A stretch of 64,000 nucleotides of DNA from Candidatus Omnitrophota bacterium (GTDB taxonomy: Bacteria; Omnitrophota; Gorgyraeia; Zapsychrales; Fredricksoniimonadaceae): assembly GCA_963828495.1 (NCBI GenBank), contig CAWHFJ010000011.1, positions 32,623 to 96,622 of the forward strand. Reading direction: 5' to 3'. The notes under the pieces are model-generated. The model had not been told where the DNA came from, ran no database searches, and saw nothing but the letters and a program-made list of their open reading frames with translations. Shown here one piece after another: positions 1 through 64,000 of the stretch. The position numbers and the translations under genes were made by a program. Position 1 is the stretch's first letter; the number at the start of each line of letters is the position of its first letter.

Positions 1-1096
1 CATAAAAGTCGGCAATTTTATTCAGCATCATCCCCAGGTTTCCTGTCGACTCTCCGACCGATATCATATAGGTCACATCCTTGGCAAATTCCCGTCGAGC
101 CATAAGCGCCGTATGGATACCTTCACCCTTCTCTACACTATCGTACACTGTCTCCACAATCTCCACAAACACGGCATTTTCCAGGACCTGCTCCAATATT
201 TTAAAACTCTGCAGCAGAGGGACACCGGTATCAAGCATAGCCGCCAGGGTACGGCAAAAACGCGCCACCAAAATCTTTTTAATTAAAGAACCGACCAGAG
301 GCAGCCGGAGCACAAAACGGTCAAAAAAATCCTTGCCTATCTTTGTTTCCAAAAATACTTTAACACCAAAAAACACCCCTATCAACACAGGAATATAATA
401 AAACGGATATTGTCTGATCCAAAGCCCTGCCGCATAAAGCATCCGGGTGGGAAGAGGCAAAGGGACGTTGGCCTTGGTAAAAATCTGCACAAATTGAGGC
501 ATAAGAAAAGTAATAATAAGCACCACAATGCTTATACACGCCGTCAATAAGACAATCGGATAAATCATCATCCCCCTGATAGTCTGCCTTAAATTATCCT
601 GTTTTTCTAAATAGACAGCCATGTCTTTTAACACTTTGGACAAAGTCCCGGACATTTCCCCCGAACGCATCATGTTGACAAAAAAATTAGAAAAAACATC
701 AGGGAAAAAGACCAAACTTGCAGAAAATGAAGAGCCATCAGATATGTGCTGGCTCACTTGACGCACGACGGCGGCCAATTTCGGGTTGGTCAACTGTTCA
801 CCTGTAATATTAAGCGCGTTCAATAAAGGGATCCCCGCATCGGTCATGCTTGAAAGATTAGTGCAAAAAATCATCAGATCCCGCGGCTTTACTCGAGGAG
901 AACCGAACGCCATATTCCCAGATAACACAGGAGAAGCTTTTCTTTTAACTTCAGGAGGGTTGTGGTGACTGACGGCGATGGGGGTGTACTGTTTCTGGCG
1001 CAATTGGTTAATAACATCCTGCGGGGAGTCCCCTGTTATCTCGCCTGCCACCAACCCACCGGTATTATTTCTCGCTTTATAAGAATATAGTGTCAT
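1..1096 (-). CDS. Inner-membrane platform protein of type II secretion / type IV pilus systems (GspF/PilC family); 3' end runs off the window
   Basis: Not in the ORF track because it is open at the window edge. Own translation of the minus strand from ATG at 1096..1094: MTLYSYKARNNTGGLVAGEITGDSPQDVINQLRQKQYTPIAV...MIFCTNLSSMTDAGIPLLNALNI...FFVNMMRSGEMSGTL... A second repeat follows: FCRTLAAMLDTGVPLLQSFKILE...ISVGESTGNLGMML. This is the duplicated T2SSF-domain pattern with hydrophobic helices between the repeats. Confidence 0.85.
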   Translation of the reverse strand, partial: MTLYSYKARNNTGGLVAGEITGDSPQDVINQLRQKQYTPIAVSHHNPPEVKRKASPVLSGNMAFGSPRVKPRDLMIFCTNLSSMTDAGIPLLNALNITGEQLTNPKLAAVVRQVSQHISDGSSFSASLVFFPDVFSNFFVNMMRSGEMSGTLSKVLKDMAVYLEKQDNLRQTIRGMMIYPIVLLTACISIVVLIITFLMPQFVQIFTKANVPLPLPTRMLYAAGLWIRQYPFYYIPVLIGVFFGVKVFLETKIGKDFFDRFVLRLPLVGSLIKKILVARFCRTLAAMLDTGVPLLQSFKILEQVLENAVFVEIVETVYDSVEKGEGIHTALMARREFAKDVTYMISVGESTGNLGMMLNKIADFY

Positions 1097-1110
1097 TTTA
1101 ATAGATTAAG

Positions 1111-1130
1111 ATTCCCGCTTTCGCGGGAAT
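1111..1130. other. Perfect 8-bp stem / 4-nt loop hairpin in the spacer between the ATPase and platform genes
   Basis: ATTCCCGC-TTTC-GCGGGAAT read directly at 1111..1130, between the ATPase stop (1149) and the platform gene start (1096). There is no U-tract, so an intra-operon RNA processing or stability element is more likely than a terminator. Confidence 0.4.
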
Positions 1131-1148
1131 GACAAAAATGGAATTAAA

Positions 1149-2777
1149 TTATTCATCCTGGGTCATTTGATACACTTCTTCTTTGGTCGTAAGTCCCTGG
1201 GTAACTTTTTCCATACCATTATCCCGCAGGCTTTTCATGCCGGCCGCTAAAGCCGTGTGATGAATTTCTTCACTGGAAGCTTTCTTGAGAATCAAGGAAC
1301 GGATTTTCTCATCAAACTCAAGCAACTCACAAATACTGGTACGCCCTTTATAGCCGGTCATCAAACAAGCCGTACAGCCGCCACCGCCACACTCCTTACA
1401 TTTTAAACGGACCAATCGCTGGGCCAGGACACCGATAATCGAAGATGCCAGTAAAAAAGGTTCAACCCCTATATCCAAAAGACGGGTCACGGCCCCGGCC
1501 GCATTATTCGTGTGTAAAGTCGCCAACACCAGATGACCGGTTAAAGCCGCCTGTATCGCAATTTGAGAGGTCTCTGCGTCGCGGATCTCTCCGATCATAA
1601 TGACATCAGGGTCCTGTCTTAATATGGCACGCAAACCATTGGCGAATGTTAAATCCACCTTAGGGTTGACCTGCGTCTGGCGAATACCCGGCAGACGGTA
1701 TTCCACAGGGTCTTCAATCGTCACAATCGAAAGCTGCGGGTCATTGATCGTGCTGATAGCCGAATACAACGTCGTCGTCTTACCGCTTCCGGTCGGTCCT
1801 GTGACTAAAATAATCCCGTTAGGCCTCTCTAACAGACCGCGGAATTTAGTTAACATCGGCTCCTGAAAACCAATCTGCTCAAGGCCTAACCGTATATTGC
1901 CGGTATCCAAAAGCCGCAGGACAATATTTTCTCCATAAACTGTCGGCATAGATGAAACGCGGATATCGATACGTTTGTTTTCTACCCTCATTTGAATACG
2001 TCCATCCTGGGGCTTGCGCAGCTCCGAGATGTCTAACTTTGATATAATTTTGATGCGCGAGATAATCGCCGCTTGATATTGTTTCGGCGGAGAGGTCTGC
2101 AGATGCAGGACCCCATCAATTCTAAACCGGATAGCCAATGAATTTTCTTCCGGCTCCACATGAATGTCGGAAGCATCTTCACTGACGGCCTTGGTAATCA
2201 TGGAATTGACAAAAGCCACTACCGGGGCCCCTTCGATAAGATCATTGGAACGCGAAATATTAATTTCTTCCGCCTCTAGCGCCGCTTTCTGTGGAGAAAT
2301 TTCAGCATTCTTTAAAATCCCCTCCATCTCCCCTTTAGGCGCATAAAATTGATCGATCGCCTTCTTTATTTCATCCTCGGTCGCAATAGCCGGATCAATC
2401 GTCAAGCCTGTTCTTGAGGCCAGATCATCCTGTACATAAATATTAAAAACATCGACCATGGCACAGGTCAAGCTATTGCCTATTTTTAATACCGGCATGA
2501 CCAAATGTTTACGCGCCAGTTCTTCGGGGACAAGCTTGACCACCTGGGGATCAATCAGTAAATATTCCAACTCGATACGCGGGACATCCGTATGGCCGGT
2601 AATAAATGCCACCATCTTATCCTGCGGTATAAACCCGAGTCTGGGTAAAACTTTAAAAATAGAATCGCCTGTTTTTTGCTGCTCAATCTTGGCCGCTGCC
2701 AATTGAGACTGGGAAATAATCCCTTTCTCCAGCAAAAGCTCATCCATCGATTTTTTACCGTATGTATTCATGAACAA
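1149..2777 (-). CDS. GspE/PilB-family secretion ATPase (type II secretion / type IV pilus assembly)
   Basis: 542-aa ORF. It has an N-terminal T2SSE_N-like segment (LLLEKGIISQSQLAAAKIEQ), Walker A GPTGSGKTTT, an Asp box (IMIGEIRD), a His box (LVLATLHTN) and a Cys cluster (CKECGGGGCTAC). Confidence 0.9.
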   Translation of the reverse strand: MFMNTYGKKSMDELLLEKGIISQSQLAAAKIEQQKTGDSIFKVLPRLGFIPQDKMVAFITGHTDVPRIELEYLLIDPQVVKLVPEELARKHLVMPVLKIGNSLTCAMVDVFNIYVQDDLASRTGLTIDPAIATEDEIKKAIDQFYAPKGEMEGILKNAEISPQKAALEAEEINISRSNDLIEGAPVVAFVNSMITKAVSEDASDIHVEPEENSLAIRFRIDGVLHLQTSPPKQYQAAIISRIKIISKLDISELRKPQDGRIQMRVENKRIDIRVSSMPTVYGENIVLRLLDTGNIRLGLEQIGFQEPMLTKFRGLLERPNGIILVTGPTGSGKTTTLYSAISTINDPQLSIVTIEDPVEYRLPGIRQTQVNPKVDLTFANGLRAILRQDPDVIMIGEIRDAETSQIAIQAALTGHLVLATLHTNNAAGAVTRLLDIGVEPFLLASSIIGVLAQRLVRLKCKECGGGGCTACLMTGYKGRTSICELLEFDEKIRSLILKKASSEEIHHTALAAGMKSLRDNGMEKVTQGLTTKEEVYQMTQDE

Positions 2778-2786
2778 CGCTCTCTA

Positions 2787-3173
2787 TTAAACCTTAAGCA
2801 ATTCGCGGACCTTCTGGGTAAAAACCGAGACATTCAGAGGTTTGTTACAAAACGCATTGGCCCCCACCTGTTCAGCACTCTTTTTGACGGATTCCTCGGC
2901 GGAAGCGGTGAAAATAATGACAGGGATATGGCGATAACGCTTATCGGCCTTGATCAAAGCACAAGCTTTCATGCCATCCATTTTAGGCATCATCTGGTCT
3001 AAGATGATCAAATCGACCGAACTTTGCTTGATTGTAGCTAAAGCTTCCTGACCATCCCCGGCTTTAAGGACTTGAAGATCCATACCCTCAAGGACCTTCG
3101 ACATCAAAAGTACTTCCTTGATATCATCATCCACGACGAGCACCTTTTTCTTTGCCGTTTCGTTGGGTATCAT
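2787..3173 (-). CDS. Stand-alone response regulator receiver domain (CheY/PilH-like)
   Basis: ORF 2787..3215 trimmed to the ATG at 3173 (MIPNETAKKKVLVVDDD), which avoids overlap with the secretin stop at 3175. Receiver motifs are VVDDD, the acceptor Asp in LIILDQMMPKMDG, IIFTA and NKP. There is no output domain. Confidence 0.85.
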   Translation of the reverse strand: MIPNETAKKKVLVVDDDIKEVLLMSKVLEGMDLQVLKAGDGQEALATIKQSSVDLIILDQMMPKMDGMKACALIKADKRYRHIPVIIFTASAEESVKKSAEQVGANAFCNKPLNVSVFTQKVRELLKV

Positions 3174-3174
3174 A

Positions 3175-5004
3175 TTATTTCTTCCCCCCTCTGTCATCCA
3201 AAGGCACACACTCATTAACCATACTTTCGGCCTCTTTCATATACGGACTTCTGGGGACATCCTCTTCCATCTTGATGAGGGTTTTGTCCCCCGCCGCACA
3301 ATCCCCAAATTCTTTTACATAAATATAAACTATTCTGTACCAACAAAATCCGGCTTCACTCGATTGGGGGAATTCCTCTAAGATCATCCTGTAAGTTTTG
3401 ATCTGCTCCTCGCTGATGTTAAGGTTTTGGGCGGAATCTTTAGATTTATCCTCATCCAATCCTTTGGCATAATCCAGAAGCCCTTTAATCAGATTGCTGT
3501 CCTGGCCTCTTTTATTGTTATCCGACAACACAACGGGCGGCGCCATCGAGACGATATGGGGAGTGATCAACACCGTCAAGGTCCCATCGTTGACCAATGA
3601 AGAATCATGATGGAAAAACCAGCCTATAATAGGGATCGACATAATCCATGGCGTGCCGTTTTTCGTCAGGTTGGTATTCCTGCTATCCAGCCCTCCGATC
3701 ACTATCGTTTCGTTGTTTCTGACCCTGACCTCCGTCGAAGCCGAGGTCGTGGCAATATCCGGATTGCCATTGACAAGACCGATGAGCGAAGACACTTCCG
3801 GCTCGACTTTTAAAGTGATCCACCCGTCAGGAGAGACAAACGGCGTAACCTTGAGCTTGGTGCCGATATCAATATATTGCGTCTGGGTCTGGTTAACCAC
3901 ACTGCCGCCGGTCCCCCCCGCCGTAGACGTCGAGGACACATACGGATAGTGGTCTCCGATCAAAATGCTCGCTTCATGGCCATTCAAGGTGGCAATGGAC
4001 GGAGACGCTATCACGCGCGCCTTATTCTCGGTCACCAAAGCATTGATGGCCAGAACCGGAGAAAAATGTTTCCAGTTACCTAACAAACTGGATACACTCC
4101 CGTCGGAGGTGTTGCCTGTAACTTGTGTCGTGGTACCTGTACCGGAAGCCACCGTACCCGTAGAAGTACTCGTACCTGTAGTACCGGAAGAATTAGACGT
4201 ATTAAGAGCGTTTGTATTAGTCGTATTAAGGGTATTCTCAATAGTCCGGGTTGCTCCCGAGAGCAAACTCACACCCATCCCGGTAGAAGGGCTATACGTG
4301 AAATTCATGGTGGCACCGATGTCCTTAGAGTATTGTTTCGAAATATTCACGATCTTGGCATCGATCATAACCTGTAAGGGCGGCACGTCAATGCCCTTGA
4401 GATAGGACTTGATTAACTGCATATCCACAGGATTAGCGGTGACGACCAGGGCATTAGTGTCCTCATTTTCCTGAATAGTCCCCTTAAATTTGGTCTTGGC
4501 TGTGCTTAATAAAGTTTTGGCTTCTTTAATGGTCAAAAAACTTAACGGCAATGTTTCAGTCGCCTGATCAAGCTCCTCCTGGGGACAGACATAAACAATA
4601 CCCCCCTTGCGCATAAACCCGTAATTATGCACACTCAAAATCGCATTTAAAGCATCATCCAGAGAAAAATCCTTCAATTTCGCGGAAATCTTGCCTTCTA
4701 AATTTTTGGTTATAATAATATTGATGTTATAAGAATAGGCTATCGCTTTAAGAACGTCCGTCAGGTCCGCATTGATGTAATCTAAAGAAATCAATTTTGG
4801 GCCCGATACAGTGACCTTCTGGTCGGATTGTTGCGATTGCACGGAGTCCGGAGAAATAATCTCTAAAGACGACGAGCCCCCATTGGGCACAACAGGCTCA
4901 TCGGCAAATAAAGTCAACGGCCCTAAAAATAACATTAGAACCAGACTTATAATAAAATAATATCTTAATGTCCGGCGCAGAGACATCCTCCGAATAAAAG
5001 GCAT
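3175..5004 (-). CDS. Secretin (GspD/PilQ family) with a low-complexity insertion and a C-terminal extension
   Basis: ORF 3175..5049, with the start placed at ATG 5004 (MPFIRRMSLRRTLRYYFIISLV, signal-like). The N-domain shows LISLDYINADLTDVLKAIA. The secretin core shows VIASPSIATLNGHEASILIG, TKLKVTPFVSPDGWITLKVEPEVSS, IVIGGL, PIIGWFF and LTVLITPHIV. Confidence 0.85.
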   Translation of the reverse strand: MPFIRRMSLRRTLRYYFIISLVLMLFLGPLTLFADEPVVPNGGSSSLEIISPDSVQSQQSDQKVTVSGPKLISLDYINADLTDVLKAIAYSYNINIIITKNLEGKISAKLKDFSLDDALNAILSVHNYGFMRKGGIVYVCPQEELDQATETLPLSFLTIKEAKTLLSTAKTKFKGTIQENEDTNALVVTANPVDMQLIKSYLKGIDVPPLQVMIDAKIVNISKQYSKDIGATMNFTYSPSTGMGVSLLSGATRTIENTLNTTNTNALNTSNSSGTTGTSTSTGTVASGTGTTTQVTGNTSDGSVSSLLGNWKHFSPVLAINALVTENKARVIASPSIATLNGHEASILIGDHYPYVSSTSTAGGTGGSVVNQTQTQYIDIGTKLKVTPFVSPDGWITLKVEPEVSSLIGLVNGNPDIATTSASTEVRVRNNETIVIGGLDSRNTNLTKNGTPWIMSIPIIGWFFHHDSSLVNDGTLTVLITPHIVSMAPPVVLSDNNKRGQDSNLIKGLLDYAKGLDEDKSKDSAQNLNISEEQIKTYRMILEEFPQSSEAGFCWYRIVYIYVKEFGDCAAGDKTLIKMEEDVPRSPYMKEAESMVNECVPLDDRGGKK

Positions 5005-5097
5005 ATTTTTACGTATTATTATTCTATGGATATATTGATTTATAAACAAGAATAAACTGGAATATTTTAGGATAGGAATTAGGCTCGGCAGGGGAAA

Positions 5098-5595
5098 CTA
5101 TATCTCTTGCCTGGTGCCATAGACCAGGGACAGCCCAATGGCGCCGTTTAGTTGAGTCACCTCTTCTTGAACGGTCCGGATCAGGCCATTATAAGCACTG
5201 GATGATGTGATTTGAATTTTATTACCTGCGGTCACAACCCATATCGTATAACTTGAAAATCCTCCATCCAGCGATTCCTGACAGGGCAAAGTTGGAGTCA
5301 GCGTACACGAGGCAGGCAAAGTCCCTGCCGGCGCATAATTCCCGGCCGAAGCAGGATAAGGCGTTGTGCGCCAGGAGGCATTCGTTGTCCCATCAGGAGC
5401 TGTATTTCTTAAATAATACACCGCTTTGTTCGCCCCCGCTTCCGCAAGATATAACGCCTGGGTGCTACTAACCAGGGCACTGGCATTAGTGCTGTTGACC
5501 ATGACCATATTAATAAACAGCGAGGACAAAATCGTCAGGCAAATCATAAACATCAAGGTCATCAACAAAACACTGCCCCTGGATTTGTCAGGCAT
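5098..5595 (-). CDS. Minor pseudopilin-like protein (GspK/PilX-type, no Glu5)
   Basis: 165 aa. It has a short basic N-terminus followed by a hydrophobic helix (RGSVLLMTLMFMICLTILSSLF) and lacks the Glu5 of canonical pilins. It is the last gene of the pseudopilin run. Confidence 0.5.
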   Translation of the reverse strand: MPDKSRGSVLLMTLMFMICLTILSSLFINMVMVNSTNASALVSSTQALYLAEAGANKAVYYLRNTAPDGTTNASWRTTPYPASAGNYAPAGTLPASCTLTPTLPCQESLDGGFSSYTIWVVTAGNKIQITSSSAYNGLIRTVQEEVTQLNGAIGLSLVYGTRQEI

Positions 5596-5599
5596 ATGG

Positions 5600-6721
5600 C
5601 TAATTCCCTATCCCCGCATTATAAAGTTGGGACACTTCACTGGCGGACAAAACCCGGTTATAAATACGGACGTCGTCTATGGAACCGTTAAAAGGAATGG
5701 CGGTCCCGCTATTGGACATCCCTATAGTTAAGGCATGAGCGCTTATCGTAGTAATTAACGCCGCCGTAGCCGTTGCGACAGAAACCCCGTTAACATAAAA
5801 AGTCACCGCCCCCCCGGAGCCCAACGTCACGACAACATGGGTCCAGACATTATTGGGAATACTTAAAGCGCTCGATGTCACCGATTGACTGGTATTATAA
5901 CTAAATGTTAATGCAGGTCCCGCAGGGGCCAACTCTAAACCATATTCCCTGTCTGTCCCCCAGTTACCATATTCTACGATCGCCTGATTACTAGCCGCAT
6001 TGCTCGGGTTTATCCAGGCTGACAATGTTATTGTACCTGTCACTTGCAGGGAAGAGCTGCCGGAAACACTCACATACTGACTATCGGCACTATTAAAACT
6101 CATCGCCCCGTTAATGGGGTCTGAGGCGATGGCTCCTGTTGTCCACGTCGGAGAATTAAAACACATCCCTATGTTATTATTACCGCTGGACTCTGTAAGC
6201 ACCACACCCAAACACGTCCCTGATGTTGCTTCATCAAATTGCCACCAGCCCGCCAGTCCAATGGGCATATTTCTGGGCATAATATTATTTTGCAGGCGGA
6301 CACTTGTCCCGTTTTGCACAGCGGTCATATCAATGGTCACCAGACCATTGCTGCAGGTAAAAATATTAACTACACTCGCGCCCGGGGTCTGTATGCCTGT
6401 GGCCCTGGTCACTCCCCCATCGGTCACTAAATTCGAACCGCTTAACGCAAAGGTATAGGACGCCAGTCCGCTGCCTAAATTAGCGGTAAATGTTAAAGAA
6501 GTCGAGGAACATGACGTAATACTTTGGGCGTTAGACAATTCTCTGGCCATCAGGTCCATCGCCTGGGAAAGTTTGGTCCTTATAGTAATGCGATCCTGGC
6601 CGGAATCAAAAGCGCGAAAGCATGTCAGGTAGGCGAACATGATGCCGACAACCAAGAGCCCCACCAGGACCATGGCCATGAGCATTTCAAGAATGGTAAA
6701 ACCTCTTTGGGGCGTCATCAT
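5600..6721 (-). CDS. Pseudopilin with a C-terminal LamG (concanavalin-A-like lectin) domain
   Basis: 373 aa. Prepilin signal QRG|FTILEMLMAMVLVGLLVV with Glu5. The C-terminal part shows the LamG_3 pattern NVWTHVVVT...VTFYVNGV...FNGSIDDVRIYNRVLSASEV. Confidence 0.8.
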   Translation of the reverse strand: MMTPQRGFTILEMLMAMVLVGLLVVGIMFAYLTCFRAFDSGQDRITIRTKLSQAMDLMARELSNAQSITSCSSTSLTFTANLGSGLASYTFALSGSNLVTDGGVTRATGIQTPGASVVNIFTCSNGLVTIDMTAVQNGTSVRLQNNIMPRNMPIGLAGWWQFDEATSGTCLGVVLTESSGNNNIGMCFNSPTWTTGAIASDPINGAMSFNSADSQYVSVSGSSSLQVTGTITLSAWINPSNAASNQAIVEYGNWGTDREYGLELAPAGPALTFSYNTSQSVTSSALSIPNNVWTHVVVTLGSGGAVTFYVNGVSVATATAALITTISAHALTIGMSNSGTAIPFNGSIDDVRIYNRVLSASEVSQLYNAGIGN

Positions 6722-6722
6722 T

Positions 6723-7127
6723 TTAAGACGGTTGCGCCAATAACGTCGTTAAAGAAACTGAACTTTGCATCAAACCCAGCTGCCAGGAAACATACACTGT
6801 GACTTGTGTGGTCGGATTGCTATTAGTACCGCTTGCGGAAGGCAAAAAAGTCACCTGCCTGGAATAGTTCGCAAAACTTCCCGTCAGCGGGTTGAGCCCT
6901 GTAGGAAAATTTGTCGTGTTAATATTCGCATACGGAGTATTTTTAATGGTCTCCATCTCTTCCTGGGCCAAATTCAAAGCGATGGCTTGTCCCTCTATGG
7001 AACTGTCGGTATATACGCCGGCGGCCATAGCACTGACAACAGCCACCACCCCGAAAACAATCAGGACTGTGGCGAGCAAAACTTCGAGGAGAGTAAAACC
7101 TTTCTTATCCGGGGGAAAATACTTCAT
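6723..7127 (-). CDS. Minor pseudopilin (GspI/PilV-size) with a prepilin N-terminal methylation motif
   Basis: 134 aa. KKG|FTLLEVLLATVLIVFGVV with Glu5. Confidence 0.75.
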   Translation of the reverse strand: MKYFPPDKKGFTLLEVLLATVLIVFGVVAVVSAMAAGVYTDSSIEGQAIALNLAQEEMETIKNTPYANINTTNFPTGLNPLTGSFANYSRQVTFLPSASGTNSNPTTQVTVYVSWQLGLMQSSVSLTTLLAQPS

Positions 7128-7172
7128 GACAATTATTTCAATTGATATGACGAACTTCTCGCACTATTTATC

Positions 7173-9581
7173 TTATGAGCAGAAAACTATCGCATGCGTT
7201 GAACCAGAGGCGCTGGATGCCGGCCCTGTTCCGGCAGCATTCGTGGCTGTTACTGTAAATGTATAAGACGCCCCATAGGTCAATCCCATCACAGTCAACG
7301 GACTCCCTGTTCCTGTCCCTGTCAAAGAACCGGGATTAGATGTGGCTGTGTAGGACGTGATCGCGCTGCCACCATTTGATGCCGGCGGTGTGAAGGTAAC
7401 GGTCGCTTCTGCGGCGTCCGCGGGGCCCCCATCTATATAATATCCACACTGACTGGCGGCAACACCGGTTGGCGCTCCAGGCACGGTGTAGGGTGTGACT
7501 GAATTAGACGCGCTTGATGCTGCCGAAGTCCCTACGGAGTTTGTTGCCGTGACTGTAAATGTATACGACGTGCCATTGGTCAAGCCTGTGACAGTCCCCG
7601 GACTGCTTGTGCAAGGCTGTATTTGACCGAAACTTGACATTACCGTATAGGACGTTATCGCGCATCCGCCATCTAAGGTCGGTGGCGTAAACGTCACTGT
7701 GGCCTGTGCATTGCCTGCAGTCGCGCTACCTATGACTGGAGGCGCAGGGACACTACAGCTAGACGAACAAGTATTCTTAACAGCCACATTATGTACTAAG
7801 AAACTATCCGCATAATAGTCATGACCTCCGTCTAATTTGGGGTTATAAACAACGGAATCTTTAGCTGTTTTAAATTCAATCTTGTTAATACGCACCTTGC
7901 CGCTAAGAGTAACAAGCTCGTCGCCTATTTTAAGTTGTCCTATTTTAAGCTTAGGGTTTTCCTTCCTGGCTATTTGAGGATTAAGCGCCTTCCATCCATC
8001 GGTGGTCATAAAACTATGGCTGTCCGTCACAAAATACCGCCCGCCGTTAAAGGCGTAAACCTTCCAGTCTTGCCTGCGCCTGATCATAAGCTCAAGTAGC
8101 TTGTTATGCCCGCCTTGAGCACCTTGAAGAATATCCCCACCTTTAAGATCTTGAATTTCTACGATCCTGCCGTTGGCTAGTAAGATCTTAGTTCCTGAGA
8201 CAAAACATCCCAAATAATGGCAAATGCTGCTGCAACATTGTGAATCACTAGAACAGCCCAAGCCATTATTTACACAGGGTGTCACCGCATTAGATGCGCT
8301 TGATGCAGGGCCTGTGCCAACAGCATTTGTCGCTGTAACTGTAAATGTATATGATGTGCCATTGGTCAAGCCCGTGACCGTCTGGCTGGTGCTTAATCCC
8401 GACGATGTCAATCCGCCAGGACTGGACGTGACCGTGTAGGATGTGATCGGGCTGCCGCCATTGGATGCAGGGGCGCTGAAAGTAACGGTCGCTGACGCAT
8501 TACCTGCCGTCGCGCTCACACCGGTTGGAGCGCCCGGAACAGTATACGCAACCGGTGTGACCGCATTAGATGCGCTTGATGCAGGGCCTGTGCCTACGAC
8601 ATTCGTTGCCGTTACTGTACATGAATAAGAATCACCATTGATAAGACCGGTCACCGTCTGTGAAGTGCTTAATCCTGATGATGAGCCTACAACGTCTACC
8701 ATTAGACTCTGACATACTACAGTATAAGATGTGATCGGGCTGCCGCCATTGGATGCAGGGGCGCTGAAAGTAACGGTCGCTGACGCATTACCTGCCGTCG
8801 CGCTCACACCGGTCGGAGCGCCCGGAACAGTATAGCATACACCGCTGATACAGCTGCCTGCACATACACTGCCGCAGCTGCCGCAATTACTCGCATCTGA
8901 ACTCAACGTGCTGCAAGTGCCATTGCAACCGGTCTGCCCGCCGGCACAGCAAGTCCCATTAGTGCAAATCTGACCGGCACTACATACGGTTAAGCTCGTC
9001 CCGCAATAGCCGGTATTCGAACTGACATCCACACAAGTGCCATTGTAACAACGCTTACCGCCGGTACAGCCGCCGCAGCTGTCTGTGGCTGCGCCTGCCC
9101 CTGCCGTGTTGGCCGCACCAACATTACAGCCGCTGCCGTTGGTGACACACACAGCATTGTTGCTAATTGCAACTGAACCATTAGGGCCTATGCTCACCGA
9201 ACCATTGCCTGTCGGGCCTTTAGAATAAAGCACATAATATTTCCCGTTGGCAGAGACCTGATAACCATATTCCGTGCTATTGCCAGCGATGAAAGGATCG
9301 TACAAAACACTCCTAATAACCTTAGGGGACGCTTCGGTTAAAGTAGAAGCCCCCAGAGAAGTGCTTGAATTAGGATAGGTATTGTTGTTATTTAAATAGT
9401 AGGCTGTGACCGCCGCCTGCATGGTCTTAAGTTCAGCCTGGGCCTGGGAGAGTTTCCCCGAGTTCTGCATACCTTTATACATCGGCAGCCCGACGCTGAT
9501 CAAAATAGCCGCAACGGCAAAAATAACAAACAACTCTAATATGGTCTGGGATTTCTTATTAAGGAAGGCGGAAAAATTCAT
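7173..9581 (-). CDS. Giant pseudopilin fusion: GspG-like domain + Cys-rich region + 2 FN3 + Cys knot + Hint (BIL) domain + 2 FN3
   Basis: Single 802-aa ORF.
- aa 1-144 form a GspG-like pseudopilin: KKS|QTILELFVIFAVAAILISVGLP with Glu5, AELKTMQAAVTAYYLNNNNTYP, and LYDPF...YGYQV...YYVLYSKGPTGNG.
- aa 145-250 carry about 24 Cys.
- FN3 units begin PGAPTGVSATAGNASATVTFSAPASNGGSPITSYTV and end SYTFTVTATNAVGTGPASSASN.
- The Hint domain is aa 459-598. Confidence 0.85.
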   Translation of the reverse strand: MNFSAFLNKKSQTILELFVIFAVAAILISVGLPMYKGMQNSGKLSQAQAELKTMQAAVTAYYLNNNNTYPNSSTSLGASTLTEASPKVIRSVLYDPFIAGNSTEYGYQVSANGKYYVLYSKGPTGNGSVSIGPNGSVAISNNAVCVTNGSGCNVGAANTAGAGAATDSCGGCTGGKRCYNGTCVDVSSNTGYCGTSLTVCSAGQICTNGTCCAGGQTGCNGTCSTLSSDASNCGSCGSVCAGSCISGVCYTVPGAPTGVSATAGNASATVTFSAPASNGGSPITSYTVVCQSLMVDVVGSSSGLSTSQTVTGLINGDSYSCTVTATNVVGTGPASSASNAVTPVAYTVPGAPTGVSATAGNASATVTFSAPASNGGSPITSYTVTSSPGGLTSSGLSTSQTVTGLTNGTSYTFTVTATNAVGTGPASSASNAVTPCVNNGLGCSSDSQCCSSICHYLGCFVSGTKILLANGRIVEIQDLKGGDILQGAQGGHNKLLELMIRRRQDWKVYAFNGGRYFVTDSHSFMTTDGWKALNPQIARKENPKLKIGQLKIGDELVTLSGKVRINKIEFKTAKDSVVYNPKLDGGHDYYADSFLVHNVAVKNTCSSSCSVPAPPVIGSATAGNAQATVTFTPPTLDGGCAITSYTVMSSFGQIQPCTSSPGTVTGLTNGTSYTFTVTATNSVGTSAASSASNSVTPYTVPGAPTGVAASQCGYYIDGGPADAAEATVTFTPPASNGGSAITSYTATSNPGSLTGTGTGSPLTVMGLTYGASYTFTVTATNAAGTGPASSASGSTHAIVFCS
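7788..8207 (-). other. Hint / bacterial intein-like (BIL) domain, 140 aa, no endonuclease
   Basis: aa 459-598: CFVSGTKILLANGRIVEIQDL (intein block A with Cys1), VTDSHSF (TxxH block B), and VVYNPKLDGGHDYYADSFLVHN (blocks F/G ending His-Asn). The residue after Asn is Val (HN|VAVKNTC). Hand counts give ~38% GC on the lines at 7801 and 7861, against 60% on the flanking FN3 line at 8461. Confidence 0.85.
8441..8834 (-). repeat. Intragenic tandem FN3-unit repeat with near-identical DNA
   Basis: 8441..8546 and 8729..8834 are 105/106 identical; the only difference is ccggtTggag versus ccggtCggag. The offset is 288 nt, or 96 codons. A second pair, 8281..8318 and 8557..8594, has 1 mismatch at an offset of 276 nt. 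Confidence 0.9.
8832..9149 (-). other. Cysteine-rich region (aa 145-250) of the 802-aa protein
   Basis: CVTNGSGCNVG...DSCGGCTGGKRCYNGTCVDVSSNTGYCGTSLTVCSAGQICTNGTCCAGGQTGCNGTCSTLSSDASNCGSCGSVCAGSCISGVC. These are repeated short C-x-G-x-C spacings. No family name can be assigned by eye. Confidence 0.6.
9150..9581 (-). other. GspG-like pseudopilin module of the 802-aa protein (aa 1-144)
   Basis: See the motifs listed for the parent CDS. The class III signal is unusual because Ser, not Gly, sits at position -1 and Gln at +1 (NKKS|QTILE). Confidence 0.7.
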
Positions 9582-9630
9582 GATTTAAAATTCTCGATGA
9601 CCTTAGGCCGTGTAAAATAGTATATCACCG

Positions 9631-10032
9631 CTATAGAAAATACGCCATCAATAATCCAGCGTATAATAACAGCGATCCAGGTAAAGGTCTGTAAAGAAAA
9701 CATCGAGCCGTATTGACGATACAGCGGCTCTGAAAAAAAAGCTGTGCGCTATAGGTGTGCCGTAAAGGAAGGGTGATGATACAATAGTACGCAAAAACCA
9801 CCAAAATTTTTCGAAACGCCTCGGAGAGACAAAGAACGCCTATCCCGCAGGCTAATCCCAGCAGCCTGAATATATAAGAACCGATAAAACGTATCTTAAG
9901 AAAAGGCCCTGCCCACTCATGATTGACTTGGGCATAAAAAGCATACGCGGGCATGTGGCGCAGTAAGTCCAGGGACGTGACAATCAGTATCACTCCGAAT
10001 ATGATGACGCCCAGGGGCCTCTTGTGTTTCAT
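9631..10032 (-). CDS. Hypothetical small membrane protein
   Basis: ORF 9631..10152 trimmed to MKHKRPLGVIIFGVILIVTSLDLL. Its ATG overlaps the recO stop as ATGA. It has several hydrophobic helices and no recognisable family. Confidence 0.45.
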   Translation of the reverse strand: MKHKRPLGVIIFGVILIVTSLDLLRHMPAYAFYAQVNHEWAGPFLKIRFIGSYIFRLLGLACGIGVLCLSEAFRKILVVFAYYCIITLPLRHTYSAQLFFQSRCIVNTARCFLYRPLPGSLLLYAGLLMAYFL

Positions 10033-10762
10033 GACAAAAATCTCGTCGAACGCAACTGGCGCTCCAGATGGAACACCAAAAAATGGTTCAATATGTATTT
10101 CAGCTCTTTCTTCACAAACGGGGCTAACCCTAAACGAATCGCGTCCCCCCATGCGTTCTTTTGAATATGCAGAATAGAGGCCACCGCCCCCGGAGAAATC
10201 GGCGTCGCCTCTCCCACAGGGTCCTGCATGCCGGACACAAAAGGCCTCCTAAACGCAAACTGAAACGCGGCCTTGCCGCCACCTGTTGGCTACAGCGCAC
10301 ACAAGCCTCCAAATGCGGCTGAAAACCTGACAATGATAAAATCTTGATCTGAAAAGTCTGGACTAATTTGCCCACATCCCGGGTCGTTTGCAGACTTTTT
10401 AAAAAAGCCCGGGTCAACTCATAAATCTCCAGGTTCTCTTCTTCCGGCGGCATCAGCGCATCAATCAACTCCGAGGCATAGCTGGCAGCTGTCATACACT
10501 CTAAATCCCGACGAAAACCCGCAAAAAAATCTTTCATGTCGCAATGGCTGACTAAATGCAGATCGCTGTTGCGGTATTGGTAATAAACGATATCATTGAC
10601 GGAGAATTTATCGACGCTGGAGCCGAATTTTTGAGGGTCGCGGCGGATGCCTTTTAAAACACCTTTGACCTTGCCGAAATCCCGTGTAAAAAAGGTGGCA
10701 ATGCGGCTGGTCTCACGGAAATCAAAGGTCTTGAGTACAATGCCTTCAGTTTTTACAATCAT
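10029..10762 (-). CDS. recO: DNA repair protein RecO (apparent 1-nt frameshift near 10225)
   Basis: The N-terminus MIVKTEGIVLKTFDFRETSRIATFFTRDFGKVKGVLKG and the CxxC...CPAC zinc motif lie in ORF 10130..10762. The conserved C-terminus (DPVGEATPISPGAVASILHIQKNAW...LERQLRSTRFL) continues in ORF 10029..10238 in another frame, directly after CPAC. Confidence 0.8.
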
Positions 10763-10765
10763 GCC

Positions 10766-10792
10766 TTGATTATGTCAAAACTGTGATATAAT
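10766..10792 (+). promoter_or_regulatory. Sigma70-type promoter with an extended -10, placed for a (near-)leaderless transcript of the ExeA-like gene
   Basis: TTGATT (10766..10771), a 15-nt spacer, then TGaTATAAT (-10 at 10787..10792). Only 8 nt (tcaaggta) separate the -10 from the ATG at 10801. Confidence 0.45.
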
Positions 10793-10800
10793 TCAAGGTA

Positions 10801-11622
10801 ATGTATAAAGATTTTTATAAGCTCAAAGAACTGCCCTTTAACATCACCTCCGACCCGGATTTCTTTTTTTCTCCATCGCGCCACGAAGAGGCCTTCAATC
10901 ATCTGATTTACGGCATCAACTCACGTAAAGGCATCATTGTGATTACCGGTGAGATCGGCACGGGCAAAACAACACTTTGCCGCACCCTGCTTAACCGTCT
11001 GGACAAAACAGTTAAAACCGCGCTCATCTTAAACCCCAGTTTTTCAGATTTACAATTGCTGCAGATGATCATCAATGATCTAGATATCCGCTATACTAAA
11101 AAAAACAAACTTGATCTGGTGGGCGCCATCACCCTGTTTTTAATCGAACAATCCGCCAAAGGTAATAATGTGGCCGTCATCATCGACGAATGCCAAAATC
11201 TGAACATCCGCCAATTAGAACAGATACGGCTTTTATCCAATCTGGAAACCGAAAAAGAAAAACTGCTGCAAATCATTTTGGTCGGCCAGCCGGAGTTGGT
11301 CGAAAAACTCAAAAACCCCGCCCTGCGCCAGCTGACCCAGCGGGTGACCGTGCGTTACCACATTCTTCCCCTGCAAAAAAAAGAGGTTGAAGATTATATC
11401 AAACACCGTCTAAGGATCGCCGGGGCTGATAGCAAACTGCATTTTACCCCGCAAGCCATTGAAACTATCTACGCCATCTCACAAGGCACACCACGGGTCA
11501 TCAATATCCTCTGCGACCGCGCTTTGCTCGCCGGATTCACGCGGGAAACATTTACTATCGACCATTCCATGATCCACGAAAGCGCCAAGGAGACGCAATA
11601 CGCTTATGAGTATCATTCATGA
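10801..11622 (+). CDS. ExeA/GspA-like AAA ATPase (secretin-assembly accessory family)
   Basis: 273 aa. LPFNITSDPDFFFSPSRHEEAFNHLIYGI, Walker A GEIGTGKTTL, Walker B VAVIIDECQNL, and ILVGQPEL. This is the typical ExeA / MshM (AAA_22) layout. There is no C-terminal peptidoglycan-binding domain. Confidence 0.85.
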   Translation: MYKDFYKLKELPFNITSDPDFFFSPSRHEEAFNHLIYGINSRKGIIVITGEIGTGKTTLCRTLLNRLDKTVKTALILNPSFSDLQLLQMIINDLDIRYTKKNKLDLVGAITLFLIEQSAKGNNVAVIIDECQNLNIRQLEQIRLLSNLETEKEKLLQIILVGQPELVEKLKNPALRQLTQRVTVRYHILPLQKKEVEDYIKHRLRIAGADSKLHFTPQAIETIYAISQGTPRVINILCDRALLAGFTRETFTIDHSMIHESAKETQYAYEYHS

Positions 11623-12199
11623 TGCCCTTAAAAAAGTCCAGCAAGGACGGACCCCTAAGGCCGACCCAACGCCAATCGGGCAGAACCTGCAAAGCAGACA
11701 GCTACAAAAACTCGCTGCGCAAAAATCCTCTATTGTCAAAATGATCACTTCTCTGCTGGCCATGCTTTGTGCCATGGCCATTACCGTCGTGGTTTTCAGC
11801 CTCATCTTTCAACAATTTCAAAAAAATATGCCCAAAGCCCAAAAATGGGCCAAAGATATTCCCAAAGTCAAAAAATTGGCCATGACATCATTGTCTACAA
11901 TTGATCCATAAAATACCACTACCTGATTTTAAAACCGGGGCCTCCCAAGAGCCCAAACCCTTAGCCCAGCTTATCGTCCCTTCCCTAGCCGCCTCTAATA
12001 CAACTCAACCCCACCCCTCCTTAACGCTGAACATCCAGGGGGTCATGGTGCCGATGATCATGACAATCTCGTTTTGATCAATGACCAGGTTTACCGGGAA
12101 GGCGATGAAATCAACGGCGCTAAAATCACAAAAATCAATTTAAACGCCATCACCATCATCAACAACGGCAAAGAAGAAACAATCAGCGTAGGGAAATAA
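11606..12199 (+). CDS. GspB/ExeB-like protein (two apparent frameshifts, near 11908 and 12050)
   Basis: The N-terminus MSIIHDALKKVQQG, followed by a TM helix, resembles GspB. Own translation of downstream frames gives ...SLTLNIQGVM and then GADDHDNLVLINDQVYREGDEINGAKITKINLNAITIINNGKEETISVGK*, a GspB C-terminal-domain pattern. The stop is at 12197..12199. Confidence 0.55.
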
Positions 12200-12215
12200 T
12201 TAGGCTAACTGCCGC

Positions 12216-13325
12216 TTAGTTGCTAACAACCAGGCGAGGCAAATAGGCCCGGATGGCTTGGGTAATAATTGCTGCAGGGATATTGCTGACAATTTTAACT
12301 TGACCGATCTTGGTAACCAAAACAAACCGGTTATGGCCTTTGCTGAATTTCTTATCATGCCGCATTAAATCCAGGATACGATCCAGACGAACACCCTTGA
12401 TTTTTTCCGGTAGGCCGACCTTCGTGATCAACTGATTAATACGCACTTCACAAGGAAGCTCTAAAAGCCCCATAGCCGCAGACATACGCGCCGCAACCCG
12501 CATGCCAAGGCCAACGGACTCGCCATGATGATACAACTTTAACCGGCCCGCGGCTTCCAGCGCATGTCCCGCCGTATGACCGAAATTAAGGACCGTGCGC
12601 AAATTTTTAGTTTCTTTTTCATCCTTGGTGACGATCTGCGCTTTAATCTCTGCGCAGCGACGGACAACATAATTTAAAACCGCGCTTTCCCCTTGGTAAA
12701 ATTTCTTATAATTAGCCTCAATAAAACCAAAAAGCTTAGGGTCACCAATGACCCCGTATTTAATGGCCTCAGCTAAACCGTTGCGGATTTGCCGCGGGCT
12801 TAACGTTTTCAGCAGCTTGGTATCGGTCACCACCAGCTTGGGCTGATAAAAAGCGCCTACCAAATTCTTGCCTGTTTCTAAATCAATGGCGGTCTTCCCA
12901 CCGATGGACGAATCAATCTGGGCCAGCAGCGTCGTAGGCACTTGAATATACGGCACCCCGCGTTTGTAAATGGCCGCCACAAACCCGCCCAGGTCCCCAA
13001 TCACCCCCCCGCCTAAAGCTATGATAAAAATCTTTTTATCTACATCATACGCGCTGATTTGCTTGATCAAACCCAACGCACAAGCAGCACTTTTGCTCTT
13101 TTCTCCCTGCGGGACATGTAAAATTTTAACCGTGTACCCTGCTTGCTTGAGGGCGGCAGATAATTTGCCCCCATGCAAGGCTTTAACCCGCGGGTCCGTA
13201 ATAATCAGCGCATCTTTCCCCAAACCCAGATGACGGATATACCGGGGAAATTCTGCTAAAATACCGTGACCAATGGCAATAGTATACGGATTATCTTTTA
13301 AACGGACAAAAACCTTGGCCATCAT
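12216..13325 (-). CDS. aroB: 3-dehydroquinate synthase
   Basis: GGGVIGDLGGFVAAIYKRGVPYIQVPTTLLAQIDSSIGGKTAID and LNFGHTAGHALE. The start was moved to the ATGATG at 13325. Confidence 0.9.
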   Translation of the reverse strand: MMAKVFVRLKDNPYTIAIGHGILAEFPRYIRHLGLGKDALIITDPRVKALHGGKLSAALKQAGYTVKILHVPQGEKSKSAACALGLIKQISAYDVDKKIFIIALGGGVIGDLGGFVAAIYKRGVPYIQVPTTLLAQIDSSIGGKTAIDLETGKNLVGAFYQPKLVVTDTKLLKTLSPRQIRNGLAEAIKYGVIGDPKLFGFIEANYKKFYQGESAVLNYVVRRCAEIKAQIVTKDEKETKNLRTVLNFGHTAGHALEAAGRLKLYHHGESVGLGMRVAARMSAAMGLLELPCEVRINQLITKVGLPEKIKGVRLDRILDLMRHDKKFSKGHNRFVLVTKIGQVKIVSNIPAAIITQAIRAYLPRLVVSN

Positions 13326-13945
13326 ATTTGTACCCCGATCCAATAACCCACCTGCTCTATCAAAGGATAAATAAATCTTAACATGCCCAGCTGCAAAAAC
13401 ACAATCAATATAATAATACCAAAAGGCTCCAAATGGCTATAGTAATACGCCAATTTCGCAGGTAAAAGTGCGGTCACCACCCTCGAGCCGTCCAAAGGCG
13501 GTATAGGGATCATGTTAAAAACCGCCAGAGTCAAATTCAGCATCACGGCCCACCCACAAATATTAGCCACACTGGATAAAGGCGGCCATATATAGCCTCT
13601 GGAAAAAATCCACGCTAGCGCGATATTCGTCAACGGCCCGGCCATGGCCACTAGCGCCATCCCCGTACGCCGCGGCTTTAAGTTTCTGAAATTAACCGGC
13701 ACCGGCTTGGCCCAACCAAAAAGGAACAAAGATCGGGTCAGTCCAAAATAATGCGCTAAAAAAAGACCCCCGGGCACCAAAAAACTGCCTACAGGATCCA
13801 TATGCTTGATCGGATTTAAAGTCAAACGGCCTCGATCACGGGCCGTGGGGTCGCCGAGTTTATACGCACACACCCCATGCGCGTATTCATGCAGGACAAT
13901 AGCGGGAACTACGGCAAAAACGATTAATAAAAGGACTTCTACCAT
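13322..13945 (-). CDS. Site-2 protease family protein (peptidase M50)
   Basis: 207 aa, polytopic. It has the HEYAHG zinc motif and the NMIPIPPLDGSR motif. Confidence 0.85.
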   Translation of the reverse strand: MVEVLLLIVFAVVPAIVLHEYAHGVCAYKLGDPTARDRGRLTLNPIKHMDPVGSFLVPGGLFLAHYFGLTRSLFLFGWAKPVPVNFRNLKPRRTGMALVAMAGPLTNIALAWIFSRGYIWPPLSSVANICGWAVMLNLTLAVFNMIPIPPLDGSRVVTALLPAKLAYYYSHLEPFGIIILIVFLQLGMLRFIYPLIEQVGYWIGVQI

Positions 13946-13950
13946 AACTC

Positions 13951-14077
13951 TACTTTCTCAAATAATACAAGAGATGTGCCGCTTCCTTAAAAACAATTAA
14001 ACCGGTTTCAGAACGGTGTCGTTTCCTTAAATATTCATATTAGAAAAACGACGGCCCTCAATGTACATATTAGAAAT
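13951..14077 (-). repeat. Conserved intergenic element, copy A (upstream of the M50 protease gene)
   Basis: About 85% identical by eye to 40406..40533. It contains CATATTAGAAA twice, exactly 30 nt apart (14036..14046 and 14066..14076), and a GTCGTTT/AAACGAC inverted repeat. It ends in TACTTTCTCAAA next to the start codon. Confidence 0.8.
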
Positions 14078-14090
14078 TCGGCCTACCATA

Positions 14091-14867
14091 TTAAAGGACC
14101 AATGAAATTTTATTGATATGCAAAAGAGGATACGTCCATTTTTTATGCGGATTTACAATAACAGTCCCCTTGACATCAACAACCGTATGAGAAAAAAAAG
14201 ACATGTGCGGTATGTCCTGCAGATAATACACAGGTTTACCGTCTATGGTTAACTCATAATGCACCCCTGCCTCAGGGGCCTCACTCAAAGGCTCCAGCTC
14301 CCCACGTAGGGCAACCTCCAGGCGCCCTGCACCCAAAAGACTGACAGTCGTCGGAGGTTTGACCTGCCCAATCAACATGGACGCCGGCACATCAGCAGAT
14401 ATAAATTTTAGAAAATCCTGATGGACCCAGGCGATGGTACCTGCCACAGGCATCACACGGCACCACCCATTGGCCTGTTCTAAAATGGTAACCCAAGTCC
14501 CTTTTTTAATCTGCCCCAAAGACGCCGCATCCCAGCTGGAGGACGCGCGCACATTCACCCTATCTCCTAAAACTTCAGCAACAAGACTCCCTTCCTTAAT
14601 CTGCAAATAATCCGATCGGATATACGCTTTGGTCGTCGGCAAAGGCTGAATTTTAACCCATTCATAGTTCCGGCCTAAAACAACGACCTTAGTCCCCCTG
14701 TTTAACTTATCGATCTTTTCAAAATTAGTATTGGAGCCGGCACGGACATTGACGGAATCTTTGGATACAGCGGCCAGAAAAGGAAAATGCTCATCAGCAT
14801 ATCCCTGCACTGTCAGTACAATGGTCAGGAATACCGATGAGCAAATCGTGGGGATGATCTTCAACAT
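14091..14867 (-). CDS. Secreted protein with two bacterial SH3 domains
   Basis: Signal peptide, then SVNVRAGSNTNFEKIDKLNRGTKVVVLGRNYEWVKIQ and RVNVRASSSWDAASLGQIKKGTWVTILEQANGWCRV. Confidence 0.7.
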   Translation of the reverse strand: MLKIIPTICSSVFLTIVLTVQGYADEHFPFLAAVSKDSVNVRAGSNTNFEKIDKLNRGTKVVVLGRNYEWVKIQPLPTTKAYIRSDYLQIKEGSLVAEVLGDRVNVRASSSWDAASLGQIKKGTWVTILEQANGWCRVMPVAGTIAWVHQDFLKFISADVPASMLIGQVKPPTTVSLLGAGRLEVALRGELEPLSEAPEAGVHYELTIDGKPVYYLQDIPHMSFFSHTVVDVKGTVIVNPHKKWTYPLLHINKISLVL

Positions 14868-14921
14868 TTCGTTGGGATCCCTCGCTTGTAGGCTCGGGAT
14901 AATTCCGACATTACGTCGGAA

Positions 14922-15209
14922 TTACTTTTTAGTGGCACCTGCAGCCGGTTTGGCAGCAGCTTTAACACCTTCGGCCGGTTGGGCGGCTGTTGTTCCGGCA
15001 GCTTCGCCTGCAGCCGCATCACCTTCGGCTTTGGCCTTCTTCTTGGCCTTAACGCGTATAACCTTGGTCTTAGGTAACCCGATGACATCCGTCTCTTGTT
15101 TCCAAAGACCTTTTTTCATCAGATCCTTGATACGCTCAATCCGCGTCTGCACGCTTCTTTGCGTGACACTAGCCTTATCAATTTTTAACGAAGAATGTAA
15201 TGACATCAA
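14922..15209 (-). CDS. Small basic protein (TIGR04137-like) with an Ala/Lys-rich tail
   Basis: MMSLHSSLKIDKASVTQRSVQTRIERIKDLMKKGLWKQETDVIGLPKTKV matches my memory of the 'small basic protein' family common in PVC bacteria. The tail reads KAKKKAKAEGDAAAGEAAG...KPAAGATKK. Confidence 0.6.
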   Translation of the reverse strand: MMSLHSSLKIDKASVTQRSVQTRIERIKDLMKKGLWKQETDVIGLPKTKVIRVKAKKKAKAEGDAAAGEAAGTTAAQPAEGVKAAAKPAAGATKK

Positions 15210-15814
15210 AATCTCCTGACTTGACTGCTGCGGTAGGGCTCCGGCAATTTTCTTAAAAAAGCTATCGCCCCTTCTTTACTGGTAAAATTACCGACGCATA
15301 CTAACCAGTATTTGCCGCTTTTGATTAAAAAACTCTGAAATTTTTTCGCCTTAAGAGCCAACGCATCCTGCCGGGCATACTCTTGACTGCCATAGGTGGC
15401 CAACTGAAGCGTAAAATGACCCCCCACACCCGACGGAGTATTGACATGCGCAGGTGCTATTCTCCGGCTGCCGGTGGATGATAACAGTAGCCCCATGTTC
15501 CCCAATGGCCTTGCTGCCACAGGGGCTCGCAGTACCGGGGCTGGCGCCACGCTCGGCGCCACAGTCCGCGCACCCACATTCCATGCCTCAGCAACCTTCT
15601 CATCCATGGTTTGGGCCGCCACATGCTTGCCACGCTCAACACCCAAAGAAAATGAAAAAAGTGCCACCATTATACCCAAAATCGAAAAAATGACAAGACT
15701 TTCCACCGATAGGGTCAAATTCGCCAAAAGAAATTTCGGCTTATCGATGTCCTCCAAGGTAGCGGAATTAGCGGGAAAAAGCTCAAACTGAGGCTGCTTA
15801 TAATTAATATTCAT
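15206..15814 (-). CDS. SPOR domain-containing membrane protein
   Basis: TM helix (LVIFSILGIMVALFSF). C-terminal SPOR pattern: FTLQLATYGSQEYARQDALALKAKKFQSFLIKSGKYWLVCVGNFTSKEGA. Confidence 0.75.
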   Translation of the reverse strand: MNINYKQPQFELFPANSATLEDIDKPKFLLANLTLSVESLVIFSILGIMVALFSFSLGVERGKHVAAQTMDEKVAEAWNVGARTVAPSVAPAPVLRAPVAARPLGNMGLLLSSTGSRRIAPAHVNTPSGVGGHFTLQLATYGSQEYARQDALALKAKKFQSFLIKSGKYWLVCVGNFTSKEGAIAFLRKLPEPYRSSQVRRF

Positions 15815-15915
15815 AAGAATAAATCCAATAAATTTAATAAAGGGTTAATGGGGAGAAACATCCTATTTTTTTAGGCCCCTGATATTTTCGCTAAACTATT
15901 TTATTGATTATAGTT

Positions 15916-16983
15916 CTATCTCTTAAGCGAAGACAAGAGTTTTCTGAATTTTTTTTGAGAAGCTAGGCTCACAAAAGCGTCGACAACTTTAGGGTCAAAC
16001 TGGGAGGCGCTATGTTTGACCAATTCACCCAGCGCGCCGTCCACCGACAGCGACGGACGATAGGGCCTTCCTTGCACCATGGATTCAAAGGCATCGACGC
16101 AAGCAATGATACGGGCCCCCAAAGGAATCTGCTCCTTTTTAAGCCCCGAGGGGTAACCGCTCCCATCGTATCTCTCATGGTGATAAAAAATAATGGGCAG
16201 CACGGGTTTAAGAAATCCGACAGGCTTGATCATATCCACACTATGTGCGGTATGCCGACGGATAACTTTCAATTCGGCCGGTGTTAATTGTCGACGTTTG
16301 GATAAAATGTCATACGACACGTCGATAACACCGATGTCATGCAACAGGCTGGCATATTCCAGTTGTTTTAACCCCTCGCTGTTGACTTTTAAAAAGACGG
16401 CAATCATTTTAACTATTTCCATATAGACGGGCGCGTGAGTCAACCCCGAATGAGATTGTTTCCTAAGCAAATTCCCCATGGAGGCGATTGAGCCCAACAT
16501 GACTTGTTCCTGCTCCTGGCGCAGCTGCAGATTTTTAAGAGCGGTCACCACCTGCTCGGCAAAAACGGAAAGCATCTCGCGGTCAAAATCACTGAAAGGC
16601 CTCTCACCCTTCTGGCGATGCACAAAAATGGCCCCCAGATAATCGTCAGCCACCAGAGGCAGCCCTAAACAATCGCCCCTCACAACCGAAGCCCCCCGGG
16701 TCACACTCGTCACGTCTTTCTCCACATCCCTCAAGTCTTTGGGTCTGTCCCGCCAAATGTTAATTTGATTGTCAAAACTGGCACAGACGATCACATTCTT
16801 TTTGACCGGATGCGTGAGATAGACACTCGCCGAAGAGGCCCGGATAAACTGGCATAATAAACGGGTCAGCCGCAGCGTCAATTCCTTCACTGTATACGTG
16901 GAATTGACCAAACGGTAAACCATGTGCACCGCCGAGAGGATCAAATGATAACGTTTGGATGCAGGCATAAAATTCAAAGCCAT
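15916..16983 (-). CDS. GAF domain + HD-GYP domain protein (putative c-di-GMP phosphodiesterase)
   Basis: HDIGV...HHERYDGSGYPSGL is the HD-GYP signature. The N-terminal ~150 aa are GAF-like. Confidence 0.85.
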   Translation of the reverse strand: MALNFMPASKRYHLILSAVHMVYRLVNSTYTVKELTLRLTRLLCQFIRASSASVYLTHPVKKNVIVCASFDNQINIWRDRPKDLRDVEKDVTSVTRGASVVRGDCLGLPLVADDYLGAIFVHRQKGERPFSDFDREMLSVFAEQVVTALKNLQLRQEQEQVMLGSIASMGNLLRKQSHSGLTHAPVYMEIVKMIAVFLKVNSEGLKQLEYASLLHDIGVIDVSYDILSKRRQLTPAELKVIRRHTAHSVDMIKPVGFLKPVLPIIFYHHERYDGSGYPSGLKKEQIPLGARIIACVDAFESMVQGRPYRPSLSVDGALGELVKHSASQFDPKVVDAFVSLASQKKFRKLLSSLKR

Positions 16984-16988
16984 AGGTA

Positions 16989-18173
16989 TCAGACTTTCTG
17001 ATAAGGGTCAAAAAGCCGTTTGTGTTCGTCCAGCGCAAAACGGTCCGTCATAGAAGCAATGTAATTACAAATAATCGCATATTGGGCCGGCTTGGAAAAT
17101 TCCTGATCACGCGGGTAAACCGCATACGGCAATTGTTTAGGATTGCGTAAATAGACATCAAACAAATCACGGATGATACGGCGAGCTTTGGCGGTCATGC
17201 GCTCCACCCGCCAGTGATGGTAAAGTTTATCGTTTAATAGCTTTTGTAAATATTCGCGCTCTTGATGCATCACGGGGCTAAAACTCGCCACATAACCACG
17301 ATGGTTTTTTACATCCTGCGCGGATTTGAATTGGAGAGGCACCAGGCGCTCATAGGTCGCCTCCAGGAGATCTTTGACTTGCATATTAATGAGCTGGTTG
17401 ACCACCTGATACCTAAACATGTCCCTGTTAGGCAGAGGTTGTGTCACATCAATTTTCCCCACAGCCTTTTGCCAAAGAAGGCTATCCATCAAATCTTCCT
17501 CGACGATACACCCGGACGTCAAGCCGTCGTCCACATCATGATTGAGATACGCCAGAGAATCCGCCATGTCTACAATTTGAGCTTCCAGTGTCGGCCCTTC
17601 ATCACGATATTCTTTAGGGATGTCTACCCCCGGCATATCATAGACTGTCTGGTGTTTAAGAATACCCACCAGCACTTCCCGGGTCAAATTGAGACCTTCA
17701 AAATGAGGATACCTTTTCTCGAATTTGGTGACAATTTCATAGCTGCGGAAATTATGGTTAAACTGGATTTTGGCCTCACGGACAATGCTATTGAGCGCTT
17801 CTTCACCGGCGTGACCGAAAGGCGGATGTCCCAAATCATGCGCCAGCGCGATCGCCTCAATTAAATCCTCATTCAGCCGCAAATTGCGCCCCAGCGTGCG
17901 GGCCAATTGGGCGACCTCAATGGTATGGGTCAGACGCGTACGATAATAATCTCCCTCGAAAATGACGAAAACCTGAGTTTTATATTCCAGCTTGCGAAAG
18001 GCTTCCGAATGCACGATGCGGTCGCGGTCGCGCTGGTAGCACGTGCGGGCTTCATGCTGGGGCTCATCATACTGACGGACCCCGGCATCCCTGGACTTCA
18101 TGGCATACGGCGCCAGGATTTGACTTTCGAGTTCTTCAATGTCTTGTCTTGTCCGCATGGATAAGTTTCTCAT
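16989..18173 (-). CDS. dGTP triphosphohydrolase-like HD protein (Dgt family)
   Basis: RDRDRIVHSEAFRKLEYKTQVF, RTRLTHTIEVAQLARTLG, and HDLGHPPFGHAGE. The start may be the internal ATG at 18158. Confidence 0.85.
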   Translation of the reverse strand: MRNLSMRTRQDIEELESQILAPYAMKSRDAGVRQYDEPQHEARTCYQRDRDRIVHSEAFRKLEYKTQVFVIFEGDYYRTRLTHTIEVAQLARTLGRNLRLNEDLIEAIALAHDLGHPPFGHAGEEALNSIVREAKIQFNHNFRSYEIVTKFEKRYPHFEGLNLTREVLVGILKHQTVYDMPGVDIPKEYRDEGPTLEAQIVDMADSLAYLNHDVDDGLTSGCIVEEDLMDSLLWQKAVGKIDVTQPLPNRDMFRYQVVNQLINMQVKDLLEATYERLVPLQFKSAQDVKNHRGYVASFSPVMHQEREYLQKLLNDKLYHHWRVERMTAKARRIIRDLFDVYLRNPKQLPYAVYPRDQEFSKPAQYAIICNYIASMTDRFALDEHKRLFDPYQKV

Positions 18174-18627
18174 ACATAGCTAATAAAGATTGAGAGATCA
18201 CCCGGCTATCGGCGACGACCGACATAAAATTATGGTCCCCCCTCCAACGAGGCACAAGATGAACATGCACATGCCCCGGGATTCCTGCCCCGGCTATATG
18301 CCCTAAATTTATGCCTATATTGAACCCCTGGGGTCTAAATGTTTTTTGTAAAAGTTTCTTGGTTTTGAGCAATAAATCCATAAGCGCAACATATTCGGTC
18401 TGGGACAGTTTGCTGATATCCCCAACGTGACGGTTAGGCACAATTAAACAATGGCCGTTACTGTAAGGGTAAAGATTTAAAACTGAATACGCGTGAGATT
18501 CACGGATAAAAATCAAATGTTTTTTGTCTCGATTGTCCGCCAAAATACGGCAAAAAATACAAGACTTTTGCTTAGTCGCGATTTTGGTAATATAGCTCGC
18601 CCGCCACGGGGCCCAAAGTCTCTTCAT
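18136..18627 (-). CDS. HIT family hydrolase
   Basis: Histidine triad GHVHVHLVPR and the upstream CIFC motif. Confidence 0.85.
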   Translation of the reverse strand: MKRLWAPWRASYITKIATKQKSCIFCRILADNRDKKHLIFIRESHAYSVLNLYPYSNGHCLIVPNRHVGDISKLSQTEYVALMDLLLKTKKLLQKTFRPQGFNIGINLGHIAGAGIPGHVHVHLVPRWRGDHNFMSVVADSRVISQSLLAMYEKLIHADKTRH

Positions 18628-18650
18628 TAAAATTGCTTTCTCAAAAAATA

Positions 18651-19136
18651 TTACTTTCCAATCCTAACAATCTCCGCTTTGATTTGCCCCGCTTCAATAC
18701 GGATAAGGCCATAAGAGAAAAATTGGGCGCGATTCAGATCATTAGGACTGCCCGGATTAAAGTACAACACACAACCGATTTGTTCCTTAAACGCTCGATG
18801 CGAATGACCGAAAATGACCACATCTATCTTATCATTTTTAAAAGAAGCCATGGCATTTTTTAACGCTTCCAGGCTTCTGCCTATATGGCCGTGGGTCACC
18901 CCAATTTTAAAATTATCGCAGACAATGATATCTTTTAAAGGTAATTCTTTTTTTAATTCCTCTGTGTCCTGGTTGCCCTGCACGGCCCTAAGGGGCGCTA
19001 AGGCTTTAAGCTGTTTGAATGCCGGCATGTCAGAAATATCGCCCGCGTGAATAATGAGATCCACTGTTTTAAAGCGTTCAATCACCTGAGGAGGGATGTT
19101 TAAGGAATGCGTATCTGCAAGTATACCGAGGATCAT
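18651..19136 (-). CDS. YfcE/MJ0936-family metallophosphoesterase
   Basis: MILGILADTHS, HAGDI, GNQD, and VIFGHSH. The start at 19136 overlaps the upstream stop by 4 nt. Confidence 0.85.
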   Translation of the reverse strand: MILGILADTHSLNIPPQVIERFKTVDLIIHAGDISDMPAFKQLKALAPLRAVQGNQDTEELKKELPLKDIIVCDNFKIGVTHGHIGRSLEALKNAMASFKNDKIDVVIFGHSHRAFKEQIGCVLYFNPGSPNDLNRAQFFSYGLIRIEAGQIKAEIVRIGK

Positions 19137-20772
19137 CTGACAATTATAGGTTCGTCGAATAAATGCATCAAGCAATTAAGTTGGTCTTCATCCCAAACCC
19201 ACAATTTCTCTTGCAAGGCCCGTACTCTGGCATTCTCATCCAAGCCGCTTAAAGAGACAATGACGCTGCGCGCCGGTCTGGGGTCTAATTTTTTAATTTC
19301 TTCAAGAATGCCGTTAAGGTCATTTTCCTGCACCGGGTCTTTCTTGAGGACCACCAGCCACAGTCCGTCCTGACCTTGAGCGGACACCGCATCAAAATAA
19401 TTGCCGGCACCCGTACGCAATTTTAAGACCGCAATGTCCTTGAAAGCCGACAATTTATACCGGCGGCCGGAGAGCACAAAAGACTCATTATCAAATTTAT
19501 GCATCAAATCCGCCATGCGTACGGACAAGTCCTTGCGGGCGACCATACCAAAATCATTGAACGCTTTATTGATTTCTTCCTTAAACAGCTTGCGCGAGCG
19601 TCCTGCCTCAAGATCAATGACTCTAAGACGCCGATGATAAACATATTTGATCCAATAACTGAATAATTTATCCTTAATATGATAATAATTGCCGTTACGC
19701 TCGACAATATTGGCTTCCAACAAAGCATTGATGCGCCCCAGGGCCACTGCCGGCTTTAATTGCAGGCCTTCACATAAATCACTGCTTTTATGTTTTCCCC
19801 CCGCCATGGCGCACAGCAAAGCTACGACAACACCCGCGGATTTTCCCACGGTCAATGTGTTCATCTGCAATTCAAAATGACGGCTGATAACTCCCCATGG
19901 ATTAAAAATGACATTTTCAATCGCCTGAGTGACAATCGGCGCGTAGATTTCCGGTTGGGTATAAACACCGCTTAAACAAATTAACTCCTGACACAATAAA
20001 TTAATATACAAAGGGTGTCCGCCGGTAAAATCCGCTATAAAATTCTTTAAATGCCGACCGATTTTAACAGATTTAAGATTATGGTCCATTAAACCCTGCG
20101 CCTCGCTGAAATTAAAAGGCTCGACACCAATGACCTCAAAGTTGCCGAATAACAAAGATAATTTTTCGGACAGAATAGCTTGGGTCTGCTGAGGGAAGGA
20201 ACTGGCCACAATATACAGGCAATTTTTCTGGGTCATGATACGATGCCCCAGGTGGGCAAACACTTCAGGAATATTAAAATTCTCCAAACATCCAAATTCA
20301 TCAAGAATTAAAACCACGAATTTGCCGGTTTCCTGACTAAAGACCTCGGGCAATGATAAAAGAAGGTGATAGGCTTCCAAAATTTTACCCTGGGCCACCA
20401 GTGTCTCTGTCTCTTGCACCAAAGACACCGTACGGGGAATGACGGTTATGGGCCTGCGACACATAAACATTTCAAATCTTCCTGCAGGGGCAAATTTTCT
20501 TTTTTGAGGAAATTATAAAGCAAACTTTTGGTGAATTGGCCGGCAAAATAATTAAAATCGCGGTTCTCTAAATCCAAATAAATAAAAAAAACATCCGGCT
20601 CCTCCAAGTCCATCATCATTCTTTGCAGGAGAGATGTTTTACCGATATGCCGCACCCCCAAAAGGGCTACGTTTTGACGGTAACCTTCCTTGAGTCCCAA
20701 CACGCGTTTTTTTAAAATTTCCAAAACGCTTCTACGGCCGTAAAAATTATGGTCGAAATCAATTAAATTCAT
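19133..20772 (-). CDS. ATPase of the Arch_ATPase/DUF234 type (apparent frameshift near 20460)
   Basis: ORF 20446..20772 carries FYGRRSVLEIL and the P-loop LGVRHIGKTSLL. ORF 19133..20470 continues with VLILDEFGCLENF (Walker B), a wHTH-like segment and FSYWIKYVY (DUF234-like). Confidence 0.65.
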
Positions 20773-21470
20773 GGCAAATAATACAAAGGATTGGTCGCTT
20801 GACCGCCTCGACGAATTTCAAAATGTTCAAACACCCCTGTCCCTATAGGCCCCACCAGGGCAACAGGGTCCCCTTTATACACATGGTCCCCCAGTTTAAC
20901 CAAGAGCCTGGCATTATGCGCATATACTGAAACAAATCCGTCCTTATGGTCTATCATCACCGTCTGGCCATAACCGCTCATATAATCTGCCAAAATCACC
21001 TCGCCCTCCCTAACGGCTTTGACAGACTCGCCGGCTTGGGTCTGGATATCAATACCGCGGCTAAACGCATTGCCCCCTAAAGAATCATTAAAATAAACCA
21101 CCACCTTCCCCTTAACAGGCCAGGTGAATTCATTTTTATTATTATCCACGGCGTGAAGGGAAATATCTTTCACTTCTTTGACACCCGGAATAAAAAGCAA
21201 TTGATCGACTTCAATGGCTCCGGCATTAGGGATATTATTGCTGTCAATAATATCCTTAAGGCTTACTCCATAGGATTCGGCGATGTACCAAAGCGTCTGG
21301 CCACGGGCAACCTTGTGATACACCCCTTGTTTTTTAACAACGGGTGCCACTCCCGGAGGCGGTAAAGGCAAGGGCCTATATTCGGTGGTTGCGCAACCGG
21401 TGACAAAACCTAAAAACGAGACAAAGAACAAAATTTTCAAATTTTTACGTCTTAGCACTATCTTCCCCAA
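20769..21470 (-). CDS. LysM + M23 peptidase lipoprotein (NlpD-like)
   Basis: Lipobox FVTGC, LysM YHKVARGQTLWYIAESYGVSLKDIIDSNNI, and M23 core GIDIQ...GYGQTVMIDHKDGFVSVYAHN. Confidence 0.85.
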   Translation of the reverse strand: MGKIVLRRKNLKILFFVSFLGFVTGCATTEYRPLPLPPPGVAPVVKKQGVYHKVARGQTLWYIAESYGVSLKDIIDSNNIPNAGAIEVDQLLFIPGVKEVKDISLHAVDNNKNEFTWPVKGKVVVYFNDSLGGNAFSRGIDIQTQAGESVKAVREGEVILADYMSGYGQTVMIDHKDGFVSVYAHNARLLVKLGDHVYKGDPVALVGPIGTGVFEHFEIRRGGQATNPLYYLP

Positions 21471-21508
21471 TAATACAGGCGGGCATTAAACCCGCCCCTA
21501 CCTATATA

Positions 21509-21582
21509 TGGAGCGGGGGACGGGAATCGAACCCGCGTAGTCAGCTTGGGAAGCTGAAATTCTACCACTGAATTACCCCCGC
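21509..21582 (-). tRNA. tRNA-Gly (anticodon CCC), CCA encoded
   Basis: The reverse complement is GCGGGGGTAATTCAGTGGTAGAATTTCAGCTTCCCAAGCTGACTACGCGGGTTCGATTCCCGTCCCCCGCTCCA. It folds by hand into a cloverleaf with anticodon loop TTCCCAA. Confidence 0.9.
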
Positions 21583-22590
21583 AACACTTGCTTAAACTCA
21601 CTGACCACCCCGCCCACATTATCCGCCAACAAAATATCTCTACAAACGGCCGCCCTGGTCACTCCCAAGAGCATTAATTTTCCTATATTCCCCCGGCTAA
21701 TCCCACCGATAGGAAACAAAGGAATTTTGACCTGCTTGACAACCTTATGCAAAAGAGCTAAATCCATGACCTTACAATCAGGCTTGGTTTTGGTCTTAAA
21801 CATCGCCCCAAAACCGATATAATCAGCTCCCTGCCTTTGAGCGTCAAGCGCCGAAGCAAGGCTCTGACAAGAGACCCCGATGATTTTACGAGGCCCCATC
21901 AGATGTCTGGCTTGCAGATAACTGATATCTTCCTGACCTACATGGACCCCGTCCGCTCCGGACAATAAAGCCAGATCCACACGGTCATTAACAATGAACG
22001 GTATTTGATGCCGAGTAACTTTTAAAATCTTTCCACAAAAATCTAAAATCTCTTTGGCGCTGCCTTTTTTATCCCGCAATTGTACTATATCCGCGCCGTA
22101 TCGTACAGAATCTTTTAAAACTCTAAGAAGTTTCCCATAATCCAGCACCTGGGCGTCCAAAATTAAATACAATTTAGCCGCGGCCAATAACTTTTTGCTC
22201 GAGCGCATACACCTTATACCGCAACATTTTAAGCTTAGTTGATATGCGGGGATCCATCAATTTAACTACTTCTTCCAACACCCTGAGGGACTCTTTGACC
22301 CGTTGGCTATTGGCCCAAAATACCGCGCTTATATCCTCTCTTTGAGATTCAGTGACAGAGGTCGCGCGCCCTACATCGCCTTGAATATGCCTGGCTTCAA
22401 GAGCCTTTTGAATATCTAATCCCGCCACGATACCTGTTAATTCATGACGGACATCTTTGAAAGCACGGGTCAAAGTCCTTTGGTCCCAGATATATCGGCA
22501 TAAATCTTCACAAACTCTTAATCCTTCTTTGGCACGATTAAAATTAGCATCCAAAATCCGGTAAAGGGTTTTGTCAGGACTTTTTTTCAC
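21573..22590 (-). CDS. thiE: Thiamine-phosphate synthase, long form with N-terminal domain (apparent 1-nt frameshift in the T/A run at ~22194)
   Basis: ORF 21573..22208 carries the ThiE core (LYLILD, VQLRDK, HVGQED, GVSC, YIGFG). ORF 22174..22590 is the YRILDANFNRAKEGLRV N-domain seen fused to ThiE in other bacteria. The two frames join at ...YALEQK|(K)LLAAAKLYLILD. Confidence 0.75.
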
Positions 22591-23053
22591 TTTTAATAAT
22601 TTTCTTTATTATATTGGTCGTTGAAAACCCTTGCACAAACTTGACAAACTCCACTTTCTTAACCAAATCTTCACCCACAACAGATTTTCCCTTCCAATCA
22701 GCGCCCTTGATTAAAACATCCGGCTTGATGGCGGCGATGGTTCTATAAGGAGTATCTTCATTAAAAATAATAACAAAATCGACACTTTCTAAAGCGGCCA
22801 GTACTGCGGCACGGGATTTTTGCACAAGAATGGGACGACCGGGGCCTTTGATACGGCGAATGGAGCGATCAGAATTAAGGCCAACGATCAAAACACGCCT
22901 GCCACGACTTGCCTCTTCTAAATACTTCACATGACCGATGTGCATCAGGTCAAAACAGCCATTGGTAAAAGCAATGGTCTTGGAGCTCCGGCGCAAAGCC
23001 GGCAGCTTTCTTAATAAGGCAGGTAAACTAAGAATTTTATTTTCAATAGGCAT
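22574..23053 (-). CDS. D-glycero-beta-D-manno-heptose 1-phosphate adenylyltransferase (RfaE domain II type)
   Basis: TNGCFDLMHIGHVKYLEEA is the cytidylyltransferase HxGH motif. The protein is 159 aa. Confidence 0.85.
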   Translation of the reverse strand: MPIENKILSLPALLRKLPALRRSSKTIAFTNGCFDLMHIGHVKYLEEASRGRRVLIVGLNSDRSIRRIKGPGRPILVQKSRAAVLAALESVDFVIIFNEDTPYRTIAAIKPDVLIKGADWKGKSVVGEDLVKKVEFVKFVQGFSTTNIIKKIIKSEKKS

Positions 23054-23120
23054 AATGAAGCATAAATTTTAACACAGGATCCACAGAAATGGAAGGACTA
23101 TGAACCCCGAGCTACTTGAC

Positions 23121-23687
23121 TTACATAAAAGTATTTTCGACTAACTCACAAATAGAATGGCATATAACCAGATGAGATTCTTGAATGCGGGCGGTTTTGG
23201 AAGATGCGGCAATGACGGCGATATCACACAAACCGGCTAATTGACCTCCACTGCCGCCGGTCACGCCAATGGTGGTCATACCGATCGCTTTTGCCTGTTT
23301 GACGGCTTCTAACACATTTTTGGAGTTCCCACTGGTAGAAATGGCCATCAAAACATCCCCCGCCTGCCCCAACGCTTGCAATTGGCGGGAAAAAACAATA
23401 TCAAAAGTATAATCATTCCCTATGGCCGTCAACGCTGAGGTGTCCGTTGTCAAAGCTATAGCCGGCAAAGCCCGACGTTCTTTTTGAAAACGGCCGACAA
23501 ATTCCGCGGCGATATGCTGACAATCCGCGGCAGAGCCGCCATTACCGCACAAAAATAATCTGTGCCCGCCCTTAAAAGCCTTGATGATGGACTCAGCGGC
23601 ACTGATTATCTGCGGCAGATTCTTTTTTAAAGTGGCCTGTTGGCCTTCTATGGATTCTGCAAAAATTTGTTCAACTATTTTATTCAT
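23121..23687 (-). CDS. gmhA: Phosphoheptose isomerase (SIS domain)
   Basis: LCGNGGSAADCQHIAAEF, ISTSGNSKNV. The start is taken at MNKIVEQ. Confidence 0.85.
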   Translation of the reverse strand: MNKIVEQIFAESIEGQQATLKKNLPQIISAAESIIKAFKGGHRLFLCGNGGSAADCQHIAAEFVGRFQKERRALPAIALTTDTSALTAIGNDYTFDIVFSRQLQALGQAGDVLMAISTSGNSKNVLEAVKQAKAIGMTTIGVTGGSGGQLAGLCDIAVIAASSKTARIQESHLVICHSICELVENTFM

Positions 23688-23691
23688 AGGG

Positions 23692-24726
23692 CTACCTGGA
23701 CGCAAAAACATTAGCAATGTCTACTAAATCCATATTCACCAGCTTACGCTGGGACACGGCTTCTTCCATATCCACATAACGGATTTTATTTTCCCGCAGG
23801 CTCACCATTTTCCCAAATTTATGTTCTTTGACGAGCTCCACCGCTTTAACTCCAAAACGTGTCCCCAGGACACGGTCAAACGCCGTCGGAGACCCTCCGC
23901 GTAAAATATAACCCAGAACGCTCACCCGCGTTTCATAACTGGTATTATCTTCAATGGCCTTGGCCAAAAATTCGCCGACACTGCCGAAACGGCGTTTCTC
24001 CATAAGCGGTGTCGGAGTAGTGGTTGAACGCGACAGGTATCCTTCAATTTTAGTGCCTTCAGAAATGACAATAATACTAAACGGTCTGCCGCGCTTATGC
24101 CTCTCATGCAACAACTCATAAACTTCTTCCAGGTTCACCGCAATTTCAGGGATCAAAATAATATCAGCCCCGCCGGCAATACCGGCCTGCACGGCCAGCC
24201 AGCCGGTATACAACCCCATCACTTCAACGACCATGATGCGATGATGGGACTCAGCAGTGGTATGCAAACGGTCAATACATTCGGTGGCGACATTAACAGC
24301 CGTATCAAAACCAAACGCATAATCCGTGCCTGACAACGCATTATCAATGGACTTAGGCACACCCACAGCCTGAATAATCCCTTTTTTATGCAGACTCAAG
24401 GCCGCTTTAAGAGTGTCTTCACCGCCAACGACAATCAGCGCATCCATGCCGCTTCTGGCATAATTATCCTTAATTTTTTTGACCTGCTCTTCATCTTCCA
24501 AAGGGTTAACGCGGCTGGTCCCCAAAATAGTACCACCTTTATCCAAAATTCCGGACGTGGACTTAACATCCAGGACGCGCATATCATTTTCGATGAGACC
24601 CAGCCACCCATTCTTGATCCCGGTGACCACATAGCCTTCCTGCATACCTTTACGCACCACCGCACGTATGACCGAATTAAGCCCCGGACAATCGGCCCCG
24701 CCTGTCATTACGCCAATCTTCCTCAT
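23692..24726 (-). CDS. pfkA: 6-phosphofructokinase
   Basis: IGVMTGGADCPGLN, VVGGEDT, PKSIDNA, MGLYTGWLA. Confidence 0.9.
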   Translation of the reverse strand: MRKIGVMTGGADCPGLNSVIRAVVRKGMQEGYVVTGIKNGWLGLIENDMRVLDVKSTSGILDKGGTILGTSRVNPLEDEEQVKKIKDNYARSGMDALIVVGGEDTLKAALSLHKKGIIQAVGVPKSIDNALSGTDYAFGFDTAVNVATECIDRLHTTAESHHRIMVVEVMGLYTGWLAVQAGIAGGADIILIPEIAVNLEEVYELLHERHKRGRPFSIIVISEGTKIEGYLSRSTTTPTPLMEKRRFGSVGEFLAKAIEDNTSYETRVSVLGYILRGGSPTAFDRVLGTRFGVKAVELVKEHKFGKMVSLRENKIRYVDMEEAVSQRKLVNMDLVDIANVFASR

Positions 24727-24777
24727 AAAATATGACCTTTCAAAATTATTCCAGAGAGATAACGTTCCCTCAAGGAA

Positions 24778-25377
24778 TTAAGACCAATAACCATGAAAAG
24801 GGACCCGGGGCGGAGTCTGAAATCCATCTTTATGCCTGGATTTGATATCTTCCAGTGAAATCTTGGTCACATGCACACGAATATTGATTTTACCCTCCAT
24901 GCCCACGGCTTCTTCTATTTTCCCACGGACCAAATCCTGAAAACGAGCAGTCAGCTCAGGGATATTGGTCTCATAACGCAACACTAATTTAATATCTACT
25001 TCCAGGCCCTTCCTGGTGACAATCATAACGGGGCGAATTTCTTTGACCTCCGGCATCTGGACTATCAAACGTTTGATCAAATCCTCAAGAGCGCTTAGCG
25101 ACACGGTGACCCCGCCCGCGGGGTTGTCAAAAGCAATGGTACGCTCCATCTGGCGACGTCCGTAAATAAGTCTGGCCAAGAGAAAGCTCATAAACATGAT
25201 AACTCCCGCGCAAATCCCGGCAATAGCCCCGCTGTGACTATCATTATAAATCACCATCAGCAGTTTCTGGATGCTCTGTAAATCAAGCACATGCGCCACA
25301 AACAGCATCACGATAATGCTTACCGTCCAGATAATGGAAATATAAAATATAAGAGCCACACGGGTCAGCAACCACAT
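24778..25377 (-). CDS. Alkaline shock response membrane anchor protein (AmaP-like)
   Basis: Two N-terminal TM helices followed by an Asp23-like soluble part. It lies directly downstream of the Asp23 gene. Confidence 0.55.
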   Translation of the reverse strand: MWLLTRVALIFYISIIWTVSIIVMLFVAHVLDLQSIQKLLMVIYNDSHSGAIAGICAGVIMFMSFLLARLIYGRRQMERTIAFDNPAGGVTVSLSALEDLIKRLIVQMPEVKEIRPVMIVTRKGLEVDIKLVLRYETNIPELTARFQDLVRGKIEEAVGMEGKINIRVHVTKISLEDIKSRHKDGFQTPPRVPFHGYWS

Positions 25378-25401
25378 CAGAAACTCCTTCCATAAATATG
25401 C

Positions 25402-25776
25402 TTATGAGGGATTCGGCCTTTCAATCGCCTGAATATTGACATTGATCTCTTTTAAATTAATATCGACGGCATCTTCCACGGCGCGCTGAATCACATCTTG
25501 GATTTGACGGGCGACTAACGGCACATTGATGCCATAATTAATTATAACACGGATTTTCAGGGACACTTGGGCTTCTTTATCAACACTGACACTGACAGCG
25601 GGATAATTTTTGTAACCGAAAACTTCGGCGATGGTGCCGATGATGCCGAAAGTAGCCAATTGGACACCGGGAATGTCTTTCAGGGATGCGGCCGCGATGT
25701 CGCCGATGACTTTTTTATGAATCTGCACGACCCCCAAATCAACGGTATTGTCCTGATACATAGCCCCCCTACTCAT
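25402..25776 (-). CDS. Asp23/Gls24 family envelope stress protein
   Basis: [25 protein letters not shown]...[23 protein letters not shown]. Confidence 0.85.
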
Positions 25777-27115
25777 TTTTCATCATTTTCTCTAAGAAGT
25801 GCGTTGTGGCTTTGCCTTCCATAAAAGTGGGATGGTGAAGGATCTCCATATGTAACCCCACCGTGGTCTTGGTCGGAGCAATATAAAATTCATCCAAAGC
25901 CCGTCGCATGATACGTACCGCTTCACTACGATCACGCCCATGGACAATGATTTTGGCGATCATAGAATCATAATGCGGAGAGATCATATACCCCGGATAA
26001 ATATGCGTGTCTATGCGCACCCCCGGTCCGCCGGGCAAATTTAATTCTAACACTTTACCGGGACTGGGGATAAAATTATTATACGGGTCTTCCGCGTTGA
26101 TGCGGCACTCGATGGAAACCCCCTGGAATTTAACATCTTCCTGTTTTATTTTCAGTTTCTGGCCCATGGCGACTTTAATCTGTTCTTTAACCAAATCAAG
26201 CCCCGTGACCATTTCCGTGACCGGATGTTCGACCTGGATACGGGTGTTCATTTCCATAAAATAAAAATTATTGTGAGAGTCCAGTAAAAATTCGATGGTC
26301 CCCACCCCATGATAATTAACAGCACGCGCCACCTTGACCGAAGCCTCGCCCATTTTCTTGCGCAAAGCCGCATCCAGCGCAGGAGAAGGAGATTCTTCCA
26401 GTAATTTCTGATGACGCCTTTGCACAGAACAGTCCCGCTCGCCTAAATGGACCACATTCCCGTGTTCATCCGCCAAAATTTGAAACTCCACATGGCGCGG
26501 GCCCTCGAGATACTTCTCTATATAAACATCCCCAAGACCGAAATTAGCTTCTGCCTCGGTCTGGGCCATTTTAAATGAATTGATCAAGGTCACATCATTA
26601 TGACAGACGCGCATGCCCTTGCCGCCGCCGCCGGCCACAGCTTTGATAATCACAGGATATTTAACCTTCTGGGCGACACTCAACGCTTCTTCCTGAGTTT
26701 TGATAACGCCGCTGCTGCCCGGGGTCAACGGCACACCTATCTTCTTGACTGTTTCTTTGGCGACAATTTTGTCACCCATTTTACGTATACTTTCTGGACT
26801 AGGACCGATAAATTTAATATGACAGGATTCACAAACTTCAGCGAAATGCGCGTTTTCCGACAAGAAACCGTAACCGGGATGGATGGCCGATACATCGGTG
26901 ATTTCAGCGGCCGAGACAATGGCAGGGATATTAAGATAGCTTTCCTTACTGGAGGCCTTACCGATACACACCGCTTCATCCGCAAAACGCACATGCAAAG
27001 AATTGCGATCTGCTTCGGAATAAACCGCAACCGTGCGTATGCCCATTTCTTTGCAGGCACGGATCACCCGCAAGGCAATTTCACCACGGTTGGCAATCAA
27101 GATTTTGGAAAACAT
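25769..27115 (-). CDS. accC: Acetyl-CoA carboxylase biotin carboxylase subunit
   Basis: [44 protein letters not shown]. Confidence 0.95.
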
Positions 27116-27122
27116 GTCATCC

Positions 27123-27587
27123 CTATAGAGGATCCACTACAAAGAGGGTCTGTCCGAATTCCACCGGCTCAGCGTTCTGCACAGCGACTTCTACAATTTT
27201 ACCGCGGACTTCGGATTTGATCTCATTCATCAACTTCATGGCTTCCACAATACAAACCACCTGCCCTATTTCAACAATTTGGCCGACCTCGACAAAGGCT
27301 GCGGCTTCCGGTGAAGGCGCTCGATAGAACGTACCCACCATCGGGGACTTGATATCTTTGTTGTCTTTGGATGCATCAACAACGCCGGACGTGACCGGAA
27401 GAACAGCGCTTGCCGGCGCTTGGGGTGCAGGAAGGGATTCTACGGCATAATGGGTTGGCCCACCAACGACAACGCCATCCGCAGATTTTTTAAGCTTAAG
27501 TTTGAGCCCCTCACGTTCAATCTCGATTTCATTGAGATTATTTTCATTCATCAGGGCAATGATTTCTTTAATCTCTTTTAAATTCAT
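27123..27587 (-). CDS. accB: Biotin carboxyl carrier protein
   Basis: The C-terminus carries the biotinyl-Lys motif [10 protein letters not shown]. Confidence 0.9.
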
Positions 27588-28150
27588 TTTTTGACCCTTT
27601 CGACGTAAATCCCGGTTCTGGTATCTACTTTAATGGTCTCGCCCTGTTGGATAAATAAAGGGACCTGAATAGAGGCCCCGGTATCAATTTTCGCCGGCTT
27701 ATACCCCGCCCGGGAAGAATCCCCTTTTAATCCAGGGTCGGCTTCTGTTACACTCGCCATGATAAAATTAGGGACTTCCGCCTTGACGACTTGATTATTA
27801 TACAAAATAGTTTCAACTTCCATATTATCCTGCAAATATTTAAAACCGTCACCTAATAATTGTTTGGTGATGACTGTGTCTTCAAAGCTGGTTTGGTCCA
27901 TAAAATGATATTCATCACCCACCGCGTAAGTAAATTGCATGCGGCGGCGCTCAAGATCCGCCTCTTCAAGTGTCTCTGCTGTACGGTAGGTACGTTCCAA
28001 AACAGCCTCAGTACGAATATTTTTAAGACGCACACGTACAAAGGCTGAGCCTTTTCCAGGTTTGACATGGTTAAGCTCTGTCACAAAAAAAAGCTGACCA
28101 TCAACAACTAACCCCATTCCAGTTTCAAGTTCATTAATTGTAATAGCCAC
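27584..28150 (-). CDS. efp: Elongation factor P
   Basis: VKPGKGSAFVRVRLKN, KGDSSRAGYKPAKIDTGASIQVPLFI. Confidence 0.95.
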   Translation of the reverse strand: MAITINELETGMGLVVDGQLFFVTELNHVKPGKGSAFVRVRLKNIRTEAVLERTYRTAETLEEADLERRRMQFTYAVGDEYHFMDQTSFEDTVITKQLLGDGFKYLQDNMEVETILYNNQVVKAEVPNFIMASVTEADPGLKGDSSRAGYKPAKIDTGASIQVPLFIQQGETIKVDTRTGIYVERVKK

Positions 28151-29189
28151 TTAACACCTCACATCCTTCCTGAGTTACTAAAACCATATCTTCCACCCTG
28201 ATGCCAAATTGATTAGGGATATATACACCGGGCTCAACGGTGATTACCATCCCCGCCTCTAAAATACTGGTGCTGCTGCAGGAAAGCCGGGGAGATTCAT
28301 GGATGTCCAATCCTACCCCATGACCTAAAGAATGACTAAAATATTTTGCTAACCCGAACTTGCGCAAAACCTTACGTGCTTGCGCATCCACTTGAGCTGT
28401 GGTAATACCGGGCTTAATAAGACTAATCGCTTCCCGTTGCGCCCGTGTGACTGCATCAAATACCCGAGAAACACGAGGCGCTATTCTACCCAAAAAGAAA
28501 TTGCGTGTCAAGTCAGACTTATAACCGTTAATGTCAATACCGAAGTCCAATAAAACCGACTCATTGTTACGGATCATACGGTCGCTGACACGAGCGTGAG
28601 GATGACAGGAATTAGGACCGGAAGCAATAATGGGATTGAAAGAAACCTCGGCTCCATGAGACTTTACAAACCGCTCCAATCGTAAAGCCACCTGACGCTC
28701 CGTTACCCCAGGTTTCACCACTTTCTTTATAAAATCAATGGCCTTAAAATGCAGTTTTAAACAGGTTTTTATTTGGGTAATTTCTCCATCATCTTTAATT
28801 TCCCGCAAATTTTCTACAAGACCTGTGACACCAACCAGCTTGGAACGTCTGGGACAAAATTCCTTAAGTTTTTTCCACACAGCAAAACTGGTATGCCGCT
28901 CATCAAAACCTAAACGTTTGATTTTACATCGCTTGCAAAGCTCATTGAGTATCGCGTAGGGTGTTTGGCCATACTGTTTAATACTAATGCCATGCAGCCC
29001 CTGGCGAGCTTCCAGAATATAGCGGGAATCGGTCATATAGAAAGCTTTAAGTTTGGTAACTAAAAGCCAGGACTCCACAGCCGGAAACTGGGTCAAATAG
29101 CGGATATTGCTCTCATTAACAATTAACAAGGCGTCAATATTCTTATGGCGGGAAAAATCTTCGACTAACTTTTTTAAACGTGGGTTCAT
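28134..29189 (-). CDS. Xaa-Pro aminopeptidase (M24 family)
   Basis: DFGIDINGYKSDLTRNF, HSLGHGVGLDIHE, VEPGVYIPNQFGIRVED. The start is taken at MNPRLKK (29189). Confidence 0.85.
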   Translation of the reverse strand: MNPRLKKLVEDFSRHKNIDALLIVNESNIRYLTQFPAVESWLLVTKLKAFYMTDSRYILEARQGLHGISIKQYGQTPYAILNELCKRCKIKRLGFDERHTSFAVWKKLKEFCPRRSKLVGVTGLVENLREIKDDGEITQIKTCLKLHFKAIDFIKKVVKPGVTERQVALRLERFVKSHGAEVSFNPIIASGPNSCHPHARVSDRMIRNNESVLLDFGIDINGYKSDLTRNFFLGRIAPRVSRVFDAVTRAQREAISLIKPGITTAQVDAQARKVLRKFGLAKYFSHSLGHGVGLDIHESPRLSCSSTSILEAGMVITVEPGVYIPNQFGIRVEDMVLVTQEGCEVLSGYYN

Positions 29190-29194
29190 TAAGC

Positions 29195-29356
29195 TTATGT
29201 CTTCTCTACCAAAAGCACCGGAATGCCGTCTACTATTGGGTAGATATGTCGACAGCGTGTGCAAATTAGGGAATTCGCCTTTTCGTCCTTTTGGAGCTCA
29301 ACGGACCCTTGACAGGCAGGGCATGCCAGCAGAGCCAATAATTCTTCATCCATCAT
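29195..29356 (-). CDS. Trm112/YcaR-family small zinc-ribbon protein (53 aa, missing from the ORF track)
   Basis: Own translation: MMDEELLALLACPACQGSVELQKDEKANSLICTRCRHIYPIVDGIPVLLVEKT*. The CPxC...CxxC...Y.I.dGIPvLL pattern matches the family. Its ATG overlaps the upstream stop as ATGA. Confidence 0.75.
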   Translation of the reverse strand: MMDEELLALLACPACQGSVELQKDEKANSLICTRCRHIYPIVDGIPVLLVEKT

Positions 29357-29730
29357 TTAGACAGGTCCACATAGCGTAATTGTAATTCATAAATGGAGCC
29401 ATTGAGCAAATCATCTTCTTCCTTAGACAAGTTGCCCTTGGTTTTATCCCGTAAAATAATAAGCGTATCGATCAAGAATTTGGCCTGCTTGAGATTCTTT
29501 TCCACCTTATTGGTGATGGGATTAGGCATCTCGCCTAAAAAAATCATGGCCTGAAACCCAAGGCTGGCGATGTAATTAAAAAAATCCAGTTGCGGCTCTC
29601 CCCCGGCACTCGTCGTCTCTGCAGGGCCCTCTGGAGGGGTCTTAGGAGAAGACGCCAACGGCTGTCCGTCCGGGCCCAAAAGCCCGCTGTCCTTCTCAAC
29701 ATCATCGCCAAAACGATTATGCAAATCCAT
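29353..29730 (-). CDS. DUF1844 domain protein
   Basis: FFNYIASLGFQAMIFLGEMPNPITNKVEKNLKQAKFLIDTLIILRDKTKGNLSKEE. Confidence 0.7.
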   Translation of the reverse strand: MDLHNRFGDDVEKDSGLLGPDGQPLASSPKTPPEGPAETTSAGGEPQLDFFNYIASLGFQAMIFLGEMPNPITNKVEKNLKQAKFLIDTLIILRDKTKGNLSKEEDDLLNGSIYELQLRYVDLSK

Positions 29731-29848
29731 ATGTCACCCTTCCTTAAATTATTGCTTTTTAAATAAAGTGCATTACATTATCATCGGATTTTAAAAAAGT
29801 CAACTTTTGAGTAATAGGAAGCCCAGTCCACCCAGCAAGTCTCAGGGC

Positions 29849-30523
29849 CTATTCGCTGACTTGATACTCAATCTCGATATTGAACGTATACTCGGGAAGG
29901 GTCATCCCTTTGAAAAAACTTGAAAATGGACTGGCTTCCCGAAGACTGCGCAGGGAAATCTCCTGCAGATGGCTGGAAGCATCGGTTTTCTCCGGTATGA
30001 TTTTTGCAACTACGAGAACCCCGCGATTATCCAGTATGAACGTCAAATACACCGATCCTCGCTCTATCTTATCATAATTCTGATAAACTTTTTCTTTGAT
30101 GCGGCTGCGGACCATTTCACTATAAGCGGCATAGACGGGATTATTGATTTTTTCTGATTCAATGGGTGCAATAGAAATCCTACGGCTCAACTGCAGGGAG
30201 CTGTGACGTTCTGATTTACGTTCATACAGCATCCCGAACGGCAGCATTTGTTTTTCCTTGACTAAACTGATAGGTATAGTGCCATCGGCGGAAAAAAGCC
30301 TTGGATTATTACTTAAATCCAACTGCTGGGCCGGCCGGATCGGATATTCCCGGATATCAACAGCTCTATGATGATGAAAGGACTTGTAGCTGATTTCAAC
30401 ATGATTGGGGCCCATGGCCTTATAATGAAGGTCCTTCGCCTTCAACAAATACGTGCCCCACAAAATAGAAGTGTGGATGGTCAGAGAAAGAAGTAACGCC
30501 CCCCAAAAGAAATTTTCAGACAT
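29849..30523 (-). CDS. Membrane-anchored protein with a TonB C-terminal-like domain
   Basis: N-terminal TM helix. The C-terminus is YSEMVRSRIKEKV...GSVYLTFILDNRGVLVVAKII...LPEYTFNIEIEYQ. Confidence 0.45.
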   Translation of the reverse strand: MSENFFWGALLLSLTIHTSILWGTYLLKAKDLHYKAMGPNHVEISYKSFHHHRAVDIREYPIRPAQQLDLSNNPRLFSADGTIPISLVKEKQMLPFGMLYERKSERHSSLQLSRRISIAPIESEKINNPVYAAYSEMVRSRIKEKVYQNYDKIERGSVYLTFILDNRGVLVVAKIIPEKTDASSHLQEISLRSLREASPFSSFFKGMTLPEYTFNIEIEYQVSE

Positions 30524-31187
30524 TTTTTTTCAATAACTCACGAGAAAAGTAAGCGAGAAAACGAAAAGTATCGCGTACCGGTCTAATTTTACTAACCTCC
30601 CCATTATAAATGGACTGTACGCCGACCGAAGCCACTTTAAAACCTTTTTTGCTGGCTTTAACCAACACCTCCGTCTCGATTTCGAAATCGGAACACTCCA
30701 GGGTCATCGCTTGGAGGACCTGGGTTTTGATTAAACGAAAACCACATTGGGTATCCGGAATAGGCTGATGACAAACCAAAGAAATGAACCAAGACATAAA
30801 ACTATTCGTCAGCCAACGCACCAACGGCATGCCCCGGGGGTTCTGCATACGGTTGCCGCAAATAATATCAGCCCCCGTGGTTTTATAACAGTCCACGAAT
30901 GCCGGGATATCCGCCGGCGAGTGCTGACCGTCACCGTCCATGGCGATCAAAGCGTCGTAGGCATTCTTTAACACATATTCAAACCCGATTCTTAATGCAT
31001 GCCCCTTACCGCTTTTACTTGCGGTCTTTAAAACCACAGCCCCTGCTTGAGAGGCGAGGGTACCGGTCGTGTCCATGGACCCGTCATCAATGACCAGACA
31101 ATCATAATCTAAAGCGCGAATGGCCGCAACCAAGGGGCCTATGTTCTGAGCTTCGTTATGCGCGGGGATGACAATGGCGATCTTCAT
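30516..31187 (-). CDS. Family 2 glycosyltransferase
   Basis: IVIPAHNEAQNI, VIDDGSMDTT, MDGDGQH. Confidence 0.85.
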   Translation of the reverse strand: MKIAIVIPAHNEAQNIGPLVAAIRALDYDCLVIDDGSMDTTGTLASQAGAVVLKTASKSGKGHALRIGFEYVLKNAYDALIAMDGDGQHSPADIPAFVDCYKTTGADIICGNRMQNPRGMPLVRWLTNSFMSWFISLVCHQPIPDTQCGFRLIKTQVLQAMTLECSDFEIETEVLVKASKKGFKVASVGVQSIYNGEVSKIRPVRDTFRFLAYFSRELLKKNV

Positions 31188-32046
31188 GAGTGTTCTAACT
31201 CCTTAAATATAAGCCACTGAGACGGATTTTTTTTAATTTCGGTTTCAATGGCCTTCAGGTATTTTTGAATGTAGGGTATCATGATATCATCCGTAATTTT
31301 ACCCGCGGTAAATGGGGTGGATCAATAGGCGGATAAATATTAATTTCAAAATGATCTTGGCCCCTGCGTATAAAGAACATGGGGATAATCGGAGCTCCCA
31401 TTTTTAAAGAAAAAAAAGCAGCCCCTTTAGGAATCACCGCTTTTCGACCAAAAAAATCCATGACCACCCCGCGTTGGCCGAAATCCCTGTCCGCCAAGAT
31501 AGCGATCAGACGGTTTCTTTGAAGATGCTCAACCACACGCCGGACAGCCACATCGGTTTGAATCACCATGGCGCCAAAGGCCTCCCGTTGGGTATTAAAC
31601 AGGACATTGACCCGTGGATCTTGATGCGCCAACGCCACCACGGATAAAGGAAAACCTATCATCGGCAACACAGCCCCTCCCATTTCCCAATTGCCCAAAT
31701 GAGCGCTGACAACGATACCCCCCTTACCTTTTTGTAAAACTTCATTAAGGTATTCGATGTTTTTAATATGAACATGCTCTTGGATAAATGCCGGGGTCAA
31801 ACGTTGAGTCATGGTAAAAAACTCAAAAAGATATTCGCCGAAGTAACGAAATACCGCGCGCACATCTTGGGGGGGCACATGATCCGTATTAAGAATTATT
31901 TTCAAATTATGCTCGACGGCGCGACAGTCCCTTTTGGAAAAACAAAAATGCAAATCGCACAAGAACATAACCATCGCATGCCCCATCCTTCGAGGTAAAA
32001 TTCTCGCCAAAAACTGACCCACCCTGAAGAGATAATAATTGCTCAT
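31184..32046 (-). CDS. Lipid A biosynthesis (LpxL/HtrB-family) acyltransferase (apparent frameshift near 31315)
   Basis: ORF 31279..32046 carries HLGNWEMGG and ILADRDFG. The C-terminus continues in another frame as ...GKITDDIMIPYIQKYLKAIETEIKKNPSQWLIFKELEHS*, whose stop overlaps the GT2 start. Confidence 0.75.
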
Positions 32047-33179
32047 ATTTGATTAGATCCGTCTAAAATTAAGCGCGCGATATCTTGGGCCGCCATGGGC
32101 TTGCCGTTTTTTAAGGCGGCTTGTTTCATCGCCGCCAATTGTTTCGGATCATTTAAAAGCCATTCGATGGCGTGGGCGATATGGTGTTTATCTTCGACGC
32201 GCATAGCCACCCCTTGATTGACCAAAAATTGAGAATTACGCTCTTCCTGCCCCGGAATCGGGTCGATAATCACCATCGGTAATCCTTTGGCCAGACATTC
32301 ACTGGTGGTCATACCGCCGGGCTTGCTGACAATCAAGGTTGACACTTCCATCAGCTCGTCCACATTGCTAGCATAATCATAAAATAGTATTTTCTTGTTT
32401 GTCTGACGCTGAATTTTTTTAATCCAGTGGACCAGCTTGACATTGGTCCCGCAGATGACGATCAACTGCAAAGGTCGCCCCAGATGCACCAGAGATTTGA
32501 CCGCCTCTTTCATGGGGCCCAGCCCCTGACCTCCTCCCATAATTAGAACGGTCGGAATATCACAATCAAGCCCTAATTTTTTAGCAATCGCCTGACGGTC
32601 TAGTGGCTGGGCGAATTTGATACGGATGGGAATACCAAGGACCTTAATGCGGTCGGCCGGAATGCCCTCTTTCACATACCTGTCGTGGGCCTCCTGAGAC
32701 GGCACCACATAATAATCCACCCCTTCATGCAACCAGTACAAATGGGGCGCATAATCGGTCAATACACCGATGACTGTCATGGGAAGATGGTGGGCCTTTT
32801 TATAATCTGCGACCATGCCGCAGGGAAAAGCCTGAGTACAGACAACCACATCCGGCTTGAATTCTTCAATCAGCGGTTTTAATTTTTTGTGCGACGATTT
32901 ATGAATGGATTGCTTCCATTTTTCCGAAAGCTTGATAATTTTGGGATTGTCGTATAGGTATTCCCAAATTTTGGGGGCCCGTTTAATCACCCCCATATAG
33001 GCGGTGTTGATGATCTTTTCCATCAACGGATAAATATAGCCAAATCCGTTGATGCTTAAGACTTCACAATCGGGATTAAGAGATTTGAGGGATTTGGCGA
33101 TGGCGACCGCCCCTTGCCGATGCCCGGAAACCTGAGAGATATACATTAATAAAACACGCTTATGCTTAGTTTGAGTCAT
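32043..33179 (-). CDS. MGDG-synthase-family (GT28) diacylglycerol glycosyltransferase
   Basis: SQVSGHRQGAVAI at the N-terminus, and the GT-B C-terminal motif SKPGGMTTSECLAKGLPMVI. Confidence 0.75.
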   Translation of the reverse strand: MTQTKHKRVLLMYISQVSGHRQGAVAIAKSLKSLNPDCEVLSINGFGYIYPLMEKIINTAYMGVIKRAPKIWEYLYDNPKIIKLSEKWKQSIHKSSHKKLKPLIEEFKPDVVVCTQAFPCGMVADYKKAHHLPMTVIGVLTDYAPHLYWLHEGVDYYVVPSQEAHDRYVKEGIPADRIKVLGIPIRIKFAQPLDRQAIAKKLGLDCDIPTVLIMGGGQGLGPMKEAVKSLVHLGRPLQLIVICGTNVKLVHWIKKIQRQTNKKILFYDYASNVDELMEVSTLIVSKPGGMTTSECLAKGLPMVIIDPIPGQEERNSQFLVNQGVAMRVEDKHHIAHAIEWLLNDPKQLAAMKQAALKNGKPMAAQDIARLILDGSNQI

Positions 33180-33182
33180 ACC

Positions 33183-33413
33183 TTACTCAATAGTCCCCAA
33201 TACGCTGCCCACTTGAGCTTCCCGGTCTTCAGCGATGATAATGGATTTAAGCCGCCCGGCGCAAGGAGCATCAATGACAAAAGATGCTTTATCGGTGACC
33301 ACCTCACACACCTCCTGGCCTTCTTGCAGATGGTCCCCTATCTGCACATGCCAGCAGGCCACCGTGGCTTGAGTGATCCCCTCACCTAATTCAGGTAAAA
33401 CAATATTGGTCAT
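33183..33413 (-). CDS. Free-standing lipoyl/biotinyl attachment domain protein (76 aa)
   Basis: MTNIVLPELGEGITQATVACWHVQIGDHLQEGQEVCEVVTDKASFVIDAPCAGRL is the E2-type lipoyl-Lys motif (TDKA). No catalytic domain follows. Confidence 0.7.
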   Translation of the reverse strand: MTNIVLPELGEGITQATVACWHVQIGDHLQEGQEVCEVVTDKASFVIDAPCAGRLKSIIIAEDREAQVGSVLGTIE

Positions 33414-33420
33414 AGCTACA

Positions 33421-34034
33421 CTAAAAACATTTCTGAAACTGCTCAATCGCCTTAGCCTTTACGTCATTTAGCGGCACGGCGCGGCCTTTTATTTTTGCAT
33501 AGACGTCATACGCACATTAAGGCCGCAGGGCTTGATCAAATCAAACAAAGATAAATCCGTATTCACGTTAACCCCTAACCCATGATAGGTCACCCATTGG
33601 CGCACGCCAACGCCGATGGAAACAATCTTATCATCCCCCACAAACACACCCCGCTGACCCGGAATGCTTATTGCCAATATACCAAAATCCTTCAATAAAT
33701 CAATTGCAACTTGTTCAAGCCTCGCTACATAGATTTTAAGATCTCTTTTACGTTTATTTAAATTAAAGATAGGATAAATAACCAATTGTCCGGGGGCGTG
33801 CAAGGTTACATCCCCTCCCCGGTCAACCTCCCGGATCACAACACCACGAGCCTCAATACCTAGGTGACTACATAGCAGATTCTCAGGCTTAGTCATTCGC
33901 CCCAACGTCAATACCGCAGGATGTTCACAAAAAATCAGATGATCCGCCCTCCCCATGATGACGCTGTGTACGTATTTTTTTTGACGTTCATAAGCTAACG
34001 AATAATCAATAAGTCCCCAATCTTCAATAATCAT
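33421..34034 (-). CDS. lipB: Octanoyltransferase LipB (apparent 1-nt deletion in the A-run near 33489)
   Basis: CEHPAVLTLGR, RGGDVTLHAPGQLVIYP, VRQWVTYHGLGVNV. The C-terminus continues out of frame as ...IKGRAVPLNDVKAKAIEQFQKCF*. Confidence 0.8.
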
Positions 34035-34059
34035 TGAATGAGATCCTTAGTATTAAACT

Positions 34060-34095
34060 AAAAAACCGTCGGAGACTTAGGCTTCCCACGGTTTT
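34060..34095 (-). terminator. Rho-independent terminator downstream of icd
   Basis: On the minus strand: AAAACCGTGGGAAGCCTAAGTCTCCGACGGTTTTTT. This is an imperfect long stem followed by a T-run, between the icd stop (34123) and the lipB start (34034). Confidence 0.55.
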
Positions 34096-34122
34096 GTGAT
34101 AATTAAGGTGACGCACACTTAA

Positions 34123-35190
34123 TTATAACTTTTTGCAAATCGCCTCGGCCATTTGCATGGTCCCAACAGCACTGGGGTCTTTGCGGTCGGGCTTAAGGTC
34201 ATACGTGACAGATTTACCTTCTTTTAGGACCGCACGGACCGCATTGTCTAAACGCTCGGCAGCGCTTGTTTCTTTAAGATGACGCAACATCCATACGGCC
34301 GAAAGAATGGTCGCCGTAGGATTGACTTTATTCTGAAGGGCGTATTTAGGCGCTGAGCCGTGCACCGGTTCAAACAAAGCGATCTCATCGCCGTAATTAG
34401 CCCCCGGGGCCACCCCCAGCCCTCCGATCAAGCCGGCACACAAATCCGAAACAATATCACCGTACAAATTAGTTAAAACCAGACAATCGTACAAATGCGG
34501 ATTCTGGATTAGCTGCATGCACATATTATCCACGATGCAGTCGCTAAATTCAATTTTCCCCTCGTATTCTTGCGCCACTTCCTGGGCACACCTCAAAAAA
34601 AGACCGTCGGTAAATTTCATGATATTGGCTTTATGGACAGCGGTGATTTTGCGACGCTCGAGCTTAATGGCCCAGTCAAAAGCAAACTTGACAATACGCT
34701 TGGAGGCACTAATCGAAATCGGTTTAATGGAAATGGCCGCGTCTTCTTTGATCTTTTTTGCGGACATTTCATTGATCAACGCGCGCAAACGGTCGCATTC
34801 GGGCGTATGAATATCAAACTCAATGCCGGCGTATAAGTCTTCCGTATTTTCACGGAAAATCATTAAATTCACATTTTTAATCTTGGTCTTGGTCCCTTCA
34901 TAATATAAACAGGGACGCACACAGGCAAACAAATCCAGCGACTGCCTTAATTGCACATTAACGGAACGAAAACCACGGCCCACGGGTGTTGTAATAGGCC
35001 CTTTGATCGCGGTTTTATTGCGCCTGATCGATTCCAGCACGGCATCTGTCAAGGGAGTCCCGTATTTTTGTATCGATTTCTCGCCGACTTGGTGCTCTTC
35101 CCAGTCAATGTTCACACCTGTGGCGTCCACGCACATTTTCATGGCGGCGGTGACTTCCGGGCCGACACCGTCTCCTGGTAATAATGTCAC
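34123..35190 (-). CDS. icd: Isocitrate dehydrogenase (isocitrate/isopropylmalate dehydrogenase family)
   Basis: LLPGDGVGPEV, GFRSVNVQLRQSLDLFACVRP, NLYGDIVSDLCAGLIGGLG. The start is uncertain: either GTG at 35190, or the out-of-frame ATG at ~35202 with a further indel. Confidence 0.8.
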   Translation of the reverse strand: MTLLPGDGVGPEVTAAMKMCVDATGVNIDWEEHQVGEKSIQKYGTPLTDAVLESIRRNKTAIKGPITTPVGRGFRSVNVQLRQSLDLFACVRPCLYYEGTKTKIKNVNLMIFRENTEDLYAGIEFDIHTPECDRLRALINEMSAKKIKEDAAISIKPISISASKRIVKFAFDWAIKLERRKITAVHKANIMKFTDGLFLRCAQEVAQEYEGKIEFSDCIVDNMCMQLIQNPHLYDCLVLTNLYGDIVSDLCAGLIGGLGVAPGANYGDEIALFEPVHGSAPKYALQNKVNPTATILSAVWMLRHLKETSAAERLDNAVRAVLKEGKSVTYDLKPDRKDPSAVGTMQMAEAICKKL

Positions 35191-35236
35191 TGTGTGCTCA
35201 TAGGTAGGGGAATTCCTCCGACAGCTTTAGCGGAGA

Positions 35237-36307
35237 TTATTTTTTCCCGAATAGAGCTCTTAATTCATTGATGTCCGTCGAAAAATTCAAAGCGGTCTCA
35301 TAAGTGATAATATCTTTTTCATAAAGCTCTTGAAGAGATTTATCAAAAGTGCGCATCCCATATTGCCCGCCGGTTTGAATGGCCGTACGCAGCTGTTCCA
35401 CGGCTTTCTCACGGATCATGTTACGCACACCCGGTGTAGCTATCATGATTTCCGGGACCATGATCCGGCCCTGACCGGAAGCCCTGGGGGCCAATTTCTG
35501 GGAAATCACACCCTGTAAAACCGCCGAAAGCTGCAGACGGATTTGCTGCTGCTGATAGGGAGGAAAAACATCGATAATACGCTCAACGGTTTGCGGGGCA
35601 TCCGGGGTATGTAACGTGGCTAAAACCAAATGCCCGGTTTCCGCCGCGGTCAGTGCCGTTGAAATCGTCTCCAAATCGCGCATTTCCCCTATCACAATCA
35701 CATCCGGGTCCTGGCGTAAACAATGCTTGAGCGCTTCCGCGAACGAATTGGTATCCCGGTAAACCTCACGCTGCTTGATAACCGATTTTTTATTCGTAAA
35801 AATATACTCAATGGGGTCTTCGATGCACATAATCACACAAGTCCGCTCGGAATTGATCAAATTAATAATCGACGCCAATGTGGTGGTTTTACCGGTACCT
35901 GTGGGACCGGTAATTAAGACCAACCCATTTTGCTTGCGCGCCAGGTCCGTAATCACCGGCGGCAATTGCAACTCTTCCATAGAAGGGATAAATAAAGAGA
36001 CTCGACGTAAAGCAGCCTCCACGGATCCCCGTTGAATATGCACATTCACACGGAAACGATCCATACCGGATAGGGCTAAAGAAAAATCCAGTTCCTTATC
36101 TTGCTCGAATTTAACTTTCTGCGCTTCGGAAAGAGCGCCATAAATCATCTCCTGAATTTGCTCGCGGCGAAGAGGCTCGACGCTCAGAGGCACCAGACGC
36201 CCATCAATACGAAAAATGGGTGGCGTATTTTCAGTCAAATGCAAATCAGAAGCTTTTTGCTCAATAGTCAATAAAAGAAGTTCCCGTAGGTAAGGAGTTT
36301 TTCCCAT
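35237..36307 (-). CDS. pilT: Type IV pilus retraction ATPase PilT
   Basis: ASDLHL, GPTGTGKTTTLAS, IVIGEMRDLETI, HLVLATLHT, and the AIRNMIRE-like motif GVRNMIREK. Confidence 0.9.
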   Translation of the reverse strand: MGKTPYLRELLLLTIEQKASDLHLTENTPPIFRIDGRLVPLSVEPLRREQIQEMIYGALSEAQKVKFEQDKELDFSLALSGMDRFRVNVHIQRGSVEAALRRVSLFIPSMEELQLPPVITDLARKQNGLVLITGPTGTGKTTTLASIINLINSERTCVIMCIEDPIEYIFTNKKSVIKQREVYRDTNSFAEALKHCLRQDPDVIVIGEMRDLETISTALTAAETGHLVLATLHTPDAPQTVERIIDVFPPYQQQQIRLQLSAVLQGVISQKLAPRASGQGRIMVPEIMIATPGVRNMIREKAVEQLRTAIQTGGQYGMRTFDKSLQELYEKDIITYETALNFSTDINELRALFGKK

Positions 36308-36321
36308 GATTAGCCATCCAC

Positions 36322-37487
<1,166 letters not shown>

Positions 37488-37559
37488 CTATCATTCAAAA
37501 AGCCACCAGGCATATGCCTGCTTTATTCGCCATTCTCACGGTTTTTTCACACTCGATGA

Positions 37560-38312
37560 TCAGGGTTTTCCGGCTTCAATCGCCAAGCAGGCGGCTTTGA
37601 CCGAGGCCATGGCCTGGATCGTACGCGGGCCGATGACCGGAACGTCAAAACGGCTGTCTTGTTTTGGCTTGGAAGTCTTGACCACCACCGCTTTGACGCG
37701 GGCGATTTTCCCGCCACGGACGATAGCACGGTCGGTGCCTTCCATCGCTTCAATGGCCACAATGGCTTTTTCTTTGACCACGACCGTCTGGCCGATATCC
37801 ATGGCGCCCATCTGTTTGGCAATAGCAAGCCCAAAGTCAATGTCACTTAATTCACTCTGTGTCGGCCCTCGTTTGGTCAACGTGCCGCGGGGAGCTAAAT
37901 ATTTTTTTAATAAAAACGTGGAATCTAAAAGGGTCATGCCCTCTTGTTTTAAACGCTCCGCTACCGCGGCAAAAATGGTATCTGCCTTGCGATCGCGCAA
38001 GGCATCAGAAAGCGCTTGAAATACCTCGTCTAACTCAAGGGCCGGGTTAAATAAATGATCCTGTTTGACTTGACCGGCCATGATGACGTCACTGACCCCG
38101 GCCTGCCGGAAATACTCAAAAAGTTTTTTTAATTCTCCCACCTTGAAATACCGGAATTTATCGACGAAAAAATAGAGGAATGGCGAGGTGTCCCCGAGAA
38201 CGGCCCCTGCGATGACCTTGTAGCCCTGGTCACGGGCGGCCCTGGCAAAAAGAAAAGGGAATTGCCTGTTGCCTGCAATAAGGCCGATGATTTTTAAATT
38301 AGGAGATGCCAC
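37560..38312 (-). CDS. lpxI: UDP-2,3-diacylglucosamine pyrophosphatase LpxI (DUF1009 family)
   Basis: IGLIAGNRQFPFLFARAARDQG...MDIGQTVVVKEKAIVAIEAMEGTD. The start was tentatively moved to GTG at 38312 to limit overlap with lpxA. Confidence 0.75.
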   Translation of the reverse strand: MASPNLKIIGLIAGNRQFPFLFARAARDQGYKVIAGAVLGDTSPFLYFFVDKFRYFKVGELKKLFEYFRQAGVSDVIMAGQVKQDHLFNPALELDEVFQALSDALRDRKADTIFAAVAERLKQEGMTLLDSTFLLKKYLAPRGTLTKRGPTQSELSDIDFGLAIAKQMGAMDIGQTVVVKEKAIVAIEAMEGTDRAIVRGGKIARVKAVVVKTSKPKQDSRFDVPVIGPRTIQAMASVKAACLAIEAGKP

Positions 38313-39078
38313 GTTTAGATGTTTGAATAAATTCGATGACCCTGGAGATTTCAGGCACACCGTTTAACTGCTCTTGGATCTGATTAATGGCATTAGTCCG
38401 ATTTAAACCGGAATTAAAAAGAATTTTAAACGCACGGCGTAAAGCCATCTGACGGTCGGAAGGAATATCCGCGCGTTTTAAGCCCACGATATTTAAACCC
38501 CTTAAGGTGGCAGGGTTACCGTCCACTAAAGAAAACGGAGGGACATCCTGATTAACCTTGGAACAACCGCCGATCATGGACAAAAATCCTACACGGCCAT
38601 ATTGATGGATGCCGGACAGGCCGCCGATCACTGCCCGGTCTTCAATGGTCACATGCCCCGAAAGCCCCACATAATTAGCCAGCACACAGTCATTGCCTAT
38701 CACGCAGTCATGCGCCACATGAGAGCAGGCCATAAACAAATTGTGGTTTCCGATACGCGTCGTCCCCCCGCCTTCTATGGTACCGGGATTGACGGTCACA
38801 TATTCACGAAAAACATTATACTCGCCTATATTCAAGTAGACCACGTCCTCTCGCTGATGTTTTCTATCCTGCGGCAGGCTGCCGATAACAGCTCCTGTAA
38901 ATAACTGACATCCGCGACCTATTGTGGTATGTCCCTCAATCACACAATGCGCTGCGATCTTGACATCCTCTGCGATCGTCACAGGACCATCAATGACCGT
39001 AAATGGACCAACCGTCACATTATGCCCAAGTTTGACTTGATCCCCCACTATCGCTGTTGGATGAATATTTTTAGCCAT
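38299..39078 (-). CDS. lpxA: Acyl-ACP--UDP-GlcNAc O-acyltransferase
   Basis: IHPTAIV, hexapeptide repeats, and the C-terminus LVGLKRADIPSDRQMALRRAFKILF. Confidence 0.9.
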   Translation of the reverse strand: MAKNIHPTAIVGDQVKLGHNVTVGPFTVIDGPVTIAEDVKIAAHCVIEGHTTIGRGCQLFTGAVIGSLPQDRKHQREDVVYLNIGEYNVFREYVTVNPGTIEGGGTTRIGNHNLFMACSHVAHDCVIGNDCVLANYVGLSGHVTIEDRAVIGGLSGIHQYGRVGFLSMIGGCSKVNQDVPPFSLVDGNPATLRGLNIVGLKRADIPSDRQMALRRAFKILFNSGLNRTNAINQIQEQLNGVPEISRVIEFIQTSKRGIS

Positions 39079-40399
39079 ATAAATAATGAGCTTCCGTATA
39101 AGAAAACATCATGTCCGCCTCAATAGCCACTTCCCCATTGACACGCCCGACACCTTTAATATTTGCCGTACGTTCCCTGTCGCGGATAATTTCAACCTCC
39201 AGCAACAGTTGGTCTCCGGGAGCAACCACCTTACGGAACTTCACATCCCCAATAGACATAAATAAAGCTACTTTACCACGATGCGCACCGCCGGTCAACA
39301 CTACAACCCCCGCGGTCTGCGCCATGGCCTCGACCATAATCACTCCCGGCATCACCGGCCTCTGAGGGAAATGCCCTTGAAAAAAACCGTCATTCATCGT
39401 CACATTCTTGATGCCGACCCCTTTCTTGCCAGGCTCGATTTCAATGACCCTATCGACAAACAAAAATGGATACCGATGAGGCAAAATTTTCATAATCTGA
39501 TCAATATTAAAAACCCGCCCCTGGCCCGGGACTTCTACAGGCACTATGTCTGGCGTTGCATATTTCTGGCGCTGGGCGTCTATCTTTTTGATCAAAGCCC
39601 TGTTTAAAGCATGCCCGCTCTTAGTCGCATACACAGCCCCCTGCACAGAGTAACCTAACAGAGATAAGTCACCCACAATGTCTAAAACCTTATGTCTAGC
39701 GCATTCATCCGGGAAACGCAATGTATTCTGCACAACCCCCTTCTGTGCAATGACGAGTGTGGTTTTATAATCCGAACCACGGCCCAAACCCTGCTGGCGA
39801 ATATCCTGCACTTCGGATTCAATGCAAAAGGTGCGCGATGGGGCCAGGTCACGGGCAAAAGATACTGGATCAAAGTCCAAGGCAAAAAATTGCGAACGCA
39901 AAAAAGGATGGTCGTAATCCAGAGTATACGCAATGTGCAGTTTATCATGCGGCACAATCACAATCGTCGATGTTTTATTGGCAACGACAATGGGTTCTTG
40001 AATAACAAAAATATTTTTATCCGTGGACTGTTCTACAGACCCCGCTTCCTGCAAAGCCTTTAAAAACTCCAGGCTGCTGCCATCCATGCCGGGAACCTCT
40101 TCGCCGTCTATCTCAATGGTCAGATTATCAATACCCAAGCCCGTTAAAGCCGCCATTAAATGTTCAATGGTACAAACGCGCACCCCCTGATATTCAATAG
40201 CGCTACAACGGACGACCTTCACATCCATCACCGCGGTCGACAAAGAGACTTTAATCGACGGGTTGCCGGGTAAATCCGTGCGCACAAAACAAATGCCTGT
40301 ATCCTCCGCCGCGGGTTTTAGCGTCATGTGAACATTAACGCCACTATGCAATCCGATACCGGAAAGAGTGACAGGATTTTTTATCGTTTGTTGCTTCAT
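39071..40399 (-). CDS. Bifunctional UDP-3-O-acyl-GlcNAc deacetylase / 3-hydroxyacyl-ACP dehydratase (LpxC-FabZ fusion)
   Basis: LpxC half: QQTIKNPVTLSGIGLHSG, EHLMAAL, HKVLDIVGDL. FabZ half: ILPHRYPFLFVD, FFQGHFP, PVMPGVI. Confidence 0.9.
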   Translation of the reverse strand: MKQQTIKNPVTLSGIGLHSGVNVHMTLKPAAEDTGICFVRTDLPGNPSIKVSLSTAVMDVKVVRCSAIEYQGVRVCTIEHLMAALTGLGIDNLTIEIDGEEVPGMDGSSLEFLKALQEAGSVEQSTDKNIFVIQEPIVVANKTSTIVIVPHDKLHIAYTLDYDHPFLRSQFFALDFDPVSFARDLAPSRTFCIESEVQDIRQQGLGRGSDYKTTLVIAQKGVVQNTLRFPDECARHKVLDIVGDLSLLGYSVQGAVYATKSGHALNRALIKKIDAQRQKYATPDIVPVEVPGQGRVFNIDQIMKILPHRYPFLFVDRVIEIEPGKKGVGIKNVTMNDGFFQGHFPQRPVMPGVIMVEAMAQTAGVVVLTGGAHRGKVALFMSIGDVKFRKVVAPGDQLLLEVEIIRDRERTANIKGVGRVNGEVAIEADMMFSYTEAHYLYG

Positions 40400-40405
40400 A
40401 AATAT

Positions 40406-40533
40406 TACTTTCTCAAATGAATCCTAGAATAGTGCCGCTTCCTTAAAAATTATTAAACCAATTTCAGAACAGTGTCGTTTCCTTGTATTCATATTAGAAA
40501 AACGACGAACCTTAATGTACATATTAGAAATAC
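40406..40533 (-). repeat. Conserved intergenic element, copy B (upstream of lpxC/fabZ)
   Basis: It aligns with 13951..14077. It has the same TACTTTCTCAAA end next to the ATG, the GTGCCGCTTCCTTAAAAA block, the GTCGTTT/AAACGAC inverted repeat, and two CATATTAGAAA motifs at 40490..40500 and 40520..40530, again 30 nt apart. Confidence 0.8.
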
Positions 40534-40541
40534 GGCGGGCA

Positions 40542-41573
40542 TTATTTTCTTTTCTCCAACTCTGCAATACGCTTTTCCAAAGCTTTGATTCTTTCCACAT
40601 ACTTATCCAGCCTTTGGATATGCGCATTATTTCTAAACGCATTCTTGATCGGCTGGGCCGGAGATCCAAAAACCTGCTCGCCTGCCCTAATAGACTTGCT
40701 CACCCCTGATTGGGCCGCCACCACTGCCCCGTCCCCAATTTCTATATGACCCACAAGACCTGCCTGGGCCGCCAAAATCACACCATCACCTATCCTCGTA
40801 CTGCCGGCGATGCCCGCTTGAGCGACAATCAAACAATGTTTGCCGATAGTGACATTGTGCGCTATTTGTACCAAATTATCGATTTTTGTCCCCTCACCGA
40901 TAACTGTTTTATCAAAACGCGCGCGGTCAATAGTGACATTAGCCCCGATTTCCACATCATCCTCTATGACCACACTCCCCACTTGAGGGATTTTCATATG
41001 TTTGCCATCAACCGTCACATAACCATAACCATCAGAGCCGATGACAGTCCCGCTGTGAATGATCACGCGCCGACCTACAGAAACATTCTCGCGCAAAATG
41101 ACGTGAGGATAAAGCAAACAGCCTGCTTTTAAATGCGTATCATGCCCCACATAACAGCCGGCATAAAGCACGCATCCTTCCTCAATGACCGCATTGGCCT
41201 CAATTGTCGTATAAGGACCGACAGCCACATCCCTGGCTAATTTGGCTTTTGGAGCAATGACAGCGGTGGGATGAATACCACGGGGTTTATAGTCAGGGGC
41301 ATCCTTTAAGAAATGGTTGACAACTTTCGAGAAACTTAAAGAGGGATTATCGACCCTGATAACAGTTTTCCCCGGACAGGCAATCTGCCGGGGAACAAGA
41401 ATGACACCCGCCTGCGTGTCAAGAAGCAACGACTCATATTTAGGATTACCTAAGAATGTCAGGTCATCTTTTTTGGCTTCTTTAATCCCTGAAAACCCGC
41501 TGACCAACCGTAAACCGTCACCAACAATCTCCCCGTTAACCAACCGGGCTATATCAGCAACGGTCAGACGCAT
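40542..41573 (-). CDS. lpxD: UDP-3-O-acylglucosamine N-acyltransferase
   Basis: MRLTVADIARLVNGEIVG, long hexapeptide-repeat region, C-terminal coiled coil. Confidence 0.9.
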   Translation of the reverse strand: MRLTVADIARLVNGEIVGDGLRLVSGFSGIKEAKKDDLTFLGNPKYESLLLDTQAGVILVPRQIACPGKTVIRVDNPSLSFSKVVNHFLKDAPDYKPRGIHPTAVIAPKAKLARDVAVGPYTTIEANAVIEEGCVLYAGCYVGHDTHLKAGCLLYPHVILRENVSVGRRVIIHSGTVIGSDGYGYVTVDGKHMKIPQVGSVVIEDDVEIGANVTIDRARFDKTVIGEGTKIDNLVQIAHNVTIGKHCLIVAQAGIAGSTRIGDGVILAAQAGLVGHIEIGDGAVVAAQSGVSKSIRAGEQVFGSPAQPIKNAFRNNAHIQRLDKYVERIKALEKRIAELEKRK

Positions 41574-41583
41574 GACCGATAAA

Positions 41584-42093
41584 TTACTTCTTTGTGTAGC
41601 TGTCATTTAAAGTCTTCATTACCTCTGGGGTGATATTAAATTCCGGCTCACCGTAAATCATCACCCGGTCATTAAGAACAAAAGTATACCCATCCCTTTG
41701 GGCTATACCACTGACGACTTTTTCAACTTCCTGAAGGATTTCACGCACTTTCTCATCACGTCTCCTGGCAAGTTGGGTACGCTTATCTTTATCAAAAGCG
41801 ATCACCTCATTTTTTTGCTTTTCGATGTCCGCTTGCATTTTTACCTTTTCGGTCTCATTCATCAGGTCCAATTTGCTCTGGGCATCTCTGATTTTTGCGA
41901 CCATGGCATCGCGATCTTTTTGAAAAGCTTCGCCTTCTTTTTGTAAAACAGCGTCAAATTCTTTGGTTTTTTGATAATTGTCAAATACTCGAGCTAAATC
42001 CACATAGGCAATTTTTACATCTTTGGCGCAAGCCATGCCAATCATCATAAACCCAAAAATCACCGCTAAACCTAATACTTTAACTGCTTTCAT
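41584..42093 (-). CDS. OmpH/Skp periplasmic chaperone
   Basis: Signal peptide, then IAYVDLARVFDNYQKTKEF..., Lys/Glu-rich coiled arms, and a position between lpxD and bamA. Confidence 0.85.
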   Translation of the reverse strand: MKAVKVLGLAVIFGFMMIGMACAKDVKIAYVDLARVFDNYQKTKEFDAVLQKEGEAFQKDRDAMVAKIRDAQSKLDLMNETEKVKMQADIEKQKNEVIAFDKDKRTQLARRRDEKVREILQEVEKVVSGIAQRDGYTFVLNDRVMIYGEPEFNITPEVMKTLNDSYTKK

Positions 42094-42145
42094 AGAACCC
42101 TCCTATTTATACTTTTACCAGACAATGGGGAAAATAATTAAACGA

Positions 42146-44617
42146 TTAAAATCCGCGGCTGACGCTGAAATAAAATTTCCCGCTTTTGTTTTGCCCTTCT
42201 TCACTACTTAAAGGAAAACCGTAATCCAGTTTGATAGGGCCAATAGGGGTCTTGATACGCAAACCGACACCGGCACCGGACTTAAGCCCGCCGGTCCCAT
42301 AATCCCTCACTTTATCCCAGACGTTGCCGACATCATAAAATACCGCCCCTTTAATAATTTCAATAATGGGTACGGTGTATTCCACACTACCGAGCAAAAC
42401 AGCATCACCGCCGACGGCGTCCCCGGTATCGGGGTCATGGGGCCCCACTGAGCGTTCATCATAACCACGGATGGAGTCCTGGCCGCCGGTAAAATAACGT
42501 TCAAAAATAGGCACATCCGGAGTATCCGGATAAGACTGAACCATCCCGGTGCGACCGCTGACCTGAAGTACCGTGGTGATATCATTGAATTTCAAAGGAA
42601 AATAATACGCTCCGCTGGTTTGCAGACGGTAAAAATTCTTGTTGCCTCCTAAGGGGCCTCCGGCGATGTCCGCGTTATTGGTATTAATCCAGCCTGTGGT
42701 AGGAGACAATTTGCTGTCACGGAAATCATTGGTCTCGCTAAAACCTAAAGAAGATATCAAACTATTTCCCACTTGCTCCTCTAAAGCCGCGGATTCACCC
42801 GCATTCATATCACTAATGTTAACATGTTCCAAGCGATAAACAGAGCCTACGGAAAAATTATCATTAAAGCTTTTGCCCAAACGAATATCCCCACCGATAG
42901 TTTTCTGGGTATAGGCATATCCGGTCGTGTTATCATTAAGATTTTCCGTCAAATACGCATCGAACCCGCCGGAGATCGGATGGTCGAACAGCCAAGGTTC
43001 GGTATAACTCAATATGAAACTACGCTGAACGGAACCGATTTGACCGCGTAGACGTAAATCCTGACCGCCACCGGTAAACGAAGGCCAGTTAGCAATGTCA
43101 AAATTCTTCTGCTCAACCTCCACAAAGCCGACCAATCTATCCACCGTGCTGTAACCACCGCCAAAGGAGAAGCTGCCGGTCTTGGCTTCTTTGACCTGCA
43201 CCACCAAATCTTTCATGTCTTCCTGATTGGTGTCTTCAATGTCATAACCGACATCTTCAAAATAACCCAAATCTTTCAAGCGCTGCTTGGATACCCGCAA
43301 TTTCGCCCCGTCAAATTGATCGCCGGGATACATGCGTAATTCGCGCCTGATAACAATGTCCCGTGTATGGGCATTGCCCTGGATCTTGATCTTATTGATG
43401 TACACCAACTTGCCTTCCTTAATAGTGATCTTAACATCCACCTTACCTGTTTCGGTATTAAAAGAAGTCGCTTCTTCCACATTGGCGGAAATATAGCCGC
43501 GATCAAAATAAGCCTCGCGGATATGGGACAAATCTTCTTCCATTTTTTCATGGCTAAAAACATTGCCCTCTTTCAAATTTTTAATATGGCTTTTAATATC
43601 ATATTCCGAAAGAATGGCATTGCCGCTAAAACTGACGTCTCCCACATAATAACGTTTCCCCTCTTGTACGGTGACATTCACATTGACTAATCCCTGATAC
43701 AAGGGCTCTATCTGGTAGGTGGCTTTGGCGTCGATAAAACCATTTTTTTCATAAAACGCCTGAATGGCTGTCATGTCTTCTTCCAAAACATCTTCTTTCA
43801 GAAGCCCTGAGCCAAACATCCAGGCCCACCGGGATTTCATGGCCTTAATGATACGTTTGTCCGGATAAGCGGTATTGCCATAAACATAAATGTGCTTGAT
43901 CTTGACCCTGTATCCCTCGCGGATGATGAAATGCAGGCTGGCTTTATTGGTCACCTCATCCACAAAAGTTTCCACATCCACCTTCACCTGGGTCAACCCT
44001 TTTTTCTTATATAAATCCTCAATCATATTAATATCATCTTTCAAGGTCTTATTGTCGAGGAACTTATCCTTCTTCGTTTTCATTTTATTTTGCAAAAACC
44101 GCTTGTTATAATAGCGGATTTTAGAAAATGTGATCTCATCTACTATCGGCTTTTCCTTTAACTTGACAATCACTTTTAAGCCGCCGTCTAAATCTTCATG
44201 ATCAATTTGCACATCAGAAAAATGCCCGGTATTGTACAAACGCTTTAAATCATCGCTCACCACGGCTTCCTGATAGTCTTCTCCCACACGGGTTTTAATC
44301 TTGGATAAAATTTGGGCTATCCCTATCGATTTATTGCCCTGAATGTCAATGGCCTTGACAACCTTGGGAGCAGGGGCCGCTTCAGGCATGGGCTGGGCAG
44401 CAGGAGCAGATTGGGCAACCGGCTGTGCAGCAGGCTGTGCCTGATCGCTTGGCTTTGCCTGCGGTTGCTGTGCCTTCGAAGGTGATTTCTCCTGAGCATC
44501 CAATGCCGCGTTAACGGTAGAGTTATCCACAACCGCTTGGGCAAAAACAATTTTGGCTTCTAACAAAAAGGCGCAAAAGACAATAAAACTGATAGATAAG
44601 ATTTTATTTTTTAACAT
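42146..44617 (-). CDS. bamA: Outer membrane protein assembly factor BamA
   Basis: 823 aa. POTRA repeats (IKAIDIQGNKSI, IKIQGNAHTRDIVIRREL), a C-terminal beta-barrel, and the terminal F (SVSRGF*). A Pro/Ala/Gln-rich linker follows the signal peptide. Confidence 0.9.
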   Translation of the reverse strand: MLKNKILSISFIVFCAFLLEAKIVFAQAVVDNSTVNAALDAQEKSPSKAQQPQAKPSDQAQPAAQPVAQSAPAAQPMPEAAPAPKVVKAIDIQGNKSIGIAQILSKIKTRVGEDYQEAVVSDDLKRLYNTGHFSDVQIDHEDLDGGLKVIVKLKEKPIVDEITFSKIRYYNKRFLQNKMKTKKDKFLDNKTLKDDINMIEDLYKKKGLTQVKVDVETFVDEVTNKASLHFIIREGYRVKIKHIYVYGNTAYPDKRIIKAMKSRWAWMFGSGLLKEDVLEEDMTAIQAFYEKNGFIDAKATYQIEPLYQGLVNVNVTVQEGKRYYVGDVSFSGNAILSEYDIKSHIKNLKEGNVFSHEKMEEDLSHIREAYFDRGYISANVEEATSFNTETGKVDVKITIKEGKLVYINKIKIQGNAHTRDIVIRRELRMYPGDQFDGAKLRVSKQRLKDLGYFEDVGYDIEDTNQEDMKDLVVQVKEAKTGSFSFGGGYSTVDRLVGFVEVEQKNFDIANWPSFTGGGQDLRLRGQIGSVQRSFILSYTEPWLFDHPISGGFDAYLTENLNDNTTGYAYTQKTIGGDIRLGKSFNDNFSVGSVYRLEHVNISDMNAGESAALEEQVGNSLISSLGFSETNDFRDSKLSPTTGWINTNNADIAGGPLGGNKNFYRLQTSGAYYFPLKFNDITTVLQVSGRTGMVQSYPDTPDVPIFERYFTGGQDSIRGYDERSVGPHDPDTGDAVGGDAVLLGSVEYTVPIIEIIKGAVFYDVGNVWDKVRDYGTGGLKSGAGVGLRIKTPIGPIKLDYGFPLSSEEGQNKSGKFYFSVSRGF

Positions 44618-44623
44618 CGCTTG

Positions 44624-44652
44624 ATTATAGATTCCGTGTATTAGACTGTCAA
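44624..44652 (-). promoter_or_regulatory. Consensus sigma70 promoter immediately upstream of bamA (leaderless geometry)
   Basis: The minus strand reads TTGACA (44652..44647), a 17-nt spacer, TATAAT (44629..44624), then caagcg and the bamA ATG at 44617. Confidence 0.5.
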
Positions 44653-44686
44653 TCTACATCACGACTATTTTGACAGATCATTTCAT

Positions 44687-46024
44687 CTATTCGTGATGAA
44701 TCGTTTCCAAGTTGGTAAATTTGACAAATTCCTTAAAAAACTTCATTCTCACCGTACCCGTGGGCCCGTTACGCTGTTTGGCGATGATGGCCTCGGCAAT
44801 GCCGCGATTTTCATCTGTCGGGTTGTAATATTCTTCACGGATCAAAAGCACCACCACGTCCGCGTCCTGTTCAATGGCCCCGGACTCACGCAGGTCGGAG
44901 AGTTGCGGCCGATGGTCCTGACGGCTTTCCACCGCGCGCGAAAGCTGGCTGATGGCAATCAACGGGAGATTGAGCTCGCGGGCCAAAGCTTTAAGCGAAC
45001 GGGAAATTTCCGAAATCTCCTGCTGACGACTTTCGGCTTTGAGGTGGCCTTGCATCAGTTGCAAATAATCCACGATCACGAGGCCAATGTCATGCGCGCT
45101 CTTTAAGCGCCTGGCCTTGGCCCTTAACTCCAGCATGGAAATCGCCGGGGTATCATCAATGAAGATAGGCGCATTCGACAGGCGCCCGGCCGCTTTCGTC
45201 AGTAACGGCCAGTCGGACGGCGAAAGAAATCCGGTACGGACTTTATGGGCATCCACCTGGGCTTGAGAACACAACATACGCTGAACTAATTGTTCTTTGG
45301 ACATTTCCAGCGAAAAAACAGCCACCGGGACATTGTGTTCGAGACAAGCGTGCTCAACAATAGATACGGCAAAAGCACTTTTACCCATCGAAGGGCGTCC
45401 GGCAATGATAATCAAATCTGATTTTTGTAAGCCGGACGTCTTGCTGTCGAAATCCGTAAATCCCGTAGGGACGCCGGTGATAGATTTCTTGTGTTGATAT
45501 AACAGGTCGATGTTCTCAATAGTGCCTTTAATAATCTCTTTGATATGGACAGCCTGCTGCTTTTGCTTGGCATCGGCAATTTCAAAAATCAGCTGTTCGG
45601 CGGAATCGACCAACTCATCGATATCAACGTTGGTGCCATAACTTTTAGAGATGATCTCGGTGGAATTCTTAATGAGCTTGCGCTGGATGCCTTTTTCCTT
45701 AACAATGTCCACATAATACTGGGCGTTGGCCGCCGTAGGCACAAAATCCGCCAGTTGTGTCAAATAGGAAATACCGCCTAAAGACTCCAGCTGTCCGTTA
45801 TTTTTGAGCCAATCCGAAAGGGTAATGATATCTACGCGCTTGCGCTGGGCATAAAGTTCGCGCACCGCTTCGAAAATCTTCTGATGGGCGGTTTCATAAA
45901 AATAAAAGCTATCGAGATGTTCAATAGACACCCCGATAGCTTCTTCGGAAATCATCATAGCCCCTAATACCGCTTTTTCAGCATCGATATTTTGAGGCAG
46001 TACTCTTATTTCTTCGTGACCCAT
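44687..46024 (-). CDS. dnaB: Replicative DNA helicase
   Basis: PQNIDAEKAVLGAMM, GRPSMGKSAF, LVIVDYLQLM, ISQLSRAVE. At 445 aa it has no intein insertion. Confidence 0.95.
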   Translation of the reverse strand: MGHEEIRVLPQNIDAEKAVLGAMMISEEAIGVSIEHLDSFYFYETAHQKIFEAVRELYAQRKRVDIITLSDWLKNNGQLESLGGISYLTQLADFVPTAANAQYYVDIVKEKGIQRKLIKNSTEIISKSYGTNVDIDELVDSAEQLIFEIADAKQKQQAVHIKEIIKGTIENIDLLYQHKKSITGVPTGFTDFDSKTSGLQKSDLIIIAGRPSMGKSAFAVSIVEHACLEHNVPVAVFSLEMSKEQLVQRMLCSQAQVDAHKVRTGFLSPSDWPLLTKAAGRLSNAPIFIDDTPAISMLELRAKARRLKSAHDIGLVIVDYLQLMQGHLKAESRQQEISEISRSLKALARELNLPLIAISQLSRAVESRQDHRPQLSDLRESGAIEQDADVVVLLIREEYYNPTDENRGIAEAIIAKQRNGPTGTVRMKFFKEFVKFTNLETIHHE

Positions 46025-46449
46025 AAGCGGACCTTGGCAATCACCTGCGGATGAAGTTTCACTCCGATTTCAAAAATACCTAACTCATCGATCGGTTTCT
46101 CAAGAACCAAAGATTTTTTATCAACCTTGTGATTTTCCGCTTCCAGGGCCTGGAGGATTTCGGTCTCCGAAACCGCTCCATAAAGTTTTTCCTGATCATT
46201 AACTTCAACGGCAAGGGTCAAGGACACCTTGCTCAAAATTTCCGCTTTTTGTTGGGCTAATTTTTTCTGTTCTTCAAAAGCGGCCAAGCGTTTAGCTTTT
46301 TCTCTTTCGATGCGTTTGACATTGCCCTCAGAAGCTGTGATGGCGAGCCTACGAGGAAATAAATAATTGCGGGCATAGCCATCTTTGACTTTAACAACGT
46401 CCCCCACTGCCCCCAACTTTTCAACATTTTCCATCAGAATGATATTCAT
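46006..46449 (-). CDS. rplI: 50S ribosomal protein L9
   Basis: MNIILMENVEKLGAVGDVVKVKDGYARNYLFP. Confidence 0.95.
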   Translation of the reverse strand: MNIILMENVEKLGAVGDVVKVKDGYARNYLFPRRLAITASEGNVKRIEREKAKRLAAFEEQKKLAQQKAEILSKVSLTLAVEVNDQEKLYGAVSETEILQALEAENHKVDKKSLVLEKPIDELGIFEIGVKLHPQVIAKVRLWVTKK

Positions 46450-46482
46450 ATTTTTCCTTGTGTTTAAGATCCCCCGCCCAAA

Positions 46483-46785
46483 TCATTTTCTCTTGGCAGA
46501 GCCAACGGGTAAAAGGCCCAAAAAACGGGCCAGCTTGACCGCGATGCTAATCTGGCGCTGCTGGGTCGCACTGGCACTGGTCAGGCGACGTGAGAAAATT
46601 TTTCCGCGCTCGGTCAAACATTTTTGTAAAAACGCAACGTTCTTGTAACTGATGTCCGTCCCCTTGGGGATGGACATACGCGGCGTTCGCGGTGTACGAC
46701 GGGCGGCTCCTTGACCGAAAGCATTATCACCGTCTTTCCTAAATGGTTTTTTATCTCCTAGACGTTTCTTAAATTTTCTTTCCAT
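46483..46785 (-). CDS. rpsR: 30S ribosomal protein S18
   Basis: ISYKNVAFLQKCLTERGKIFSRRLTSASATQQRQISIAVKLARFLGLLP. Confidence 0.9.
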   Translation of the reverse strand: MERKFKKRLGDKKPFRKDGDNAFGQGAARRTPRTPRMSIPKGTDISYKNVAFLQKCLTERGKIFSRRLTSASATQQRQISIAVKLARFLGLLPVGSAKRK

Positions 46786-46791
46786 AAATGA

Positions 46792-47226
46792 TTATTCCTC
46801 CCAAGCTATATCTTCCGGAGATATAACCGTATCCTGGTCCCCGGCGTCTTTGGCCGCGGGTTCAGGGCTTGTCGCTGTTTCACTTTTGACGGGACCACCC
46901 AAAAACTGAATGCGTTCGGCCCGTATATCGATGGTGCTGCGTTTTTGACCGTCGCCGGTTTCCCATGAGCGACTTTGCAAAATGCCTTCCACAAACACCG
47001 CTCTACCTTTTTGCAAATACTGATTGCAAATTTCCGCCTGCTTGTCCCAAGCCGTCACCGTCACAAAACAGGTATCTTCCTTTAATTCACCGCTACGGTC
47101 CTTAAATTTACGGTTGACGGCAATACGTAAATTGGTCACTGCTGTGCCATTGGGCGTATAACGTAATTCCGGGTCTTTAGTTAAATTCCCAATCAACAAA
47201 ACTTTGTTTAAACTTGCCATACCCAT
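46792..47226 (-). CDS. ssb: Single-stranded DNA-binding protein
   Basis: LNKVLLIGNLTKDPELRYTPNGTAVTNLRIAVNR, with an acidic C-terminal tip (DIAWEE). Confidence 0.95.
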   Translation of the reverse strand: MGMASLNKVLLIGNLTKDPELRYTPNGTAVTNLRIAVNRKFKDRSGELKEDTCFVTVTAWDKQAEICNQYLQKGRAVFVEGILQSRSWETGDGQKRSTIDIRAERIQFLGGPVKSETATSPEPAAKDAGDQDTVISPEDIAWEE

Positions 47227-47252
47227 ACCTCCATTCGCGAATTCTGCAGATG

Positions 47253-47552
47253 TTAAGCGTTTTGGCTGCCCACTTTAATGGTTAAAAAACGCAGTATCTG
47301 TTCATTGAGACGCAAACTGCCCTGTAATTTGGCCACGGCGGAGCCTTGGGCTTCAAAATTCAACAGATAATACGTGCCTTCTATTATTTTCTTAATAGGA
47401 AAACTCATCTTATGACGATCCAGCCACATCTGACTGTTGCCGAGTTTGATCTCCGACTTCACAAAGGCGTCCGCCACCTGTTTGGCGATTTCGTCCCTAG
47501 TGCCTTGCGGCGTGTGCGCATCAATAATATAAACTAATTCGTACTTGTTCAT
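47253..47552 (-). CDS. rpsF: 30S ribosomal protein S6
   Basis: MNKYELVYII...WLDRHKMSFPIKK...GTYYLLNFEA. Confidence 0.9.
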   Translation of the reverse strand: MNKYELVYIIDAHTPQGTRDEIAKQVADAFVKSEIKLGNSQMWLDRHKMSFPIKKIIEGTYYLLNFEAQGSAVAKLQGSLRLNEQILRFLTIKVGSQNA

Positions 47553-47573
47553 TACTTTTCCCTTCCTTAAAAA

Positions 47574-48137
47574 TTAATTAAACCGGTTCATCGCCACTTG
47601 CGCACCTTCGGTCACCCAGCATGTGACACAGTCTAGTGCATGATTAATAAGATCCGGCAACGCCTTTTTCTGTGCCGGAGTAAAATTAGTTAACACATAA
47701 TCTATTGTATCGCCGACGCCTTGAGGACGGCCAATCCCCATACGGAGACGACAAAATTGATCCGAGGCTATCTGGCCGATAATAGATTTTAACCCATTAT
47801 GCCCTCCGGCACTTCCCGAAGGCCGCAAGCGCACTTTCCCAAAGGACAGAGATAAATCATCACAAATAACCAAAACATCTCCCGGCGCTATACCTTGGCG
47901 GACGAGTAGCTTCTTTACACTCAAGCCGGAATTATTCATAAAGGTCATCGGCATCAACAAAGAGCATGCACAATTTTCCATTTCGGCACGCGCCAAGAGC
48001 CCTTGGGTTGTAGCCGAATTCTGCCAGGAAGCTTTATACCGTGCCGCTAAAGCCTCCAGGACCAAGAAACCAAAATTGTGACGGGTCCATCTATATTGAG
48101 GCCCGGGGTTCCCAAGGCCTACGATCAATTTTGGCAA
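47574..48137 (-). CDS. pth: Peptidyl-tRNA hydrolase
   Basis: LIVGLGNPGPQYRWTRHNFGF, GGHNGLKSI. Confidence 0.9.
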   Translation of the reverse strand: MPKLIVGLGNPGPQYRWTRHNFGFLVLEALAARYKASWQNSATTQGLLARAEMENCACSLLMPMTFMNNSGLSVKKLLVRQGIAPGDVLVICDDLSLSFGKVRLRPSGSAGGHNGLKSIIGQIASDQFCRLRMGIGRPQGVGDTIDYVLTNFTPAQKKALPDLINHALDCVTCWVTEGAQVAMNRFN

Positions 48138-48143
48138 AATACC

Positions 48144-48893
48144 CTATTCCTTCTTAGCCGCTTCACCAGCTTGAGCCCCGGCTTTTCCACCGGCGGCCTG
48201 CCCCGCAGCTTTCCCTGCGGCGGCCTCAGTTGTTTCTTCCTTCTTCTTTTCCTTCAACACTTCAGGTTCAGCACCTGCGGCAGCCGCTTCACCTTCCACA
48301 ACAGGAGCAACGACTTCTTCGCGTATGGAACCTGCCACCGTAATAACGACCGATTCCGGGTCATGCTTGGTACGCACACCCGCAGGCATCACCAAATCCT
48401 TGACGAAAACAGATTCATGCACACCCAAATTGGCAACATCCGCTTCCAGATGGTGCGGGATATTTGTCGGTAAACAAATAACATCCAGCTCCCACATCAA
48501 ATGTTCCAAAGTCCCGCCGTCACGCTTGACACCCACCGCTTCGCCTTTGGGGAGAATTTTAACTTTAATCTCAATTTCCTTGTCGAGGGAAATACGGTTA
48601 AAATCAATGTGAATAACTTCGTCGGTGACCGGATGAAGTTGAACGTCCTTGATAATCGCCGGGAAATCCGAAACTTTCTTCCCCTCGTCCACCAAGTTCA
48701 AATGAAAAATCAAGCTTTCTCCGGCGTGCTCATGATAAATACGGTCATAGGATTTACGGTCCGCCTGGATATTGGTCGGTTTTGAACCCCCGCCGTAAAC
48801 AATGCCCGGGATGAAATGCGAACGGCGCACCTGGCGCGCTCTCGCAGACCCCGTATTTTTTCTGATTTGAACGTCAAAATTAATTTGTTCCAT
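48144..48893 (-). CDS. rplY: 50S ribosomal protein L25/Ctc with an Ala/Lys/Glu-rich tail
   Basis: The track ORF 48144..49361 is over-extended across prs in another frame. The true start is the ATG at 48893 (MEQINFDVQIRKNTGSARARQVRRSHFIPGIVYGGG). The tail reads EAAAAGAEPEVLKEKKKEETTEAAAGKAAGQAAGGKAGAQAGEAAKKE. Confidence 0.9.
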   Translation of the reverse strand: MEQINFDVQIRKNTGSARARQVRRSHFIPGIVYGGGSKPTNIQADRKSYDRIYHEHAGESLIFHLNLVDEGKKVSDFPAIIKDVQLHPVTDEVIHIDFNRISLDKEIEIKVKILPKGEAVGVKRDGGTLEHLMWELDVICLPTNIPHHLEADVANLGVHESVFVKDLVMPAGVRTKHDPESVVITVAGSIREEVVAPVVEGEAAAAGAEPEVLKEKKKEETTEAAAGKAAGQAAGGKAGAQAGEAAKKE

Positions 48894-48903
48894 GATAGGC
48901 CTT

Positions 48904-49854
48904 TCAGTTTCTGATTTCTTCAAATAAACTGCTGATCGATTCCGCGTTATGGGTACGCGCAATGGCCTCAGCCAAAAGCGGGGCAATCGACAACTGTTTA
49001 ATTTTGGGGTTAGCAGCCCCGTCTTTAAAAGGAATGCTGTTGGTGATAACGACCTCCAGCAATTCCTTACTACTCGCAATCCTTTCCTTGGCCGGTCCGG
49101 AAAGCACCCCGTGACTGGCGGCCGCGTAAATGCCTTTAACCCCTGAATTCTTGAGGGCTGCCACCGCATCAACCAAAGAACTGGCCGTGGCAATGATATC
49201 ATCCACCAACACCACATTCTTGCCTTTGACATCGCCCAAAATATGCATGACTTCGGTTTTTTCCGGCGACATGCGTCTTTTGTCGACGATGGCCAGCGCC
49301 GCATTGAGACGCTTAGCATAGGCCCGGGCCATTTTAATACCCCCCACATCGGGAGAGACAATCACCATGTCAGCAATCTTTCTTTCTTTAAAATATTCCG
49401 AAATAACATTGATGGCATACAAATGGTCCACCGGAATATCAAAAAAGCCCTGCAACTGACTGGCATGCAAATCCATCGTCAAGACGCGGTTGGCTCCGGC
49501 CGCCACAATCAAGTTAGCCACAAGCTTGGCGGTAATCGGCACGCGCGGCTGGTCCTTGCGGTCCTGGCGCGCATAGCCATAATACGGGATGACCGCGGTG
49601 ATACGGTCCGCAGAAGCACGGCGGGCAGCGTCCATCAAAATCAAAAGCTCCATCAAATTATCGTTGACCGGAGGGCAGGTCGGCTGCACGATAAAGACAT
49701 CCTGTCCGCGGATATTCTCTTTGATATGGACACGAATTTCACCTTCGCTAAAACGCCCGATAAAGACCTCAGTCTGTTTAATCCCCAGTTTCTGGCAAAT
49801 CTCCTGTGTCAACAAAGGATTGGCATTGCCTCCTAAAATCGATAATTTACGCAT
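48904..49854 (-). CDS. prs: Ribose-phosphate pyrophosphokinase
   Basis: YARQDRK, VLTMDLHA, VLVDDIIATASSL. Confidence 0.95.
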   Translation of the reverse strand: MRKLSILGGNANPLLTQEICQKLGIKQTEVFIGRFSEGEIRVHIKENIRGQDVFIVQPTCPPVNDNLMELLILMDAARRASADRITAVIPYYGYARQDRKDQPRVPITAKLVANLIVAAGANRVLTMDLHASQLQGFFDIPVDHLYAINVISEYFKERKIADMVIVSPDVGGIKMARAYAKRLNAALAIVDKRRMSPEKTEVMHILGDVKGKNVVLVDDIIATASSLVDAVAALKNSGVKGIYAAASHGVLSGPAKERIASSKELLEVVITNSIPFKDGAANPKIKQLSIAPLLAEAIARTHNAESISSLFEEIRN

Positions 49855-49869
49855 ATGATCCTGCCCTCA

Positions 49870-51123
49870 TTAAATTTTACGAATAACCCGCGCCGGAACA
49901 CCTACCGCCAGTGTCCCCGCTGGAATGGTTTTGCCACGGGCCACAACAGAACCCGCCCCCACAACCGCTCTGGCACCGATGTGTGCAGGCGCAACCAACA
50001 TCGCCCCTGAACCTATAAACGCTTGGTCCCCAATAAAAGTTTTATTTTTGTTAACCCCATCAAAATTAGCCGTCACGACCCCTGCACCGATATTAGCCTT
50101 CTGGCCTACGACCGCATCCCCCAAAAATGAAAAATGCTTAACAAAAACCCCGCGGCCAATCGATGTGCGCGAAACTTCCGCAAAATTCCCTATTTCCACC
50201 CCATCGCTGATGCGAGTCCCCTGACGTATACGCGCCAAGGGCCCGATGGTACAATTTCTGCCGATACGCACATCCGCATGAATGACGCTCATCGGATATA
50301 TGATCGTGTCCCTGCCGATAACAACCCCGTCTTCAATATAGGTAGTGAGAGGATCTACAATAGTCACTCCCCCCAACATATGCTGGCTTACGATTCTTTG
50401 ACGGATGACCCCTTCAGCCCGTGCCAAATCTTCCCGGGTATTGACACCGAAAGCCACCGACGCATCCTGTGTGGTTAATGTCGCGACATTCTGACCACGG
50501 GCCAACAATAATTCAATAACATCCGTTAAATAAAATTCTTTTTTCTTAGGGTTCATCCTGACTTTTCTTAAAATTTCAAACAAAGCTTGAGCCCTAAAAC
50601 AATACACGCCGACATTGATTTCTTTTATTTTATCTTCACCGGATGAGGCGTCCTTCTGCTCACGGATGGCCAACAACTGACCTTGGGACGAACGCACGAT
50701 ACGGCCGTACCCATGGGGATTATCCATATGCGCCGTCAGAACAGTGGCCGCGGCTTTTGTTTGATGATGCTTTTTTAAAAGCGCGGCCACAATGGCCCTG
50801 GAAAGTAAAGGCGTATCCCCGCAAAGCACCAAAACGTTCCCGCGGTAATTCTTAAAATGAGACGCGCAACGCATGACCGCATCCCCGGTGCCAAGCAATT
50901 TCTCCTGACAGACATATTCGAAGCCGTCACCGACGGCTTCTTTGACTGCTTGGGAACCGTAGCCCGTCACCACATACGTTTTCAAAGAGCACAAACTATG
51001 GACAATATCCAAAACATATGCCAGCAAAGGCTTGCCACAAATTTTGTGCAGCACTTTCGGCATTGTGGATTTCATCCGCCTGCCGCGGCCCGCCGCCAAA
51101 ATAATCGCTCTAAAATCGCCCAT
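49870..51123 (-). CDS. glmU: Bifunctional GlcNAc-1-P uridyltransferase / GlcN-1-P acetyltransferase
   Basis: AIILAAGRGRRMKS, a nucleotidyltransferase N-half and a hexapeptide-repeat C-half. The start is taken at the ATG at 51123; the track start is a TTG. Confidence 0.9.
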   Translation of the reverse strand: MGDFRAIILAAGRGRRMKSTMPKVLHKICGKPLLAYVLDIVHSLCSLKTYVVTGYGSQAVKEAVGDGFEYVCQEKLLGTGDAVMRCASHFKNYRGNVLVLCGDTPLLSRAIVAALLKKHHQTKAAATVLTAHMDNPHGYGRIVRSSQGQLLAIREQKDASSGEDKIKEINVGVYCFRAQALFEILRKVRMNPKKKEFYLTDVIELLLARGQNVATLTTQDASVAFGVNTREDLARAEGVIRQRIVSQHMLGGVTIVDPLTTYIEDGVVIGRDTIIYPMSVIHADVRIGRNCTIGPLARIRQGTRISDGVEIGNFAEVSRTSIGRGVFVKHFSFLGDAVVGQKANIGAGVVTANFDGVNKNKTFIGDQAFIGSGAMLVAPAHIGARAVVGAGSVVARGKTIPAGTLAVGVPARVIRKI

Positions 51124-51126
51124 AAT

Positions 51127-51160
51127 ATCCTGCAAATCTTAAATTGCCCAGTCAGGATTC
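51127..51160 (-). repeat. Duplicated copy of the tRNA-Gln 3' end plus downstream flank
   Basis: 51127..51160 (atcctgcAaatCttaaattgcccagtcaggattc) matches 51307..51340 (atcctgcCaatTttaaattgcccagtcaggattc) at 32 of 34 positions, exactly 180 bp apart. The match resumes at gaacctg after a 14-nt hairpin insert (cgggcttcgcccta). Confidence 0.85.
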
Positions 51161-51261
51161 CGGGCTTCGCCCTAGAACCTGTCGCCTTCCGCTTACGCTC
51201 CAGGCTCCCCATAGGGGCGTCGCCCCTCTGGCGCTCCTCACTGACGTTCGTCGCTGTCACC

Positions 51262-51288
51262 CCAAAAACATGGGAAAATTCTTTTCCC
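51262..51288 (-). terminator. Rho-independent terminator after tRNA-Gln
   Basis: Minus strand: GGGAAAAGAATTTTCCC (7-bp stem, 3-nt loop) followed by ATGTTTTT. Confidence 0.5.
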
Positions 51289-51323
51289 ATACCCTTTGAG
51301 GTTCTCATCCTGCCAATTTTAAA

Positions 51324-51394
51324 TTGCCCAGTCAGGATTCGAACCTGAACAACGAGATCCAAATTCTCGGGTGCTACCATTACACCACCGGGCA
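51324..51394 (-). tRNA. tRNA-Gln (anticodon TTG)
   Basis: The reverse complement is TGCCCGGTGGTGTAATGGTAGCACCCGAGAATTTGGATCTCGTTGTTCAGGTTCGAATCCTGACTGGGCAA. It folds by hand into a 71-nt cloverleaf with anticodon loop ATTTGGA. Confidence 0.9.
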
Positions 51395-51400
51395 GTAAAG

Positions 51401-52258
51401 CTACACTGTACTGACCACAAAAACCTGGTTGTAACGCCTGTCAAATTTTCCCCGGAGGCTTAAGGCATGCTTTTGTGACTCGGCCAAAGCAAAAACCGAC
51501 GGGCCGCTGCCGGAAAAACAGACACCGGTGGCACCTGCGTCGAGCAATTTCTTCTTCAAATAAAAAAATTCGGGCCTCAACGACAAAATAACAGGCTCCA
51601 AATCATTGGACAAAGCCCCTGCCAGCCCCTTGATATCCCCTATTTTCAAAAAGGGAAGCAAAATATTAACATTATCCTTTTTGTTTGTCAATTTTAATTT
51701 AAGACGGGTAAAAACCTCTGCTGTATACATTTTAACCCGAGGTGTCACAAGCACATGCCACAACTTGGTCCTTGCCTTCAAAGGCTCTATCAGGTCCCCC
51801 CGGCCGGTGCCTAAAGCAAAAGAACTATCATATAAAAAGAAAGCCACATCGCTGCCTAGGCGTTGGGCATACCGTACTAATCGTTGGGTATCTAAACCCA
51901 AAGACCATAAACGGTTTAGACCCATTAAAACAGAGGCCGCATTGCTGGAGCCGCCGGCTAACCCCGCGGCCACAGGTATATTTTTAATAATATTTATATC
52001 TACACCATCCTTCACAGAAAAATTTTCTTTAAGAAGTACCGCTGCTTTAAACGCTAAATTCCTGGAATCCTGCGGGACTTGAGGATGGCCGCATCGGACG
52101 CGTATTTGGCCACCAGCATGAGGTGTCAGGGTCATACGGTCGGCTAAACTGATACGCTCAAAAACAGTTCTTAATTCATGAAAGCCATCGGGCCGCTTTT
52201 GAAGAACATCGAGGACAAGATTTAATTTACCCGGCGAGAGGACTGTGAGGCGATCCAT
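51401..52258 (-). CDS. ispE: 4-diphosphocytidyl-2-C-methyl-D-erythritol kinase
   Basis: SPGKLNLVLDV, IPVAAGLAGGSSNAA, SGSGPSVF. Confidence 0.9.
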   Translation of the reverse strand: MDRLTVLSPGKLNLVLDVLQKRPDGFHELRTVFERISLADRMTLTPHAGGQIRVRCGHPQVPQDSRNLAFKAAVLLKENFSVKDGVDINIIKNIPVAAGLAGGSSNAASVLMGLNRLWSLGLDTQRLVRYAQRLGSDVAFFLYDSSFALGTGRGDLIEPLKARTKLWHVLVTPRVKMYTAEVFTRLKLKLTNKKDNVNILLPFLKIGDIKGLAGALSNDLEPVILSLRPEFFYLKKKLLDAGATGVCFSGSGPSVFALAESQKHALSLRGKFDRRYNQVFVVSTV

Positions 52259-53244
52259 TTTTCCACTTCTCTGATTTTTTGGTGTACGGCGTTTTGATGA
52301 GGATCTAAATCCAAAGATTTACGCCAAAATTGACAGGCCCTGACAAAATTCTTTTGGGCCTTATACACATCTCCCATATGTTCATAGAGCAAAGGGTCCT
52401 GAATATACGTCGCCGCCTTCTGCAGGGCCATCAAGGCCTTGGCGTACATGCCTTTTTTATAAAACACCCATCCCAAACTGTCATAATAAGCGCCGTTGAT
52501 AGGATCAATTTTAATAGCACGACGCACCATGTTAAGCGCTTCGTCTAAATGGACACCCGCTTCGGCGTACATATACCCCAAAGAATTAAGCGCCTCATCG
52601 TTATCAGGCTGAAGTTCTAACACACGGCGGAATGTTTCTATGGCTTTGGAGGGGGCATTATTATCCGCGTAAACCGACCCCAATAAATAAAGGGCGGTAA
52701 TATTGTCCGGCTCAAGTTTGATAATTTTCAAAAATTGTTCAATCGCCTGAGGCAACTGTTGCCGGGCATAATACAACTGGCCCAAATACAGGTATATGTC
52801 CGTATTCGCAGGTTGATTTTGGGCTGCGTATTTGAGAAGGATTTCGTATTCTGACGCTGCTAAATCATATTTGTGTTCTGAAGAATAAATGAGGGCGAGT
52901 AAATAATGGGCCTCCGATTCCTGCGGAGCCAGGCGTGTGACTGCTTTTAATTGGGTTGTGGCTTGATCAATCACCCCCAAGCGCAAATAATAAGCCCCCA
53001 GTTTTAATCTGGGGGCCGGCTCTAAACCATTAGCTTTAACGGACTTTTTATATTCGGCAATCGCCTCGGGGGTTTGATCGTTGAACTCATAACAAACAGC
53101 CATTATGTAATGCGCCAGGCCACGGGCTTGGGCCTCCACAGTCAATCCCCAAGCGCATGAAGGCGTAGTCATCACTACCAGCCAACAACATAAAACGGCC
53201 GGCATCGCCAACAAGCGTTGCCACAAAAGCATACGAGCCTCCAA
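52222..53244 (-). CDS. TPR repeat protein (secreted)
   Basis: Signal peptide plus about 8 TPR-like units (AHYLLALIY, ALYLLGSVY, ALNSLGYMY, and others). Confidence 0.75.
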   Translation of the reverse strand: MEARMLLWQRLLAMPAVLCCWLVVMTTPSCAWGLTVEAQARGLAHYIMAVCYEFNDQTPEAIAEYKKSVKANGLEPAPRLKLGAYYLRLGVIDQATTQLKAVTRLAPQESEAHYLLALIYSSEHKYDLAASEYEILLKYAAQNQPANTDIYLYLGQLYYARQQLPQAIEQFLKIIKLEPDNITALYLLGSVYADNNAPSKAIETFRRVLELQPDNDEALNSLGYMYAEAGVHLDEALNMVRRAIKIDPINGAYYDSLGWVFYKKGMYAKALMALQKAATYIQDPLLYEHMGDVYKAQKNFVRACQFWRKSLDLDPHQNAVHQKIREVEKWIASQSSRRVN

Positions 53245-53246
53245 AA

Positions 53247-53348
53247 TTAACGGGTGGCTCTCTTTTTGAGATGGCGTAAAGCTTTGCGTAATTTTTTACG
53301 CTTGTGGGTCCGAATTTTGATCAGTTTTCTTTTTCTTCCGCAGGGCAT
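53247..53348 (-). CDS. 33-aa highly basic peptide (bS22/AURKAIP1-like?), missing from the ORF track
   Basis: Own translation: MPCGRKRKLIKIRTHKRKKLRKALRHLKKRATR*. A strong SD (TAAGGAAGG) sits 10 nt upstream of the ATG, the same SD seen before rpsF and the DUF1844 gene. Confidence 0.6.
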   Translation of the reverse strand: MPCGRKRKLIKIRTHKRKKLRKALRHLKKRATR

Positions 53349-53363
53349 AGAGTTATACCTTCC

Positions 53364-54258
53364 TTAATAGATCAGCTTGTTAAGAGAGTATTCAATAATC
53401 CCCTCAGCCCCCAACTCTTTGAGCTGAGGGATAATTTTACGCACAGTCCCCTCATCGATGACTGTTTCCAGCGCCACCCATTGGTCATTGACCAAAGGCG
53501 AAATCGTTGGATTACGTAAGGCTGTGAGCGTTTTTAAAATCTTGTCCAAATTCTTGCGCTGCACATTCATCTTAAGCCCCACCATATTTTTCGCCTGTAA
53601 AGCCCCTTTTAAAAGCAGGATGATCTGCTCCATTTTTTTCTTTTTCCAGGGGTCTTTAAGGGCTTTTTTATTGGCGATAAACTGGGTGGTGGATTCGCAT
53701 AGAGTGTCGACGATGCGCAATTTATTGGCGCGCAGCGAAGAGCCGGTTTCGGTCAACTCCACAATAGCATCCACTAAACCCGTGGCCACTTTGGCTTCGG
53801 TCGCCCCCCAGGAAAATTCCACATCGGCACTGACTTTATGTTTAGCTAAATATTTTTTGGTGACATTGACGACTTCGGTGGCGATTTTCTTGCCCTGCAA
53901 ATCTTTGACCGATTTAATAGAGGAGGCTTCAGGCACCGCCAAAACCCAGCGGACTTTATTACTGGTTTGTTTGGCATACAAAAGTTCGGATAGGGACACC
54001 ACCTTGCGAAGAATTTTCTTCGATCCAGTCAGCGCCGGTAATGCCGCAATCCAAGGTTTCATCCTCCACATAGCGGGACATTTCCTGGGCGCGCAACAGC
54101 ACCGGAGCGATTTCCTCGTCGTCAATTTGGGGAAAATACGAACGGGTGGAAACCATGACCTTAAACCCCGCCTTCTCAAACAAGGCCACCGTCGCATCCT
54201 GCAAACTGCCTTTGGGCAATCCTAATTTTAATTTTTTGAGTTTCTTCATAGACGCCAA
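53364..54258 (-). CDS. hisG: ATP phosphoribosyltransferase, long form (apparent 1-nt insertion in the A/T run near 54015)
   Basis: ORF 53959..54258 carries [22 protein letters not shown] and ...[13 protein letters not shown] 53364..54197 continues with LSELLYAK...RWVLAVPE...[13 protein letters not shown]...[17 protein letters not shown] and the C-terminal regulatory domain. Confidence 0.8.
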
Positions 54259-54301
54259 TTATATCCTCCGCTTGGTGGGATGTAAAGTTATTTTCCAGTA
54301 C

Positions 54302-54330
54302 TTGTCAAATCCCTTCGGCTGGGCTATAAT
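54302..54330 (+). promoter_or_regulatory. Sigma70-type promoter for the plus-strand ppiD-like gene
   Basis: TTGTCA (54302..54307), a 17-nt spacer, then TATAAT (54325..54330). The GAGGTG SD and ATG at 54405 lie about 70 nt downstream. Confidence 0.55.
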
Positions 54331-54404
54331 GCCCAAATTATTTCAGAAACAATAGCTTCGGCCATGGGGGCCCCAGCATAAGCCCTTAACCTATAGAGGT
54401 GATT

Positions 54405-55829
54405 ATGCTTGAGATTTTGCGCAGAAAAGGTGTCAATAAAACAATTTTATGGTTCATCGCGATAGTCATTATCCTTTCCTTTGGCGTGTTCGGTACCGCG
54501 TACCGTTTGGATAATAGCGTCAACAGCGCCGGCAGCATGTATGGCCATAATGTCAGTACCAAAGATTTCCAACAAGCTTATTTAGACACCCGTGACCAGG
54601 CCATTATTCTATATGGCGATCAATTTTTTAAAAACGGCAACCGACTTAACCTGGAACAGGAAACCTGGGACCGCCTGATCCTGCTCAAAGAAGCCCAAAA
54701 ACGCAATATCCAGGCAAGCGACCAGGAAGTCGTGGCCTTCATCGCCTCCATTCCGTTCTTCCAGAGAAGCGGACAGTTTGACCAGATGCTTTATGAAAAC
54801 ATTGTACGCAACCCCAGCGTATTTGACCGCTCCACGCATGAATTCGAAGAAGGCGTACGCAAACAATTGATGATCAAAAAACTGCTCGATAGCTGTGGCC
54901 CCTGAAATAGTGTTGACGGATGCCCAATTAAAACAAGAATATCAGAAGCGTAATGAAAAAATCACCTTGCAGTATGTTTTATTCAACGCGTCGGATTACG
55001 GCAAAAACGCCACGGCCAGCGATGATGAAATTAAAAAATTCTATGACCAACACAAAGAACAATTCCTCCTGCCGCCCTCCATTGTCCTTAATTATGTGCA
55101 AACCAAAGAAAAAGCCCTGGCCGACACTCTTTCCAAAGAGCTTTTCCCTGGGGCTGATTTTGCCGCTGTCGCCAAAAAATTAAACCTCGAGGTCAAAACT
55201 TCGGCCGCTTTTACCCAAGACCAGCCGATTTTAACCTTTGCTTCCAATCCCGATAATATTAAAGAATTCTTTGCCATGAAACCGGGTGAATATTCCAAAC
55301 CTCTGGAAGCTCCCGATGGCTGGCAAGTCGTACAACTCAAAGAGAAAAAGAGTTCTTATGTCCCCGCTTTAGAAGAAATCAAGGATAAAATCAAAGATGC
55401 GGTATTGATGGAAAAAGGGTTTGGCATCGCCAAGCCTAAGGCTGATGAAGCCCTCAAAGAGCTGACCGTAGGACTTAAAGACCAAAAATTTTAAGACCGC
55501 CGCAGAGGCCTTGGGGCTAAAGGTCGAACAAACCCCTGCCTTTGGCCGTCGAGGAATATATCGCCAATGTGGGTTTAATTCAGGAGTTCCAGCAGGAAGC
55601 TGATCTGCTTAACACCGATAAAAGACTCAGCGAAGTCATAGCCACCTCTCAAGGCCCCGCCATCATTTATTTGGAAAAAATGGAAAAGCCTGAAGACGGA
55701 CAGTTCCAATCGGACAAAGAAAATTTCCGGCAAATGTTGAGCGCCGAGGGACGCAACCAAATACTCATTACTTTCATGAGCCAACTGCGCATGAAAGCCG
55801 AAGTCAAAAGCAAAATCAAAAGCCAATAA
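54405..55829 (+). CDS. PpiD/SurA-N-like periplasmic chaperone (three or more apparent frameshifts)
   Basis: N-terminal anchor ILWFIAIVIILSFGVFG and a SurA_N-type region. The frame breaks near 54890, 55493 and 55550 and continues sensibly in each case (...LLDS|VAPEIVLTDAQLKQEY; ...LKDQKF|KTAAEALGLKVEQTPAFGR|EEYIANVGLIQEF). No obvious PPIase core was seen. Confidence 0.65.
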
Positions 55830-57421
55830 TGTATGATACCATTGTTCTGATTTGGGTAGGCTTTATATTCTTTGCTGCAGTATTTTTCGTAAGCGCCGCC
55901 ATCGTATATCTGTTTCAAAACAAAAAAATGGGATTTGATAAAGGATTTCTGCTTTCTTCATCCGCATGCCTGGTTGCGCTTATGCTTTGTCTTTCCATAG
56001 GGCCTGCGATGCATCGCGTTTACCAAGATGAATTCGCCTATATTTCTCAGTCCGTCAATATTCTTTCTTCCGGTCGCCCAAGCATAACATTAAAAGGCAG
56101 TCGCCTTCAACCAGAACTCTTCGCTTCATGGACAACTAATACGAAACTTCCGGGATTTGCCTGGCTTGAGGCGGTTGTATTGTTTGTAGCCCATGATTTT
56201 GAACACAGTTATTTTATATTAAACATAATTTTGGGGACCCTATCGGTCGCAGCGGTTTACAGGATTGCCTGGACTTTGACCACAAGTCATACTGTAGCCT
56301 GGTGGTCGGCGATTTTCTTGGCCTGTTTGCCTGCGCGTATTACTTACTCCATGTCCGCTGGGTCTGATATCGCCGGGTTGTTTTTCTTCCTTCTGTTTCT
56401 TATGTTCATCAGTGAATACAGGGCTCTGCATCTCAAGCGCATTTTGTATGCCGGGCTTTTTTGCGGCATATATAGTATTTGTATTAAACCGTTATATGGC
56501 ATTTTTGTCATTTTTGGATTAGCGTCAGCTTTGTATATTTATCGACGGGATGGTTGGCTGGATAAAAAGCTATACTTACAAATATTGTCAGACAGCGTTT
56601 GTTTATTTTTACCGATCTTGAGTGCTATCCCTTTTATGTTATTGTCTGACTCGAAGGCAGCCGCCTACTCTTTTCAGTTTATATTTAAGAACCTTCACAC
56701 TAGTATTTCCTATTTGTTTAACTATAAACAGAACACTCCTTTAACAGCTTGGGCGGCATTAATGGCTATTGGGCGAAGTGTTTTTTATAAAAAAGACAAT
56801 TTGGTAAATGGGCTCGCAGGATGGTTTTTGATGGGGCTTTTGATGATATCGGTTTTTTGTGCAGGTGGTATTTCTTATCCGGGTTACGCTTATTCGGACC
56901 GTTATATTCTTTTTTTCATTTTTCCGTTTGTATTTTTAGCCGCAAAAGGGATGGTGGCTATCAAAACAAGGGGTCGGCCTCGTCTTTTAGACGCACTGTT
57001 TTTTATTATATTAATTATAAATGCGTTTTTTGCTTCAAGAAATCTTGTTACCGATGCAAAAAAAATATTCTTCTATAAAAAAACATTATTATTAAAACAG
57101 GCGTTCCCATTCGTCCCCAATGAGGCCTATATCATAGATGAATCTGCCGCTTCGATTATGGCGATAACTTCTAAGAAATCAATCCAGATGGCTATTTTTT
57201 TGAACGGAAATTATCCTGAGAAAGTGGTTTATCTGAAAGGCATGTACGACAATGTGCCCGATAATCCTAATGACATATATAATCCCCATGATCCCAAAAA
57301 GTTAGTCTTGCTTGAAAATATTCTGAACACTAGGTATCGTTGTAAGCCGTTGGTGGCCGTACCTTTAAAAGAAGGGTACTTATCGGCAACGCCATGTCTT
57401 TGCACACGAAAAAATGATTAA
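55829..57421 (+). CDS. GT-C fold membrane glycosyltransferase (ArnT/PMT_2-like)
   Basis: 530 aa with about 11 predicted TM helices. A first-loop YQDEFAY motif resembles the DE motif of the GT39/GT83 families. The gene is AT-rich relative to its neighbours. Confidence 0.55.
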   Translation: MYDTIVLIWVGFIFFAAVFFVSAAIVYLFQNKKMGFDKGFLLSSSACLVALMLCLSIGPAMHRVYQDEFAYISQSVNILSSGRPSITLKGSRLQPELFASWTTNTKLPGFAWLEAVVLFVAHDFEHSYFILNIILGTLSVAAVYRIAWTLTTSHTVAWWSAIFLACLPARITYSMSAGSDIAGLFFFLLFLMFISEYRALHLKRILYAGLFCGIYSICIKPLYGIFVIFGLASALYIYRRDGWLDKKLYLQILSDSVCLFLPILSAIPFMLLSDSKAAAYSFQFIFKNLHTSISYLFNYKQNTPLTAWAALMAIGRSVFYKKDNLVNGLAGWFLMGLLMISVFCAGGISYPGYAYSDRYILFFIFPFVFLAAKGMVAIKTRGRPRLLDALFFIILIINAFFASRNLVTDAKKIFFYKKTLLLKQAFPFVPNEAYIIDESAASIMAITSKKSIQMAIFLNGNYPEKVVYLKGMYDNVPDNPNDIYNPHDPKKLVLLENILNTRYRCKPLVAVPLKEGYLSATPCLCTRKND

Positions 57422-57445
57422 TAAAAAATAAGGGCGCCTTATTTC

Positions 57446-57952
57446 TTATTTAGCGCTGAAATAATCTTCGTAATCTGAGGGAAATTGGTGGGTCATATTG
57501 CGGATGGTGCCTTGCTCATCAATAAAAACCATCGTCGGCACTCCAACCAAATGGTAGGGCTCCTGAAAAACATTCTCCTCATCGATAAAACAGCTTAAGT
57601 TTATCTGGCGTCGGATTAAATATTCTTTGACAGCTTCTTTGCTCTCGCCTACGTCCACCAGGATAATCTTGATCCCCTTCTCATGGACTGATGCCAAAGC
57701 TCCGTTGATTTTACCCAGTTCCTCATAGCAGTGAGGGCACCAGGTGGCCCAAAAAACCAAAATGGCTTTTTTCCCCTCACGGGCGTTGATGACGCTGGCC
57801 GATGGTCCATCAGAGTTAGGCAAAACAACATCCGGCGCTGCCTTGCCTATTAAAAAGTCTTGAGAAGACTCTGTGTAGAAATCTCCCCTGGCCCAAACTG
57901 ATGTTGAAAAAGATAAAAATAGAATTAAGAAAATTAGACGCAAATAATGCAT
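57446..57952 (-). CDS. TlpA-like thiol:disulfide oxidoreductase (thioredoxin fold)
   Basis: Signal peptide and ILVFWATWCPHCYEEL (the WCPHC active site). Confidence 0.8.
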   Translation of the reverse strand: MHYLRLIFLILFLSFSTSVWARGDFYTESSQDFLIGKAAPDVVLPNSDGPSASVINAREGKKAILVFWATWCPHCYEELGKINGALASVHEKGIKIILVDVGESKEAVKEYLIRRQINLSCFIDEENVFQEPYHLVGVPTMVFIDEQGTIRNMTHQFPSDYEDYFSAK

Positions 57953-57966
57953 GCTACAAACTCCCC

Positions 57967-58287
57967 TTAGATTACGGAAGAACTGATCCACCCCAAATAA
58001 TCCTTACTGCCATTGACAATAGGCAGGGCGATTATCTCCGGGGTTTGATAACTGTGTAAGGATCTGACTTTGGCCGATACTTTCTTAAATAAAACCTTTT
58101 TGGTCTTTAAAATCAGGTAAACTTCCTGGGACATATCAATTTGCCCCTGCCACCAAAATAACGATTGAACCCCTTCTATAATATTAACACAAGCAATTAA
58201 TTTGGCTTCTAATAAGCCTCGGGCGATTTTTGTTGCTTCTTTTTTATCTTTGGCGGTGACTAAAATGACGATGTAGGAGGTATTCAT
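57967..58287 (-). CDS. cutA: Divalent-cation tolerance protein CutA
   Basis: ARGLLEAKLIACVNII..VQSLFWWQG...HSYQTPEIIALPI. Confidence 0.85.
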   Translation of the reverse strand: MNTSYIVILVTAKDKKEATKIARGLLEAKLIACVNIIEGVQSLFWWQGQIDMSQEVYLILKTKKVLFKKVSAKVRSLHSYQTPEIIALPIVNGSKDYLGWISSSVI

Positions 58288-58290
58288 AGT

Positions 58291-58992
58291 TTATATCAAC
58301 ATCATTAATGATATCATGCGTCCGGCCTTTAGGCCGTCCCTTCTGAAAGAAAAATAATTTTTATGACAACACGTGCATATGCCGCTATCAAAAATATTTT
58401 CTTGCCGTATCCCCAGTTGCAACAATTGGTCACGGTTAGCGCCGATGGCATCCAAGTATAAATGTCCTGCACGCTCTTTGACATGCAAGGGGAAATAGTC
58501 CCTGAATTCTTCACCTACCTGATAACAGCATTCCCGGATGCTTGGGCCTAAAACAATTTTACAATCATAACACCGGCTGGCGTATTTGTCCTGCATTCTT
58601 TGCACAGTTTTAACAGCGATAGACTTGTAAGTCCCCTTCCATCCGGCGTGAGCCAGACCTATGGCTTTTTTTTGTGGATCAAAAATAAAAACCGGCACGC
58701 AATCCGCCGTGCGTATGGCAATAGGCAGATATTTCTCGTTGGTAATATAGGCATCCGCGTCCGGACGGCCTTGGGAAGAGCCCGGTGTCCCCTCTGCCAT
58801 CAAAACATCATCCCCATGGATTTGCTTACGCCAAAATACCTGCGGGATGTCTAACCCGCTACACTTCTTTAAATACGCACGCTGGTCAACCCTCAAAGGG
58901 CTGTCAAAATCGACCGGAGTAAAGTCGACCGAGGCATCACTAGTCATCGCCAAAACACCCTCATCCTTAAAAAATATTTCAGGGGGCATCAA
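58291..58992 (-). CDS. YfiH/PgeF laccase-domain (peptidoglycan editing factor) family protein
   Basis: QIHGDDV, DADAYITN, IRTADCVPVFIFD, GLAHAGWKGT, GPSIRECCYQVGEE. Confidence 0.85.
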   Translation of the reverse strand: MMPPEIFFKDEGVLAMTSDASVDFTPVDFDSPLRVDQRAYLKKCSGLDIPQVFWRKQIHGDDVLMAEGTPGSSQGRPDADAYITNEKYLPIAIRTADCVPVFIFDPQKKAIGLAHAGWKGTYKSIAVKTVQRMQDKYASRCYDCKIVLGPSIRECCYQVGEEFRDYFPLHVKERAGHLYLDAIGANRDQLLQLGIRQENIFDSGICTCCHKNYFSFRRDGLKAGRMISLMMLI

Positions 58993-60085
58993 TCACATCC
59001 TCAGGGTTAGCTAACGCCAAAGAGCCTTTTTTATACTCCTCAATGCGCTGAATTTTTCCGTCTAATTTCTTAAAACTCTTGTCATTAATTTCCGCGTATT
59101 GACCGCTCAGCTTATCAATCAACGAACCTAAATCCGTAAAACGACTCTTGAATAATTCATAATCTTTGATAAAACCTTCAATGAGCTCAATGATTTTCTT
59201 AATGTCTTTTTCAAAGCGAAAATGCTCATGGGCCTGACGGATAACACTTAACATGGCGTACAGCGTGAAAGGTGAACAGAGCACCACTTTCTGTTTGAGA
59301 GCAAAATCCATGACATCCGGCATTTTTTCCTGAATGAGGCCAAAGACCTGCTCATTAGGGATAAACAACAGAACAAAATCTAGGGTATTCTCCGACGGAT
59401 TGATATAATCGCGATTCTGGATCTCTTTAATACGGTCTTTGACGTTTTTAATGAATTCCTTTTCGTAAGTGTCTTTTTGCACCTGGTCGTCCGTGTTGAC
59501 CATATGCAGGTAATTGTCCAAAGGGAATTTAACATCCATGTTGATACAATACCCCTGCGGCAGAAGAAAAGTGAAGTCCGGCTTTGTCATCGTCACATTG
59601 ACACTTTGCTTGAGATAATTGACACCTTCAATAAGGCCCGCATAACGGATGATGTCTTCGGCCATGCGTTCTCCCCATTGACCGCGTAATTTGACATTGC
59701 CTAAAATATTATTTAATCTGCTCGTGGTCTCCTGAAGCTTCAAGGTGGCACTGGAAGCATTTTTAAGTTCATTCTCCAGATGGCCGAACTTGCGGGAACG
59801 GTCCCCCTCAGATTCACGCAGCATTTGCTGGTATTTGGCTAACTCTTCTTTGAGTCCTGCGACCGTATGCTCAATGGCTTGTTTGCGTAGCTCGAGGGCG
59901 GACGCCGCCTCACCTTGGGCCAATGCCATTTGCTGGCGCGCGGTCTGCAAAATCTGTTCCTGGGCCTGGCGCATTTCCTGGGTGATTTGCTTGCGCATAA
60001 AAGAAATTAAAACAACCATGGTCGCAATCAAAACAAGGATACCAGTAACACTTAAAAGAATGACGGACATGGCACTTTCTCCCAT
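58979..60085 (-). CDS. rmuC: DNA recombination protein RmuC
   Basis: N-terminal TM helix plus coiled coil. RGQWGERMAEDII, PDFTFLLPQG...INMDVKFP, LLFIPNEQVF. Confidence 0.85.
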   Translation of the reverse strand: MGESAMSVILLSVTGILVLIATMVVLISFMRKQITQEMRQAQEQILQTARQQMALAQGEAASALELRKQAIEHTVAGLKEELAKYQQMLRESEGDRSRKFGHLENELKNASSATLKLQETTSRLNNILGNVKLRGQWGERMAEDIIRYAGLIEGVNYLKQSVNVTMTKPDFTFLLPQGYCINMDVKFPLDNYLHMVNTDDQVQKDTYEKEFIKNVKDRIKEIQNRDYINPSENTLDFVLLFIPNEQVFGLIQEKMPDVMDFALKQKVVLCSPFTLYAMLSVIRQAHEHFRFEKDIKKIIELIEGFIKDYELFKSRFTDLGSLIDKLSGQYAEINDKSFKKLDGKIQRIEEYKKGSLALANPEDVIDAP

Positions 60086-60417
60086 TTTATTAGATGATCA
60101 TGGCGGTCAAAATACACGTATACTTTGTCTTTGGCCTGACTTAGAATGGCATAACGATAAAGCCACTGTTGGGCTCCCTGGCCCCAATCTTTCTTAAGAA
60201 TGGGCTCGCCAAAAGAAGTCACCCATGAAGCTTTGTCTTTATAATCGCTGATATGCCCCTGGGCTATGGCCCGAGTCAAGGCATCATAATGATCATCGAT
60301 GAATTTGACCAAGCGATGCTGATTGTCTTTTTCCCTGGAATAATCCCCAATCACCGCAAGATCGTCGAGATGTTCAAGAGCGGCGCAGCCGGATGCGCTT
60401 AAGAGTATCGCCAACAT
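60052..60417 (-). CDS. Hypothetical lipoprotein
   Basis: Lipobox LLSASGC after MLAILL. No recognisable family. Confidence 0.45.
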   Translation of the reverse strand: MLAILLSASGCAALEHLDDLAVIGDYSREKDNQHRLVKFIDDHYDALTRAIAQGHISDYKDKASWVTSFGEPILKKDWGQGAQQWLYRYAILSQAKDKVYVYFDRHDHLIKWEKVPCPSFF

Positions 60418-60466
60418 ATAAGGGATAATTCTTCCCAATTTCACCTCCCCTTTCACCCCCACCTAA

Positions 60467-60487
60467 CCTCCCCCATCAAGGGGGAGG
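60467..60487 (-). terminator. GC-rich hairpin downstream of the ABC-F fragment
   Basis: CCTCCCCC-atcaa-GGGGGAGG, an 8-bp stem. The U-tract is weak. Confidence 0.35.
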
Positions 60488-60502
60488 AACAGTCAGGGAA
60501 TC

Positions 60503-61116
60503 TTATTTACTAATCCGGATTTTTTCTTCTTGCAATTGATCTAAAATGACCACGATCTCACGTGTCCGTTTTTGAATTTCTTTCAAGCGTACGCCGTAGG
60601 CCTTGATCATTTGCGGATCGCGGCCAAACGCATCACTTAAAAAACGGGCCTTGACATAGCTTTCCGTTTCTAATTGTTTATTTTCAGCTTCCAGGGCCCT
60701 GGTTTCTTTTTTGATTTCTTCCAAACGCCTGAGGGCTTGAGCGTGACGTTCATGGGCCTGCTTTAACTGCTGGTTCTTAATGTCTTGTGTGGAAGGCAGG
60801 ACTGATTTTTCTTCTCGCCGCTAGAGGAGGGCGTGGGAGTCTTATCTGTTTTCACTGCCTGCGCCTGGATCCCTGCTTTTTTCTCCAAGTAATAATCCAA
60901 CCCGCCATGATAATTCTTCAACGCACCACCCGGCATGACTTCCACAATATGATCGGCGATTTCCTTGACGAAAAACAAATCATGGCTGATAAAACACAGG
61001 GTGCCTGCGTATTTCTTAAAACATTCTGTCAAGGCCTCCACCCCGTCGATGTCCAAATGGGTGGTGGGCTCGTCCAGGCAGATAAAATTCGGCGGATTGA
61101 CCAACAGCTTGGCCAC
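60503..61116 (-). pseudogene. ABC-F family ATPase, C-terminal part only (5'-truncated at ~61116, frameshift near 60795)
   Basis: It begins mid-domain at ...VAKLLVNPPNFICLDEPTTHLDIDGVEAL...FISHDLFFV, with a TAG two codons upstream. The C-terminal coiled coil (KQAHERHAQALRRLEEIKKETRALEAENKQLE...) lies in a second frame. Confidence 0.7.
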
Positions 61117-61652
61117 CGGCTATCGCCCTCGTTGCATTGCTCGGCGGCGCGTCGCTGCCGAGCTGTAGCAAAGGCGCCGGCGCCCCGCCTCAGACCACGG
61201 CCACAATGTACCAGGGATCCACTGGGAAAGTGCGCTTCAACCCATACCCGACATCCTCCTCGTAGTTCGGCCCCAAGCGGCTCGCCGCGATCCGCTCTAC
61301 GGGCCACTCGTCAGCCGCGCCATCGACGCGGCCCGCCAGCAGACGCTTCTCATGACTGCGATCAGCGTTCTCGACTGATGGAAGAGGCCGAAGAGGTCAT
61401 CGTCGGAGTGAGAGAAGACCGTGCGGAGTCTGACGGTGACCTCGTCGTAATCTTCCGCGGCGTTCGTGCAGACATTGACCAGCGAAGATCGTCGACGACA
61501 GCGGTCGCGCTCTTTGGGTCCCGGCCCGAGTGCGTCCGACACGGGCTAACGGAGCTCGTGCGCGCGCAAGCCGAAGCAGTGGTCAGCGGGCGGAAGCCGA
61601 GCCCGGCGCGTCGCTCTTGAGATACCTGGACGGACGTGGTGATTGTCACCGG
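61117..61652. other. High-GC block of foreign composition
   Basis: Hand counts give 46/60 G+C on the line at 61141 and 36/60 at 61381. This compares with about 30/60 in the main body (line 45001) and 15-22/60 to the right. It holds only ORF fragments: a lipobox-like signal ...IALVALLGGASLPSCSKG on the plus strand, and ...RLLAGRVDGAADEWPVERIAASRLGPNYEEDVGYGLKRTFPVDPWYIVAVV* on the minus strand. CACCGGC occurs at both edges (61114..61120 and 61647..61653). Confidence 0.7.
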
Positions 61653-61655
61653 CGA

Positions 61656-62836
61656 TTACGTTACCTTAATTTTATTTTGATATTCTGGTTTCAGATATTC
61701 TTCATTTAAAATAATCGATGCAATGATATTTATAGCAACATCAATATCTTCTTTACAAATATAAAGCGAATTTGCGCTCATCCGTATCAAGTTTGGTGCC
61801 CGATGATCACAGATAACGCCACGCGCTATTAACGCTCTTGATATTGAATAAGCATAATCATGAAAGAAAGCAATGTGTCCACCACGAAACGTGTTTTGTG
61901 CAGGTGAAATGCAAACAAGTTCTGGTGCAATTGTTTTGATTGCTTCCATTAAATAGTCACAAAGTATTGCGCTTTGTTCACGCAACACTTTTATATCAAT
62001 TCCTTCAAATACTTCCAACGCACCTTCTAATGCTTTAAGACTAAAAATATAGGGTGTACCCACCATAAATTTCACTGCATTACTCGTTGCTGTATAGCTA
62101 TTTGAAAAATCAAATGGAGATTGATGTCCCATCCACCCAAATCTTGGTGATTGGGCTTTTTTATGATGCTTTTTGTTAATATAAACAGAACCTTGGCGCT
62201 CCTGGTCCTCCATTTAGGTATTTATATGTACATCCGACTGCAAAATCAACGTCGCAATCTTTAAGTGAAAGAGGCGTACCACACCAATACTATGAGACAA
62301 ATCCCATATAACGACAATTCCAAGTGTATGTGCTTTCGCTGTAATTGTTTTCATATCATACACTTTGCCACTACGGTAATTTACGTGCGTTAGCAATAAC
62401 ACAGCTATATTTTCCGTCATCGCATCTTGTCTCTGTCAGGCTTCACTGATTTAATTATTATGCTTTCATTTGAGCTTTCCATCCCTTGCGCCACATCTGA
62501 AATTGTCAGGAAAATTTTCACTGTCCGTCAAAACAATATTACGATCTTCATTTAAGCGACAAGCACAATGAAGTACTTTATATAAGTTCACTGATGTGCT
62601 ATCACACACGGCAACCTCACTCTTTGAAGACACCTAATAGATAAGCCAATTTTTCACTTGATCCGATATGGCAAATCAATCCATTGACATTCACTCCATG
62701 CGGCCACACCATGTTGGGCCCAATCAGCTAGCGCCATTGATATTTTTTATTTAAGCTTGTCTTAGTGCTTCGGGCCTAATGAATGACCGCATAAGTAAAT
62801 GGCACTTTCTGGAAGAATAAAGTCATTTAATTTCAT
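61656..62836 (-). pseudogene. kynU: Kynureninase pseudogene
   Basis: MKLNDFILPESAIYLCGHSLGPKH* followed by two further in-frame stops (TAA, TGA), then frame changes. Recognisable segments are EVAVCDSTSVNLYKVL, NIVLTDSENFP, AVLLLTHVNYRSGKVYDM, WDLSHS, and an intact-looking C-terminal third (ORF 61656..62213). Confidence 0.8.
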
Positions 62837-63670
62837 ATTTCTCTTCCTCTTAGAGCAATCACTCCTAACACAATCGCGCCAGTTAAAAGCTAAATCAGAA
62901 GGTGCAAGACCAAGTGTTAATGCTAAACCTTGAATTTGCTGATAAATTAAGGCGCCTACCAATGGGGCTATTAATTGTTTGTTCAAACACGTTGGTTTAA
63001 CAATGCTTTCACCAATCATAAGCGCAGCTAGCGCATCGATAACCATTCCAACTCCCATGTTAATATCCATATAACTTTGGAGCTGCACCATCAATCCGCC
63101 GGCAAGACCGGTATAACAATTGGCTATAAATAATCCTAAAATAGTATACTCAGCAACACTAATTCCTTGACTTCTAGCAAAGTCAGGATTTGTCCCCACA
63201 GCACGTAATCTCAGACCAATTTCAGTACGAATAAACATAAGTAAAGGAGCAATCAAACAAGCGATAAAAAATATTAACATTAAGCTAATGATGATTAAAT
63301 TATCTCCTGGGAACAAAGACGGTTTGTCAAATAAAGCAATATTTGGCTTACCCATTATTCTCAAATCAACACTATATAACATTGTGCTTACAATTATCCT
63401 TGCCAACAATGGTATTGACTTTTAAGCGCAAATGAACAGTCGCTGTAGCAATACCGATAAGTCCTGAACTAAGGGCACCAATGATTAAGGCATAGCAAGG
63501 GTTGATACCATTTATAATTAAACTAGCGCAAACAGCTCCACCTAATGGGTAGGCACCTCTGCCGTTAAGTCTGGAAAATTCAACAATCTAAACGGAATAG
63601 TAGCCCCATAGGCGACTAATGTTGAATTTACGACTTGTAAAAGCACTGTTGTCATAACAAGTTCATACAT
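62833..63670 (-). pseudogene. ABC transporter permease (COG4120-like), frameshifted
   Basis: MYELVMTTVLLQVVNSTLVAYGATIPFRLLNFPDLTAE... is broken at ~63560 and ~63415. The middle part is ORF 62762..63409 (LYSVDLRIMGKPNIALF). The C-terminus ...LTGAIVLGVIALRGREI* lies in another frame, and its stop overlaps the kynU ATG. Confidence 0.7.
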
Positions 63671-63676
63671 GATAGT

Positions 63677-64000
63677 TTAACTCCGAAGATAAAAGACTTT
63701 GTCTTCATATTCATGAAATAAATTCAGCAAATATTTTGGACCTAATGCTAGCTTTTGCTTGCCATTAATATCCAGAGCGATATCGCCTTGATGTAACATA
63801 ATGAGACGATTACCGTATTTGATGGCATCGTCTAAATGATGCGTTATCATGATAGTTGTGATTTTATGCTTTGCTACGTTTTTTACAGTAAAATCCATAA
63901 GATTTTTTTTGGGACTTTGGATCAAGTGCACTTGTATGCTCATCAAGTAGCAGTAGCTTAGGTGTTGGAATCATTGCCATCAATAGAGCAATCGTGTCTT
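63677..64000 (-). pseudogene. ABC transporter ATP-binding protein, partial at window edge, frameshift in an A8 run (~63905)
   Basis: ...PKLLLLDEHTSALDPKS (Walker B / D-loop), then out of frame ...LMDFTVKNVAKHKITTIMITHHLDDAIKYGNRLIMLHQGDI. Confidence 0.7.

Follow-up and report, generated by a model that had tools for sequence, protein, structure and literature searches.

What accounts for the similarity of two intergenic spacers in the window, i.e. the whole 64,000-nucleotide stretch of DNA analysed here, one of them upstream of an M50 protease gene and the other upstream of lpxC/fabZ? A preliminary description had proposed a shared leader or operator that couples lipid A synthesis with an intramembrane protease, and had given a small dispersed repeat family as the alternative. 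The similarity itself is real: comparison of the copy A spacer with the copy B spacer by BLASTN gave 88.8% identity over 107 nt (E = 2.4e-27), and a repeat search of the window recovered the same pair. The copy A spacer occupies positions 13946-14090 (145 nt), between the stop codon of the SH3-protein gene at 14091 and the ATG of the M50 gene at 13945 (ORF 13322-13945); the copy B spacer occupies positions 40400-40541 (142 nt), between the lpxD stop codon at 40542 and the lpxC/fabZ ATG at 40399. These gene boundaries agree with the earlier statement that each copy fills its spacer.

13947..14082, minus strand: copy A, the long (composite) form, which separates the SH3-domain gene from that of the M50 protease
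40400..40536, minus strand: copy B, long form, between lpxD and lpxC/fabZ

The sequence motifs listed in the preliminary description were all found where it had placed them. The 11-mer TTTCTAATATG is present without mismatch at 14036-14046, 14066-14076, 40490-40500 and 40520-40530, that is, twice per copy and 30 nt apart, and nowhere else; with up to one mismatch, there are 6 matches compared to 1.8 expected. The sequence TTTGAGAAAGTA, which adjoins the ATG, is found at 13951-13962 and 40406-40417, AAGGAAGCGGCAC at 13976-13988 and 40432-40444, and the 7-bp inverted repeat GTCGTTT/AAACGAC is present in both copies, which differ from each other by a 2-nt indel. The related block reported close to rpsF was also recovered (47562-47590, 92.6% identity to copy A over 27 nt, E = 0.007 by BLAST). 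Four independent assemblies (L001-L004) carry both copies, unchanged and in the same context, and therefore A and B are not assembly artefacts.

Orthologous junctions were retrieved from relatives, and four pairs of empty and occupied sites were compared. In the sister lineage, where the M50 DNA is 92.6% identical to that of the window, the spacer between the SH3 and M50 genes is 1 nt long in two independent assemblies (L015 and L016), compared to 145 nt in the window, and a 1-nt spacer is found also in a more distant relative (L017, L018). The sister junction reads CCTTTAAtATGTTAGAC (empty site of L015: CCTTTAATATGTTAGACGTCC), and the junction in the window, with direct repeats in square brackets, reads CCTTTAA[TATGGTAG]GCCGAA...GAGAAAGTAGAGT[TATGGTAG]AAGTCC. 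Between lpxD and lpxC/fabZ, a 5-nt spacer was observed in L008/L009 (89% LpxC identity; ...GAGAAAAGAAAGTAAtatttATGAAGCAA, with the empty site of L008 reading GAGAAAAGAAAGTAATATTTATGAAG), and the stop and start codons overlap as ATGA in L010-L012 (85% LpxC identity) and in L013 and L014 (76%); the corresponding junction in the window reads ...GAGAAA[AGAAAATAAT]GCCCGCCG...CATTTG[AGAAAGTAAT]ATTTATGAAGCAA. The sister-lineage contig L028, with 92-94% DNA identity to the window over 3.5 kb, has a short form of the element at the lpxD/lpxC site. The junction between the genes for a biotin-lipoyl protein and MGDG synthase is empty in the window and occupied in L010, with a 27-nt mini-version in L013. 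The junction between the genes for a PRC protein and phosphoketolase is an ATGA overlap in L032 and L034 (CCAAAG/GAGCATTGATATGA, slashes marking boundaries) and is occupied in L025 (CCTAAAG/GCCG...GAGAAAGTAAAGCTTTGG/AAG/GAGCTTTGATATG). The repeats that flank the two window copies, together with their Shine-Dalgarno (SD)-like motifs, are located as follows:

14083..14090, minus strand: left direct repeat TATGGTAG of copy A, holding the old M50 start codon
13939..13946, minus strand: right direct repeat TATGGTAG of copy A, holding the M50 ATG in current use (13943-13945)
13953..13959, minus strand: SD-like GAGAAAG of copy A, 7 nt before the ATG, part of the 3' tail ATTTGAGAAAGTA
40541..40550, minus strand: left copy of the duplicated lpxD end, AGAAAATAAT, including the lpxD stop codon
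40404..40413, minus strand: right copy, AGAAAGTAAT, including the SD-like GAGAAAG (40408-40414), 8 nt before the lpxC/fabZ ATG (40397-40399)

Because the same gene pairs abut or overlap in the nearest relatives, A and B are lineage-specific insertions, with short direct repeats on either side. The presence-absence polymorphism among close relatives extends to all four site pairs, and the divergence levels fit recent events (92-94% DNA identity between the window and the sister lineage, 84-89% between A and B). Both copies are missing at the orthologous junctions of relatives, an outcome that the preliminary description had itself said would weaken a regulatory reading; the idea of a shared ancestral leader coupling lpxC with the M50 protease is weakened by it, and co-regulation of lipid A synthesis and the protease through such a leader is not supported by the sequence comparison. 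A tempting but wrong inference, namely, that of a common leader tying lipid A synthesis to an intramembrane protease, is thus removed.

The two copies are not alone. A metagenome scan with a pattern for the shared 3' module yielded ten loci, and BLAST of A and B against the retrieved loci identified two more, shorter copies in L010, at the pth/rpsF and biotin-lipoyl/MGDG synthase junctions. Once duplicates were removed, ten different short forms (65-72 nt) remained besides the long form of ~137 nt, at ~11 independent sites, and nhmmer searches against the family model gave E-values of 1e-15 to 4e-20 across copies. The basic form, of ~68 nt, reads GCCGAATTTCTAATA..TTAAGGAAACGGCAC..TCTAG..ATTTGAGAAAGTA..TTATG(G), and the short-form consensus is GGCCGAATTTCTAATA-(4-8 nt)-TTAAGGAAACGGCAC-(3 nt)-TCTAG-(4-5 nt)-ATTTGAGAAAGTA-(5-6 nt)-ATG. 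The scan pattern fixed the 3' module, the conservation of which is hence partly by construction; the 5' module lay outside the pattern and is strongly conserved as well (GCCG, TTCTA and TA are invariant in 10 sequences). Genes downstream of the further copies encode ribosomal proteins L13 and S6, AtpE (ATP synthase subunit c), TruB, glucose-6-phosphate dehydrogenase, phosphoketolase, MGDG synthase, a pilin-like protein and a small membrane protein, which are functionally unrelated. The notion of an lpxC/M50 regulon is at odds with the occurrence of the same element in front of such unrelated housekeeping genes, whereas the reading as a small dispersed repeat family, given as second choice in the preliminary description, is borne out by the basic form, which the metagenome scan placed at nine further gene junctions.

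Peat and wetland metagenomes are the source of the one clade of uncultured Omnitrophota in which the family occurs; it is present also on a few contigs without taxon assignment. The window itself was placed in Candidatus Omnitrophota by named homologues of LpxC/FabZ and M50. The host contigs have 40-48% G+C, those without a taxon being at the lower end (40-44%). The scan returned no match from a 931-kb contig (76% relative) or from a 98-kb sister contig, if these belong to the scanned collection, which is unconfirmed; counted on contigs rather than complete genomes, this suggests a low copy number. A search of GTDB representative contigs with the long-form pattern GGTTTAATN{2,3}TTTTTAAGGAAG, which covers the long-form-specific, pth-derived segment, gave only three chance matches in unrelated phyla and none in this clade; the genome of the window and any close relatives with this block are thus apparently missing from those representatives. 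No matches were found in the viral contigs scanned. With high confidence, A and B can be assigned to a family of insertion elements. The full-text literature search retrieved no earlier description of such repeats in Omnitrophota, and this is apparently the first small dispersed insertion element documented in this uncultivated phylum.

The architecture of the long form becomes apparent when it is compared with the short forms, in that nhmmer resolves A and B each into three incomplete units, which correspond to model positions 1-27, 3-48 and 20/22-68. For copy A, these units and the associated segments are the following:

14056-14083, minus strand: copy A unit 1 (model 1-27)
14004-14051, minus strand: copy A unit 2 (model 3-48)
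13944-13990, minus strand: copy A unit 3 (model 22-68)
14018..14052, minus strand: unit-2 hairpin GUCGUUUUU...GGAAACGAC, the family hairpin with a C-G to U-A compensatory change
13982..14009, minus strand: long-form-only segment GAAACCGGTTTAATTGTTTTTAAGGAAG, resembling the pth 3' end plus the rpsF ribosome-binding site (the 27-nt BLAST match to 47562-47588)
47562..47590, minus strand: junction of the pth stop codon and the rpsF ribosome-binding site, resembling the long-form segment, not a copy of the element

The 11-mers spaced by 30 nt are explained by this architecture because they are the 5' modules of units 1 and 2, and the 7-bp inverted repeat of A and B is the family hairpin in unit 2. 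The GAAACCGGTTTAATTGTTTTTAAGGAAG segment lies between units 2 and 3 and has no counterpart in the short forms. At the rpsF locus, AACCGGTTTAAT codes for NRFN, the conserved C-terminal end of Pth, after which come the stop codon and the rpsF SD sequence; the pth/rpsF junction contains a short element in L010 and no spacer in L013. From these alignments, the long form seems to have captured a piece of the pth/rpsF junction, and such a capture would explain the rpsF-proximal block. The ACCG/CGGT helix described earlier is located within this captured pth fragment: it does exist in copy A but lacks comparative support given that the segment is missing from all other family members.

The long-form interior is common to A and B (89%), whereas the 3' variable segments differ, with ATCTCTTGTATT in A and TATTCTAGGATTC in B; the B segment matches the orthologous short form in L028, and the A segment matches other family members. 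This pattern suggests conversion or recombination between copies. In the sister lineage, the M50 site is empty and the lpxC site is occupied by a short form, which dates the origin or spread of the long form to after the two lineages separated. The divergence between A and B, 11-16%, compared to ~15% divergence in third codon positions between the window and sister genomes, is consistent with such a post-split origin.

At all ~11 independent sites, the element is in the sense orientation of the flanking genes and ends within 30 nt of a start codon, which confirms the association with gene starts; if orientation were random, the probability of the all-sense arrangement would be ~2^-11. The GAGAAAG motif is conserved in 10 of the 12 family copies and, in 9 of the 12, precedes the working ATG by 7-9 nt; three copies (L023/L025, L030 and, in L010, the one at pth/rpsF) are followed instead by a native GGAAGGAG-type SD. 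In nearly every copy, another ATG is found 3-13 nt upstream of GCCG, behind a native SD or overlapping the upstream stop codon. This ATG is the former start codon of the downstream gene, and it opens an upstream ORF (uORF) of 7-20 codons that stops inside the element. The uORF of copy A has 20 codons (14027-14089) and ends with a TAA inside the element, and that of copy B has 17 codons (40489-40542), its ATG overlapping the lpxD stop codon (TAATG, 40540-40542). A conserved leader peptide was considered and rejected: the uORFs are in two reading frames and stop at different places, A and B being offset by the 2-nt indel. For genome annotation, the element is a hazard because start codons change with it and small spurious ORFs arise, of which the 58-aa call in L003 is an example.

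Where does the start codon in use come from? At truB in L029, the native ATG precedes the element by 13 nt, and the new one is not its duplicate; at the MGDG synthase gene in L010, ATGGTAGCA replaces the native ATGACTCAA in frame. Since the new ATG in these two cases was clearly not copied from the native one, it was supplied by the insertion. In addition, the L025 tail ...TAAAGCTTTGG aligns with ...TAGAGTTATGG of copy A. Given the replacements in L029 and L010 and this alignment, we interpret ...GAGAAAGTA-nnn-TTATG(G) as the 3' end, with the start codon borne by the element. The M50 N-terminus is MV in 25 of 120 homologues vs. ML in 57, and position 2 of AtpE is V, L or I; these residues do not discriminate between a native and an element-borne ATGG. 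An insertion between overlapping essential genes, as in lpxD/lpxC, can be tolerated when both a ribosome-binding site and a start codon come with it, and the present case shows how.

The sequences flanking the element bear on how it moved. The 3 nt adjacent to the element (AAG or TAG) are identical on both sides in 8 of the 12 copies. Longer flank repeats also occur, of 6-8 nt including the ATG at several sites and of ~20 nt at the lpxC site in L028, where the native junction itself resembles the element tail. In six copies, the longer repeats (ATGAAG, ATGGTAG) have the A of the ATG as their first nucleotide, and for the three preceding positions the left and right copies agree at ~7 of 18, approximately the chance level. 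A fixed staggered cut producing a long target-site duplication that includes the start codon does not predict a repeat that starts exactly at the ATG, and this candidate was rejected. Two explanations fit the observed repeats: selection for replacing codons 1-2 in frame, or copying guided by microhomology.

The last of these options leads to an explanation without any transposon-type mobility, under which recombination or template switching would occur between similar initiation regions through microhomology in ATGAAG, ATGGTAG or GAAAGTAAT, and A and B would be related by gene conversion. The exact start of the flank repeats at the ATG is compatible with this possibility, as are the similarity, over ~20 nt, of the native lpxC junction AGAAAGTAATATTTATGAAG to the element tail, the mosaic origin suggested by the different 3' segments of A and B, with B resembling the L028 short form, and the lack of detectable terminal inverted repeats or transposase. 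However, 3-7 nt of microhomology is very short for repeated independent events at ~11 sites, some sites (L023/L025, L030) have only AAG in common with the element flank, and the origin of the first copies is left unexplained. On balance, we regard recombination alone as distinctly improbable.

The search for hallmarks of transposition gave the following results. Terminal inverted repeats were not found in the element: the GCCGAATTT... or GCCG... terminus and the ...TTATG(G) terminus are not inverted copies of each other. Inverted repeats are only internal, consisting of the hairpin GCCG.TTTCT/AGGAA.CGGC and a gapped, imperfect likeness of TTTCTAATA to the reverse complement of the tail. Neither a transposase or autonomous partner nor a second match of the element ends was detected in any retrieved locus.

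The location of every copy 5' of a coding region also raises the possibility of a structured RNA leader, similar to a riboswitch or a ribosomal-protein leader and maintained for its fold. The family hairpin GCCG-AA-UUUCU / AGGAA-A-CGGC, in which the pyrimidine tract pairs with the SD-like AAGGAA, is compatible with such a leader; its 9 bp are 96% paired across 12 sequences. However, 6 of the 9 pairs never vary, and the single compensatory pair (C-G to U-A, in unit 2 of both window copies) represents one event; RNAalifold applied to 10 short forms recovered only this 5' hairpin and no covariation. Furthermore, the folds of the long copies are no more stable than those of shuffled sequences (MFE z-scores of -0.5 and +1.3). 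The Rfam scan of the window at the gathering threshold identified only two tRNAs, and a permissive scan, with E up to 10, gave no match on copy A and only chance-level matches on the short form, in line with the earlier remark that the element resembles no known RNA family. Considering also that the presence of the element varies among close relatives and that its downstream genes are unrelated, such a leader can hardly be the explanation.

Scanning for the sigma-70 consensus yielded one 9-of-12 match in copy B and none in copy A, no more than in shuffled sequence, although the Omnitrophota consensus may differ; the terminator scan remained at the background level, with none found. An effect at the RNA level is plausible, for example, a putative 5' stem-loop on a processed downstream transcript or termination at the uORF followed by reinitiation.

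Altogether, the two spacers are probably explained by a family of insertion elements, including portable initiation, and not by a shared ancestral control region. A and B belong to an apparently low-copy family of small non-autonomous insertion elements that entered junctions where genes had earlier abutted or overlapped. The element would act as a portable translation-initiation region, and this capacity would explain its persistence within the initial codons or at the ribosome-binding site of genes that a compact genome cannot do without; its conserved 5' hairpin would form in mRNA or in single-stranded DNA. Movement could involve a trans-acting transposase that duplicates 3 nt (NAG), or template switching mediated by microhomology in sequence close to the ATG. 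The window copies are composites of three partial units and the captured pth/rpsF fragment. Since the separation from the sister lineage, this long form has spread from one of the lpxC and M50 sites to the other or been converted between them, and the similarity of the spacers therefore reflects common descent of an insertion and not co-regulation. If portable initiation is indeed the case, the family provides a natural example of operon rewiring at the level of translation.

Strict sense orientation combined with proximity to start codons is unusual for a neutral MITE and could reflect a selected function instead. More tentatively, and with considerable doubt, one can envisage a self-contained cassette, consisting of the hairpin, the SD-like motif and the start codon, that, in a streamlined genome, colonises the initial codons or ribosome-binding sites of essential genes, replaces their initiation regions in frame and converts coupled gene pairs into uORF-plus-reinitiation units. 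Such a cassette would spread without terminal inverted repeats, by NAG/start-codon targeting or template switching, and might place its cargo under common post-transcriptional control, like REP2/CREN.

A regulatory version of the cassette, in which a mobile, functional cis-regulatory unit comparable to Neisseria REP2/CREN is recognised at the hairpin or TTTCTAATA by a trans-acting protein or RNA and co-regulates its cargo at the mRNA level (translation or stability), appears unlikely. Under this scenario, lpxC/fabZ and the M50 gene would share a control input only as two of many cargo genes. The location of every copy in sense at a gene start within transcribed DNA is in its favour, and so are the L030 copy, which lies in a 5'-UTR downstream of a TTGACA/TATTAT-like promoter, the conservation of the 5' module outside the search pattern, and the maintenance of the hairpin with one compensatory change. 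Against it, the same genes function without the element in close relatives, the cargo has no common theme, a candidate regulator was not identified, and neither promoter matches nor fold stability exceed the level of shuffled sequences. Insertion of a family of elements with portable initiation remains the reading that we prefer; a REP2-like co-regulatory role is still conceivable for the family as a whole.

Among known small repeats, the closest analogues appear to be Neisseria REP2 and Borrelia IR-A/IR-B, followed by ERIC and MITEs. REP2 (CREN) elements are 120-150 bp long, present in a few tens of copies and devoid of terminal inverted repeats, and they carry a promoter and mark a contact-induced, co-regulated gene set (PMC3184786). 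The likeness to REP2 and IR-A extends to an SD-like motif and a working ATG, which the Omnitrophota element also has, together with a 5' hairpin and the lack of terminal inverted repeats. In contrast to REP2, the element is without a convincing promoter and most of its copies are operon-internal; its basic unit is half the size, its host belongs to another phylum, and the two are likened by description, not by sequence. The leftover old start codon and uORF of the element are apparently not among the features described for REP2 in PMC3184786. We describe the element as a REP2-like addition to the small dispersed bacterial repeats and file it neither as a MITE nor as REP2.

ERIC (IRU) sequences occupy transcribed intergenic regions, including those inside operons (PMC3184786). 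The element is likewise found in transcribed, operon-internal DNA. ERIC has shorter and longer variants that result from internal deletions or insertions, a parallel to the ~68-nt and ~137-nt forms of the element. However, ERIC is a 127-bp imperfect palindrome with terminal inverted repeats and TA flanks that occurs in either orientation, whereas the Omnitrophota element lacks an overall palindrome, is flanked by NAG and occurs only in the sense direction.

Bacterial MITEs, such as Correia/CREE, RUP and Nezha, are described as small, AT-rich, non-coding, dispersed, flanked by direct repeats and polymorphic between close relatives (PMC3049150, PMC3184786). The element shares these features, being small (<300 bp), AT-rich, non-coding, dispersed and polymorphic, with direct-repeat flanks. 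In contrast to MITEs, the defining terminal inverted repeats or a matching IS partner were not found for it, its copy number appears low, and every copy lies next to a start codon in the sense direction. The palindromic elements of Rickettsia and the BOX/RUP fusions to ORFs tolerate insertion in coding sequences and can alter the 5' or 3' ends of ORFs (PMC3049150, PMC3184786). Those repeats are translated within the host protein, whereas the Omnitrophota element replaces the initiation region and changes at most the first one to three residues.

Two further sites in the window resemble parts of the element:

24733..24774, minus strand: degenerate relic of the element 3' half, a weak nhmmer match (model 21-62, E = 0.2) just upstream of the gene at 23692-24726
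18628..18650, minus strand: isolated tail-like TTTGAGAAAGCAATTTTA, directly followed by the ATG of a HIT-family gene

The second of these, possibly a 3' tail of the element standing alone, is found in the same arrangement in L015.

Beyond copies with both a 5' hairpin module and a 3' tail carrying the SD-like GAGAAAG motif, the small insertion element appears to occur in reduced forms, in the window as well as in loci of relatives.

Possible reduced forms of the element
18176-18226 of the related loci L013/L014: 27-nt mini-form, GGCCGAATTTCTAATAAGGAGCGGCAA, replacing the MGDG synthase gene's own start region
18628-18660 of the window, minus strand: isolated 3' tail in the spacer before a HIT-family gene, spacer sequence GAAAGTAAtattttTTGAGAAAGCAATTTTAATGAAG
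5455-5477 of the sister-lineage locus L015: the same isolated tail, retained
24733-24774 of the window, minus strand: degenerate 3' half, TTGAGGGAACGTTATCTCTCTGGAATAATTTTGAAAGG (nhmmer E-value 0.2, a weak match)

In the loci carrying the mini-form, the conserved KHKRVLL codons of the MGDG synthase gene are kept, without the preceding ATG, and the gene caller shifted the start downstream. The tail before the HIT-family gene is devoid of the hairpin module, and the gene end located 5' of this tail, GAAAGTAA, resembles the end of lpxD. The tail may be a solo remnant left after deletion or, alternatively, may hint at the origin of the tail itself. The degenerate 3' half lies immediately 5' of the gene at 23692-24726.

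Automatic gene calling produced a 58-81-aa ORF that spans the lpxD 3' end together with copy B, the long form between lpxD and lpxC/fabZ (40424-40669 in the window; 2800-2976 in L003, a locus with the same copies). This ORF is an insertion artefact; its reading frame is not kept in copy A, the long form between the SH3-domain and M50 protease genes, which differs by a 2-nt indel.

At the SH3-to-M50 junction of the L010-type relative (L019 3730-4000, L020), a shorter SH3 gene, of 157 aa, is followed by another, unrelated spacer of 271 nt with a 58-aa ORF called antisense. This junction seems to be rearrangement-prone across several lineages.

Elsewhere in the window, a pair of 34-nt direct repeats (51127-51160 and 51307-51340; 94% identity, separation 180 nt) was observed at a tRNA gene.

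51324-51394, minus strand: tRNA-Gln, 3' end overlapped by one of the 34-nt repeats

This pair looks like an att-type duplication resulting from integration or excision beside the tRNA. An 802-aa ORF (7173-9581, minus strand), adjoining type II secretion/type IV pilus-like genes, contains internal DNA repeats of ~290-300 nt (families D1-D3, 65-97% identity) and probably encodes a surface protein with repeat domains.
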